Shown here: positions 1 through 64,000 of the stretch, piece by piece
How positions within the stretch are numbered: the stretch's first letter is position 1
Layout of the letters: every line of letters begins with the position of its first letter
Source: Pristiophorus japonicus
Taxonomy: Eukaryota
Assembly (NCBI RefSeq): GCF_044704955.1
Contig: NC_091984.1
Location: 146,878,001 to 146,942,000, forward strand
Direction: 5' to 3'
Length of the DNA: 64,000 bases
The notes under the pieces: model-generated
What the model saw: only the letters and a program-made list of their open reading frames with translations
Databases searched by the model: none
Told to the model about the DNA's origin: nothing
Position numbers and translations under genes: made by a program

Positions 1-1880
1 TATTGCCCGCCCTACCGTGAAGTTATTATTTGGGGGCCTATAAACTACGCCCAACAGTGACTTTTTCCCCTTACTATCTCTAATCTCCACCCACAATGAT
101 TCAACATTTTGTTCATTCGAGCCAATATCGTCTCTCACAACTGCCCTATCATCCTTTATTAACAGAGCTACCACACCTCCTTTCCCTTCTTGTCTATCTT
201 TCCGAATTGTCAGACACCCCTGTATGTTTAATTCCCAGTCTTGGTCCCCCTGCAACCACGTTTCTGTAATGGCCACCAAATCATACCCATTTGTAATGAT
301 TTGTGCCGTCAACTCATTTACTTTATTTCGAATGCTGCATGCGTTTCGGTAGAGTGTTTTAACACTAGTTTTTAAACCATGATTTTTAGTTTTGACCCCT
401 CCTGCAGCCTCTTTATATTCATACATATTGTCCCTTCCTGTCACCTTGTGGTTTACACTTACCCCGGTGCTACTCTGCTCTGTTGCCTCCTGCCTTTTGC
501 ATTCTTTCTTGGGGTCCTATACATCTGAGCTCTCACCCACACTAACTAGCTCAGAGCCCTCTCCTGGGTTCCGAATACTCCTTGCATTGAGGCACCGAGC
601 TTTCATGCTTGCCTTTTTATTGAATTTTGACCCTTTAGAATTTTGCTGTACAGGGGCCCTTTTTGTTTTTTGCCTTGGGTTTCTCTGCCCTCCACTTTTA
701 CTCATCTCCTTTCTGTCTTTTGCTTTTGTCTCCATTTTGGTTCCCTCTGTCTCCCTGCATTGGTTCCCATCCCTCTGCCATTGTTTCCTGCTTTTCGTCT
801 GCCTCCTTTTTTTAATATGGGCATTACATTTGCAGTTTTCCAATCTGCTGGGATCTCCCCAGAATCCAGGGAATTTCGGTAAATTACAACCAATGCATCC
901 ACTATCCCTGTCGTTACTTCTCTTAAGACCCTTGGATGCAAGCCATCAGATCCAATGGATTTATCCGCCTTTAGTCCCACTATCTTACTGAGAACCACCT
1001 CCTTAGTGATTGTGATTGTGTGAAGTTCCTCTCCCCCCCCATAGACCCCTGACTATGCACTGTTGGGATATTTTTAGTGTCCTCTACTGTGAAGATTGCC
1101 TCAAAATATTTGTTCAGTGTTTCTGCCATCTCCCTGTTCCCCATGTTCCCCATCACTAATTCCCCGGTCTCGTCCTCTCAGGGACCAACATTTATTTTTG
1201 CCGCTCTTTTCCTTTTTATATACCTGTAGAAACTCTTGCTATCTGTTTTTATATTTTATACTAGTTTACTTTCATCTTCCCTTTCTTAATCATTTTTTAG
1301 TAATTCTTTGCTGGATCTTAAAAGCTTCTCAGTCTTTTGTCCTCCCACTAGTTTTGGCCACCTTGTATGCCCTTGTTTTTAAATTGGATACCGTCCTTTA
1401 TTTCTTTAGTTAGCCACGGATGGCTATCTTTTCTTTTACACCCTTTGCTCCTCACTGGAATATATTTTTCTTGAGAGTTGTGAAATATCTCCTTAAATGC
1501 ACACCACTGTTCATCAGCCGTCCTACACTTTAATCTATTTTCCCAGTCCACTTTAGCCAACTCTGCCCTCATACCTTTGTAGTCTCCTTTATTTAATCTT
1601 AGTATACTAGTTTGAGATTCAACTTTCTCGCCCTCGATCTAAATTTGAAATTCAACCATGATATGGTTACTCATTCTAAGGGGATCGTTTACTGGGAGAT
1701 TGTTATTAATCCTGTCTCATTGCACAAGACCAGATCTAAGATAGCCTGCACCCGGTTGGTTTCGTTACATACTGTACAAGGAACCCTTATGCACTCTATC
1801 AACTCTTCATCAAGGCTACCCTGACCAATTTGATTTGTCCAATCAATGTGTAGGTTAAAATCACCCACTACAATCATACC
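1..1880 (-). mobile_element. CR1-clade LINE fragments (ORF1/ORF2 junction, endonuclease-RT pieces), rearranged
   Basis: Minus-strand ORF pieces with typical CR1 ORF2 motifs: IVVGDFNLHIDW, QAILDLVLCNE, LKADKSIGSDGLHPRVL, IPADWKTANVMPILKKG. Confidence 0.85.
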
Positions 1881-2126
1881 ATGAGAACTTCAAGCGCGAG
1901 TTGCTCCAAGTGAGCGATGGCTTCGAGGTGGGTGATTGGGTGATGTCATCAGGACCCAGGTCGGCATTTGGAGCGTGGACAGGAACATCGGAGGACCCAG
2001 GTAAAGCAGAGGAGTGGGAAGGTCGCGGGGAGGTGTGGTGAGTGATCGAGATGGAGGAACGGTGAGGGATCGTGGCTGAGATTCAGTTGGTGATCGTGGC
2101 GGAAGTCCGGCAAATGTTTGGTGCGG

Positions 2127-2676
2127 AGGGGGAGGGAGGGGAGGGGAGGGAATGGGGGGGGGGGGAAGAGAGGGGAGGGAATGGGGGGGGGGGGGGAAGA
2201 GAGGGGAGGGAAGAGAGAGGGGAGGGAAGAGAAGAGAGGGGAGGGAAGAGAAGAGAGGGGAGGGAAGAGAAGAGAGGGGAGGGAAGAGAAGAGAGGGGAG
2301 GGAAGAGAAGAGAAGAGAGGGGAGGGAAGAGAAGAGAAGAGAGGGGAGGGAAGAGAAGAGAAGAGAGGGGAGGGAAGAGAAGAGAAGAGAGGGGAGGGAA
2401 GAGAAGAGAAGAGAGGGGAGGGAAGAGAAGAGAAGAGAGGGGAGGGAAGAGAAGAGAAGAGAGGGGAGGGAAGAGAAGAGAAGAGAGGGGAGGGAAGAGA
2501 AGAGAAGAGAGGGGAGGGAAGAGAAGAGAAGAGAGGGGAGGGAAGAGAAGAGAAGAGAGGGGAGGGAAGAGAAGAGAAGAGAGGGGAGGGAAGAGAAGAG
2601 AAGAGAGGGGAGGGAAGAGAAGAGAGGGGAGGGAAGAGAAGAGAGGAGAGGGAAGAGAAGAGAGGAGAGGGAAGAG
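2127..2676. repeat. Homopurine (GA-rich) satellite, 24-bp unit GAGGGGAGGGAAGAGAAGAGAAGA, running into an assembly gap
   Basis: Tandem repeat read directly; the ORF track shows an 8-aa period. Confidence 0.95.
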
Positions 2677-2876
2677 NNNNNNNNNNNNNNNNNNNNNNNN
2701 NNNNNNNNNNNNNNNNNNNNNNNNNNNNNNNNNNNNNNNNNNNNNNNNNNNNNNNNNNNNNNNNNNNNNNNNNNNNNNNNNNNNNNNNNNNNNNNNNNNN
2801 NNNNNNNNNNNNNNNNNNNNNNNNNNNNNNNNNNNNNNNNNNNNNNNNNNNNNNNNNNNNNNNNNNNNNNNNNNNN
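2677..2876. other. Assembly gap (200 N)
   Basis: Run of N. Confidence 1.
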
Positions 2877-3049
2877 GGAGCAGCTGAGTCGGCCAATGGG
2901 GAGTGAGAAGCGAGGGTCCAGCTGGAGGGACATGGCAGCAGGCAGGTCGACCTGGAAGGTAGGCCGAGGATGGGCGATGGGTAGTGGGACCTTGCGTTCG
3001 GGATTTTAGGGATTTAGGGGTCGGTAAAATACTTACACCGCAGTCAATC

Positions 3050-3922
3050 CACCTACGGCCCAAGCACCCAAGGCCCCACCCGACTGCTGGCCAAGAACGA
3101 GGAGACACCCATCAAGGACACTGAGGCAGTCAGGACCCGCTGGAAGGAACACTTTGAAGATCTCCTTAATCGAGAATCTGCCTTAGATCTGAGTGTCCTC
3201 GACTCCATCCCGCAGCATGCTACCCATCACATTCTCAGTAAAACCCCAGCCCTGCACGAGGTTGAAAAGGCCATCCATCGGCTGAAGAACAACAAGGCAT
3301 CGGGGACGGATGGAATCCCCGCTGAGGCATTAATGTATGGCAGAGCGTCACTATTGACATGAATGCATGACCTCATCCCTCTCATCTGGAAGGAGGAGAG
3401 CATGCCGGGAGATCGCAGAGATGCAGTAATCGTGATCCATCTTTAAAAAAGGGGACAAGTCCGACTGCGGCAACAGCAGAGGAATCTCCCTGTTATCAGC
3501 CATTGGGAAAGTCATCGCGAGAATCCTCCTCAACAGTCTTCTCCCTGTGGCTGAGGAGCTCCTGCCGGAGTCACAATGCGGATTCCGTCCACTACGGGGT
3601 ACAACGGACATGATATTTACAGCGCGACAACTGCAAGAGAAAAGCAGGGAACAGCACCAACCCTTGTCCATGGCCGCCTTTGACCTTACAATGGCCTTTG
3701 ACACTGTTAACCGCGAGGGTCTGTGGAGCGTTCTCCTCCGTTTCGGCTGCCCCCAAAAGTTTGTCGCCATTCTCAGCCTGTACCACGACAACATGCAAGC
3801 CGGGATCCTGACCAACGGATCCACCGTAGACGCAATCCACATTCGGACCGGAGTCAAGCATGGCTGCATCAATGCACAAACCCTATTCTCGATCTTCCTG
3901 ACTGCAATGCTCCACCTCACAC
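3050..3922 (+). mobile_element. RTE/BovB-like LINE reverse-transcriptase fragment
   Basis: ORF 3547-3939: LPESQCGFRPLRGTTDMIFTARQLQEK...FDLTMAFDTVNREGLW...GCPQKFV. Confidence 0.85.
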
Positions 3923-4220
3923 TATTGGAGAACCAATAGGAAGGAGCCATGTTTCTTGGTCCCTATTTGGGGATCAACAGGAAGGGGCCATGTTTCCTGG
4001 TTCCGATTGGGAGACCAATAGGAAGGAGCCATGTTTACTTGTCCCTGTTGGGGGACCAATAGGAAGGAGCCATGTTTTCTGGGCCTGATTGGAGGACCAA
4101 TAGGAAGGAACCATGGTTCCTGGTCCCTATTGGGGGACCAATAGAAAGGATCGATGTTTCCTGGTCCCTATTGGGGGACCTATAGGAAGGAGCCATGTTT
4201 TCTGGGCCCTATTGGAGAAT
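3923..4220. repeat. 41-bp minisatellite (about 7 copies), most units carrying CCAAT and ATTGG
   Basis: CCAAT or variant at 3933, 3974, 4015, 4056, 4097, 4138, 4179; an inverted copy lies at about 39287-39580. Confidence 0.9.
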
Positions 4221-4807
4221 CAGTGGGACATGGAGTCCATGGTGGACATGGAGTGTGCACCCTTCCTGTTGTGAATGTTGGATCGTTGGCATCTGATCCC
4301 AGTAAAAACACCCCGGAGCGGGGAAGGGATTCGAAGATGTTCTGAGCGGACAGGATGGGGCAGTGGGTCAGACCCTGTCCTGTTGTACCAGCTCACACTG
4401 ATGGGGTGAGGATCTCCTCCCTCTGCTGGGCCTTCATGAAATCAGCTTTCTGTCCAAACCGGTCCCCACTGAGAATAGGCCCACAGCACAGAACGGCTCT
4501 TAATTGGGCAATAAACAGCCAGGGTACTGAGAGAGGCCACGGGATGGCCACTGTGGGGAATGGGGCCTTACTCCAGGAGAAGGCATGTCTGGGGTCAAGG
4601 GTTAACATCCATTGGTGGGGCAGGGCACAGGGAGGTTTACTCTGCATTTCAGTGTGCTGCACTTGGGAGTCTGTGGGGAATGGAGAGTGAGAGGGAGTGA
4701 AACAGGGAGAGAGAGGCTATGAATCAGAGACAGAAAGGTGTAGAGGAAAGCTGTGAGACATAGGGCAATGAGAGAGGAACCGGGAAGGAGATGGAGGGAG
4801 AGAAGAA

Positions 4808-4904
4808 GAGGAAGTGAAATGTGCTGACGTGGCTTTCTCTGGGTGAAGACATTTACATACTGAGGGATGGGCAGTGAGACTCTCACAGGCTGCAGGTTTA
4901 TAAA
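4808..4904 (+). promoter_or_regulatory. IgL V promoter: ETS-IRF composite GGAAGTGAAA (4810-4819), CRE-like TGACGT (4825-4830), variant octamer ATTTACAT (4851-4858), TATAAA (4899-4904)
   Basis: Motifs read directly, 60-155 bp upstream of the leader ATG, in the order expected for a light-chain V promoter. Confidence 0.75.
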
Positions 4905-4963
4905 GCAGAGCCCAGTGAAGGGCAGTTTATCAGTAAGCAGGCACAGGGACAGGAGCAGACACC

Positions 4964-5012
4964 ATGATTTCACCCATCCAGCTGATCTGGCCTCTGGCAT
5001 TCTGCGTCGCAG
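4964..5012 (+). CDS. Ig light chain leader exon (MISPIQLIWPLAFCVA-G), phase-1 donor
   Basis: Kozak-like ACCATG, 16 hydrophobic codons plus G, then GTACGA donor. It splices in frame to the acceptor at 5198-5199, giving ...CVAGISG-DIIMTQ, a shark kappa-type leader. Confidence 0.93.
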
Positions 5013-5199
5013 GTACGAATCTCTCTCCTTCCACGTTTAATATCTCCTTGCTGTCGATTTCTGTCCAACTCTACTGACCAGTGATTGAAGGGCAAATGCT
5101 GACACTAGAGGAGAGCTCAGTGTCTCGAGCAATCTCTGATTTTACAGCGTCTTTCTGTGACAGTGCTTACTTCACTTTCTTTCCCCATTTCCCCCTCAG

Positions 5200-5498
5200 G
5201 TATCAGTGGGGACATCATCATGACCCAGTCTCCCCCGGTGCTGTCAGTGAGTGAGGGACAGACTGCAACCATCACCTGTACCGCCAGTGCATCCGCAAGC
5301 GGTGATGTTGAATGGTTCCAGCAGAAAGCCGGGCAGAAACCCACTCTGCTGATCTATGATGCAACATCTCGTTTCACTGGAACCTCCGATCGCTTCACCG
5401 GCAGTGAACAGTCCAACACGTTCACCCTGAGCATCAGCAACGTGCAGAGCGAGGATGTCGCAGACTATTACTGTCAGCAATCTGAGAGCTTCCCTTCA
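5200..5498 (+). CDS. IGKV: Ig kappa (type III/NS4-like) light chain V segment, germline and unjoined
   Basis: Open frame GISG-DIIMTQSPPVLSV...ATITC...WFQQKAGQKPTLLIY...EDVADYYCQQSESFPS with conserved Cys, Trp and YYC; polypyrimidine-CAG acceptor; followed by a 12-spacer RSS as in kappa loci. Confidence 0.96.
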
Positions 5499-5526
5499 CA
5501 CTGTGATACACAGCGGTACAAAAACC
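5499..5526 (+). other. V recombination signal sequence, 12-bp spacer
   Basis: Heptamer CACTGTG (5499-5505), spacer ATACACAGCGGT, consensus nonamer ACAAAAACC (5518-5526). Confidence 0.95.
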
Positions 5527-5533
5527 TCAATAT

Positions 5534-5797
5534 ACACAGCCCCACCTCCTGTACTGACTCACCCCACATTTATATATAATATATAATAATGGACACACAG
5601 CCCCACCTCCTGTACTGACTCACCCCACATTTATATATAATATATAATAATGGACACACAGCCCCACCTCCTGTACTGACTCACCCCACAGTTATATATA
5701 ATATATAATAATGGACACACAGCCCCACCTCCTGTACTGACTCACCCCACAGTTATATATAATATATAATAATGAACACACAGCCCCACCTCCTGTA
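5534..5797. repeat. 61-bp minisatellite (about 4.3 copies) with TGACTCA and an AT-rich tract
   Basis: CCCACCTCC recurs at 5541, 5602, 5663, 5724, 5785. Confidence 0.92.
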
Positions 5798-6069
5798 TGG
5801 TTTTACACATGACTGACACAGCTTGATGGGAGTGATGGCAGGAATATTCAGCTGGAAGCTGCAGTGAATTGGGAAAGGATGGAGTGGGTCAGAGAGGAGT
5901 TGGGGCTGTGTCTTCATCACTGAGAATCTCACAGCTCTACTCTGTACATTCAGACAGCACGGAGACACTGGGTGGTCCCTGTGTCCTCAATCCAAATAAT
6001 CTCACAAACCCCCCACTATTGAGAGGGGCACAACTTATAAAACCCAAAGTATAAACATGATAGGACAGT

Positions 6070-6605
6070 GAACAAGTGAAATGGTCGTGCTCTTTCCCTG
6101 CCCACCCCACACTCCAGGCCCTGCGGTGCCCAGCCGTCGCAGAAGGCTTCATGCCGACTCTGGGCTCCGTCCCCAGGTCCACCCGGGTGTGGACAAAGTC
6201 CCCGAAGGGAGACAGGCAGGCAGTGCGACCACCCCATGGGCCCCGTCCAACTGGGACCTGTGGATGGCCATCTCCGACCTGCCCACTCCACCCGCACCGG
6301 GTGACCAGACCCAGGAGCAGGCCCACGGGGAGGCCCTCCGACCTGCCCACTCCCCCGGCATTGGGTGGCCAGGCCCAGGAGCAGGCCCACGGGGAGGCCC
6401 TCCGACCTGCCCACTCCCCCGGCACTGGGTGACTAGGCCCAGGAGCAGCCCCATTGGGAGGCCCTCCGACCTGCCCACTCCCCCGGCATTGGGTGAACAG
6501 GCCCAGGAGCGTGGGACTGAAGTGGAGCCAGAAATCGAGGAGCAGCCCCTTCAAATAGTGGAAGAGGGGCTGCATCCTCTCACACTCCACGTACACACGA
6601 GTCAG
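6070..6605 (-). mobile_element. Tx1-like non-LTR retrotransposon ORF2 C-terminus with an internal 64-bp tandem expansion (about 4 copies, 6272-6510)
   Basis: VYVECERMQPLFHYLKGLLLDFWLHFSPTLL, GRSEGLPVGLLLGL, AFCDGWAPQGLEC; homologous to the Tx1-like piece at 51311-51598. Confidence 0.75.
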
Positions 6606-6885
6606 GGACTGAGGAAACAGGTTTCTAAAGCCCCTGAAACTCGTTATTTTATAATGATCCCCGAGGAAGGCCTGTGTCAGCAACACAAACATCTCGCTTG
6701 CAGACGGAGCCCGTTGTTCGAGGGGCACAAAGAGGTGAGCCCTGTGTGACGGGGACTTTCATTCTCCAGCAATTCCGTGGCCCCAGGGTTACCGTCTGAT
6801 GGGGCGGGAAGGGCAGCTGGGAGATTTGTCCCAAACACGTCGGATCCCCAACTCCCCCGGGCACTGCCACAGACAGCTCGGACAC

Positions 6886-7145
6886 AGGGAGAGGGAGGGA
6901 GAGAGAGAATGAGGGAGGGAGAGTGAGAGGGAGGGAAAGATAGATAGAGGGAGTGAGTGAGAGAGGGGGAGTGAGGGGAAGAGGCGGAGAGAGAGTGAAG
7001 GAGAAAGGGTGAGAGAGAGAGAGAGAAAAAATGAAGGAGAGAGTGAGAGAGAAACTGAGAGAGCAACAGATAGAGTGAGACGCTGAGAAAGAGACAGAGG
7101 GAGACACACACAGACAGAGAGAGGGGGAGAGAGACTGAGTGAGCC
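6886..7145. repeat. Degenerate (GA)n tract immediately 5' of the J RSS
   Basis: Direct inspection. Confidence 0.85.
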
Positions 7146-7154
7146 AGGGACGGA

Positions 7155-7193
7155 GTATATTGTACAGCCACTGCACTGGAAGCTGTCACTGTG
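7155..7193 (-). other. J recombination signal sequence, 23-bp spacer, degenerate nonamer
   Basis: Consensus heptamer CACTGTG (7187-7193), 23-bp spacer (7164-7186), nonamer GTATATTGT versus consensus GGTTTTTGT. Confidence 0.88.
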
Positions 7194-7228
7194 GCTCACG
7201 TTCGGTAAAGGAACCAAGCTCAGACTGA
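7194..7228 (+). CDS. IGKJ: Ig light chain J segment (LTFGKGTKLRL)
   Basis: FGXGT motif; perfect GTAAGT donor at 7229-7234, phase 1, in frame with the C exon. Confidence 0.95.
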
Positions 7229-7344
7229 GTAAGTAAACCCCAATGCTCCGTTATTAACACTTTAAATACTGAATCTTTCTAAGACACAAATGCTGAATAT
7301 GCGAAGGTATTAGTTTACGTATGATTACACTCGATCCTCACATC

Positions 7345-7755
7345 TTTCCTCATCTAAATCTATCAGTATAACACCCTATTCCCTTCTCCCTCATATCCCT
7401 GTCTAGCCTCCCCTTAAATACATCGATACTATTCACTTCAATCACTCCCTGTGGTAGCCAGTTCCACATTCTCACCACTTGCTGGGTAAAGAATTTTATC
7501 CTGAATTCCCGATTGGATTTCTTGCTGACTATCTTATATTGATGGCCTCTAGTTCTGCTCTTCCCCACAAGTGGAAACACTCTCTCTGTATCCACTCTAT
7601 CAAAACCTTTCCTAATGTTAAAGACCTCTATCAGGTCACCCCTCAGCCTCAAGAGAAAAGAGCCCCAGCCTGTCCATCCTTTCCTGATATGTACACCCTC
7701 GCATTTCTGGTCCCATCCTTGTAAACCTTCTCTGCACCCTCTCCAGTGCCTCTGT
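7345..7755 (-). mobile_element. CR1 3' fragment
   Basis: RLRGDLIEVFNIRKGFDRVD...RTRGH...FFTQQVVRMWN. Confidence 0.85.
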
Positions 7756-8311
7756 ATGGGTTATATAATATGGTGGGGAGCTGCGGTGAATGAAAGGGTT
7801 AATTGAAGAGTGCTGTGTATGACAGGGAGCCCGGCTGTATTCCTTTACCCACACTCCCCCTTCACCCAGCAAAGTATAAGTAACGAACTGTTACCCACCG
7901 TGTGGAGGAGATCTGGACGTTGGCACACTGCGGTCCCATCCCTGCACCATCCCCGGAAATCGCTCCCAAGCCTCCTGCCTGTCTCAGTGTGACAGACACG
8001 GTGTGTGAGACACGGGCAGAGTGTGGGTGTGAGTGAGTGAGCTCGCTGGGGGCAGTCTGTGCTCCTGTCACAGTCTCTGATATAACTGAGCTCAGCCTCA
8101 GCACACTGACACTCCCGAGGTCCCGCCTCCCCCAGCTCCAACTCTGATCTGTCCAGCCCCCGCTCACCTCCTGTCCAACTTCTGATCACAAACAGGGGCA
8201 GCAGGGCTCGCAATCCGGCGGCTGCAGTGCTCCAGGGTTGTGGGGAGACTCTCAGTTGCTGTTTCTGTGGCTCGAGTACAGGCCGATATTTATCCCTTGA
8301 CCAACATCACT

Positions 8312-9978
8312 TAAACATAGAAAATAGGAGCAGTAGTAGGCCATTCGGCCCTTCGAGTCTGCACTGCCATTCAATATGATCATGTCTGATCCCCTATCTC
8401 CACCATATTCCCGCTTTTTCCCTATACCCTTTGATCCCTTTTGTTTCTAGAAATCCCTCTTTCTGCCTCTTAAATATATTCAGTGACTTGGCCTCCACAG
8501 CCTTCTGTGGTGGAGAATTCCACAGGTTCACCACCCTCTGACTGAAAATATTTCTCCTCATCTCGGTCCTAAATTTCCTACCACGTATCCTGAAATTGTG
8601 ACCACTTATTCTAAACTTCCCAGCCCGGGAAAACTTCCTCCCCATCCAGTCTATCCAACCCAGTCAGAATTTTATACGTTTCACTGAGATCCCCTCATTA
8701 TTCTAAACTCTAGTGACTGCAGGCCCAGTCGACCAAATCTCTTTTTATACGACAGTCCTGTCATCCCAGGAATCAGTCTGGTGAACCTTCGCTGCACTCC
8801 CTCTATGGCAAGGATATCCTTTCTTAGGTAAGGAGACCAAAGCTGCACATAATACTCCAGGTGCGGTCTCACCAAGGCCCTGTAGAAAGACCTCGTTGCT
8901 CCTGTACTCAAATCCTCTTGCAATGAAGGCCAACGTACCATTTGCTTTCCTAACTGCTTGCTGCACCTGCATGTTTGCTTTCACTGACTGGTGTACAAGG
9001 ACACCCAGGTCCCTCTGTACATCGACACTTCACAAACCATCACCATTTAAATAATACTTTGTCCTTATGTTTATCCTACCAAAGTGGATAGCTTCACATT
9101 TATCCACAATATATTACATCTGCCATGTGTTTGCTCACTCACTCAACCTATCTAAATCTCCTTGCAGTTTCATTGCATCCTCCTCACAACTCATAATCCC
9201 ATCTAATTTTGTGTCGTCAGCAAACTTGGAAATATTACATTTGGTTCCCTCATTCAAATCATTTATTTATACATTGTGAATATCTGGGGCCCAAGCACTG
9301 ATCCCTGTGGTACCCCACTCGTCACTGCCCGCCACCCTGAAACACACCCATTTATTCCGACTGTTTCCTGTCAGTTAACCAATTTTCAATCCATGCCAAT
9401 ACATTACCCACAATCCTATGTGCTTTAATTTTGCACACTAAACTCTTATGTGGGATTTTTATCGAAAGCCTTCTGAAAATCCAAATACACTACATCCACT
9501 GGTTCTCCATTATATATTCTATCAGTTAGATCCTCAAAAAACTCCAGTAGGTTCCTTTCATAAATCCACGTGACTGTCTTTAACCCCGTTGATGTTATCT
9601 AAGTGCACCGTTATCACATCCTTTATAATAGACTCCAGCATTTTCCCTATTAATGACCGGTCTGTCGTTCCCCGTTCTTTCTCCCTCCTTTTTTAAATAG
9701 TGGGGTTACATTTGCCACCCTCCAATCTGCAGGAATTGTTCCATAATCTATAGAATTTTGGAAGATGACAATCAATGTATCTACTATTTCCATGGCTACC
9801 TCTTTTGATACTCTGGGATGCAGATCATCAGACCCTGGGGATTTATCGGCCTTCAGGCCCATTAGTTTCTCCAGCACTATTTTCTTACTAATAATCATTT
9901 CCTTTAATTCCTCTTGTTCACTGGACCCATGGTTCACGAGCATTTCTGGGAAGTTATTTGTATCCTCCTCCGTGAAGA
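8312..9978 (-). mobile_element. CR1 LINE, RT region to 3' end
   Basis: LVRPHLEYYVQLWSPYL, DKSPGSDDLHPRV, and the CR1 3' tail near 8312-8400. Confidence 0.85.
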
Positions 9979-10957
9979 GATCATTTACCTCATTGCTGTG
10001 TGTGGGAGCTTGCTGTCCACAAATTGGTTCCCGTGTTGGCCACATTACAACAGTGACTACACTTCAAAATGTACTTCATTGGCTGTGAAGCACTTTGGGA
10101 CATCCTGAGGTGTGAAAGGCGCTATATAAATGCAGGTCTTTCTTTAATTTCTCTTTTCTTTTTATTAACTGGGACTCGCACAATTCCCCTGCTGATTAAA
10201 CCTGGAACCAGCAGAAAATCCCCAGAACACGGACTAATGTTCCATAAGAACATGGGAATTAGGAGCAGGAGGAGTCCATTTGGCCCCTCGAGCCTGCTCC
10301 GCCATTCAATGAGATCATGGCTGATCTTCTACCTCAACTCCACTTTCCTGCACTGTCCCCATATCCCTCGATTCCCTGAATATCCAAAAATCTATCGATC
10401 TCCGGAATATACTCAAGGACTGAGCCTCCACAGCCCTCTGGGGTAGAGAATTCCAGAGATTTACCACCCTCTGAGTGAAGAGGTTTCTCCTCATCTCAGT
10501 CCTAAATGGCCGACCCCTTATTCTGAGACTGTGACCCCTGGTTCTAGACTCCCCAGCCAGAGGAAACATCCTCCCTGCATCTACACTGTCAAGCCCTGTC
10601 AGAATTTTGAATGTTTCAATGAGATCCCCGCTCATTCTTCTAAACACGAGAGAATATAGGCCGAGTATACTCAATCTCTCCATAGGACAATCCCCCCATC
10701 CCAGATGTCCGTCTGATGTGTCTGCCTATTTGTCACACGTGACGGAGCATACAGCAGGAGTTCCACCAGCAACACAGGATGTTACCTCAGTGCCCGGCCC
10801 ACTTTCCCCATCCACTTACCACATTCTTACAGGTAAACGGGCTCAGCACCTGCCCTCGGCCGGTGAAATGTCTCCCCTCTACACCACAGACTGCCCGTCA
10901 TCTGCTCACCATCTCACTCCTGAAGGCACGACCTCTGGCTGGGGCAAAGCTCCCCTC

Positions 10958-11225
10958 CCCAAGTGGGCTCACTGTCCCAGTGTGAGCCCAGAGACTGAGC
11001 TCCCCAAGTGGGCTCACTGTCCCAGTGTGAGCCCAGAGACTGAGCTCCCCAAGTGGGCTCACTGTCCCAGTGTGAGCCCAGAGACTGAGCTCCCCAAGTG
11101 GGCTCACTCTCCCAGTGTGAGCCCAGAGACTGAGCTCCCCAAGTGGGCTCACTCTCCCAGTGTGAGCCCAGAGACTGAGCTCCCCAAGTGGGCTCATTGT
11201 CCCAGTGTGAGCCCAGAGACTGAGC
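10958..11225. repeat. 45-bp hairpin minisatellite, 6 copies, in the J-C intron
   Basis: Unit CCCAAGTGGGCTCACTGTCCCAGTGTGAGCCCAGAGACTGAGCTC with a 9-bp inverted repeat TGGGCTCAC/GTGAGCCCA. Confidence 0.95.
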
Positions 11226-12407
11226 GTGTCAGACTAATCGACCAGGAGGTGTCAGCCGTGGCTCAGTCACTAGCATGCTCGGCTCTGAGAAAAGGAAGAT
11301 TTGCATTTTCAGATGAGACGTTAAACCGAAGTCCCGTCTGCCCTCTCAGGTGGACACGAAAGATCTCATAATCACTACTGGAAGGGCAAGAGGGTGCTTC
11401 CCAGTGTCCTGGCCAATATTTATTCCACAACCAACATAGTTAAAACCGATGATCTGGTCATGATCTCATTGCAGTCTGGAAGCTTCATGGAATCGGAGAA
11501 ATTTACAGCATGAAAGGAGGCCATTCGGCCCATCATGTCCACGCCGGCCGACAAAGATCAATCCAGCCTGATCCCACTTTCCAGCTCTTGGTCCATAGCC
11601 CTGTGGGTTACGGCACTTCACGTGTAGATCGAAATAATTTTTAAATGTGGTGAGGGTTTCTGCCTCTACCATCCTTTCAGGCAGTGAGTTCCAGACCCGC
11701 AACAGCCTCCGTTCTATCCACTCTATCTCGGGCCCTCATAATTTTATACACCTCAATAAGGTCTCCCCTCAGCCTCCTCTATTCCAAAGAAAACAACCCC
11801 AGCCTATCCAATCTTTCCTCATAGCTAAAATTTTCCAATCCAGGCAACATCCTCGTAAATCTTCCTGTGTGCAATTGGTTGTAAAGCAACTTTGGAAGTC
11901 CTGAGGTTGTGAAAGGCGCTATATAAATTCAAGGCTTTCTTTCATTGAAGTGGGAGGGCCCAGATCACGACCCTCAGCCATTGTCCGCGCACTCTGACCT
12001 CCCAGGAGGTCACGGGATCAGTGACCCTGCCTGATCCCGGTACACTGAGGCTAATTGTAGCCTCACCCTTGACCTCACCCCGGTGCTGGGCAGCAAGCTT
12101 TTAAATGCAATCTAGAAGCTTCTACACCGACACCCAACATGAAGCCTTGCTGAAGTGTGTTTATACAAGTGTGCTGCAATGTTCCCTGATAAAGTTCTCC
12201 CGATCTGTGTGTGATCTGAGCTTTCTCACTGCTGAGCCTGTTTCCCCTGTATCCACCCATCTACAGTTCGAGCTTCCTGCCAGTGAACAGCATCTTAACG
12301 GGACACTCAGTCTTTACCGACTCTTACTGTTAACCATTTCAGTGCTGAATGTGTGCCAATCCTGCACTGCAGATGTTAATACAACAGTCCAATATGATTT
12401 TGAGTAT

Positions 12408-12700
12408 CAGCCGTAGCTCGGTGCGTTGCACTCTCGCCTCTGAGTCAGAAGGTTTGTGGGTTCAAGTCCCACTCCAGGGACTTGAGCACAAAAATCTAGA
12501 CTGACACTTCAGTGCAGTGCTGAGGGAGGGCTGCACTGTTGGAGGTGCCATCTTTCGGATGAGACATTAAACCGAGATCCCGTCTGCCCTCTCAGGTGGA
12601 TGTAAAAGATCCCAGGACACTATTTCGAAGAAGAGCAGGGGAGTTCTCCCCGGTGTCCTGGTCAATATTTATCCCTCACGCAACATGACAGAAGAACACA
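12408..12700 (+). mobile_element. tRNA-derived SINE (DeuSINE/SacSINE1-like), 3' truncated
   Basis: B-box GGGTTCAAGTCCC; body nearly identical to the copies at 15820 and 25866. Confidence 0.7.
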
Positions 12701-13189
12701 TTATCACCACCCTCTGAGTGAAGACGTTTCTCCTCATCTCAGTTCTAAATGGCTGACCTCTTATTCGGAGACTGCGACCCCTGGTTCTGGACTCCCCAGC
12801 CAGAGGAAACATCTACCCTGTCAAGCCCTGTCAGAATTGTGTATGATTGAATGGGATCCCTTCTCATTCTTCTAAACTCTAGAGAGTATAGGCCTTGGAA
12901 CTTGTGGAACCAAGGCGGGTAGATGGAGTTCAGATACCGATGAGCCGTGATCTGATTGAATGGGGGAACAGGCTCGAGGTGCTGAATGGTCTCCTCCTGT
13001 ACATTGTGTCCAGCAGCAGCTGTGTCCCTCTCCGCAACCTCATCTTGACTTTTATCAGTCGCATCAGAGCCTTGATTCCCTCACCAGGGGGCTGGTGTTT
13101 CCAGATCAAGGTCCAGCTGATCGATGCCATGAGTCAGACTCAGTGAGCGCTGTCAGAGGATGGCAAGGCTGCTCTAACTGCAGCCTTGT

Positions 13190-13980
13190 TCTAATGCATT
13201 TGGGGAGGGGCAACAAGGCAAGGGAATACACAATAAATGGGAGCGTACTGAGAGAGGTGGAGGAACGGGGGGACCTTGGAATGCAGGTCCACAGATCCCT
13301 GAAGGTCGCAGGTCAGGTCGATAGATGCTTAAAAAGACAGACGGAATGCTTGCCTTTATTAGCCGAGGCATAGAATACAAGATCAGGGAGGTTATCCTTG
13401 AACTGTATAAAACACTAGTTAGGCCACAGTTAGAGTACTGCAGACAGTTCTGGTCACCGCATTACAGGAAAGATGTGATTACACGAGAGAGGGGACAGAG
13501 GAGATTCACGAGGATGTTGCCGGGACTGGAGAATTTTAGCTATGAGGAAAGATTGGATCTGCTGGGGGTGTTTTCAGTGGAACAGAGGAGGCTGAGGGGA
13601 GACCTTATTGAGGTGTATAAAATGATGAGGGGCCTAGATAGAGTAGATAGAATGGACCCATTTCCCTTTGCAGAGGGGTCAACAACCAGGGGGCATAGAT
13701 TTAAAGTAATTGGTGGAAGGTTTAGAGGGGAGATGAGGAAACAATTCTTCACCCAGAGGGTGGTGGGGGTCTTGAACTCACTGCCTGAAAGGGTGGTAGA
13801 GGCAGAAACCCTCACCACATTTAAAAAGTACTTGGATGTGCCCTTAAAGTGCTGTAACCCACAGGGCTACGGACCCAGAGCTGGAAAGTGGGATTAGGCT
13901 GGGTAGCTCTTTGTTGGCCGGCAAGGACACGATGAGCCGAAGTGCCCTCCTTCCGTGCTGTAATTTTCTGTGATTCTATG
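13190..13980 (+). mobile_element. CR1 3' end
   Basis: ORF 13325-13897: LYKTLVRPQLEYC, RRLRGDLIEVYK; tail GATTCTATGATT. Confidence 0.88.
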
Positions 13981-14088
13981 ATTGTGCTGGTGGTGTTAAC
14001 CACTTTAAAAGACGCAGCATACATTTTATTGAAACTATTTCCGTCCCCGGTTTCCCCGCTGCCAATAATTGGATCAATTGATGCTGTA

Positions 14089-14102
14089 GCGCCCCCTTGT
14101 GG
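14089..14102 (-). promoter_or_regulatory. Candidate CTCF site in the J-C intron
   Basis: Minus strand reads CCACAAGGGGGCGC(TA), a close match to the CTCF core consensus. Confidence 0.5.
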
Positions 14103-14409
14103 TACATCTATATGGGCTCCACCCAAACCCCTGCTTTCAACCCTTGAACCCACATTGCCTACGCTAGCTGGAGCCCCGCTCCTTAATCACAGCATCTCAC
14201 AGCACAGAAGGAGGCCATTCGGCCCATCAAACCAGTGCTGGCTCTTTGAAAGAGCAATGGACTACTATGGCCTGGACTAATGATCCAGAGACACGAGTTC
14301 AAATCCCACCACGGCAGCTGGGGAATTTAAATTTAGTTCATTAAATAAATCTGGAATAAAAAGCAAGTGTCAGTAATGGTGACCATGAAACTGCCGGATT
14401 GTCATAAAA

Positions 14410-15632
14410 ACCCACCTACCTGGCCTGCTATCTTCAGGGATCTGTGGACATGCAAACCAAGGTCCCTTTGTTCCTCTACACTCCTCAGTATCCTACCATT
14501 TAATGTGTATTCCCTTGCCTTGATAGACCTCCCCAAATGCATGACCTCACACTTCTCCAGATTAAATTCCATTTGCCACTGTTCTGCCCACCTGACCATT
14601 TCATTGATATCTTTCTGCAATCTGCAGCTTTTTTCTTCATTATCAACCACACGACCGATTTTAGTGTCATCTGCAAACTACCCCCTACATTCAAGTCCAA
14701 ATCATTGATATATACCACAAAAAATTAGGGACCTAGTGCTGACCTCTGCGGAACCCCCCTGGAAATAGCCTTCCAGTCACAAAAACACCCATCAACCATT
14801 ACACTTTGCTTCCTGCCTCTGAGCCAATTTTGGATCAACTTGCAACTTTGCCCTGGATCCCATGGGCTTTTACTTTCATGACCAGTCTGCAATGTGGCAC
14901 CTTATCAAAAGTCTTGCTAAAATCCATACACACCACATCAAACGCACTGCCCTCATCGATCCTCCTTATTACTTCTTCGGTGAATTCAATTAAGTTAGTC
15001 AGACATGACCTTCCCTTAACAAATCCATCCTGACTGTCCTTGATTAATCCATCTATCTAAATGAAGATTCAACCTGTCTCTCAGGATTTTTTCCAATAAT
15101 TTTCCTACCACTGAGGTTAGGCTGACTGGCCTGTAATTACTCGGTCTATCCCTTTCTCCCTTTTTCAACAAAGATACCATGTTAGCAGTCCTCCAGTCCT
15201 CCTGCACCACACCTGTAGCCAGAGAGGATTGAAAATGATGGTCAGAGCCTCTGCTATTTCCTCTTTTGATTCTCTTAACAGCCTGGGATACATTTCATCC
15301 AGGCCAGGGGATTTATCCACCCTCAAAGTTGCTAAGCTCCTTAATACTTCCTCTCTCACTATGTTTATTTCATCTAATATTTCACACTCCTCCTCCCTGA
15401 TTGCAATGTCTACATCGCCCCTCTCTTTTGTGAAAACAGACGCAAAGTATTCAGTGAGAACCAGACCCATGTCTTCTGTCTCCACACACAGATTACCTTT
15501 ATGGTCTCTAATAGGCTCTACTCTTTCTTTAATTATCCTCCTGCTCTTAATGTATTTATAAAACATCTTTGGGTTTTCCTTGATTTTACTTGCCAAAATG
15601 TTTTCATACTCTCTCTTTGCTTTCCTAATTTC
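14410..15632 (-). mobile_element. CR1 RT fragment
   Basis: DKSPGLDEMYPRLL, NYRPVSLTSVVGKLLE, WAEQWQMEFNLEKCEVMHLG. Confidence 0.85.
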
Positions 15633-15819
15633 CTTTCTCACTGCTGAGCCTGTTTCCCCTGTATCCACCCATCTACAGTTCGAGCTTCCTGCCAGTGAAC
15701 AGCATCTTAACGGGACACTCAGTCTTTACCGACTCTTACTGTTAACCATTTCAGTGCTGAATGTGTGCCAACCCTGCACTGCAGATGTTTATACAACAGT
15801 CAAATATGATTTTAATTAT

Positions 15820-16280
15820 CAGCCGTGGCTCAGTGCGTTGCACTCTCGCCTCGGAGTCAGAAGGTTGTGGGATCAAGTCCCACTTCAGGGACTTGAGCAC
15901 AAAAATCTAGACTGACACTCCAGTGCAGTGCTGAGGGAGCGCTGCACTGTCGGAGGTGCCGTCTTTCAGATGAGACGTTAAACCGAGGCCCCGTCTGCCC
16001 ACTCAGGTGGATGTAAAAGATCCCATGCCACTATTTTGAAGAAGAGCAGGGGAGTTCTCCCCGGTGTCCTGGTCAATATTTATCCCTCAACCAACATGAC
16101 AAAAGAACAGATTATCAGGTCGTTATCAAATCGCTGTTTGTGGAAGCTTGCTGTGCGCAGATTGGCTGCTGTGTTTCCCACATTACAACAGTGACTGCAC
16201 TCCAAAAGTACTTCATTGGCTGTAAAGTGCTTTGAGATAACCGCTGGTTGTGAAAGGCGTAATATAAATGCAAGATTTTC
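15820..16280 (+). mobile_element. tRNA-derived SINE (DeuSINE/SacSINE1-like), near full length with an L2-like tail
   Basis: tRNA-like head, conserved body, tail GTGAAAGGCGTAATATAAATGCAAG. Confidence 0.75.
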
Positions 16281-16522
16281 TTTTTTTTTAAGCACCTTAA
16301 CATCAAACGCATTTATATTTAGATTAAACTTATCAAGCGAGGCAAAGAAGATTAAGAATTAGTGTTGCTCGCCTCGAATGGTTAATCACCAGCCAGGAGT
16401 TCATCAACCCAACTCTCCGTTATCAGATGTGAATTATCCCCACACGGAAACACCCACAGTGACACACACAGACACACACACACTAATTTACACCTATTAA
16501 ACATCCTTCTCCTCCCTTTCAG

Positions 16523-16851
16523 GCCGAGGGAAGACACCACCCACGCTGACCCTGCTGCCCCCCTCCCCGGAGGAGGTCACGACCAAGGGCACTGCCACCC
16601 TGGTGTGCCTCGCCGATCACTTCTACCCCGATGCGGTGGAGGTGGAGTGGAAGAAGGACGGGGCGACCATTTCGGCCGGGGTCCAGACCAGCGACTACCT
16701 GCGAGCTTCGGACAACACCTACAGTGTCAGCAGCCTGCTGACCCTCTCTGGCTCCGACTGGGAGACCAACGCCAGCTTCTCCTGCAGCCTCACCCACGAG
16801 AGCCTCTCCTCTCCCCTCAGCAAGGGGGTCAGGAGAGCAGAATGTGCGTAG
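16523..16851 (+). CDS. IGKC: Ig kappa (type III/NS4-like) light chain constant exon
   Basis: Acceptor TTTCAG ending 16522; frame (S)RGKTPPTLTLLPPSPEEVTTKGTATLVCLADHFYPDAVEVEWKKDG...YSVSSLLTLSGSDW...FSCSLTHESLSSPLSKGVRRAECA*; both C1-set cysteines and the penultimate inter-chain Cys are present. Confidence 0.97.
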
Positions 16852-17346
16852 TGTGTCAGAGACAGTCCGGGGGAGACACAACTTTAAATAGAACAGGGGG
16901 TGAGCCGGGAGGGCAAAGGTCACTGTCAGCACTGCATTTCTACTCTCTTCCTTCTCGGGACTGGGTCAGGGAAATCATCTGAGGGTCAGGGGGTAAGGCA
17001 CGTTATTGGGGCAGTGTCATTGGAGCTTTACTCTGTATCTAACCTGTGCTGTACCTGCCCTGGGAGTGTTTGATGGGACAGTGTAGAGGGATCTTTACTC
17101 TGTATCTAACCCGTGCTGTACCTGCCCTGGGAGGGTTTGATGGGACAGTGTTGACTCGTGCTGCCAAGTAAAACCTCTCGAAGATGCTGAAGACTGTCAG
17201 CAGAGTAAAACTAATGTTAAACTGCGAAGTGCCGCTTCAGTAAGCAGACCCCCTCCCTGCTCACCCTGTTGTTACAATTCAAGGTTTTGTCCCCGTTTAA
17301 AGGGACAGGATTCTCACGGTGTGGAGAAAATCCACACAACTGTTTT

Positions 17347-17447
17347 AATAAAGCTGCATTCTCCCTGTGAATGTCTCCAGCTCGCTCTCGCTGGGCTGTT
17401 TATTCAAGTCTTGTTTTTGTAAATGTGAATCTGTAAAAGGCAATAAA
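17347..17447 (+). terminator. Two polyadenylation signals AATAAA (17347-17352 and 17442-17447) for the IgL transcript
   Basis: Canonical hexamers 0.5-0.6 kb after the stop codon, with GT-rich sequence downstream. Confidence 0.65.
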
Positions 17448-17973
17448 CGTGAAGAATATTCAGTCTGTGTCTGGCGAGTGCTTTGGAAATGTCCCACCTC
17501 CCCCTCAGCTGGATTGGCTGTATTTCAGTAAGTGTCTGTCTTGATTGGCTGGATGGGCTGTCAATCAATGGCACGTCAGCAGGAGATTTGATTCAAAGCC
17601 AATTATCAATCATTTTAAAACGATCAATTTGACCTCGAACCCCTGGAGTGCTCAAGATTAAACACAGAGACACTAAAAGCTGCTGGGATTAAACCCTCCC
17701 AGTCTGAGCATTGGCTCTCACTCTGCACACTGTGGGTGTTGGGGCAGCCCCCGATGGTGGGATCGCACTGTGCACTCTGTGCTGACTGCTGGGGACAATC
17801 TGGGGGCAGGAGGCCACAGTCACAACGTTGCATTCTCTCACCTTAACGTGTGGCTCGTGGCAGCAGCTCAAAACTGTACCGAGTGAGGCCTCAGCTTAGG
17901 GAGAGGAGCAGTCAGTGTATCACTGTGTACATGTCCCTGTGTGTTAGTGTGGCTTACCCAGCACCACCTGTAG

Positions 17974-18486
17974 GTGTGTGTGTGTGTGTCTGTTTACCCA
18001 GCACCCTCTGTAGGGGTGTGTGTGTGTGTGTGTGAGACTGTCACCCANNNNNNNNNNNNNNNNNNNNNNNNNNNNNNNNNNNNNNNNNNNNNNNNNNNNN
18101 NNNNNNNNNNNNNNNNNNNNNNNNNNNNNNNNNNNNNNNNNNNNNNNNNNNNNNNNNNNNNNNNNNNNNNNNNNNNNNNNNNNNNNNNNNNNNNNNNNNN
18201 NNNNNNNNNNNNNNNNNNNNNNNNNNNNNNNNNNNNNNNNNNNNNNNNNNNNNNNNNNNNNNNNNNNNNNNNNNNGTGTGTGTGTGTGACTGTCACNNNN
18301 NNNNNNNNNNNNNNNNNNNNNNNNNNNNNNNNNNNNNNNNNNNNNNNNNNNNNNNNNNNNNNNNNNNNNNNNNNNNNNNNNNNNNNNNNNNNNNNNNNNN
18401 NNNNNNNNNNNNNNNNNNNNNNNNNNNNNNNNNNNNNNNNNNNNNNNNNNNNNNNNNNNNNNNNNNNNNNNNNNNNNNNNNNNNNN
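17974..18486. repeat. (GT)n-containing repeat with two assembly gaps (18048-18275, 18297-18486)
   Basis: Direct inspection. Confidence 0.9.
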
Positions 18487-18994
18487 TGTCGGCCTGAGGA
18501 GTGCTCCGCGGTGATGCTCCAGCTCCTGGGGATGTCGGAGGTCTTTAGGGGACTGTGGGGGAGGAGGGGAGTGGAGTGGTGACCAGGGCAGATGATCAGG
18601 GGCTGACCTTGTGTGGAACGGTGGGGACCAGGGCGATCGGGGGGGGTGTTCTCAGGGAGTCTCACCAATACCCTGTGCAGATGTAGCAGGACATCTCTGC
18701 TTTTATACTCCATCCCCCTGACAATAAAGGACAACATTGCATTGGCTTTCCTGATCATTTGCTGTACCTGCATACTAACATTTTGTGTTTCATGCACCAG
18801 GTCCCTCTGTACTGCAGCAGTTTGCAAGTTTTCTCCTTTTAAAAAATAAATTGCTTTCCTATTCTTTCTGCCAAATGGATAACCTCACATTTTCCCACAT
18901 TATACTCCATCTGCCAATGTTTTGCCCACTCACTGAGCCTGTCTATATTCCTTTGCAGATTTTTAGTGTCCTCCTCACAATGTGCTTTCCCAGC

Positions 18995-19385
18995 CACCAT
19001 CATAGGCAGTCCCTCGGAATCGGGGAAGACTTGCTTCCAATCTTAAAATGAGTCGTTAGGTGACTGAACAGTCCAATACGAGAACCACAGTCCCTGCCAC
19101 AGGTGGGACAGACAGTCATTGAGGGTAAGGGTGGGTGGGACAGGTTTGCTGCACGTTCCTTCCACTGCCTGCACTTGATTTCTGCATGCACCACGGCGAT
19201 GAGATGCGAAGTGCTCAGCGCCATCCCAGATACATTTCCCAGACCCACTTAGGGAAGTCTTTGGCCAGGGTCTCCCAGGTGTCAGTGGGGATTTTGCACT
19301 TTATAAGGGAGGCTTTGAGGGTGTCTTTGTAACGTTCCTATGCCCACCTTTGGCTCGTTTGCCGTGAAGGAGTTCCGAGTTGAGC
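18995..19385 (-). mobile_element. RTE-like LINE 3' end
   Basis: C-terminal VCPTCGRDCGSRIGLFSHL and 3' tail GAGGGACTGCCTATGATG on the minus strand. Confidence 0.75.
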
Positions 19386-20449
19386 GAGTATTCAAAAAGG
19401 AGTTAGATGTAGTCCTTACTACTCGGGGGATCAAGGGGTATGGTGAGAAAGCAGGAATGGGGTACTGAAGTTGCATGTTCAGCCATGAACTCATTGAATG
19501 GCGGTGCAGGCTCGAAGGTCCGAATGGCCTACTCCTGCGCCTATTTTCTATGTTTCTATGTTTCTATGTTTCTATGTTTGGGTGTCTTGTGTCTGGCATG
19601 TGGACAATGTGGCCTGCCCATGGAGCTGATCAAGCGTGGTCAGTGCTTCAATGCTGGGGATGTTGGCCTGGTCGAGGACACTAATGTTGGTGCGTCTGTC
19701 CTCCCAGCAAACTTGACTACTTTACACTCAGTCCCTTCATCATTAATAGAGATTGTAAATAATTGAGGCCCCAGCACCGATCCCTGTGGCACCTCATTAG
19801 TTACTGTTTGCCAAAGGGAAAATGACCCAATTATCCTGAGTCTCTGTTTTCTGTTAGTTAGCCAATCCGCTATCCATGCTAATATAATACCCCCAGCCCC
19901 GTGAACTTTTATCTTGTGCCTTTAATGTGGCACCTTCTCGAATGCTTTCTGGAAATCCAAATACACCACATCCACTGGTTCCCCTTTATCCACCCTGCTC
20001 GGTACATCCTCAAAGAATTCCAGAAAATTTGTCAAACATGTTTCTATTGAAGTCCTTACTACTCGGGGGATGAAGGGGTATGGCGAGAAAGCAGGAATGG
20101 GGTACTGAAGTTTCATGTTCAGCCATGAACTCATTGAATGGCGGTGCAGGCTAGAAGGGCTGAATGGCCTACTCCTGCACCTATTTTCTATGTTTCTATG
20201 ATTTCCCTTTCATAAAACCGTGCTGACTCTGCTTGATTGAACTATGCTTTTCCAAATGTCCTGCTACTGCTTCCTTAATAATGGACTCCAGCATTTTCCC
20301 AACCACAGATGTTAGGCTAACTGGTCTATAGTTTCCTGCTTTCTGTCTGCCTCCTTTTTTAAATAGGGGTGTTACATTTGCTGTGCGTGCTTTGGAGAGG
20401 GCGTTAAAAGGAGCGGCGACATCCAGAATACCAGATTTTGCCTCAATTC

Positions 20450-20862
20450 AACAACAACAACTTGTATTTATATAGCGCCTTTAACGTAGTGAAACGTCCC
20501 AAGGCATTTCCCAGGAGTATTATGAAATACAAAAGTTGACACCGAGTCACATAAGAAGAAATTAGTGTAGGTGACCAAAAAGTTATGTTTTAAGGAGCGT
20601 CTTGAAGGAGGAAAGAGAGGTAGAGAGGCGGAGAGGTTTAGGGAGGGAGTTCCAGAGCTTGGGGTCTCGGTAACAGAAGGCACGGCCACCAATGGTTGAG
20701 AGATTATAATCAGGGATGCTCAGGAGGGCAGAATTGGAGGAGCACAGACATCTCGGGGGCTTGTGGGGCTGGAGGAGATTACAGAGATAGGGAGGGGCGA
20801 GGCCATGAAGAGATTTGAAAACAAAGATGAGAATTTAAAAAATCGAGGCATTGCTTAACCGG
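20450..20862 (-). mobile_element. L2-like LINE 3' end
   Basis: Tail GGCGCTATATAAATACAAGTTGTTGTTG on the minus strand; homologous to 34010-34430. Confidence 0.75.
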
Positions 20863-21780
20863 AAGCTGATGATGGTCTCTACCCTCCCCTTTCCCCCGTC
20901 CCCCCCAAGCTGCTCCCAAGCCTCGCTCCCTCCCCTCCCTCACTCCTGCCCTCCTCACACCCCATCCCTACTTCTCCCTCCCCCCATTCCCAACCCCCCC
21001 ATCCATCACCCTGCACTCCCTCCCCACCTCTGTGCCCCACTACCTCACACGCCCCTCCTACCCCCCATTCCCTCCGTCCCTCCCTAACTGGAGTAGTCCA
21101 TTCGGCCCCTCGAGCCTGCTCCACCATTCAATGAGATCATGGCTGATCTTTTACCTCATCTCCACTTTCCTGCACTGTCCCCATATCCCTCGATTCCCTT
21201 AAATTCCAAAAATCTATCGATCTCCGTCCTAAATATACTCAAAGACTGAGCCTCCACAGCCCTCTGGGGTAGAGAATTCCAGAGATTCACCACCCTCTGA
21301 GTGAAGAGGTTTCTCCTCATCTCAGTCCTAAATGGCCGACCCCTTATTCTGAGACTGTGACCCCTGGTTCGAGACTCCCCAGCCAGAGGAAACATCCTCC
21401 CTGCATCTACCCCGTCAAGCCGTCAGAATTCTGTATGTTTCAATGAGATCCCCTCTCTTTCTTGTAAACACTAGAGAATATAGGCCTAGTCTACTCAATC
21501 TCTCCATAGGACAATCCCCCATCCCAGATGTCTGTCTGATGTGTCAGCGTCTTTGTCACACGTGACGGAGCAGACAGCAGGAGTTCCACCAGCAACACAG
21601 GACGTTACCTCAGTGCCCGGCCCACTTTCCCCATCCACTTAGCTCATTCTTACAGGTAAACGGGCTCAGCACCTGCCCTCGGCCGGTGAAATGTCTCCCC
21701 TCTACACCACAGGCTGCCCGTCATCTGCTCCCCATCTCACTCCTGAAGGCACTACCTCTGGCTGGGGCACAGCTCCCCTC

Positions 21781-22228
21781 CCCAAGTGGGCTCATTGTCC
21801 CAGTGTGAGCCCAGAGACTGAGTTCCCCAAGTGGGCTCACTGTCCCAGTGTGAGCCCAGAGACTGAGCTCCCCAAGTGGGCTCACTGTCCCAGTGTGAGC
21901 CCAGAGACTGAGCTCCCCAAGTGGGCTCACTGTCCCAGTGTGAGCCCAGAGACTGAGCTCCCCAAGTGGGCTCACTGTCCCAGTGTGAGCCCAGAGACTG
22001 AGCTACCCAAGTGGGCTCACTGTCCCAGTGTGAGCCCAGAGACTGAGCTCCCCAAGTGGGCTCACTGTCCCAGTGTGAGCCCAGAGACTGAGCTCCCCAA
22101 GTGGGCTCACTGATCCAGTGTGAGCCCAGAGACTGAGCTCCCCAAATGGGCTCATTGACCCAGTGTGAGCCCAGAGACTGAGCTCCCCAAGTGGGCTCAC
22201 TCTCCCAGTGTGAGCCCAGAGAGTGAGC
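21781..22228. repeat. 45-bp hairpin minisatellite, 10 copies
   Basis: Same unit as 10958-11225. Confidence 0.95.
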
Positions 22229-22795
22229 GTGTCATGCTAATCGACCATGAGGTATCAGCCATGGCTTAGTCACAATCACGCTCGGCGCTGAGAAAATGAA
22301 GAAAGACTGGCATTTATATAGCGCCATTCACAACCACCAGACATCGCAAAATGCTTTACAGCCAATGAAGTATACTCACTGTTGTAATGTCGGAAATGCA
22401 GCAGCCAATTTGTGCACAGCAAGCTCCCACAAACTGCAATGTGATGACGACCAAATAATCTGCCATGTTGATTGAGGAATAAATATTGGCCAGGACACCG
22501 CAGTGGGATTTGAACCCTCAAATTCTGACTCCGAGGCAAGGGTGCTACCAACTGAGCCACTGGCTGACTCCATTCGGCCCATCTTGTCCGCGCTGGCCGA
22601 CAAATGGCTTTCTAGCCTAATCCCACTTTCCAGCTCTGGGTCCGTAGCCCTGTAGGTTACGGCACTTCAAGTGTACATCCAGGCACTTCAAGTGTACATC
22701 CAAGTACTTCTTAAATGTGGAGATTGTTTCTGCCTCTACCACCCTTTTAGGCAGTGAGTTCCAGACCCCCACCACCCTCTGTGTGAAGGCATTTC

Positions 22796-25065
22796 ATAAG
22801 AACATAACAACATAAGAATTAGGAACAGGAGTAGGCCATCTAGCCCCTCGAGCCTGCTCCGCCATTAAACAAGATAATGGCTGATCTGGCCGTGGACTCA
22901 GCTCCACTTACCCACCCACTCCCCATAGAAATTCCTTTTCAACTCGGTTTAAATTGGCTCCCCCGTATTTTGAGGCTGTGCTCCCTCGTTCTAGTCTCCC
23001 CGACCAGTGGAATCAACCTCTCTGCCTCTATCTTGTCTATCCCTTTCATTATTTTAAATGTTTCTACAATATCACCACTCATCCTTCTGAACTCCAACAA
23101 GTAAAGACCCAGTCTACTCAATCTATCATGATAAGGTAACCCCCTCATCTCCGGAATCAGCCGAGTGAATCGTCTCTGTACCCCCTCCAAAGCTAGTATA
23201 TCCTTCCTTAAGTAAGGTGACCAAAACTGCACGCAGTACTCCAGGTGCGGCCTCACCAATACCCTGTACAGTTGCAGCAGGACCTCCCTGCTTTTGTACT
23301 CCATCCCTCTCGCAATGAAGGCCAACATTCCATTCGCTTTCCTGATTACCTGCTGCACCTGCAAACTAACTTTTTGGGATTCATGCACAAGGACCCCCAG
23401 GTCCCTCTGCACCACAGCATGTTGTAATTTCTCCCCATTCAAATAATATTTCCTGTTACTGTTTTTCTTTCCAAGGTGGATGACCTCACATTTTCCGACA
23501 TTGTATTCCATCTGCCAAACCTTAGCCCATTCGCTAACCTATCTAAACCTATCTAAATCTCTTTGCAGCCTCTTTGTGTCCTCTACACAACCCGCTTTCC
23601 CACTAATCTTTGTGTCATCTGCAAATTTTGTTACACTACACTCTGTCCCCTCTTCCAGGTCATCTATGTATATTGTAAACAGTTGTGGTCCCAGCACCGA
23701 TCCCTATGGCACACCACTAACCACCGATTTCCAACCCGAAAAGGACCCATTTATCCCGACTCTCTGCTTTCTGTCAGCCAGCCAATTCTCTATCCATGCT
23801 AATACATTTCCTCTGCATCCACATACCTTTATCTTCTGCAGTAACCTTTTGTGTGGCACCTTATCGAATGCCTTTTGGAAATCTAAATACACCACATTCA
23901 TCGGTACACCTCTATCCACCATGCTGGTTATATCCTCAAAGAATTCTACGAAATTAGTTAAACATGATTTCCTCTTCATGAATCCATGTCGCATCTGCTT
24001 GATTGCACTATTCCTATCCAGATGTCCCGCTATTTCTTCCTTCATGATAGCTTCAAGCATTTTCCCCACTACAGATGTTAAACTAACCGGCCTATAGTTA
24101 CCTGCCTTTTGTCTGCCCCCTTTTTTAAACAGAGGCGTTATATTAGCTGCTTTCCAATCCGCTGGTACCTCCCCAGAGTCCAGAGAATTTTGGTAGATTA
24201 TAACTAATGCATCTGCTATAACTTCCGCCATCTCTTTTAATACCCTGGGATGCATTTCTTCAGGACCAGGGGACTTGTCTACCTTGAGTCCCATTAGCCT
24301 GTCCAGCACTACCCCCCGAGGGATAGTGATTATCTCAAGGTCCTCCTTTCCCACATTTATGTGACCAGCAATTTTTGGCATGGTTTTTGTGTCTTCCACT
24401 GTGAAGACCGAAGCAAAATAATTGTTTAAGGTCTCAGCCATTTCCACATTTCCCATTATTAAATCCCCCTTCTCATCTTCTAAGGGACCAACATTTACTT
24501 TAGTCATTCTTTTCCGTTTTATATATCGGTAAAAGCTTTTACTATCTGTTTTTATGTTTTGCGCAAGTTTACTTTCGTAATCTATCTTTCCTTTCTTTAT
24601 TGCTTTCTTCGTCATTCTTTGCTGTCGTTTAAAATTTTCCCAATCTTCTAGTTTCCCACTAACCTTGGCCACCTTATACGCATTGGTTTTTAATTTGATA
24701 CTCTCCTTTATTTCCTTGGTTATCCACGGCTGCTTATCCCTTCTCTTACCGCCCTTCTTTTTCACTGGAATATATTTTTGTTGAGCACTATGAAAGATAT
24801 CCTTAAAAGTCCTCCACTGTTCCTCAATTGTGCCACCGTTTAGTCTGTGTTTCCAGTCTACTTTAGCCAACTCTGCCCTCATCCCACTGTAGTCCCCTTT
24901 GTTTAAGCAAAGTACGCTCATTTGAGACACTACTTCCTCACCCTCAATCTGTATTACAAACTGAACCAGACTGTGATCACTCATTCCGAGAGGATCTTTT
25001 ACGAGGAGATCATTTATTATTCCTGTCTCATTACACAGGACCAGATCTAAGATAGCTTGCTCCCT
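22796..25065 (-). mobile_element. Relatively young CR1 LINE, 5' truncated, about 2.3 kb
   Basis: Long ORFs 23704-24984 (426 aa; VYLDFQKAFDKVPH) and 22939-23511, plus the 3' tail; not present at the equivalent position in the paralogous intron. Confidence 0.92.
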
Positions 25066-27869
25066 GCTCCCTTCCCCTCACATACCCTCGAAACCTCCTA
25101 CCAATTACTTTTAATCTATGTCCCCTGGTTGTTGACCCCGCTGCTAAGGAAATAGATCCTTCCTATCCACACTATCTCGGCCCCTCATAATTTTATACAC
25201 CTCAATAAGGTCTCCCCTCAGCCTCCTCTGTTCCACGGAAAACACCCCCAGCCTATCCAATCTTTCCTCATGGCTAAAATTTTCCAGTCCAGGCAACATC
25301 CTCGTAAATCTGCCTATGTGCAAATGTTTGTAAAGCACCTTGGGATGTCCTGAGGTGGTGAAAGGCGCTATATAAATTCAAGGCTTTCTTTCATTGAAGT
25401 GGGAGGGCCCAGATCCTGATTCTCGCCCATTGTCCGCGCACTCTGACCTTCCAGGAGGTCACAGGATCATTGGGAGCAATGACCCTGCCTGACCCCGGTA
25501 CACTGAGGCTAATTGTAGCCTCACCCTTGACCTCAGCCCGGTGCTGGGCAGCAAGCTTTTAAATGCAATCTAGAAGCTTCTGCACCGACACCCAACATGA
25601 AGCCTTGCTGAAGTGTGTTTATACAAGTGTGCCGCAATGTTCCCGGATAAAGTTCTCCCGATCTGTGTGTGATCTGAGCTTTCTCACTGCTGAGCCTGTT
25701 TCCCCTGTATCCACCCATCTACAGTTCGAGCTTCCTGCCAGTGAACAGCATCTTAACGGGACACTCAATCTTTACCGACTCTTACTGTTAACCATTTCAG
25801 TGCTGAATGTGTGCCAATCCTGCACTGCAGATGTTAATACAACAGTCCAATGTGATTTTGAGTATCAGCTGTAGCTCAGTGCGTTGCACTTTCGCCTCTG
25901 AGTCAGAAGGTTGTGGGTTCAAGTCCCACTTCAGGGACTTGAGCACAAAAATCTAGGCTGACACTCCAGTGCAGTGCTGAGGGAGGGCTGCACTGTCGGA
26001 GGTGCCATCTTTCGGATGAGACATTAAACCGAGGCCCCGTCTGCCCTCTCAGGTGGATGTAAAAGATCCCAGGACACTATTTCGAAGAAGAGCAGGGGAA
26101 TTCTCCCCGGTGTCCTGGTCAATATTTATCCGTCAAGCAACATGACAGAAGAACACATTATCACCACCCTCTGAGTGAAGACGTTTCTCCTCATCTCAGT
26201 CCTAAATGGCTGACCTCTTATTCGGAGACTGCGACCCCTGGTTCTAGACTCCCCAGCCAGAGGAAACATCGACCCTGTCAAGCCCTGTCAGAATTGTGTA
26301 TGTTTGAATGGGATCCCTTCTCATTCTTCTAAACTCTAGAGAGTATCGGCCTTGGAACTTGTGGAACCAAGGCGGGTAAATGGAGTTCAGGTACAGATGA
26401 GCCGTGATCTGATTGAATGGGGGAACAGGCTCGAGGGGCTGAATGGCCTCCTCCTGTTCATTGTGTCCAGCAGCAGCTGTGTACCTCTCCGCAACCTCAT
26501 CTTGACTTTTATCAGTCGCATCAGAGCCTTGATCCCCTCACCAGGGGGCTGGTGTTTCCAGATCAATGTCCAGCTGATCGATGCCATGAGTCAGACTCAG
26601 TGAGTGCTGTCAGCAGGTGGAAAGGCTGCTCCAACTGCAGCCTTTTTCTAATGCATTTGGGGAGAGGCAACAAGGCAAGGGAATACACAATAAATGGGAG
26701 GGTACTGAGAGAGGTGGAGGAACGGAGGGACCTTGGAGTGCAGGTCCACAGATCCCTGAAGGTCGCAGGTCAGGTCAATAGGTGCTTAAAAAGACAGACG
26801 GAATGCTTGCCTTTATTAGCCGAGGCATAGAATACAAGATCAGGGAGGTTATCCTTGAACTGTATAAAACACTAGTTAGGCCACAGTTAGAGTACTGCAG
26901 ACAGTTCTGGTCACCACATTACAGGAAAGATGTGATTACACGAGAGAGGGTACAGAGGAGATTCACGAGGATGTTGCCGGGACTGGAGAATTTTAGTTGT
27001 GAGGAAAGATTGGATCTACTGGGGGTATTTTCAGTGGAACAGAGGAGGCTGAGGGGAGACCTTATTGAGGTGTATAAAATGATGAGGGGCCTCGATAGAG
27101 TAGATAGAATGGACCCATTTCCCTTTGCAGAGGGGTCAACAACCAGGGGGCATAGATTTAAAGTAATTGGTGGAAGGTTTAGAGGGGAGATTAGGAAACA
27201 ATTCTTCACCCAGAGGGTGGTGGGGGTCTGGAACTCACTGCCTGAAAGGGTGGTGGAGGCAGAAACCCTCACCACATTTAAAAAGTACTTGGATGTGCCC
27301 TTAAAGTGCTGTAACCCACAGGGCTACGGACCCAGAGCTGGAAAGTGGGATTAGGCTGGGTAGCTCTTTGTTGGCCGGCGCGGACACGATGGGCCGAAAT
27401 GCCCTCCTTCCGTGCTGTAATTTTCTGTGATTCTATGATTGTGCTGGCGGTGTTGACCATATTAAAAGACGCAGCATACATTTTATTGAAGATATTTCCG
27501 TCCCCGGTTTCCCCGCTGCCAATAATTGGATCAATCGATGCTGTAGCGCCCCCCTTGTGGTACATCTATATGGGCTCCACCCAAACCCCTGCTTTCAACC
27601 CTTGAACCCACATTGCCTACGCGAGCTGGAGCCCCGCTCCTTAATCACAGCATCTCACAGCACAGAGGAAGGCCATTCGGCCCATCAAACCAGTGCTGGC
27701 TCTTTGAAAGAGCAATGGACTACTATGGCCTGGACTAATGATCCAGAGACACGAGTTCAAATCCCACCACGGCAGCTGGGGAATTTAAATTTAGTTCATT
27801 AAATAAATCTGGAATAAAAAGCAAGTGTCAGTAATGGTGACCATGAAACTGCCGGATTGTCGTAAAAAC

Positions 27870-30800
27870 CCATCTACCTGGCCTGCTACCTTCAGGGATC
27901 TGTGGACATGCAGACCAAGTTCCTTTTGTTCCTCTACACCTCTCAGTGTCCTACCATTTAATGTGTATTCCCTTGCCTTGATAGACCTCCCCAAATGCAT
28001 GACCTCACACTTCTCCAGATTAAATTCCATTTGCCACTGTTCTGCCCACCTGACCATTTCATTGATATCTTTCTGCAATCTGCAGCTTTTTTCTTCATTA
28101 TCAACCACACGACCGATTTTAGTGTCATCTGCAAACTACCCCCTACATTCAAGTCCAAATCATTGATATATACCACAAAAAATTAGGGACATAGTGCTGA
28201 CCTCTGCGGAACCCCCCTGGAAACAGCCTTCCAGTCACAAAAACACCCATCAACCATTACACTTTGCTTCCTGCCTCTGAGCCAATTTTGGATCAACTTG
28301 CAACTTTGCCCTGGATCCCATGGGCTTTTACTTTCATGACCAGTCTGCAATGTGGCACCTTATCAAAAGTCTTGCTAAAATCCATACACACTACATCAAA
28401 CGCACTGCCCTCATCGATCCTCCTTATTACTTCTTCGGTGAATTCAATTAAGTTAGTCAGACATGACCTTCCCTTAACAAACCCATCCTGACTGTCCTTG
28501 ATTGATCCATCTATCTAAATGAAGATTTAACCTGTCTCTCAGGATTTTTTTCCAATAATTTTCCTACCACTGAGGTTAGGCTGACTGGCCTGTAATTACT
28601 CGGTCTATCCCTTTCTCCATTTTTCAACAAAGATACCATGTTAGCAGTCCTCCAGTCCTCCTGCACCACACCTGTAGCCAGAGAGGATTGGAAAATGATG
28701 GTCAGAGCCTCTGCTATTTCCTCTTTTGATTCACTTAACAGCCTGGGATATATTTCATCCAGGCCAGGGGATTTATCCACCCTCAAAGTTGCTAAGCTCC
28801 TTAATACTTCCTCTCTCACTATGTTTATTTCATCTAATATTTCACACTCCTCCTCCCTGATTGCAATGTCTACATCGCCCCTCTCTTTTGTGAAAACAGA
28901 CGCAAAGTATTCATTGAGAACCAGACCCATGTCTTCTGTCTCCACACACAGATTACCTTTATGGTCTCCAATAGGTCCAACTCTTTCTTTAATTATCCTC
29001 CTGCTCTTAATGTATTTATAAAACATCTTTGGGTTTTCCTTGATTTTACTTGCCAAAATGTTTTCATACTCTCTCTTTGCTTTCCTAATTTCCTTTTCAA
29101 TTGCACCCCTGCACTTTCTATACCCCTCTAAAGTTCCTGCAGTATTGAGCCCTCGGTATCTGTCATAAGCCTCCCTGTTTTACTTTATCCTACACTGTAT
29201 TTCCCTTGACATCCAGGGGTCTCTAGATTTGTTACTCCCACCCTTTTTCTTTAAGCGAACAGACTTACTCTGAAACCACAGGATTTCCTCCTTGAATGCC
29301 TCCCACTGCTCTGACACTGATTTACCTTCAAGTAGCCGTTTCCAGTCCACTTTGGCCAAATCTCATCTCAGCTCAGCAAAATTGGCTTTTCCCCAATTGA
29401 GAACTTTTATTCCTGCTCTATCTTTGTCCTTTTCCATAACTACATTAAATCTAACTGAATTATGATCACAGGCACCAAAATGCGCTCCCACTGATACCCC
29501 TTCCACCTGCCCCTCTTCATTCCCCAAAACCAAGTCCAGAACCGTCCCCTCCCTTGTTGGGCTTGTTACAAACTGGCTAAAAAAGTTCTCCTGAAGGCAT
29601 TTTAGGAATTCCGCACCCTCTATACCTTTCACACTAATTTTATCCCAGTTAATGTTAGGGTAGTTGAAATCCCCTACTATAACTGCCCTATAGTTTTTGC
29701 ACGTGTCAGAAATGTGCCTACATATTTGCTCTTCTCTCTCCCTCTGACTGTTTGGGGGTCTATAGTACACTCCCAGCAGTGTGATTACCCCTTTTTCATT
29801 CTTCAATTCGACCTATATGGCCTCATTTGATGATCCTTCCGACATATCATCCCTCCTCACAGCTGTAATTGTTTCTTTCAATTGTTTCACAACTGCGACC
29901 CCCTCCTTTTTTATCCCCCTCTCTATCCCGTCTGAAAACCCTGTAACCAGGAATGTTGAGCTGTCATACCTGCCCTTCTTTCAGCCATGTCTCAGTAATA
30001 GCTATAATATCGTACTCCCAAGTGTCTATCTGTGCTCTCAGCTCATCTGCCTTATTCCCTATACTCCTTGCATTGAAGTATATACCATTTAGCACTGCCA
30101 AACTGCCTTGTTGTCTAATTTCTAGGCTATGTTTCCTCTGTCACTTTCTATTTTTCTGCTTTCCAATTCCAGCTTTGCTTCTCTTCCCACTGAATCCATT
30201 CTCAGGTTCCCATCCCCTGGTAAGCAAGTTTAAACCCTCCCCAAAAGCAATAGCAAATCCCCCCACAACGATATTGGTCCCTGCTCTGTTGAGGTGCAAC
30301 CCATCCGGCTTGTACAGGTCCCACCTGCCCCAGAAATGGTCCCAATGCCTCAGGAAACTAAAGCCCTCCCTTCTGCAACATCTCTCTAGACACGTAGTCA
30401 TCTTCTCTACCCTCCTATTGCAGTAGTCACTATTGTGAGCTCAAAATAAAGTGTGACGTTAGTCTTTTTTGCAGGTCTCTAGAGAGCCCCCGCATCCTGT
30501 GAAGCCCCTTAAATACCTGTGCTCCCAAGGGATTATGGGATCCCTTGGGATTCCAGGGCATGAGCCTTTTGGTGGCTGTACAGAGTAAATACAAGTCCAC
30601 ATATATAACAACTAGCACGTAGCACCGGCAGTAATACGGAGATTACTACCTTTGAGGTCTAGCATTTTTATCTCTCTCCGAGCTCCCTAATCTCTGCCTG
30701 TAGGACCTCATCCCTCTTTCTACCTGTGTCATTGGATCCGATATGGACCACAACCTCTGGCTGTTCACCCTCCCCCCCTCAGAATGTACTGCAGCCACTC

Positions 30801-30880
30801 AGTTTCATCCTTGACCCTGGCAACAGGCAGGCAACATACCATCCTGGAGTCACGTCTGTGGCCGCAGTAATGCCTGTCTG
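27870..30880 (-). mobile_element. CR1 LINE spanning ORF1 (SGNH esterase-like), endonuclease and RT, degenerate
   Basis: DLYKPDGLHLNRAGT (ORF1), VYYRPPNS and IVGDFNYPNINW (APE endonuclease), NYRPVSLTSVVGK. Confidence 0.85.
30434..30610. mobile_element. Short solo-LTR-like insertion (177 bp) within CR1 ORF1
   Basis: TGT...ACA ends; flanks ACTAT/ACTAG form an imperfect 5-bp TSD; the CR1 sequence resumes across it. Confidence 0.55.
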
Positions 30881-31077
30881 TTCCCCTAACTATGGTGCAG
30901 CCCAACACTCGCCCCCCCGAGCCCACCCCCAGGGGAAGTGCAGTGCACCACATTGCGCTCCACTTCCTGTCAGGAGCTGTGACCCCAATTTCGCTTCCGG
31001 GGCGGGACTTCAGCGTGGGAAAAGTTACTGCCCCATCCGGGGCAATACGCAATTTGGGCCCATTATCTGGTCATAGT

Positions 31078-31326
31078 TGTAAAGTCCTGTTCCCTCAGTA
31101 CAGATTCACATGAGGCATGTAGTGAAGTCAAGGTCACTCTGGACCTGCACCTTTTATTTCACAGCTCTGGAATGCTGCACTTGCTTGAGACCTGTGCTTA
31201 TATACCTGTCTCTTGCAAGTGCACCCCTGGTGGTAAGGTACGCTGGTGGTTACAGGTCATATCTTATTACAGTCATGTATAGCATCTTAGGATACAGTTA
31301 TATATAATAATGTAAGATACATGAAA
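31078..31326 (-). mobile_element. Solo LTR (249 bp) within a SINE
   Basis: Perfect 5-bp TSD ATAGT (31073-31077, 31327-31331); TGT at the left end; TATA and AATAAA on the minus strand. Confidence 0.7.
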
Positions 31327-34009
31327 ATAGTCACATGTGGGAGCTTGCTGTGCACAAACTGTCTGTCGTGGCTCCTCCATTACCGCAGTGACTACACTTC
31401 AACAGTACTTCATTGGCTGTAAAGCGCTTTGGGACGTCCTGAGGTGGTGAAAGGTGTTATATAAATGCAAGTCTTTCTTTCCAATTCAGCTCAACATCTT
31501 TGAAACTCAAACCCGCGGACAGTGACGGGCAGGTAAAGACCCTGTGGTCCATCCAGCCCGTCCCACACAATTGTGATACCTTGTGTATCACAGTACAGAC
31601 TCTCAACCCCACCCAAAACTACTTGATCTCCTGGCAGAGGCGAAAAACCAGGGAAAAAACCCATGGGGGGAAATAAATCTGGGAAACTCCTCTCCGACCG
31701 CCCCACCCATCCCCGGGCGATGGAAACTAGTCCAGGAGGTCACTGTGGCCCTGAATTCCCTGCAGTAACTACCTTCTGTAAGTGGTGATCTCCGCACCGG
31801 CCACAAACAGGTCCTGCTCTCACTTATGTACAGCTCATGGATTTCAAATTACAAGCTTTCCCCACAGTGTCAAGTGCTGCAAATACTGTGTTACATTATC
31901 AAGGTTATATTCTCATTGTCTGTCATTGTCACAACACTCGCTATATAAATGCAAGTTGTTGTTGTGTTCAGGGGCCGCTGTATCTGGCTCAGGCTTCTTA
32001 TCCATTCCCCCCTTCCCTTCCCCCTCCATTGGGGGCCGTGCCTTCAGCTGCCTGGGCCCTAACTCCCTGCTCCCTAAACCTCTCTGCCACTCCACCCCTC
32101 TCCTCTTTTAAGACCTCCCTTCAAACCCAATCTGTGACTGAGGGTTTTGATCACCCTCCCAGCCCCTCCCCCTTTGGCTCAGCAGCACTTTGACCAGATT
32201 ACGCCTCTGTCAGCTGCCTTGGGATGTTGTTCTAATGTTCCAGTTGCTATAGCAATGCAGGTTGTTGCTGCTGTATCTGGCGGCAGAGGGTCTCTGTGTG
32301 GATATACCCCGTGCACCGAGCTCCGTGGTGAGGCCTCCCACAGTGGAATGGCCTGCCGATGCTCGCTGCAGTGCGGAGTGGCTGCTGACCCGCCAATCAG
32401 TCTGAGACACCGCCTCACGAGCGGACGAGGAGATACACGCTGAGATCCACCATCAAATGACACGTGGGGAAACATAGAAACATCGAAAATAGGTGCAGGA
32501 GCAGGCCATTCAGCCCTTCTAGCCTGCACCGCCATTCAATGAGTTCATGGCTGAACATGAAACTTCAGTACCCCCTTCCTGCTTTCTCGCCTTACCCCTT
32601 GATCCACCGAGTAGTAAGGACTTCATCTAACTCCCTTTTGAATATATTTAGTGAATTGGCCTCAACTACTTTCTGGGGTAGAGAATTCCACAGGTTCACC
32701 ACTCTCTGGGTGAAGAAGTTTCTCCTAATCTCGGTCCTAAATGGCTTACCCATTATCCTTAGACTGTGACCCCTGGTTCTGGACTTCCCCAACATTGGGA
32801 ACATTCTTCCTGCATCTAACCTGTCTAAACCCGTCAGAATTTTAAACGTTTCTACTTTTGGTGGCCGTGCCTTCTGTTGCTTGAGCCCCAAGCTCTGGAT
32901 CTCCCTCCCTAAACCTCTCCGCCTCTCTACCTCTCTTTCCTCCTTCAAGATGCCCCTTAAAACCTACCACTTTGACCTGCACTAATTTCTACTTATGCGG
33001 CTCGGGAACTGGAAATGAATCTGCAAACCTGATTGGAGGTTTGGTACAAACGGGTTTTACAAACCAATCAATTGAGTGACACAGAAATTGTACAAAAATT
33101 TGGTCTTTTCAGAACCAACATCGCCCCCTTTTGGTATGAAGACAGCACTGCCAATTTCCCTCACAATTTGACTGAGCTGCAATTTTCAATGTCTCCTTAC
33201 GTGGCTCGCTGTCAATCTTTATTCTATAACGCTCCTGTGAAGCACTTGGGGAGTTTTACTGTGTTAAAGGTGCTGTATAAAAGTTGCTGTTGTTGTTTGT
33301 TCTGAGTTAGCTGTTCCAACTGAGGTCGGGATATGACTCACAGCTCAGACTGTGCGGCATCCAGTGATGCAATGTTGTATCGTGGGTTCAAGCCCCACTC
33401 TAGGGATCTGAGTGCAAAATAAAGACATACACTACTGTGCAGTACTGAGGAAGTGCTGCATTGTCGGAGGGGCAGTACTGAGGGAGTGCTGCACTGTCGG
33501 AGGGGCAGTACTGAGGGAGTGCCGCACTGTCGGAGGGTGTGTGTGTGTGCATTGGGACATTTCAGTCCTAGTCACACAGCAATTGTTGGCAACGGTCTCT
33601 GATGAAGTCCATGTAGCCTCTGTTGGGTTCCCCTGGATCATTCTCAGTTACTGAGGAAGTCCATTTAGCCCCTGTTGGGTTCCCTGGATTATTCTCAGTT
33701 ACTGAGGAAGTCTCAGCAGATCCAATACATGGGAATACCGAGCACAGTGTTGACCGACAGGACTTGTTGACCTGCTCACTGTTTCCATCCAGGTGCAACA
33801 ACACCTGGACCCTCCGATTCCCCCCATGGCCAAGTTTCCCAGCACACTGAGCGCTTCAACCCGCACTTTATTGCACGTCATTGCAGAGCGGTTGAATCCT
33901 TGCGTGGGTTTTGTCTGCAAACAGTTGGATGGTGTCTGCTCTCAACTGGATTATGTTCTTGCAGAGGCTCGAAAGCGCCTCCTTCTGGTTCTCCTTGTTC
34001 CCCCACAAC

Positions 34010-35378
34010 AACAACAACAACTTGTATTTATATAGCGCCTTTAACTTAGTGAAACGTCCCAAGGCGCTTCACAGGAGTATTATGGGATACAAATTTGTCA
34101 CCGAGCCGCATAAGTAGAAATTAGTGCAGGTCAAAGAGGTAGGTTTTAAGGGGCGTCTTGAAGGAGGAAAGAGAGATAGAGAGGCGGAGAGGTTTAGGGA
34201 GGGAGATCCAGAGCTTGGGGCTCAAGCAATAGAAGGCACGGCCACCAATGGTTGAGCGATTATAATCAGGGGTGCTCAGGAGGGCAGAATTAGAGGAGCG
34301 CAGACATCTTGGTTGGTTGTGGGGCTGGAGGAGATTACAGAAATAGGGAGGGGTAAGGCCATGGAGGGATTTGAAACTAAGGATTGAGAATTTTGAAATC
34401 AAAGGCGTTGCTTAACCGGGAGCCAATGTAGGTCAGCGAGCACAGGGGTGATGGGTGAACAGGACTTGGTGCGAGTTAGGACACAGGCAGCCGAGTTTTG
34501 GGTCACCTCTAATTTACGTAGGATAGAATGTGGGAGACCAGCCAGGATTGCGTTGGAATAGTCGAATCTAGAGGTAACAAATGTGGAAAGTATTTTTATC
34601 TAAGCTGATACCATACGGTATTTGTGTGCCTTTTGATTAAAATGGAGTCCTGGCCCTTCCAGAACTTTCTGCATTTTAGCAGTCAGCTTGCATAAACAGC
34701 TAAACCGGCTGTTAGATGGCTGATGGCCACCAGACAGCTCGGAGACAAGTCATGCTGAGACAAGTAACCCCCCATGGTGCTCTCCTATTGTCTACACTAC
34801 AGGAGTTCCATGTCACCCCACCCTTATCTTCTAGCCATTATCTCTTCCCGAGACCTCATCCATTTGATGCAAACAGATAAACTGACCAGGAAATTGAAAC
34901 AATCCTGACACAATACAAGACAGGTGATAGCCCATTACCTATGACTCATGGAGTAATGGCCGTTTGGCTTTCTGATAACCCTGACAAAAAGAAATATTTG
35001 GATACCATGTCAGGACCAGGATATAGTAATTAACTCTTTATCTGTATTCACTGACTGTGAGACAGAGCAATACACAGGGAGAGGCCATAATTTTGGTTTT
35101 ACTGTATAAATATCTTGTTAAACTGAACCATTTCGGAGGTGTTCACTTAGCCCTTGACTGAGTGTGACCTACCCCTTGCGAGCAAGTAAATTAAAGAAAC
35201 TTCTACCGGAGCTGTAAGTGTCGGAGTCATTCTTTTCGGAGGTCGAGATTTCGACACAAAGCATGGATGAGGGTTTCAGCAGCGGATGAGCTGAGGCAAG
35301 TGCGGGGGCGCGTGATGTTGTGGAGATGGAAATAGATGGTCTTAGTTATGCTGCGGATGTGTGGTCGAAAGCTCAGAC
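34010..35378 (-). mobile_element. L2-like LINE 3' part, interrupted by a solo LTR
   Basis: FKSLHGLTPPYFCNLLQPHNQPRCLRSS...GGRAF; the host sequence continues across the LTR. Confidence 0.8.
34582..35256 (+). mobile_element. Solo LTR (675 bp)
   Basis: Ends TGTGGAAA/TTTCGACA (7 of 8 inverted match); perfect 4-bp TSD CAAA; TATAAA near 35105 and ATTAAA near 35190. Confidence 0.85.
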
Positions 35379-36619
35379 TAATCAATTTGCCCATCACTTT
35401 ATGAGACCAGTAATGGGCTCCAATTGTAATGTTGCCCAGGCCCGTGACACACAGAAACTGGACAAGTGTAGAGCAAACACCCCAACAATCTGCTCACCAG
35501 CGTGTCTGTGAGCTGCAGCTGTGAAACCCGTGGAGATTTGAACAGCTCTCCGAAGGAGGAAGCCACGGTGATTGGCTGACAGTCTGGGACGGGAAGGATC
35601 GGAGCTGCCTGCCCTTCCACAATGCCAGGCAGGCTGAGGCCAGCGTATTTTACCATTGCTCTGGCCAGCAGGACAGCCTCCTTGTCGGACTTGCCCAAGT
35701 CCATCATCTGGTCCCATCCCCCCCTTTTCACCGTGTCCTTACCTACTGTTTTATTATTGGTCGGAGCCAGTGGGTCCTTTAGTGCCCCCACACAGTCCAT
35801 GCCCATCTCTGCTTCTCCATGTTTCACACCCAGCTGAGAAATATCTCTGGTTGGATTTGCCGTGGGGAGCAGGACCATTGAGCAGAGAAACATTAACACA
35901 GGGGTTGAGATGAATGAGCAGGCTGCAGAATAACAGCGGGAATAATGTAGTCACCACCTCTGCCAACTCGGGCTTAGTGTTCAGACGGCGGCCAGGGATC
36001 GAAGGGTTAAATAGATTGAAGCTCTCTCCTCATTGCTCTCTCAGGCACAAATACACAGTCTGTAGCACTTTGCTGTGATTGGTCCACCCCTGCGGTTTCT
36101 TTGTTGCCATGGTTTCCATTGTGAGACCAGTGGACATGACCCCTCAGTGGTGATGTGTCCCGCGGGGGGGTCATATGCCCATATAAGTCCTGCCCGCTGT
36201 GTGTGTCAGTTTAAGGTGGGTGTTGGGGGTGAAGGGCCAGACCTGAGATACAGGCGAGACGGACAAGACAACATTCACAACCCTGGGCAGCCATGTTGCA
36301 TTGAGCAGCTGGTTGTTCCTAATAGACAACCCTCCGCACCACAGACTCTCAAAGTCCTTGTGGCAAAAGGTGTAGAAATGGGAGTGTCCCACAGACATTT
36401 CCAGCAGCATTGCCCCAAATTGGGATTGTCATGTGTCGAGGATTGAAACTGTTTAATGACATCATGAGGAAGTGGTTGTGACATCAGAGCATTTTGTTGT
36501 GACATCAGAGCGGTGACATGTGTTCCACTCTTCGCCTCTTTAAAATGGCCGTTTATTGCCGACCAGCCCAGGTTTCTCCCCCAGATATCCTCCCTGCTTT
36601 CCTCCTTCGGCCTCGAGAG

Positions 36620-39580
36620 AGAAAGCTCAGATCATACACAGATCGGGAGAACTTTATCCGGGAACAGTGCGGCACACTTGTATAAACACACTTCAGCAAG
36701 GCTTCATGTTGGGGGTCAGTGCAGAAGCTTCTAGATTGCATTTAAAAGCTTGCTGCCCAGCACCGGGGTGACGTCAAGGGTGAGGCTACAATTAGCCTCA
36801 GTGTACCGGGGGTCAGGCAGGGTCACTGCTCCCAATGATCCCGTGACCTCCTGGAAGGTCAGAGTGCGCAGACAATGGGCAAGGGTCAGGATCAGGGCCC
36901 TCCCACTTCAATGAAAGAAAGCCTTGAATTTATATAGCGCCTTTCACAACCTCAGGGCGTCCCAAGATGCTTTACAACCAATTGCACACAGGAAGATTTA
37001 CGAGGATGTTGCGAAGACTGGAAAATTTTAGCTATGAGGAAAGATTGGATAGGCTGGGGTTGGTTTCTTTGGAACAGAGGAGGCTGAGGGAAGATTTAAT
37101 TGAGGTGTATAACATTATGAAGGGCCTAGATAGAGTGGATAGGATGGACCTATTTTCCTCAGCAGACTGGTCATCAACCAGGGCATAGATTTAAAGTAAT
37201 TGGTGGGAGGTTTAGAGGGTATTTGAGGGGAAATGCCTTCACCCAGAGGGTGGTGGGGGTCTGGAACTCACTGCCTAAAAGGGTGGTAGAGGCAGAAACC
37301 CTCACCACATTTAAGAAGTACTTGGATGTACACTTGAAGTGCCGTAACCCACAGGGCTATGGACCAAGAGCTGGAAAGTGGGATTAGGCTGGATAGATCT
37401 TTGTCGGCCGGCGTGGACACGATGGGCCGAATGGCCTCCTTTCATGCTGTAAATTTCTCTGATTCTATGACACTCCCAGACTGCAATGAGATCATGACCA
37501 GATCATCGGTTTTAACTATGTTAGGTGTGGGATAAATATTGGCCAGGACACTGGGAAGAACCCCCTTGTCCTTCCAATCATGATTATGTGAGCTTTCATG
37601 CCCACCTGAGAGTTAGATTTCGTGTAGTTATGTAAAAGGACAAAGATCGAGCAGGAATAAAGGTTCTCAATTGCAGAAAGGCCCATTTTACTAAGCTGAG
37701 AGGTGATTTAACAAAAGTGGGCTGGAAACAGCTACTTGAAGGTAAATCAGTGTCAGAGCAGTGGGAGGTATTCAAGGGGGAGATAGTTAGGGTTCAGAGC
37801 AAGTATGTTCCACAAAGGAAAAGGGTGGCACTCCCAAATCTAGAGCCCCCTGGATGGCAAAGGGCATACAGGGTAGGATAAGGCAAAAAAGGGAAGCTGA
37901 TGTCAGATACCCAGAGCTAAATACTGCAGAAAACCCAGAGGTATATAGGAAGTGCAGGGGTGAAATTAAAAAGGAAACTAGGAATACAAAGAAAGGGCAT
38001 GAAAAAATATTGACAAGTAAAATCAAGGAAAACCCAAAGATGCTTTGTAAATACATAAAGAGCAAGAGGATAACTAAGGAAAGAGTTGGGCCTATTGGAG
38101 AACAAAAAGGATACCTGTGTGTGGAGGTGGAATACGTGGGTATGGTTCTTAGTGAACACTTTGCACCTGACTTCACAGAAGAGAGGGACAATGCAGACAT
38201 TGTAATTAAGGAGAAGTGTGAAATATTAGATGAGATAAACATAGTGAGAGAGGAAGTATTAAGGGGTTTAGCTTCTTGGAAAGTGGATAAATCCCCAGGC
38301 CCGGATGAAATATATCCCAAGCTGTTAAGAGAAGCAAGGGAGGAAATAGCGGAGGCTCTGGCCATCATTTTCCAATCATCCCTGGCTACAGGTGTAGTGT
38401 TGGAGGACTGGAGGACTGCTAAAGTGGTACCTTTGTTTAAAAAGGATGAAAGGGATAGACCTAGTAATTACAGGCCAGTCAGCCTAACCTCGGTGGTGGG
38501 AAAATTATTGGAAACAATTCTGAGGGAGAGGATAAATTTTCATATAGGAAGCGACAGATTAATCAAGGACAGTCAGCATGGATTTGTTAGAGGAAGGTCG
38601 CGCCTGACTAACTTGAGTGAATTTTTTGCGGAGATAACAAGGAGGGTTGATGAATGTTGCACCTTTGATGTTGTCTACATGGAGTTTTGCAAGACATTTG
38701 GCAAAGTCTCACATGGCAGAAAAGTAAAAAGCCCAGGGATCCAAGGGAAAGTGGCAAGTGGGATCCAAAATTGGCTGAGTGGCAGTCTCCCACTCTGTCT
38801 CCGTCTCTTGCTCTCGCTCTCCCTTCCACCACAGACTCCCAGGTGCAGCACACTGAAATGTAGAATAAACCTCCCTGTGCCCTGCCCCACCATGGATGTT
38901 AACGCTTGACCCCATAGCATGCCTTCTCCTGGAGTAAGGCCCCATTCCCCACAGTGGCCATCCCTTTGCCTCTCTCAGTACACTGGCTGTTTAGTGCCCA
39001 ATTAAGGGCTGTTCTATGCTGTGGGCCTATTCTCAGTGGGGACCAGAATGGACAGAAAGCTCATTTCATGAAGGCTCAACAGAGGGAGGAGATCCTCACC
39101 TCATCAGTGTGAGCTGGAGCGACAGGATAAGGACTGACCCACTGCCCCATCCTGTGCGCTCAGAACATCTTCGAATCCCTTCCATGGCCTGGCTCCGGGT
39201 GGTTTTACTGGGATCATGTGCCGATGATCCCAAATTTACACAAAGAAGGGTCCGCACTCCACGTCGGCCATGGACTCCATATCCCACTGGTCCTCCAATC
39301 GGGCCCAGGCAACAAGGCTCCTTCCTATTGGTCCCCCAATAGGGACCAGGAAACATGGCTCCTTCCTATTGGTCCCCAAATAGGGCCCAGGAACCATGGC
39401 TCCTACCTATTGGTCCTCCAATAGGGACCAAGAAACATGGCTCTTCCTATTGGTCCTCCAATAGGGACCAGGATAAATGGCTCCTTTCTGTTGGTCCCGC
39501 AATAGGGACCAAGAAACATGGATCCTTCCTATTGGTCCCCGAATAGGGACCAGGCAACATTGCTCCTTCCTATTGGACCA
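36620..39580 (-). pseudogene. Inverted remnant of an IgL cluster: V-upstream region joined through a CR1 piece to the mid J-C intron; promoter core, leader, V and J absent
   Basis: 38786-39580 is the reverse complement of about 3925-4715; 36620-37612 is the reverse complement of about 11345-12228; a CR1 piece (37613-38785) lies between. Confidence 0.7.
37613..38785 (+). mobile_element. CR1 ORF2 fragment
   Basis: ORF 37854-38909: DKSPGPDEIYPKLL, QHGFVRGRSRLTNL. Confidence 0.88.
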
Positions 39581-39989
39581 CACTGACCTACTGCCCCTGA
39601 CATCCCTGCCCTCTGAAAGTCTGTGCTGAGGGTGAGGTGCCCTGCCATCAGTTATCCTGTTGGCAAGCATCTTGAGAATGTTGGCAAGTTAAAGGCACCA
39701 GATCAATGCAGATTGTGTGTGGATTCCGGGTGAGGACAGTGCTGGACACAGTGGTGAGGCCTCCTACAGTCGGATATCCTGCTGAGAGAGTCCAGGCTTA
39801 CACACGTGGAATGGGGAAGTGGGTGAGGTTGGAACGTGCTGTCGGGGCCCATGGAACTGGACCCCAGCATGAAGCCTTCCTCAGGAGAGGAGAGAGAATG
39901 TTCAGAGCCCTGGGCTCCATTTCCCACACCAGGCATTTCCTGTCCCAGTGAATGAATGAGATGCCAATTTTGTGCCCAGGTTAGGGGCA

Positions 39990-42375
39990 ATCTAGTGCTG
40001 TGGAAAACTGCAAAAGTAATGCCCCTCTTTAGAAAAGGAGGCAGTCAAATAGCAGGAAACTATAGACCAGTTAGGCTAACATCTGTAGTTGGGAAAATGT
40101 TGGAGTCCGTTGTTAAAGAAGCAGTAGCAGGAGATTTGGGAAAGCATAATTCAGTCCGGCAGAGCCAGCATGGATTTATGAAGGGGAAGTCATGCTTGAC
40201 AAATTTGCTGGAATTCTTTGAGGTTGTAAAGAACAGGGTGGATAAAGGGGAACCAGTGGATGTGGTGTATTTGGACTCCCAGAAGGCATTTGACAAGGTG
40301 CCACATAAAAGGTTACTGCGCAAGATAAAAGTTCATGGAGTTGGGGGTAATATATTAGTATGGTTAGAGGATTGGCTAACTAACAGAAAACAGAGAGTCG
40401 GGATAAATGGTTCATTCTCGGGTTGGCAATCAGTAACTAGTGGGGTGCCATAGGGATCAGTGCTGGGACTTCAATATTTACAATCCATATTAACGACTTG
40501 GATGAAGGGACTGAGTGTAATGTAGCCAAATTTGCTGATGATACAAAGATGGGAGGAAAAGCAATGTGTGAGGAGCACACACAAAATCTGCAAAAAGACA
40601 TAGACAAGCTAAGTGAGTGGGCAAACATTTGGTAGGTGGTATATAATGTTGGAAAGTGTGAGGTTATGCCCTTTGCCACAAATAATCATCGAGCAAGTTA
40701 TTATTTAAATGGAAACAAATTACCAAGTGCTTCAGTACAGCAGGACCTGGGGGTCCTGGTGCATGAAACACAACAGGATAGTATGCAGGTACAGCAATTG
40801 ATCAGGAAGACAAATGGAATCTTGGCCTTTATTGCAAAGGTGATGGAGTATAAAAGCAGGGAAGTCTTGATACAATTATACAGGGTATTGGTGAGGCCAC
40901 ACCTGGAAAACTGCATACAGTTTTGGTTTCCATATTTATGAAAGGATAAACTTTCAAGCAGTTCAGAGAAGGTTCATAGAAACATAGAAACATAGAAAAT
41001 AGGTGCTGGAGTAGGCCATTCGGCCCTTCGAGCCTGCACCACCATTCAATATGATCATGGCTGATCATGCAACTTCAGTACCCAATTCCTGCTTTCTCTC
41101 TATACCCCTTGATCCCTTTAGCCTTAAGGGTCATATCTAACTCCCTTTTGAATATATCTAACAAAGTGGCCTCAACAACTTTCTGTGGTAGAAAATTCCA
41201 CATACTCACAACTCTCTGACTGAAGAAGTTTCTTCTCAACTCGGTTCTAAATGGCTTACCCCTTATCCTCAGACTGTGATCCCTGGTTCTGGACTTCCCC
41301 AACATCGCAAACATTCTTCCTGCATCTAATCTGTCCAATCCCGGCAGAATTTTATATGTTTCTATGAGATCCCCACTCATTCTTCTAAATTTAATTGAAA
41401 ATAAGCTTAGTCGATCCAGTCTTTCTTCATTTGTCAGTCCTGTCATCCCGGGCATCAGTCTGGTGAATCTTCGCTGCACTCACTCAATAGCAAGAACGTC
41501 CTTCCTCAGATTAGTAGACCAAAACTGTACACAATATTCAAGGTGTGGCCTCATCAAGGTCCTGTACAACTGTAGTAAGACTTCCCTGCCCCTGTACTCA
41601 AATCCTCTTGCTATGAAGGCCAACATGCCATTTGCTGTCTTCACCGCCTGCTGTACCAGATGTGTCATTTAGCAAGATGCGCTTCAGGTGCCTGGAGGTG
41701 CTCTTCACCACTCACCAGTGAGGATGTACAGGATAATCTGGTGTGCTGCATTGTGCAAAACATAGCACAGCAATGAGGACTATTTGTGCAGGAGGAACCA
41801 GTGGCTCAGCACTCCTCATCTGATCTGCATTCCAATGAAGTGGAGGAGGACAAGGAGCAGGAAGAGGAAGAAGAAGCCGCCAAAGTCACCACTAGGATAA
41901 TTCCGGGGATGAGGGGGTTGACTTATGAGGAAGGTTGAGTCAGTTGTGCCTTGCTCATTGGAATTTAGAAGAATGAGAGGTGATCTTATCGAAACGTATA
42001 AGATTATGAGAGGGATCGACAAGGTGGATGCAGAGAGGATGTTTCCACTGATAGGAGAGACTAAAACTAGGGGGCATAATCTTAGAATAAGGGGCCACAC
42101 ATTTCCAACTGAGATGAGGAGGAATTTTTCCTCTCAGAGGGTTGTGAATCTGTGGAATTCGCTGCCTCAGAGACCTGTGGAAGCTGGGTCATTGAATAAA
42201 TTTAAGACAGCGATCGACAGTTTCTTAACCGATAAGGGAATAAGGGATTATGGGGAGCAGGCATGGAAGTGGAGCTGAGTCCATGATCGGATCAACCATG
42301 ATTTATTAAATGGTGGAGCAGGCTCGAGGGGCCGTATGGTCTACTCCTGCTCCTATTTCTTATGTTCAATATGTT
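39990..42375. mobile_element. Pile-up of CR1 fragments in both orientations with a short Harbinger-like transposase remnant (about 41670-41790)
   Basis: CR1 RT motifs in ORFs 39956, 40636, 41075 and 41925; MRFRCL...VCCIVQNIAQQ resembles a Harbinger transposase C-terminus. Confidence 0.75.
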
Positions 42376-42959
42376 CTTAAAGTGAGGAGGAGTGGGACTA
42401 ATTGGGTAATTCTTTCAAAGAGCAGGCACAGGCACGACGGGCCGAATGGCCTCCTTCTATGCTGTAAGATTCTAGGCTGTGAGCGCAGTTCACAGTTTTC
42501 TCCCATGTCATTAACAAACGTACAGCTGTGACAACCTCCATCTTTCACTTCCTCTGTGGGTGAAGTTTCATTCTTCCGATCTGACAATCTCTTCAGTTAT
42601 TTTTTGCACGGGGGATTTCTGCTGTGGTCTGAGTCTCTAATAATAACCGTCCAATCAGGCAGAATAACAGCAGCTCGGACCGGCTAGGACAGCGGACCCA
42701 GGCTCAGTACTGACCCTGCAATGTCCTCCTCACCAACATCTGGGGACTTGTGTCAAAAGTGGGAGAGCTGCCCCACAGACTAGTCAAGCACCAGTCTGAC
42801 ATTGTCCTACTCACAGAATCAGACCTTTCAGTCAATGTCCCACAGCCCACCCCTCACACCGCACCCCCCCACCCCCCGAATCCCGTGAACCCTTAAACAG
42901 TAACCCTTTTGAAGAAGAGTCTGTTCTGAGATTCTGGGTCTGAGAGATTCTGTGCTGAG

Positions 42960-45900
42960 AAAACAATCACTATCACTACAGAAAAAGTACTCGGTAACAT
43001 AATGGAACTAAAGGTAGACAAGTCCCCTGGACCTGATGGCCTGCATCCTCGGCTCTTAAATGAAGTGGCTGCAGAGATAGTGGATGCATTGGTTGCAATC
43101 TACCAAAGTTCCCAGAATTCTGGAGAGGTCCTAGCAGATTGGAAAACTGCAAATGTAACGCCCCTATTTAAAAAAGGAGGGAGACAGAAAGCAGCAAACT
43201 ATAGACCAGTTAGCCTAACATCTGTCGTTGGGAAAATGCTGGAGTCCATTATTAAGGAAGCAGTAGCAGGACATTTGGAAAAGCATAATTCAATCAAGCA
43301 GAGTTAGCATGGTTTTATGAAGGGAAAGTCATGTTTGACACATTTGCTGGAGTTCTTTGAGGATGTAACGAGCAGGGTGGAAAAGGGGGAACCAATGGTT
43401 GTGGTGCATTTGGATTTCCAGAAGGAATTCAATAAGCTGACATAAAAGATTACTGCGCAAGATAAGTTGGTCCCTCGAGCCTGCTCTGCCATTAAATAAG
43501 ATCATGGCTGATCTGATCACGGAGTCAGCTCTACTTCCCTGCCCGCTCTCCATAACCCTATATTCCCTTATCGCTCAAAACTCTGTCGATCTCCGCCTTA
43601 AATATATTCAATGACCCAGCCTTCACAGCTCCCTGGGGCAGAGAATTCCATAGATTTACAACCATCTGAGAGAAGAAATTCCTCCTCATCTCAGTTTTAA
43701 ATGGGCGGCCCCTTATTCTGAGACTATGCCCCCTAGTTTTAGTTTCCCCTATGAGTGGAAATATCCTCTCTGCATCCACCTTGCCGAGCCCTCTCATTAT
43801 CTTGTATCTTTCGATAAGATCACCTTTCATTCTTCTGAACTCCAATGAGTATAGGCCCAACCTACTCAACTTATCTTCATAAGTCAACCTTCTCATCCCT
43901 AATTGCCCTTGAGAAGATGATGGCGAGCCGCCTTCTTGATCCGCTGCAGTCCTTGTGGTGAAGGTATTCCCAAAGTGCTGTTATTGAGGGATATCATTCC
44001 AGTGTGTGGGTTTATCACTCCATTGGAGGCACTGAGGCCGATGAACACCGTAAACCAGAGACAATCGTATTGGAGGGCAACTATTAGAAAAGGAAGATTG
44101 AGGTTATAATTCAAGAATATCATAAATGGAGGAACTATTTTAAAAAGTGATCACACAAGAATAGAGATGATGATTTGTCCAGCCTGGCAAACAAGGATAT
44201 CATTGCAAAGAGTGTAGAAAAATGGTCAAGTCAAATATTACAAGATTCAGTCCCCATGGAGGAGGGGGACACAATTCTCTGCGACTTAGAATACCTTCTC
44301 TCCGATATCTCGGATACGCTGTTCACCATGACGCAGCAGACAAAGCCATGGCCAAATGCAGGCCGGGGCCATTAGAGGGAGCAGCACCTGCTGATGCACT
44401 GTGGGCAGGTACAGCAGGAATGGCAATGTCAGGACGAAGGAGCGGCAATAGTTTGTAGAATGATGTGATCGGTGCCCAGGAGAGGCGAGGGCCCAGGGAC
44501 AGCACGGGCCAGCCCACATTGTTATATATGTGCGCACTAGGTCCATGCAGCAGAGCTGGTCTCCAGTCCTCTTGGTTAATCCTTGCCACTAGACCAAGGC
44601 CTAGCTCTTTCAAGCCCGTGTAGTGCCTGATGTGCAACGGCCACCACACGTTAAAAAAAGTCCATGCACAGACATCTTCCACCCTTCAGGATGTAGTTTG
44701 GGATCTGGAATAGCAATGAAATACCTGTGAACTCATCCCTTTTCGGCATGGAAGCAAGTCATCCTCGTTTCGAGGGACTGCCTATGATGATGATGACATT
44801 GAGGAAGTTCCACGATTTTGACCTCGTGACGATGAAGGAACAGAATATACGTTTCCAAGTCTGGATGGTGTGTGACTTGGAGGGGAACTTGGAGGTGATG
44901 GTGTTCCCATGCGCCGGCAGCACTTGTCATTCTAAGTGGTAGAGGTCGTGGGTTTGCGAGGTGCTGCCGAAGAAGCCTTGGCCAGTTGCTACAGTGCATC
45001 TTGTACATAGTACACACTGCAGCCACGGTGCGCCGGTGGTGGAGGGAGTGAATGTTTAAGGTGGTGGATGTAGTGCCAATCAAGCGGGCTCCTTTGTCCT
45101 GGATGGTGTCGAGTATCTTGAGAATTGTTGGAGCTGCCCTCAGCCAGGCAAGTGGAGAGGTTCCATCACACTCCTGACTTGTGCCTTGTAGATGGTGGAA
45201 AGGCTTTGGGGAGTCAGGAGGTGAGACACTTGCCGCAGAATACCCAGCCTCTGACCTGTTCTTGTTGCCACAGTATTTATGTGGCTGGTCCAGTTAAGTT
45301 TCTGGTCAATGGTGACCCCCAGGATGTAGGTGGTGGGAGGTTTGGCGATGGTAATGCCGTTGAATGTCAAGGGGCAGTGGTTAGATTCTCTCGTTGGGAG
45401 AATGCTCATTGCCTGGCACTTGTTTGGTGTGAATGTTACTTGCCACTTATAAGCCCAAGCCTGAATGTCGTCCAGGTCTTGCTGCATGTGGGCATGTGCC
45501 AGTTCATTGGATATATTCAAGAGGGAGTTAGATATGGCCCTTACGGCTAAGGGGATCAAGGGATATGGAGAGAAAGTAGGAAAGGGGTACTGAGGGAATG
45601 ATCAGCCATGATCTTATTGAATGGTGGTGCAGGCTTGAAGGGCCAAATGGCCTACTTCTGCACCTATTTTCTATATTTCTATGCTTCATTATCTGAAGAA
45701 TATTAATTAAGGAAAGCCAAAATGGATTTGTTAAAGGCAAATTGTGTTTAGCTAATTTGATTGAGTTTTTTGATGAGGTAACAGAGAGGGTTGATGAGGA
45801 CAATGCAGTTGACGTATTCCAAAAGGCATTTGATAAATGCCACATAATAGGCTTGCCAGCAAAGTTGGAGCCCATGGAATGGGGAATGGTAGCATAGTGG

Positions 45901-47245
45901 TAATGTTACTGAACTCGTAATCCAGAGACCTGAACCAATAATCCACAGACATGAGTTCAAATCACATCACAGCAACTGGGAAATTTAGATTCAGTTAATT
46001 AAATAAACCTGGAATAAAAAAGCTAGTGTTAGCAATGGTGACCATAGGAACATAGAAAATAGGTGCAGGAGTAGGCCATTCGGCCCTTCGAGCCTCCATC
46101 GCCATTCAATAAGATCATGGCTGATCATTCCTTCAGTACCCCTTTCCTGCTTTCTCTTCCTACCTCTTAACCGTAAGGGCCATATCGAACACCCTCTTGA
46201 ATATATCCAGTGAACTGGCATCAACATCTCTCTGCGGCAGGGAATTCCACGCGTTAACAACTCTCTGAGTGAAAAAGTTCTCCTCATCTCAGTCCTAAAT
46301 GGCCTACCCCTTATCCTAAGACTATGTTCCCTGGTTTTGGACTTCCCCAACATCGGGAACATTCTTCCTGCATCTATCCTGTTCAGTCCGGTCAGAATCT
46401 TATATGTTTCTATGAGATCCTCTCTCATCCTTCTAAACTCCAGTGAATAAAGGCCCGGTTGATCCAGTCTCTCCTCATATGAGAGCCCAGCCATCCCTGG
46501 AATCAGTCTGGTGAACCTTCGCTGCACTCCCTCAATAGCAAGAATGTCCTTCTTCAGACTAGATGACCAAAACTGAACACAATATTCCAGGTGAGGCCTC
46601 ACCAAGGCCCTACACAGCTGCATTAAGACCTCCCTGCTTCTATATTCAAATCTCCTTGCTATGAAGGCCAACATACCATTTGCCTTCTTTACTACCTGCG
46701 TGTCCACTTTCAGTGACTGATGAACCATGGCACCCAGGTCTCGTTGCACCTCCCCTTTTTCTAGTCTGCTGCCATTCAGATACTATTCTGCCTTCGTGTT
46801 TTTTCATTTATCCACATTATACTGCATTTGCCATGTATTTGCCCACTCACCTAACCTGTCCAAGTCACCCTGCTGCCTCTTAGCATCCTCCTCACAGCTC
46901 ACAATGCCACCCAGTTTAGTGTCATCTGCAAATTTGGCGATATTACACTCAATTCCTTTATCTAAATCATTAATGTACATTGTAAAGAGCTGGGCTCCCA
47001 GCACTGAGCCCTGCAGCACTCCACTAGTCACTGCCTGCCATTCTGAAAAGGACCCGTTTATCCCGACTCCCTGCTTTCTGTCTGCCAACCAGTTCCCTAT
47101 CCACATCTGTATATTAGCCCCAATACCATGTGCTTTGATTTTGCACACCAATCTCTTGTGCGGAACCTTGTCAAAAGCCTTTTGAAAGTCCAAACACACC
47201 ACATCCACTGGTTCTCCCTTCTCCACTTTGCTAGTTACATCCTTA
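42960..47245. mobile_element. Nested LINE/SINE fragments (CR1, an RTE-tailed element at about 44460-44797, another LINE RT piece at 44800-45490)
   Basis: RT motifs KFADDTKLGG, DFQKAFDKVPH, WQVTFTPNKCQAM; RTE-type tail GAGGGACTGCCTATGATGATGATG. Confidence 0.75.
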
Positions 47246-47290
47246 TGTGGTTGACATTTAACTGCCCTGTGAACTGGCCCAGTGAGTCAC

Positions 47291-48007
47291 TGTAAGATGT
47301 GTGGATTTACCCCTCACCCCATCCAACAGTTTATAGAGTTCGGACCCATGGAACAGACAGCTCAAGACAAAGGTTTCTGGAATAAGTTCTCTTTACTTAA
47401 AATCAACAAGAGGTTACAAGTAAGCCTCTAATAGTACTGTTACACACAGTAATCCCGGATTATAAATAAGCCTCTAATAGTATTGTGACAAACTTTCGCA
47501 GCTTTTTTATACCCCAAAACTGGGCAGTCCCTCAGTGTGTCCGTGTCCCATTCGATGGGAGTAATGGGCAGTCCCTCAGTGTGTCCGTGTCCCATTTGAT
47601 GGGAGTAATGGGCAGTCCCTCAGTGTGTCCGTGTCCCATTCGATGGGAGTAATGGGCAGTCCCTCAGTGTGTCCGTGTCCCATTCGATGGGAGTAATGGC
47701 CGTAGATATTCTTCTCCTCTCCTGATCAACCAACTAGACAGTTAATCAGTGGGCCTCAAAACTGGAGACTTCATGTGTGCTGATGTTCCTGTTTCTGGGT
47801 CTGTTCTCGCAAAGCTCTCACGGTCTGAAGGCCACTATTTCCCTTACCTGTGAAACACAGCTTTCGAAGTAGCTCAACCACAGGACAGCTTGCAGCGTTC
47901 AGCAGCTTTAATGGACATTTGTGCAGCAGAAAGTCCTGTTGGTCTCGTGAGGCATGCTGGTACATAAAATCTGGTCAAGTTACAGCAAACTTGTACAAAA
48001 TCTTACC
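47291..48007 (-). mobile_element. Solo LTR (717 bp) with four 44-bp tandem repeats in putative U3
   Basis: Ends TGTAAGA/TCTTACC; flanks TCAC/CCAC; TATAAAA and AGTAAA on the minus strand; repeats at 47521-47698. Confidence 0.72.
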
Positions 48008-48129
48008 CCACTCAGTTGTACCAAACCGCTATTAATAAAAGGAACAGCGGTTCTTCTCAAGGGCAATTAGGGATGGGCAATAAATGCTGGCCTTACCGGC
48101 GATGCCCACATCCCAGGAACTAATAAAAA

Positions 48130-49545
48130 AAATAAAAGGGACAGTGGCAGCATGGATACAAAATTGGCTAAAGGACAGGAAACGGAGAGTAGTGGTGAAT
48201 GGTTGTTTTTCGGACTGGAAGAAGGTATACAGCGGTGTTCCCCAGGGGTCAGTACTGGGACCACTGCTTTTCTTGGTGTGTATTAATGACTCGGATGTGA
48301 GTACACAGGGCGCAATTTCAAAATTTGCAGATGAAACAAAACTTGGAAGTACAGGTTGTACCTCTCTTATCCAGAATTCCCTTATCCGGAATCACTTCTC
48401 GTCCAGAACCATTCCCGGCCACTCCGACATGAACAAATTGAAGAAATTGAAGTCCTTCCTCATTGCCAACTCTCGCAATCGCTGGCCTGACCCCGTGATC
48501 CACCGCCCCTCCTAATGATCTCTCTACCACACTCCCAGCCCCAAGCCAGCCAGCCCCGATATCCCCTTGCTCAGTACCTCTACCATCCAATTTAACATGA
48601 CCATCCCTCGTCTGGAAAAATCCCTTATCCAGAACAGGCCAGGTCCCGAGGGTTCCGGATAAGGGAGGTTTAATCTGTACAGTGATCAATGAGGAGGATA
48701 GTGATAGGCTTCAAAACATAGACAGGCTGGTGGAATGGGCGTAGACTTGGCGATGAAATTTAACGCATAAAAGTGCAAAGTGATACATTGTGGCAGAAAG
48801 AATGATGAGAGGAAATATAAACTAAGGATTATAATCCTAAAGCGGGTGCTTGAACCTAGAGACCTGGGGGTATATGTGCACAAGTCGTTTTAGGTGGCAG
48901 GGCAGGTTGACAAAACGATTTCAAGAAAGCATACGGGATCCTGGGCTTCATAAATAGAGGCATAGAGTACAAAAGCGTGGAAATTATGATGAACCGAAAC
49001 ACAACACTAATTTGGCCTCAACTGGAGTATTGTGTCCAAGGAGGTGAAAGCCTTGGAGAGGGTGCAGAGGGTATTGACAGGAATGGTTCCAGGGATGAGG
49101 GACTTCAGTTACGTGGATAGACGGGAGAAGCTGCGGTTGTTCTCCTTGGAGCAGAGAAGATTGAGAGGAGATTTGATCGAGGTGTTCAAAATCATGAGGG
49201 GTCTGGACAGAGTAGATAGAGAGAAACTGTTCCCATTGGCTGAAGGGTCGAGAACCAGAGGACACAGATTTAAGGTTTTTGGTAGAAGAACCAAAGGCGA
49301 CATGAGGGAAAACTTTTTTTACGCAGCGAATGGTTAGGATCTGGAATGCTCTGCCTGAAAGGGTGGTGGAGGCAGACTCAATCGTGGCTTTCAAAAGGGA
49401 ATTGGATAATAACCTGAAGGTAAACAATTTGCAGGGCTATGGGGAAAGGGCGGGGGAGTGGGACTTGCTGAAGTGCTCTTGCAGAGAGCTGGCACATGCT
49501 CGATGGGCTGAATGTCCTCCTCCTGTGCTGTAACCATTCTATGAT
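48130..49545 (+). mobile_element. CR1 RT to 3' end, interrupted by a MITE
   Basis: [37 protein letters not shown]. Confidence 0.85.
48352..48677. mobile_element. Tc1/mariner-superfamily (Tigger/pogo-like) MITE
   Basis: 25-bp imperfect TIRs CAGGTTGTACCTCTCTTATCCAGAA / TTCCGGATAAGGGAGGTTTAATCTG with TA on both sides. Confidence 0.8.
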
Positions 49546-50369
49546 TCAGTGAGTTGCAAATGGAACTGAACACTGTGCAGTCATCAGTGAACATCCCCAC
49601 TTCTGACCTTATGGTGGAGGGAAGGTCATTGGTGAAGCAGCTGAAGATGGTTGGGCCTAGGACACTGCCCTGAGGAACTCCTGCAGCGATGTCCTGGGGC
49701 TAAGATGATTGACCTCCAACAACTACCACCATCTTCCTTTGTGCTCGGTATGACTCCAGCCAGTGGAGAGTTTTCCCCCTGATTCTCAATGACTTCAGGT
49801 TTAATGGGCCCCTTGATGCCACACTCGGTCAAATGCTGGCTTGATGTCAAGGGCAGTCACTCTCACCTCACCTCTGGAATTCAGCTCTTTTGTCCATGCT
49901 TAGACCAAGGCTGTAATGAGGTCTGGAGTCAAGTGGTCGTCGCAGAACTCAAACTGAGCATCTGTGAGCAGGTTATTGGTGAGTAAGTGCCGTTTGATAG
50001 CACTGTTGATGACAACTTCCATCACTTTGCTGATGATTGGGAGTAGACTGATGGGGCGGTAATTGGCCGGATTGGATTTGTCCTGCTTTTTGTGGACAGG
50101 ACATACCTGGGCAGTTTTACACATTGTCGGATAGATGCCAGTGTTGTAGTGTACTGGAACAGCTTGGCTAGCGACACGGATAGTTCTGGAGCACAAGATT
50201 TTAGCATGACAGCCGGGATGTTGCCGGGACCCATAGCCTTTGCTGTGTCCAGTGTGCTCAGCCGTTTCTTGATATCACATGGAGTGAATTGAATTGGCTG
50301 AAGACTGGCTTCTGAGATGGTGAGAACATCAGGAGGAGGCCAATATGGATCATCCACTCGGCACTTCTG

Positions 50370-51880
50370 GCTGAATGCTAGGAGAGGCATTAAAAAGCAG
50401 CACCTCAAAGGTAGTAATCCCCGGATTACTCCCAGAGGCACCTGCTAGTGAATACAGAAACAGGAGGATAGAGAAGGTGAATGTGTGTCTGGAGAGATGG
50501 TGCAGGAGGAAGGGCTTTAGATTCCTGAGGCATTGGGACCATTTCTGGGGACGTTGGACCTGTACAAACTGGACAGGTTGCACCTCAACAGAGCCGGGAC
50601 CAATATCCTCATGGGGGGGATTTGCTCGTGCAGTTGGGGAGGGTTTAAACTAGCTTGGAAGGGGAATGGGACCCGGAGAATAGATTCAGTGGGGAGAGAA
50701 GTAAAGCTGAAATTGGGCAGCAGAGAAGTAGAAAGTGAATTTGGAAGACAGAGTAAAGAAGGGCTGGAAAATAGACAACAAGGCAGTTGGCAGTGCCAAA
50801 TGGTATATACTTCAATGCAAGGAGTATAGGGAATAGGGGATGAGCTGAGAGCATAGATAGACACTTGGGAGTACGATATTATCGCTATTACTGAGACATG
50901 GCTGAAAGAAGGACAGGTATAGCAGCTCAGCATTCCTGGTTACAGGGTTTTCAGACGGGATAGAAAGGGGGATAAAAAAGGAGGGGGTCTCAGTATTAAT
51001 TAAAGAAACAATTGCAGCTGTGAGAAGGAGTGATATGTTAGAGTGGTCATCAAACGAGGCCATATGGGTTGAATTGAAGAACAAAAAAAGGGTGATCACA
51101 CTACTGGGACTGTACTGTAGACCCCCAAACAATCGGAGGGAGATAGAAGAACAAATATTTGGGCAAATTGCTGCGAAGTGCAAAAACTATAGAGCTGTAA
51201 TAATGGGGGATTTCAACTACCCGAATATTAACTGGGAAAAAAGTAGTGTGAATGGTACAGAATTCCTAAAATGCATTCAGGAGAATTTCTTTAGCCAGTA
51301 TGTAACAAGTGTACCAGATGGCGGGCGGTCGAGGGGGTCGTTCAGCCTGAATGCCTGCCTCTTTTCTGCGGGTACATTCGAGCCACGGTGTCCCTGGAGA
51401 TGGAGCACGCGGTGTCCAGCAGTACGCTCGCGGCCTTCCGCGAAACGTGGGCACCGGAGGGACTGGAGTGTGTCATCACCCCCGGCAACCAAATTTTAAT
51501 TTGATCCTTTAAATGTCAAAAGTTTAATTTGTTTAATGTGTCGGTTTTAGTGCACCTTTAAGAATGGGACACTTTATTCATCGTTTCATCAAAATAGTTG
51601 TAACAAGTCCAACAAGGGAGGGGGCGGATCTGGACTTGGTTTTGGGGAATGAAGAGGGGCAGGTGGAAAGGGTATCAGTGGGAGAGCATTTTGATGCCAG
51701 TGATCATAATTCAGTTAGATTTAGGGAAGTTATGGAAAAGGACAAAGGTGGACCTGGATTAAAAGTTCTCAATTGGGGAAAAGCCAATTTTGCTGAGCTG
51801 TGATGGGATTTGGCCAAAGTGGACTGGAAACGGCTACTTGAAGGTAAATCAGTGTCAGAGCAGTGGGAGGCGTTCGCGGA
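50370..51880 (+). mobile_element. CR1 ORF1 3' part and endonuclease fragment
   Basis: GFRFLRHWDHFWGR, LYCRPPN, MGDFNYPNINW, LDLVLGNE, SDHNSV. Confidence 0.85.
51311..51598 (+). mobile_element. 5'-truncated Tx1-like element inserted in CR1
   Basis: Perfect 10-bp TSD TGTAACAAGT (51301-51310, 51599-51608); coding remnant CLPLFCGYIRATVSLEMEHAVS...WAPEGLEC. Confidence 0.8.
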
Positions 51881-54104
51881 GGATACCTCTACCACCCTTT
51901 CAGGCAGTGAGTTCCAGACCCCCACCATCTTCTGGGTGAAGTAATTTCCCCTCAAATCTCCTCTATACCTCCCCCCAATTACTTTAAATCTATGCCCCCT
52001 GGTTTTTGACCCCTCTGCCAAGGAAACCAGGTCCGTCCTATCCACTCTATCCAAGCCCCTCATAATTTTATACACCTCAATCAGGTCTCCCCTCCGCCTC
52101 CTCTGTACCAAAGAAAACAACCCCAGCCTATCCAATCTTTCCTCATAGTTAAAATTCTCCAGTCCAGGCAACATCCTCGTAAATCTCCTCTGTGCCCTCG
52201 GTTTAACATCTCATCCGAAGAAATCGTACTGTTAATTAAACACTGAAGGCAAGAACTTTGAAGTGGTGGGAATACTCAATGTATCAAGACAGGAACATTG
52301 TAAACATTGATTGTGACATCATGCACTCACAACCTCCCCATAGTATGCACAATGTGAGCACCAGACCCTAGGACAGAACCCAAGGAGATGTGCCCAGCAC
52401 CAATCCAGGACAATGATCAATGTAAAGCCAAAGCTGAATGTTATCAGGGCTGCTTTGCCGATGATTGCCCTGTGATCGCGGGCACCAGCAGCACACACAC
52501 CTCTTGTGGGTACAGTCGTGTTGTGGTTATGTTGCTGCAGAGCACTCCACAGGCCTGCACTAATAATCCCCACAATCTCACCATGGCCCTTTGACTATTT
52601 CAATTCAGTTCTTTTTTAAATTCTAGAAATAAAAAGCTGGTCTCAGTAAACGTGACCACAAAGCTATCAAATTGTCACAAAAGCCCAATTGGTTCAGTGA
52701 CGTCCTTTCGGGAAGGAAACCTGCCGTCCTTGCCACATAAAAGGTTACTGCCCAAGATAAGAGCTCATGGTGTTAGGGGTAATATATTAGCATGGATAGA
52801 GGATTGGCGAACGAACAGGAAACAGAGAGTGGGGATAAATGGGTCATTTACAGTTGGCAAACTGTAATTAATGGGGTGCCGCAGGGATCAGTGCTGGGGC
52901 CTCAACTATTTACAATCTATATAAATGACTTGAATGAAGGGACCGAGTGTAATGTAACCAAATTTTCTGATGTACAAAGATAGATGGGAAAGCAAGTTGT
53001 GAGGAGGACGCAACGATTCTGCAAATGGATATAGACAGGTTGAGTGAATGGGCAAAGATTTGTCAGATGGAGTATAATGTAGGAAAATGTGAGGTTATCC
53101 ACGTTGGTAGGAAAAACAAAAAAGCAGATTATTATTTAAATGGGGAGAGATTACAAAATGCTGCGGTACTGTTCATTGATATCTTCCTGCAGTCTACAGC
53201 TTTCTTCTTCATTATCAACCACACAGCCGATTTTAGTATCATCTGCCATCTTCTGAATCATACTCACTACATTGAAGCTAAATCACTGATATATACCACA
53301 AAAAGTAAGGGACCCAGCACTGAGCCCTGCGGAGCCCCACTGGAAACAGCCTTCTAGTCACAAAAACACCCATCAACCATTACCCTCTGCTTCCTGCCTC
53401 TGAGCCAATTTTGGATCCAGCTTTTCACTTTGCACTGGATCCCATGGGCTTTTACTTTCATGACAAGTCTGCCATGTGGGACCGTATCAAAAGCCTTGTT
53501 AAAATCCATACACACGACATCATATGCACTGTCCTCCTCGATCCTCCTGGTTATCCCCTCAAAAAATGGAATTAAGTTATTCAGACATGACCTTCCCTTA
53601 ACAAATCCATGCTGACTGTCCTTGATTAATCCGTGTTTTGTTAAATGAAGATTCCTCCAATCCCGCCCCCGAGGTTAGGCTGACTGACCTGTAGTGACTC
53701 GATCTATCCCTTGCTCCCTTTTTAAACAAAGGTACCACGTTTGCAGTCCTCCAGTCCTCCGGTACCTGGGATTGCAATGTCAGCATCGCCCCTCTCGGCC
53801 AGCTCGGTCAGTAGTGGTGCTACCGAGACACTCTTGGTGATGGACAGTGAAGTTTCCCACCCAGAGTACATTCTGTGCCCTTGCTACTCTCAGTGCTTCT
53901 TCCAAGTGGTGTTCAACATGGAGGAGCACTGATTCATCAGCTGGGGGAGGGCGGGAGGTGGTAATCAGCAGGAGGTTTCATTGACCGTGTTTGACCTGAT
54001 GCCATGAGACTTCATGGGGTCCGGAGTCAATGTTGAGGACTCCCAGGGCCACTCTCTCCCGACTGTATACCACTGAGCTACCACCTCGTGTGATGGAGGA
54101 GTCT

Positions 54105-54950
54105 GGGACATTGGCTGAAAGGTCTGATTCTGTGAGTAGGGCTATGTTAGGCTGGTGTTTGACTAGTCTGTGGGGCAGCTCTCCCACTTTTGGCACAAGT
54201 CCCCAGATGTTGGTGAGGAGGACGTTGCAGGGTCAGCACTGAGCCTGGGTCCGCTGTCCTAGCCGGTCCGAGCTGCTGTTATTCTGCCTGATTGGACGGT
54301 TATTATTAGAGACTCAGACCACAGCAGAAATCACCTGTGCAAAAAATAACTGAAGAGACTGTCAGATCGGAAGAATAAAACTTCACCCACAGAGGAAGTG
54401 AAAGAGGGAGGTTGTCACAGCTGTACGTTTGTTAATGACACGGGAGAAAACTGTGAACTGCGCTCACAGCCTAGAATCTTACAGCACAGAAGGAGGCCAT
54501 TCGGCCCGTCGTGCCTGTGCTGGCTCTTTGAAAGAATTACCCAATTAGTCCCACTCCCCCTCTATTTTCCTGTAACCCAGCAAATTGTTCCTTTTCAAGT
54601 ATATATCCAATTCCCTCTTGCAGATCTGGGCCCACAGCACTAGACTGCCCCTAACCTGGGCACAACATTAGCATCTCATTCATTCACTGGGACAGGAAAT
54701 GCCTGGTGTGTGAAATGGAGCCCAGGGCTCTGAACATTCCCTCTCCTCTCCTGAGGAAGGCTTCATGCTGGGGTCCAGTTCCATGGGCCCCGACAGCACG
54801 TTCTGACATCACCCACTTCCCCATTCAACGTGTGTAAGCCTGGATCCTCTCAGCAGGATATCCGACTGCAGGAGGCCTCACCACTGAGTCCAGCACTGTC
54901 CTCACCCGAAATCCACACACAGTCTGCATTGATCGGGAGCCTTTAACATG
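54105..54950 (+). repeat. Inverted paralog of 39715-39975 and 42385-42840
   Basis: Reverse-complement similarity read directly; the ORF pair 42366-42587(-) and 54398-54643(+) shares CHSCTFVND.GENCELRSQPRILQHRRRPFGPSCLC. Confidence 0.85.
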
Positions 54951-55094
54951 CCAAAGGTCTCAAGACACTTCACATCGCTGCTGTAAGAACGGGGGGAGTA
55001 GGGGTTGGGGGAGCTTTAGGAAGGGTGATTGAAGACCTTTGTGAAAGGATGGTGTTTGATGAAGGAGAGAGAGCTGGAGAGGGGGAGGGATTAG

Positions 55095-57160
55095 AACATA
55101 AGGAATAGGAGTAGGCCATATGGCCCCTCAAGCCTGCTCCGCCATTTAATATGATCATGGCTGATCCGATCATGGACTCAATTCCACTTCCCTACCCGCT
55201 CCCCATAACCCCTTATCGGTTAAGAAACTGTCTATTTCTGTCTTAAATTTATTCAATGACCCAGTTTCACAGCTCTCTGAGGCAGCGAAGTCCACAGATT
55301 TATAACCCTCTGAGAGAAGAAATTCCACCTCATCTCAGTTTGAAATGGGTGGCCCCTTATTCTAAGATTATGCCCTCTAGTTCTAGTCTCCCCTATCATT
55401 AAAAACATCCTCTCTGTATCCACCATGTTGTTGTCGGCATTAGGCACCTGCTGAATATATCAAAACACTAGGCATTAGGCACCTGCTGAATATATCAAAA
55501 CTCATATAAGTTTAAAGTGGCCACACATAAAATGGCTGTCCAGGCATGATGGGAAATCAGGTAGTCAAGCTGTGAACTATTGACTGAGGCTGACCGAGCA
55601 ATAACCCTGTGAGGCCCACTGCCAGGAATGCCTTGGATACAAGATAACTATAACAAACCATTATAACTCCACACAGCAGAGCCCCGAGAAATAGAGATAA
55701 GGGGGGCCTACATCACATAACGAGGGCATGAATCAGCCCGAGCTGACAAGAACCGAATATGTAACTCTAATAAGGAGGCTACCCAAAGACAGCACCCAAG
55801 ATAAAGGGGCCTGGACAATGTTACAAGATACATGAGTAATTCCTAGCAACACACCCCTTAGCAACGCATCTCTTGGCAACACATGAGCCACTTTACGTTT
55901 AGAGACTAACTCTATCTATTGGTCTAATTGAATCTATAATCAGTATGATTGGATAGTATCCAGCTGAAATGGGCTGATGTAACTGTAGTAAAGAACTATT
56001 GTAAAACATATAAATATCGATGAGTTTCTTTGTTCGGCGGAAAGAAGCCTGGATACAGTCCTGCGACTTCCTCCCTACTGGCGTTAATAAAGGCCGCACT
56101 GGCGTTGGAACCGACTCTGAGTGTTGAGTGATTCTTCTGATAAACTCTAACACTAACAGTGTCAAGCCCCCTCATAATCTTATATGTTTCAATAAGATCA
56201 CCTCTCATTCTTCTGATTTCCAATGAGTCGAGGCCCAACCTACTCTACCGTTACTCATAAGTCAACCCCCTTATCCCTGGAATCAACCAAGTGAACCTTC
56301 TCTGAACTGCCTCCAAAGCAAGTATATCCTTTCTTAAATATGGAAACCAAAACTTTATGCAGTGTTCCAGTTGTGGCCTCACCAATACCCTGTATAACTG
56401 TAGCAAACACTTCCCTACTTTTATACTCCATCCCCTTTGCAATAAAGGCCAAGATTCCATTGGCCTTCCTGATCACTTGCTATACCTGCACACAAACCTT
56501 TTGTGTTTCATGTACCAGGAACCCCAGGTCACGCTGTACTGTAGCACTTTGTTATTTTTCTCCATATAAATAATAACTTGCTCTTCGATTCTTTGCTGGA
56601 TTTTAAAAGCTTTCCAATCTTCTGCCCTCCCACTAGTTTTGGCCACATTGTATGCCCTTGTTTTTAATTGGATACCATCCTTTATTTCTTTAGTTAGCCA
56701 TGGATGGCTATCTTTTCTTTTACACCCTTTGCTCCTCACTGGAAGATATTATTCTTGAGAATTATTAAATATCTCCTTAAATATACGTCACTGTTCATCA
56801 ACCGTCCTAAATTTTAATCTATTTTCCCAGTCCACTTTAGCCAACTCTGCCCTCATACCTTTGTAGTCTCCTTTATTTAAGCTTAGTACGCTGGTTTGAG
56901 ATTCAACTTTCTCACCCTCCATCTGAATTTGCAATTCAACCATGTTATCATCACTCATTCCAAGGGGATCGTTTACTGGGAGATTGTTTATTAATCCTGT
57001 CTCATTACACTGGACCAGATCTAAGATAGCCTGTCCCCTGGTTGGTTCTGTTACATACTGCTCAAGGAACCCATCCCTTATGTCGTCGATGAACTCTTCT
57101 TCAACGCTACCCTGACCAATTTGATTTGTCGCATCAATATGGAGGTTAAAATCACCCATT
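55095..57160 (-). mobile_element. CR1 fragments hosting a solo LTR; 56590-57250 is paralogous to 1300-1960
   Basis: MGDFNLHID...QAILDLV; the same CR1-to-unique junction is seen near 1870-1960. Confidence 0.8.
55429..56158 (+). mobile_element. Solo LTR of the tRNA-Ser-primed family
   Basis: TGTTG...TAACA ends; flanks ATGT/GTGT; TATAAA near 56008; AATAAA at 56086-56091; homologous to the LTRs at 58129 and 63326. Confidence 0.9.
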
Positions 57161-57241
57161 ACAAGTCATACCACAACAACTTCCAGCGCGAGCTGCTCCA
57201 CGTGAGCAACGGCTTCGAGGTGGGCGATTGGGTGATGTCAT

Positions 57242-58128
57242 CAGCACCCAAGATAAAGGGGCCTGGACAATGTTACAAGATACATGAGTAATTCCTAGCA
57301 ACACACCCCTTAGCAACGCATCTCTTGGCAACACATGAGCCACTTTACGTTTAGAGACTAACTCTATCTATTGGTCTAATTGAATCTATAATCAGTATGA
57401 TTGGATAGTATCCAGCTGAAATGGGCTGATGTAACTGTAGTAAAGAACTATTGTAAAACATATAAATATCGATGAGTTTCTTTGTTCGGCGGAAAGAAGC
57501 CTGGATACAGTCCTGCGACTTCCTCCCTACTGGCGTTAATAAAGGCCGCACTGGCGTTGGAACCGACTCTGAGTGTTGAGTGATTCTTCTGATAAACTCT
57601 AACACTAACAGTGGCGTAGTCGGCAGTAGTCGCTGGACGCCCTTGGAAAAACCCGGGTGAGTATAAAAAAATGATTTTTAATTCTCAAGGGCACGGAAGG
57701 TGGATGCTGTTTGATCGACACGAGGAGACGGTCTAATATCGCAAACACCTAGCCTGAGCCTGAATTAGGAGGACTTTTGTCCCACGTGACGGCCAGGAAC
57801 CAAGTAGGCGTAGGGAACACACTTAGACCGTGGGATCGTGATACTGAAAGACATCTTCCGGACCCAGCAGAGTAATTTAAAATACACCCCGGGGTAGAGC
57901 CAAGCGGTGTACAGTGGCTAACGGAATCCAAACCTGTGAACAGGGTCGGACCAACGGGCCGAGCGGTGGTCGGTAGTCGTTAATGATACGTAGAGCGCTG
58001 CGGGAATTGCTTAAACGTGTTTTAAGTATTGTATAAGTTTGTGTAACAGCAGAACTTCTGACCTGACAGCAGCCCAGAGATGGTCGACAACAAGTTGTGC
58101 GAGATAAAAGGCAAACCTCTGAGAGTAG
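57242..58128 (+). mobile_element. 5'-truncated LTR (57242-57610), tRNA-Ser PBS (57612-57626) and leader of a second provirus, interrupted at 58128
   Basis: LTR end followed by TGGCGTAGTCGGCAG; the leader is homologous to the reverse complement of 62797-63324. Confidence 0.9.
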
Positions 58129-58801
58129 TGTTAGCGTGAATGTTTTCTCAGAAGAATCACTCAACACTCAGAGTCAGTTCCAACTCCAATGCGGCCTTTA
58201 TTAACGCTCAGCGGGGAGGAAGTCTCAGGACTGTATCCAGGCTTCTCTCCACTGAACAAAGGTTTTCATGGATCTTTATATGTTTTGCAACAGTTTACTT
58301 CAGTTACATACAACAGTTTACTGCAGTTACATGAGACCAATAGTGTTAGTTTCTAAACGTAAAGTGGTTCATGTGTTGCCAAGAGATGTGTTGCTAAGGG
58401 GTGTGTTGCTAGGGATGACTCATGTGTCTTGTAACATGGCCTGGGCCTCTCTTATCTTACTGTCCTTGGAAGCTGGCATTGGGTAGCCTCCTTATTAGAG
58501 TTACATATTCGGTTCTTGTCAGCTCGGGCTGATTCATGCCCTCGTTATGTGATGTAGGTCCCCCTTATCTCTATTTCTCGGGGCTCTGCTGTGTGGAGTT
58601 ACAATGGTTTGTTATAGTTATCTTGTATCCAAGGCATTCCTGGCAGTGGGCCTCACAGGGTTATTGCTCGGTCAGCCTCAGTCAATAGTTCACAGCTTGA
58701 CTACCTGATTTCCCATCATGCCTGGGCAGCCATTTTATGTGTGGCCACTTTAAACTTATATGAGTTTAGATATATTCAGCAGGTGCCTAATGCCTACAAC
58801 A

Positions 58802-58814
58802 ATTCCCTCCTTTC
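58802..58814 (-). other. Polypurine tract
   Basis: GAAAGGAGGGAAT immediately before the 3' LTR on the element strand. Confidence 0.85.
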
Positions 58815-58938
58815 GGTAAAGGGACTAGTCCTAGTCCTATTTAACCGACCGCCCTACCTTTATTAGATTTTGTGCACGGCCCGGTACTCCCTGCCTCAAC
58901 GTGCTGGCCAGTCACGCGGTTTCAGGAGTCCCGGTTGC

Positions 58939-60909
58939 TTAAATCAAATTGACAAAGGCCAAATCCTCCTGCCCCCTTATTAGACAGGCTTGTTTAGTAT
59001 CCGGGGAATGGTCATTGGTCCCTCTTCGTTGTGCGTGGTGCCTGCATGCCTGGCAGGCCATTATGCCCCATGTTATTGCTAAGATCAATTGTATCCCGAC
59101 CAGCATGTGTGAAATTATTCAAATCCAAGGATGGATGTTCACATTTATTCCCCAGTCCCAGACCTTTCTCCACCAACTCTGACTTTGTAAGTCTACATCG
59201 ATATCTTCTTCCAGTTTACTTTGATTTTAGTTTGCAGTTGGTGGTAGAGCTTTACGGATTGACCCACTCTGAGCCTCAACTCTCGTAATAACCTGGGTGA
59301 TATGCGCTTGCCCAATCGTGACAGGTCGTAGTGGCGTAAAGCAAAAGTTTGGCTGTGGTATAGGGCACTGCAGGTCATTATGAACGCTCTGTGGTAGAGA
59401 CGCAGTATCTTCCCTTCCCTCCGTAGCCTGCCCTCGCGAAGTGCCTGTGTGCGGGCACTATTTCTAGTACACATCCATCGGTTCGGTTAAACCCGCACTC
59501 GTCTAGCTCACCTCGGCCTACCGGGTGAGGGCATACTGTGATTTCCCCCATTTGCTTGCAATCTGTTAGGGAAATCCCGGAAATATGTTGTTTCGACGAA
59601 CGGCGGAAGTGGTGGTCAGGTAGTAACGTATGGAGACATTTTCCCGTATTACTCCGATATTCTCTAGTTGGTATAGGGGGAACGGCCCTGAGTCCGGCGT
59701 GGCTATAGGGATCATCAGGACTATCCCTATCCCAGTATTCCTACCCATCTGGCAATCTGGAATTGCTGGGTATACTCGGGTCAGTCCCTTCAGAGTACAA
59801 TTATCCAGTGTACCCCTCTGGTTAGCCAACTGAGCCAGATGTGAACTGCCTATCCAATCGGGTACTTCCCCGCGTTGGATCTGGTCGAGATTGTGGCGGA
59901 TCTGTCCTACCATCCACAGACCATAAGCGTGACAGAGTTGCCCCTATCTTTGCTTTCCTGTATCTTCTTTTTCTCTATCAATGAGGTGATTGATGGTTTT
60001 GGCGTGAGCTTCCAGGACTGAGATGCCATCCAACTGGATTTCTGCACCCTCCTTTCCTAGGTTGGCTTGGTCTTCCTGGTTTTGCTCCACCCTCTCATTT
60101 AACCCCTTCATCACACCTCTAAGCTGTTCCACCCTCTCATTTAACCCTTGTATGTCTATTTCCATCTTTATCCTGGGGGCTGACCCCTGTCCTCGGAATC
60201 TACTGGCACCCATTGCATCGGTAGCCTGCTGCATTACAACTTTACTTAATACATTGTACATCTTCCTTGACTGTTCTGTACAGTATTCTGGCATCTGGAT
60301 GCCTGAAATATTGATCAGGACAGGCACAATTTCATGTTTAACATTGTCATACAATAATTCCCCTTCGTTGTATATTACAATCCCATTCTCTGGTCCCTTA
60401 GTAGTTATGGACAAGGCAGTTCCTCGGGCAATGTAGTGGTTCTTATGGGGCGCGGTGTCGGAGTGGGTGAGAAGCATACATACAATGATATTGCAGCCGC
60501 CCCCACCTCCTCGTAGTACCCACACAGCCCCACTCCCTTTTTGCGGATGACTGATTGCCGGGATTGTCCCGGAGATGCGTAAATTATGCCGAAAGTACAT
60601 TCATCAGGCTCTTCGACATCCCTCCGTTTAATGCAGCTGCTCCTTATACCCGTGGAGCACTGTACACATACTCTTATTCTTATTAGGATTCTTATTAGGA
60701 TTCACTTGTAACCATGCATTAAAATAAGTCCTGTCCTTGCTCCAGTCCTTGGCTGCTGAGATGCACATTCCATCCGTTAAATTAAACAAGACTCCATAGT
60801 TCATGTAGTTGTTTATTTCCTGAGTGCACTGCAATCTGTCGGTGTCGTCCAGGGTATGTGCCTGTCGCAGGGCTATCCATATTACGAGGAGTGCCGTTCG
60901 TATTCCCAT
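58939..60909 (-). pseudogene. env: Degenerate env: class I fusion glycoprotein of paramyxo/pneumovirus F type
   Basis: Manual reconstruction across frameshifts and stops gives a signal peptide MGIRTALLVIWIALRQAHT, a heptad region, GIVLMIPI...LYQLENIGVI, a Cys-rich block (ISLTDCKQMGEITVCPHP...ECGFNRTDGC...YCVST...QCPIPQPNFCFTP), a second heptad, SWWRKVWDW and TM IISHMLVGIQLILAITWGIMAC. Confidence 0.8.
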
Positions 60910-61016
60910 TCTGGTAGGTATTATCTGTAATTTTAAACAGACGGCCTGGTCGTCACCAGGGGTTAGGTTTTGCTCTACGAGTATCCCTGTCACCCTGCGA
61001 AATCAGAAGCACAAGG

Positions 61017-61130
61017 TTATAATGGAACCATTTCGAGTTGAATCTGTGGGGCATGCGCCCGTGCCTTTACCCACTTAAATATTACCCAAACTCCTATTGT
61101 GACCAAGGCCAAAGCTATTCCTCCGAACAT
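61017..61130 (-). CDS. Putative 37-aa single-pass membrane microprotein upstream of env
   Basis: ATG...TAA encoding MFGGIALALVTIGVWVIFKWVKARAHAPQIQLEMVPL; too short for the supplied ORF track. Confidence 0.4.
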   Translation of the reverse strand: MFGGIALALVTIGVWVIFKWVKARAHAPQIQLEMVPL

Positions 61131-63306
61131 CGTTGTCTGCTTTACCGTTAGGTTGGGTTTGTGGACTACACCTACCCACCGTGGGGTACATTAGCTCTAT
61201 TGCCATAGGTGATGGTGCTATGGCTGCGCACTGCACTATCCGTCTAGTCCCGTTATCTCTTCCAGCCTGTTTATCCTCGCTTTTAACTCTTCAATTTGTT
61301 TTGTTTGAGTATCTATTACAGAAGCTAGTTCTGTTTTTATTTTTGTTTCCTCTGTTAGGTGAGTCTTTTTTTTAATTAAGAAATCCAAACTATTAATGTT
61401 CAGTATCTTAAACGGCTGTCAATGGAAAGGGTTATCTCCTTTCCAGGTTTGTAAGAAGACCTGATGTCATTACGTGACTTCATGTAATCATCTGAAAAAA
61501 AGTCTTTGTGCCTTCAAAGCTGGCTTAGAAATTAGGAATCCGTTAAACAGCATCAATCATTAGAGTAAACTCCAATGTTTTCTTAACTTCTAATTCAAGT
61601 ACTTGCCAAAGAAATCTTTTTTTTAATTGATTTAAAACGAGACCACACATACAATAGCAATTTTGTTTTCTGAAATTCAATTTTTTTTTAAATTTCTCTC
61701 TTTCTCCTCGTTATCTTCAAAACCCTCCTGCTTGTTTAGACTGTTCAGGACTTTTCTTAATAAACACTGTCCATTTTAGAAATCTTTTCAAACTGCATTG
61801 AAACTTTCTCATAATTTAATATCATTATCAATGTTGAGTGTTTTTTTACCTCTTCCAAATTTTTTTTCTCTTTTCCTAATTAAACCAATATCTTTTTTTT
61901 TTCACAGCAAACATCAAGTAGTATTTAGTAAGTTATGCCTTTTTTCCATCACAAACACATTTTTTTTTCCAGCACTTATTTAGTCCGTTACATCTTTTTT
62001 TTTCTTTCTTCAAATTAGGTTTTGTATTTTACACGGAGGGCCCGTAACTCCATAAAGTTGTTAATTTAAAATTTAAATCCTTTTTTTGTTTTGAGCTAGA
62101 AGCTTTCTTAAAAGGCATTCTTTATCTCATTCCGAGACTAAATTTATGTCTTTCAATCCAATGTAATCAATCATTGCACGTTTTCTTTCGACAAGTAAAT
62201 TCTTTTTTTTTTTAACCACCGTGACCATGTATTTATTATGTTTTACTCAACAAACCTATCCTTTGTACATTTCCGAGCTCCGTAACTTATCATCCGAATA
62301 AATCCACACCTGCGTTTCTAATTTAAAATGTCTTAAAACTTTCCACATACAGAACAACACTACAAAGGGTTAACTAAAATAAACAGACACTTGCATTCCT
62401 CTTCCAACCAGGCTTTCAGAAACATGACAACATAAAAATTCATTCCGCAGTTACAAAATCACACAGGGACTCTCACTCAACGACCAGACATTTACAACAG
62501 TCTCTCTTCTTTCCTTTAAAATTTTGGATCCATTGAAACTTTCAAGGAATTCATAGTTTTATCTAAATAATTCCTCACATAACTTTTGTAGTGGACAACC
62601 GGTATTGTTTTTTTTTTCCGTTCCTTCACCCACCATTCCCGTTAGGTTGCTGACAGGTCCTACCCTGCTCTAATCATTTTCTCGATTAGTTTCACTTGCT
62701 TTTCCGCCAGATGGCGGGTAATGGACCCTTCTGATCCCCACTCGAGTTTACTTGTTTTCATGGTCATTCCTGGGTAGGACTAGTACCGTTAGGAATCTAC
62801 TCTCAGAGGTCCGCTTCCTTCCCAGCGCAACTTGGAGTAGACCGTCTCCTAGCTACTGTCAGGTCACAAGTTCTGCTGTTACACAAACTTATACAATTCT
62901 TAAAACGCGTTTAACCAATTTCCCGCAGTGCTCTACGTATCCTTAACGACTACCTACCACCGCTCGGCCCATTGGTCCGACCCTGTTCACAGGTTTGGAT
63001 TCCGTTAGCCACTGTACACCGCTTGGTTCTACCCTGGGGTGTATTTCAAATTACTCTGCTGGGTCCGGAAGATGTCTTTCAGTATCACGATCCCACGGTC
63101 TAAGTGTGTTCCCGACGCCTACTTGGTTCCTGGCCGTCACTTGGGACAAAAGTCCTCTTAATTCAGACGCAGGCTAGGCGTTTGAGATATTAGATCATCT
63201 CCTCGTGTCGATCAACCAGCTTCCACCTTCTGCACCCTTTATAATTAAAAATCGTTTTTTTATACTCACCCGGGCTTTTTTCAAGGGCGCCCAGCGACTC
63301 CGGGGA

Positions 63307-63324
63307 ATCCTGCCGACTATGCCA
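63307..63324 (-). other. Primer binding site complementary to the tRNA-Ser 3' end
   Basis: TGGCATAGTCGGCAGGAT, 1 nt after the 5' LTR; 17 of 18 match to the vertebrate tRNA-Ser 3' end (AUCCUGCCGACUACGCCA). Confidence 0.88.
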
Positions 63325-64000
63325 TTGTTAGCGTGAATGTTTTCTCAGAAGAATCACTCAACACTCAGAGTCGGTTCCAACGCCAATGCAGCCTTTATTA
63401 AAGCTCAGCGGGGAGGAAGTCTCAGGACTGTATCCAGGCTTCTCTCCACTGAACAAAGGTTTTCATGGATCTTTATATGTTTTACAACAGTTTACTACAG
63501 TTACATACAACAGTTTACTACAGTTACATTAGACCAATAGCATTAGTCTCTAAACGTAAAGTGGCTCATGTGTTGCCAAGAGATGTGTTGCTAAGGGGTG
63601 TGTTGCTAGGGATGACTCATGTGTCTTGTAACATGGCCTGGGCCTCTCTTATCTTACTGTCCTTGGAAGCTGGCATTGGGTAGCCTCCTTATTAGAGTTA
63701 CATATTCGGTTCTTGTCAGCTCGGGCTGATTCATGCCCTCGTTATGTGATGTAGGCCCCTCTTATCTCTATTTCTCGGGGCTCTGCTGTGTGGAGTTACA
63801 ATGGTTTGTTATAGTTATCTTGTATTCAAGGCAGTCCTGGCAGTGGGCCTCACAGGGTTATTGCTCGGTCTGCCTCAGTCAATAGTTCACAGCTTGACTA
63901 CCTGATTTCCCATCATGCCTGGGCAGCCATTTTATGTGTGGCCACTTTAAACTTATATGAGTTTAGATATATTCAGCAGGTGCATAATGCCTACAACAGT

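Follow-up and report, generated by a model that had tools for sequence, protein, structure and literature searches.

ERVs related to SnRV have been described in a cartilaginous fish, the elephant shark (available part of PMC4422223). According to the portions available of PMC4422223, PMC6001957 and PMC12193657, SnRV, clade Huo and CmiERV lineage I combine RT and RNase H motifs, a gag-pol in one frame with a stop, a zinc knuckle in Gag and aquatic hosts including a cartilaginous fish, and in these features the shark family analyzed in this study is alike. Lokiretroviruses, as presented in the accessible text of PMC7947760, have dual RNase H and an F-type Env with an RxKR site, a fusion peptide, a coiled coil and a TM, to which the Env of the shark family is homologous; as F-like Env had been seen only outside known retroviruses, that paper could not decide among four scenarios for how retroviral Env originated. 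The Env proteins of foamy viruses (PMC11468914) and errantiviruses (bioRxiv 2023.10.26.564294), as far as the available text of each source describes them, have the same F-type class I fusion core, and both differ from the shark family in their pol lineage. In our literature search, no paper was found that describes an Env of the F type for retroviruses of SnRV grade or of sharks, a subject that Calcraft et al. 2024 (Cell) may cover.

The window, a stretch of 64,000 nucleotides of Pristiophorus japonicus NC_091984.1, contains a minus-strand LTR retroelement that is a non-autonomous, dead copy. LTR comparison placed the 5' LTR at 63326..63998 and the 3' LTR at 58129..58801 (673 bp each, minus strand), with 655 of 673 positions identical (97.3%) and ends of the form TG...CA. 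A 4-bp target-site duplication flanks the element, its left copy lying at 58125..58128 and its right copy, with one mismatch, running from 63999 past the window end. The primer-binding site (63307..63324, minus strand) is the complement of the 3'-terminal sequence of the host's tRNA-Ser(AGA) genes, an assignment made by a pattern search of host tRNA genes and confirmed by ARAGORN at 4/4 loci. A polypurine tract (PPT) is located at 58802..58817 on the minus strand. The paired LTRs, tRNA-Ser primer site, PPT and decayed glycoprotein gene of the original prediction were all recovered.

The interior of the element, also on the minus strand, begins with a leader (62780..63306) that has approximately 85% identity to the leader of autonomous relatives and is likely to act as a packaging signal. 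The gag gene is cut to its first 60 or so codons (62609..62779), which are 70% identical to autonomous Gag and contain stops, and pol is absent, the place of gag-pol being taken by an A-rich, C-poor non-coding filler (61162..62608) common to non-autonomous subfamilies, followed by what is left of the 3' end of pol and of the pol-env spacer (60910..61161). The possibility that the filler is a G-to-A hypermutated gag-pol was rejected, as its collapsed-alphabet score was 532 versus 536-592 in 8/8 block shuffles. The env gene (58939..60909) is broken by frameshifts and several stops over all three frames, and it encodes, in order, a signal peptide, a Cys-rich N-terminal beta domain, a cleavage site, heptad A, a beta-rich core, heptad B and a TM; the two peptide blocks originally quoted as reminiscent of paramyxovirus and pneumovirus F are present in it. 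In this copy the furin motif is altered, and an in-frame 54-nt deletion, with its junction at 60157..60162, has removed the fusion-peptide stretch that follows the cleavage site; the junction of a second deletion of approximately 100 nt, present in part of the close kin, lies before heptad B at 59280..59300.

Identical LTR pairs are present in 5 of 15 autonomous loci of the family, with three distinct sets of flanks, which bears out the recent activity that had been proposed, for the family only; the copy in the window is older, an ordinary insertion that is now dead. Absolute dating from its LTR divergence of approximately 0.027 was rejected as unreliable, because two rates given in the available text of PMC4422223 turn the same divergence into about 6 or 60 My.

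A genome-wide search, as the original prediction had proposed, retrieved at least 1,283 LTR-primer-site junctions and full gag-pol-env relatives. Gag and pol were located upstream of env in 16 of the 20 regions with the top env matches, and filler in the other 4/20; ten of the 16 gag-pol regions had an unbroken pol frame of approximately 1180 aa. The autonomous layout, with domains assigned by Pfam, is LTR-gag-TGA-pol(PR-RT-tether-RNase H-IN)-env-LTR, with two CCHC zinc knuckles in Gag, an in-frame TGA between gag and pol in 15/15 autonomous loci, a weak MLVIN_C match at the integrase C-terminus, and target-site duplications mostly of 5 bp and sometimes of 4 bp. The autonomous relatives show the features of Retroviridae, namely the order LTR-PBS-gag-pro-pol-env-PPT-LTR, dual RNase H and an RT inside the retrovirus clade. 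The named relatives, among them a sawshark-labelled protein with 92% identity, agree with the original assignment to a shark, and the same Env family is carried by Chiloscyllium punctatum.

These results indicate, with a probability of roughly 85%, that the window element derives from a high-copy shark ERV with a predicted F-type Env and a pol between SnRV and class I, of which it is a dead, non-autonomous form that kept env alone, and that Gag-Pol from full-length relatives likely copied it in trans. The element retains cis signals (LTRs, tRNA-Ser primer site, leader, PPT and target-site duplication) in the absence of gag-pol. By analogy with retrovirus biology, Pol of the relatives would be made via TGA read-through, and the short RNA would be packaged along with proteins from a helper and, after priming by tRNA-Ser, integrated. 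Among 21 filler-type elements, four have an env that clusters with those of autonomous copies, a pattern that co-packaging followed by recombination would produce. Between subfamilies, Env has diverged under purifying selection (net dN/dS 0.16).

The original prediction of a paramyxovirus-F-like envelope was supported by a fold search and by profile alignment. Foldseek comparison of the model of a natural open Env with PDB gave 246 matches at E<=0.001 (best E 3.2e-11), and all those listed were paramyxovirus or pneumovirus F. The model is a monomer of moderate quality (pLDDT 64.3, pTM 0.47), with TM-scores of 0.30-0.36; against post-fusion Nipah F, VIA gave Z 11.3 and an rmsd of 4.5 over 276 residues, Z values of the Env model being within the range that, per the tool, helical proteins reach by chance. 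In hhalign, the Env profile matched true lokiretrovirus Env at 98.1% (E 8.8e-14, 351 columns) versus 0.2% for a Gag control. Atlas neighbours carried Fusion_gly, Baculo_F and Gypsy, at a recognition score of 1608 that is below the reliable range, and the BFVD structure search also listed Gypsy and baculovirus F relatives. Sequence searches of Pfam and PDB with Env pieces, open Env and the Env profile gave no significant match, to F or otherwise, including none to TLV_coat or related Pfam families of gamma-type Env. True lokiretrovirus Env does match PF00523, weakly (E 1.2e-5 and 2.2e-3), and PF00523 searched against the shark's own genome had a single match below the cut-off, located in the env of a sister family. 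The N-terminal domain folded alone had no PDB match at E<=0.001 (pLDDT 66.7, one of five models). As originally stated for the reconstructed protein, no CX6CC or ISD-like motif was present in 2/2 natural open Env proteins; RxKR, fusion peptide, coiled coil and TM were found in open copies. Together, the modeled fold and the profile alignment support the designation of the Env of the shark family as a predicted paramyxovirus-F-type fusion protein. In intact Env, furin cleavage at RxKR would release the fusion peptide, heptads A and B would zip into a six-helix bundle round a beta core of the F type, and receptor binding may fall to the Cys-rich domain at the N-terminus.

The placement of the polymerase was examined in trees in which foamy virus was a single row, the outgroup one or two partial rows, and WDSV had no named row. 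In the tree with three lokiretroviruses and a gypsy outgroup, the family RT nests inside Retroviridae, lokiretroviruses are sister to all retroviruses (96/93), and the query group (99/96) is sister to class I (94/96), between SnRV and class I; with respect to class I (gamma/epsilon, ERV1), the family RT is sister to, and not inside, the gamma plus epsilon clade. The RT plus RNase H tree gave the same placement, with SnRV outside query and class I (99/99), and the RT-only tree, in which the family is likewise sister to the gamma plus epsilon clade, did not resolve the base of Retroviridae or the relation to SnRV. Grouping with foamy virus was not rejected by the AU test (p=0.18). In lokiretroviruses, RNase H groups with foamy viruses and integrase is close to CGIN1; in the shark family, RNase H matched MLV/XMRV structures best, and IN was best matched, among the matches listed, by foamy integrase.

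A less likely reading, though one of appreciable probability, keeps the same anatomy but assigns the family to the SnRV clade proper (clade Huo; CmiERV lineage I), with no separate stem of class I. The RT and RNase H motifs are near those of SnRV, including the motif LPQGFHNSP of the SnRV row, and SnRV-related ERVs are known in elephant shark. However, the RT identity of 44% to SnRV is equaled by a class-I-side row, the longer alignments place the family one node nearer class I, and the AU test marginally rejected grouping with SnRV (p=0.039). The family also differs from SnRV in its UGA junction, reported for SSSV and ZFERV where UAG is reported for SnRV, its tRNA-Ser primer, its short Env tail, and in that no accessory ORFs were seen. 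The original proposal of an undescribed family stands only in part, since the RT falls largely within described ground; what is new is a subfamily that has env alone and lacks the fusion-peptide stretch, together with a direct test of membership in the lokiretroviruses. WDSV/WEHV and SSSV/ZFERV are similar to the family in the stop read-through junction and, by the weak Pfam match, the MLV-type IN C-terminus; unlike these, the family has an RT outside class I, an Env of approximately 710 aa rather than 1,150-1,300, and mostly 5-bp target duplications. ERV3/ERV4 are characterized, in the available text of PMC4299795, by no Gag zinc finger, no GPY/F motif and a 5-bp TSD, unlike the shark family with its two knuckles, weak MLVIN_C match and occasional 4-bp duplications.

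An improbable alternative for the subfamily is that selection retained the fusion-peptide-less Env because, unable to fuse, it served as a decoy, either occupying the receptor or poisoning the trimers of a helper. The 54-nt deletion is in frame and precise and is present in 19 of the 20 closest env copies with the window copy counted (18/19 kin), and dN/dS within this group is 0.39. However, 18 of the 19 deleted copies have at least one stop relative to the ruler and none has a full-length frame (longest 510 aa). The value of 0.39 is explicable by inherited selection and CpG decay, and the dN/dS estimates, that between subfamilies included, are biased because 40 of 60 copies were chosen by likeness to an intact protein and because CpG decay lowers the ratio. 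Under the preferred reading, an env-only parasite copied in trans, the window subfamily likely moved within germ-line cells or under the Env of a helper, and its spread after the loss of the fusion-peptide stretch suggests that its own Env was not needed.

The lokiretrovirus-type lineage named in the original prediction, extended to cartilaginous fishes, is very improbable. In addition to the homologous Env, the family has dual RNase H, the RxKR site and the gag-pol-env order in common with lokiretroviruses, but the tether and RNase H are common to all retroviruses and are therefore not diagnostic. Lokiretrovirus RT rows have motifs of the CPFGYxNSP and VPLSRWPM type, the exact form of which had 0 matches in the shark genome (a count for that form only, and no proof of absence), and the shark RT has LPQGFHNSP instead; blastp over RT and tether gave 303 bits to SnRV, 270 to MLV and 226 to lokiretroviruses, and grouping with lokiretroviruses was rejected by the AU test (p=0.0002). 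The two CCHC knuckles in Gag and an extra N-terminal Env domain of approximately 140 aa are further differences, and no smc-like ORF was seen. Chiloscyllium punctatum, which holds this Env family, was screened with no positive mark in the accessible portion of PMC7947760. An errantivirus-like Ty3/gypsy retrotransposon can be dismissed: many Ty3/gypsy elements carry an env of the F type, and Gypsy and baculovirus F are among the atlas and BFVD neighbours, but the family has a tether and dual rather than single RNase H, and an RT within Retroviridae and not Metaviridae, whose best solved relative is MLV RT (E 2e-119 vs 1e-59 for Ty3).

Since an F-type Env is joined here to a pol that groups with ordinary retroviruses and not with lokiretroviruses, the results suggest a greater age and a wider spread of this envelope type in retroviruses than the papers found describe, and a lokiretrovirus-homologous Env deep inside Retroviridae narrows the choice towards a common ancestor that already had an F-type Env, or else towards repeated swaps among aquatic retroviruses. 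Predicted walleye Env structures matched the same model (WEHV1 E 3.4e-11, WDSV E 5.5e-8), as did foamy virus Env more weakly (E 3.6e-5), which would favour the former. It is tentatively proposed, at somewhat under even odds, that F-type Env is ancestral to retroviruses, one homologous Env being present in lokiretroviruses, foamy viruses, a shark-skate-frog-coelacanth lineage at the class I stem and walleye epsilonretroviruses, and that gamma-type Env replaced it later; in this reading, a member of the lineage is still spreading in the shark, accompanied by env-only parasites in the thousands, of which one multiplied once its fusion peptide had been lost. The genome offers a dated natural series (young full-length, env-only and fusion-peptide-less elements) bearing on the point at which an ERV no longer depends on its envelope.

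The window element was inserted within the leader of a plus-strand copy of its own family, of which part of an LTR, the primer site (57612-57629) and the leader were identified at 57250..58128, and which continues beyond the window end.

The element at 58129-63998 (minus strand) was confirmed to carry the paired LTRs, tRNA-Ser primer site, purine tract and decayed envelope gene of the original prediction. Its LTRs are 673 bp each, with 655 positions identical. The primer site follows the 5' LTR and is complementary to the 3' end of host tRNA-Ser(AGA) genes (ARAGORN, 4/4 loci), and the purine tract lies just ahead of the 3' LTR. The env gene (58939-60909, minus strand) is disrupted by frameshifts, stops and deletions, and all that is left of gag-pol is a gag remnant of ~60 codons and the final pol bases, separated by ~1.45 kb of A-rich filler without similarity to gag-pol. 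The element is flanked by a 4-bp repeat with one mismatch and interrupts the leader of another family copy, which lies on the opposite strand and extends beyond the window end.

Exact matching of the LTR-end/primer-site junction gave 1,283 matches in the 5.9-Gb genome, a lower bound, and none for a control pattern. When env copies were sought with a 714-aa Mustelus relative, 26 of the 62 copies scored among 27,558 first-look candidates were free of stops, and the regions upstream of 20 such matches contained gag and pol in 16 and filler in four. The autonomous copies encode a 469-aa Gag with two CCHC knuckles and an 1181-aa Pol with Pfam domains for protease, RT, tether, RNase H and integrase, with an in-frame TGA between gag and pol in 15/15 loci. 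Target duplications in these 15 loci were mostly 5 bp and in some 4 bp. The predicted recent activity of the family in the shark was supported, as LTR pairs diverged by 0.75% or less in 11/15 autonomous loci and were identical in five, which represent three distinct flank sets. Four of the 15 share the same flanks and are therefore one insertion duplicated together with its surroundings.

Open Env proteins of the family have a signal peptide, an RxKR site and a single C-terminal TM, and CX6CC and the immunosuppressive motif were absent from both natural open copies inspected, as had been proposed from the decayed gene. Sequence searches against Pfam and PDB matched no known family. For one natural copy with an open Env, the ectodomain was modeled from an alignment of 34 sequences (pLDDT 64.3, pTM 0.47), and all PDB matches listed by Foldseek were paramyxovirus and pneumovirus fusion (F) proteins (best E 3.2e-11). 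Structure comparison (VIA) gave Z up to 11.7, and for post-fusion Nipah F Z 11.3 with an rmsd of 4.5 across 276 residues, within positions 143-537 of the model. Among predicted viral structures (BFVD), walleye epsilonretrovirus Env (E 3.4e-11 and 5.5e-8), baculovirus F, thamnovirus glycoprotein and foamy Env (E 3.6e-5) also matched. The predicted F-type fold is well supported but short of proof, because TM-scores were low (0.30-0.36) and the structure atlas's support was weak by its own score. The ~140-aa N-terminal domain, folded alone, had no structural match in PDB.

The glycoprotein of a fish thamnovirus, a filovirus, was the second-best BFVD match (E 2.5e-12); fish filoviruses are reported to be without the retrovirus-type ectodomain (PMC11521997). 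A different, 413-aa env-like frame adjoins a family member at another locus (L022:8495-9733, minus strand); it has no Pfam match and matched the shark Env profile weakly (hhalign 31.6%, E 5e-4), and probably represents a second, distant F-type lineage. A sister-family element with integrase followed by env (L081) was the sole genome match to PF00523, below cut-off.

Three lokiretrovirus contigs from a metagenome collection, retrieved by a motif from the alignment of PMC7947760, were used as references only. The shark Env profile aligned with lokiretrovirus Env over 351 columns (hhalign 98.1%, E 8.8e-14, 18% identity), and a Gag control gave 0.2%, which is sequence evidence for the F-type envelope independent of the fold search. 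The family had been proposed as a lokiretrovirus-type lineage with an F-like Env; the F-type envelope stands, and the lokiretrovirus claim fails. Membership is contradicted by the RT motifs, which are those of the snakehead retrovirus (SnRV, clade Huo) row and not of the lokiretrovirus rows in the supplement of PMC7947760, by tree position, and by rejection of a clade of the two (AU test, p=0.0002).

The RT tree with lokiretroviruses and gypsy elements, proposed beforehand as a check, placed the family inside Retroviridae. RT alone left the base of Retroviridae without resolution. With RT and tether and a gypsy outgroup, lokiretroviruses were sister to all retroviruses (96/93), as published, and the family group (99/96) adjoined class I, the gamma/epsilon retroviruses (94/96), with SnRV just outside; RT and RNase H gave the same arrangement (99/99). 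The trees took in 20-78 of 120 listed homologs, one of which (P0048) matches the SnRV row of that supplement. Grouping with SnRV was marginally rejected (p=0.039), and grouping with foamy virus, represented by a single row, was not (p=0.18). Named Env relatives came from sharks, one skate, frogs and coelacanth (database profile search, 20 of 47 matches looked up); the alignment excluded one chimeric row and two others that were weak and repeat-like.

F-like Env is already known in lokiretroviruses (PMC7947760) and foamy viruses (PMC11468914) and is widespread in Ty3/gypsy elements (bioRxiv 2023.10.26.564294). SnRV-related ERVs are reported from elephant shark (PMC4422223) and clade Huo from all vertebrate groups (PMC6001957). 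In the literature searched, coverage of which was incomplete, no description of an F-type Env was found for retroviruses of sharks or of SnRV grade; what matters is the position of a family bearing such an Env on the retroviral tree.

Among the 20 closest copies of env, the window element included, 19 have lost the same 54 nt, in frame, from the fusion-peptide stretch; none of 40 copies chosen by likeness to an intact protein has this deletion, and the interrupted opposite-strand copy is likewise free of it. Net dN/dS was 0.16 between the groups and 0.39 inside the deleted group, values biased by the choice of copies resembling an intact protein and by CpG decay, which lowers the ratio; with these biases, the divergence between groups appears to have been under purifying selection. 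Env from the young autonomous group was found in 4/21 filler elements. The best reading is that env-only RNAs would be co-packaged with a helper and copied by its Gag-Pol, that env-only elements may exchange env with the helper, and that one env-only lineage may have continued spreading after its Env lost the ability to fuse; the packaging, read-through, cleavage and fusion steps are extrapolated from what is known of retroviruses and paramyxoviruses.

Tandem or nested family copies are common. On one contig (C1), 6/93 gaps between adjacent LTR-primer-site junctions were <12 kb, all on the same strand (~0.2 expected if uniform), and a head-to-tail pair was found at another locus (L032). Two primer-site variants occur side by side in the family. 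Exact tRNA-Ser(AGA) 3' ends numbered 1,022 genome-wide, many of them in a ~1.95-kb tandem array on a contig (C23) that also carries many filler-type matches. In the window, a full family LTR (55469-56164) is followed by a CR1-type LINE piece and a partial LTR (region to 57610). Over its first 300 nt the partial LTR shows 100% identity with 55790-56089, either by local duplication or as an assembly artefact.
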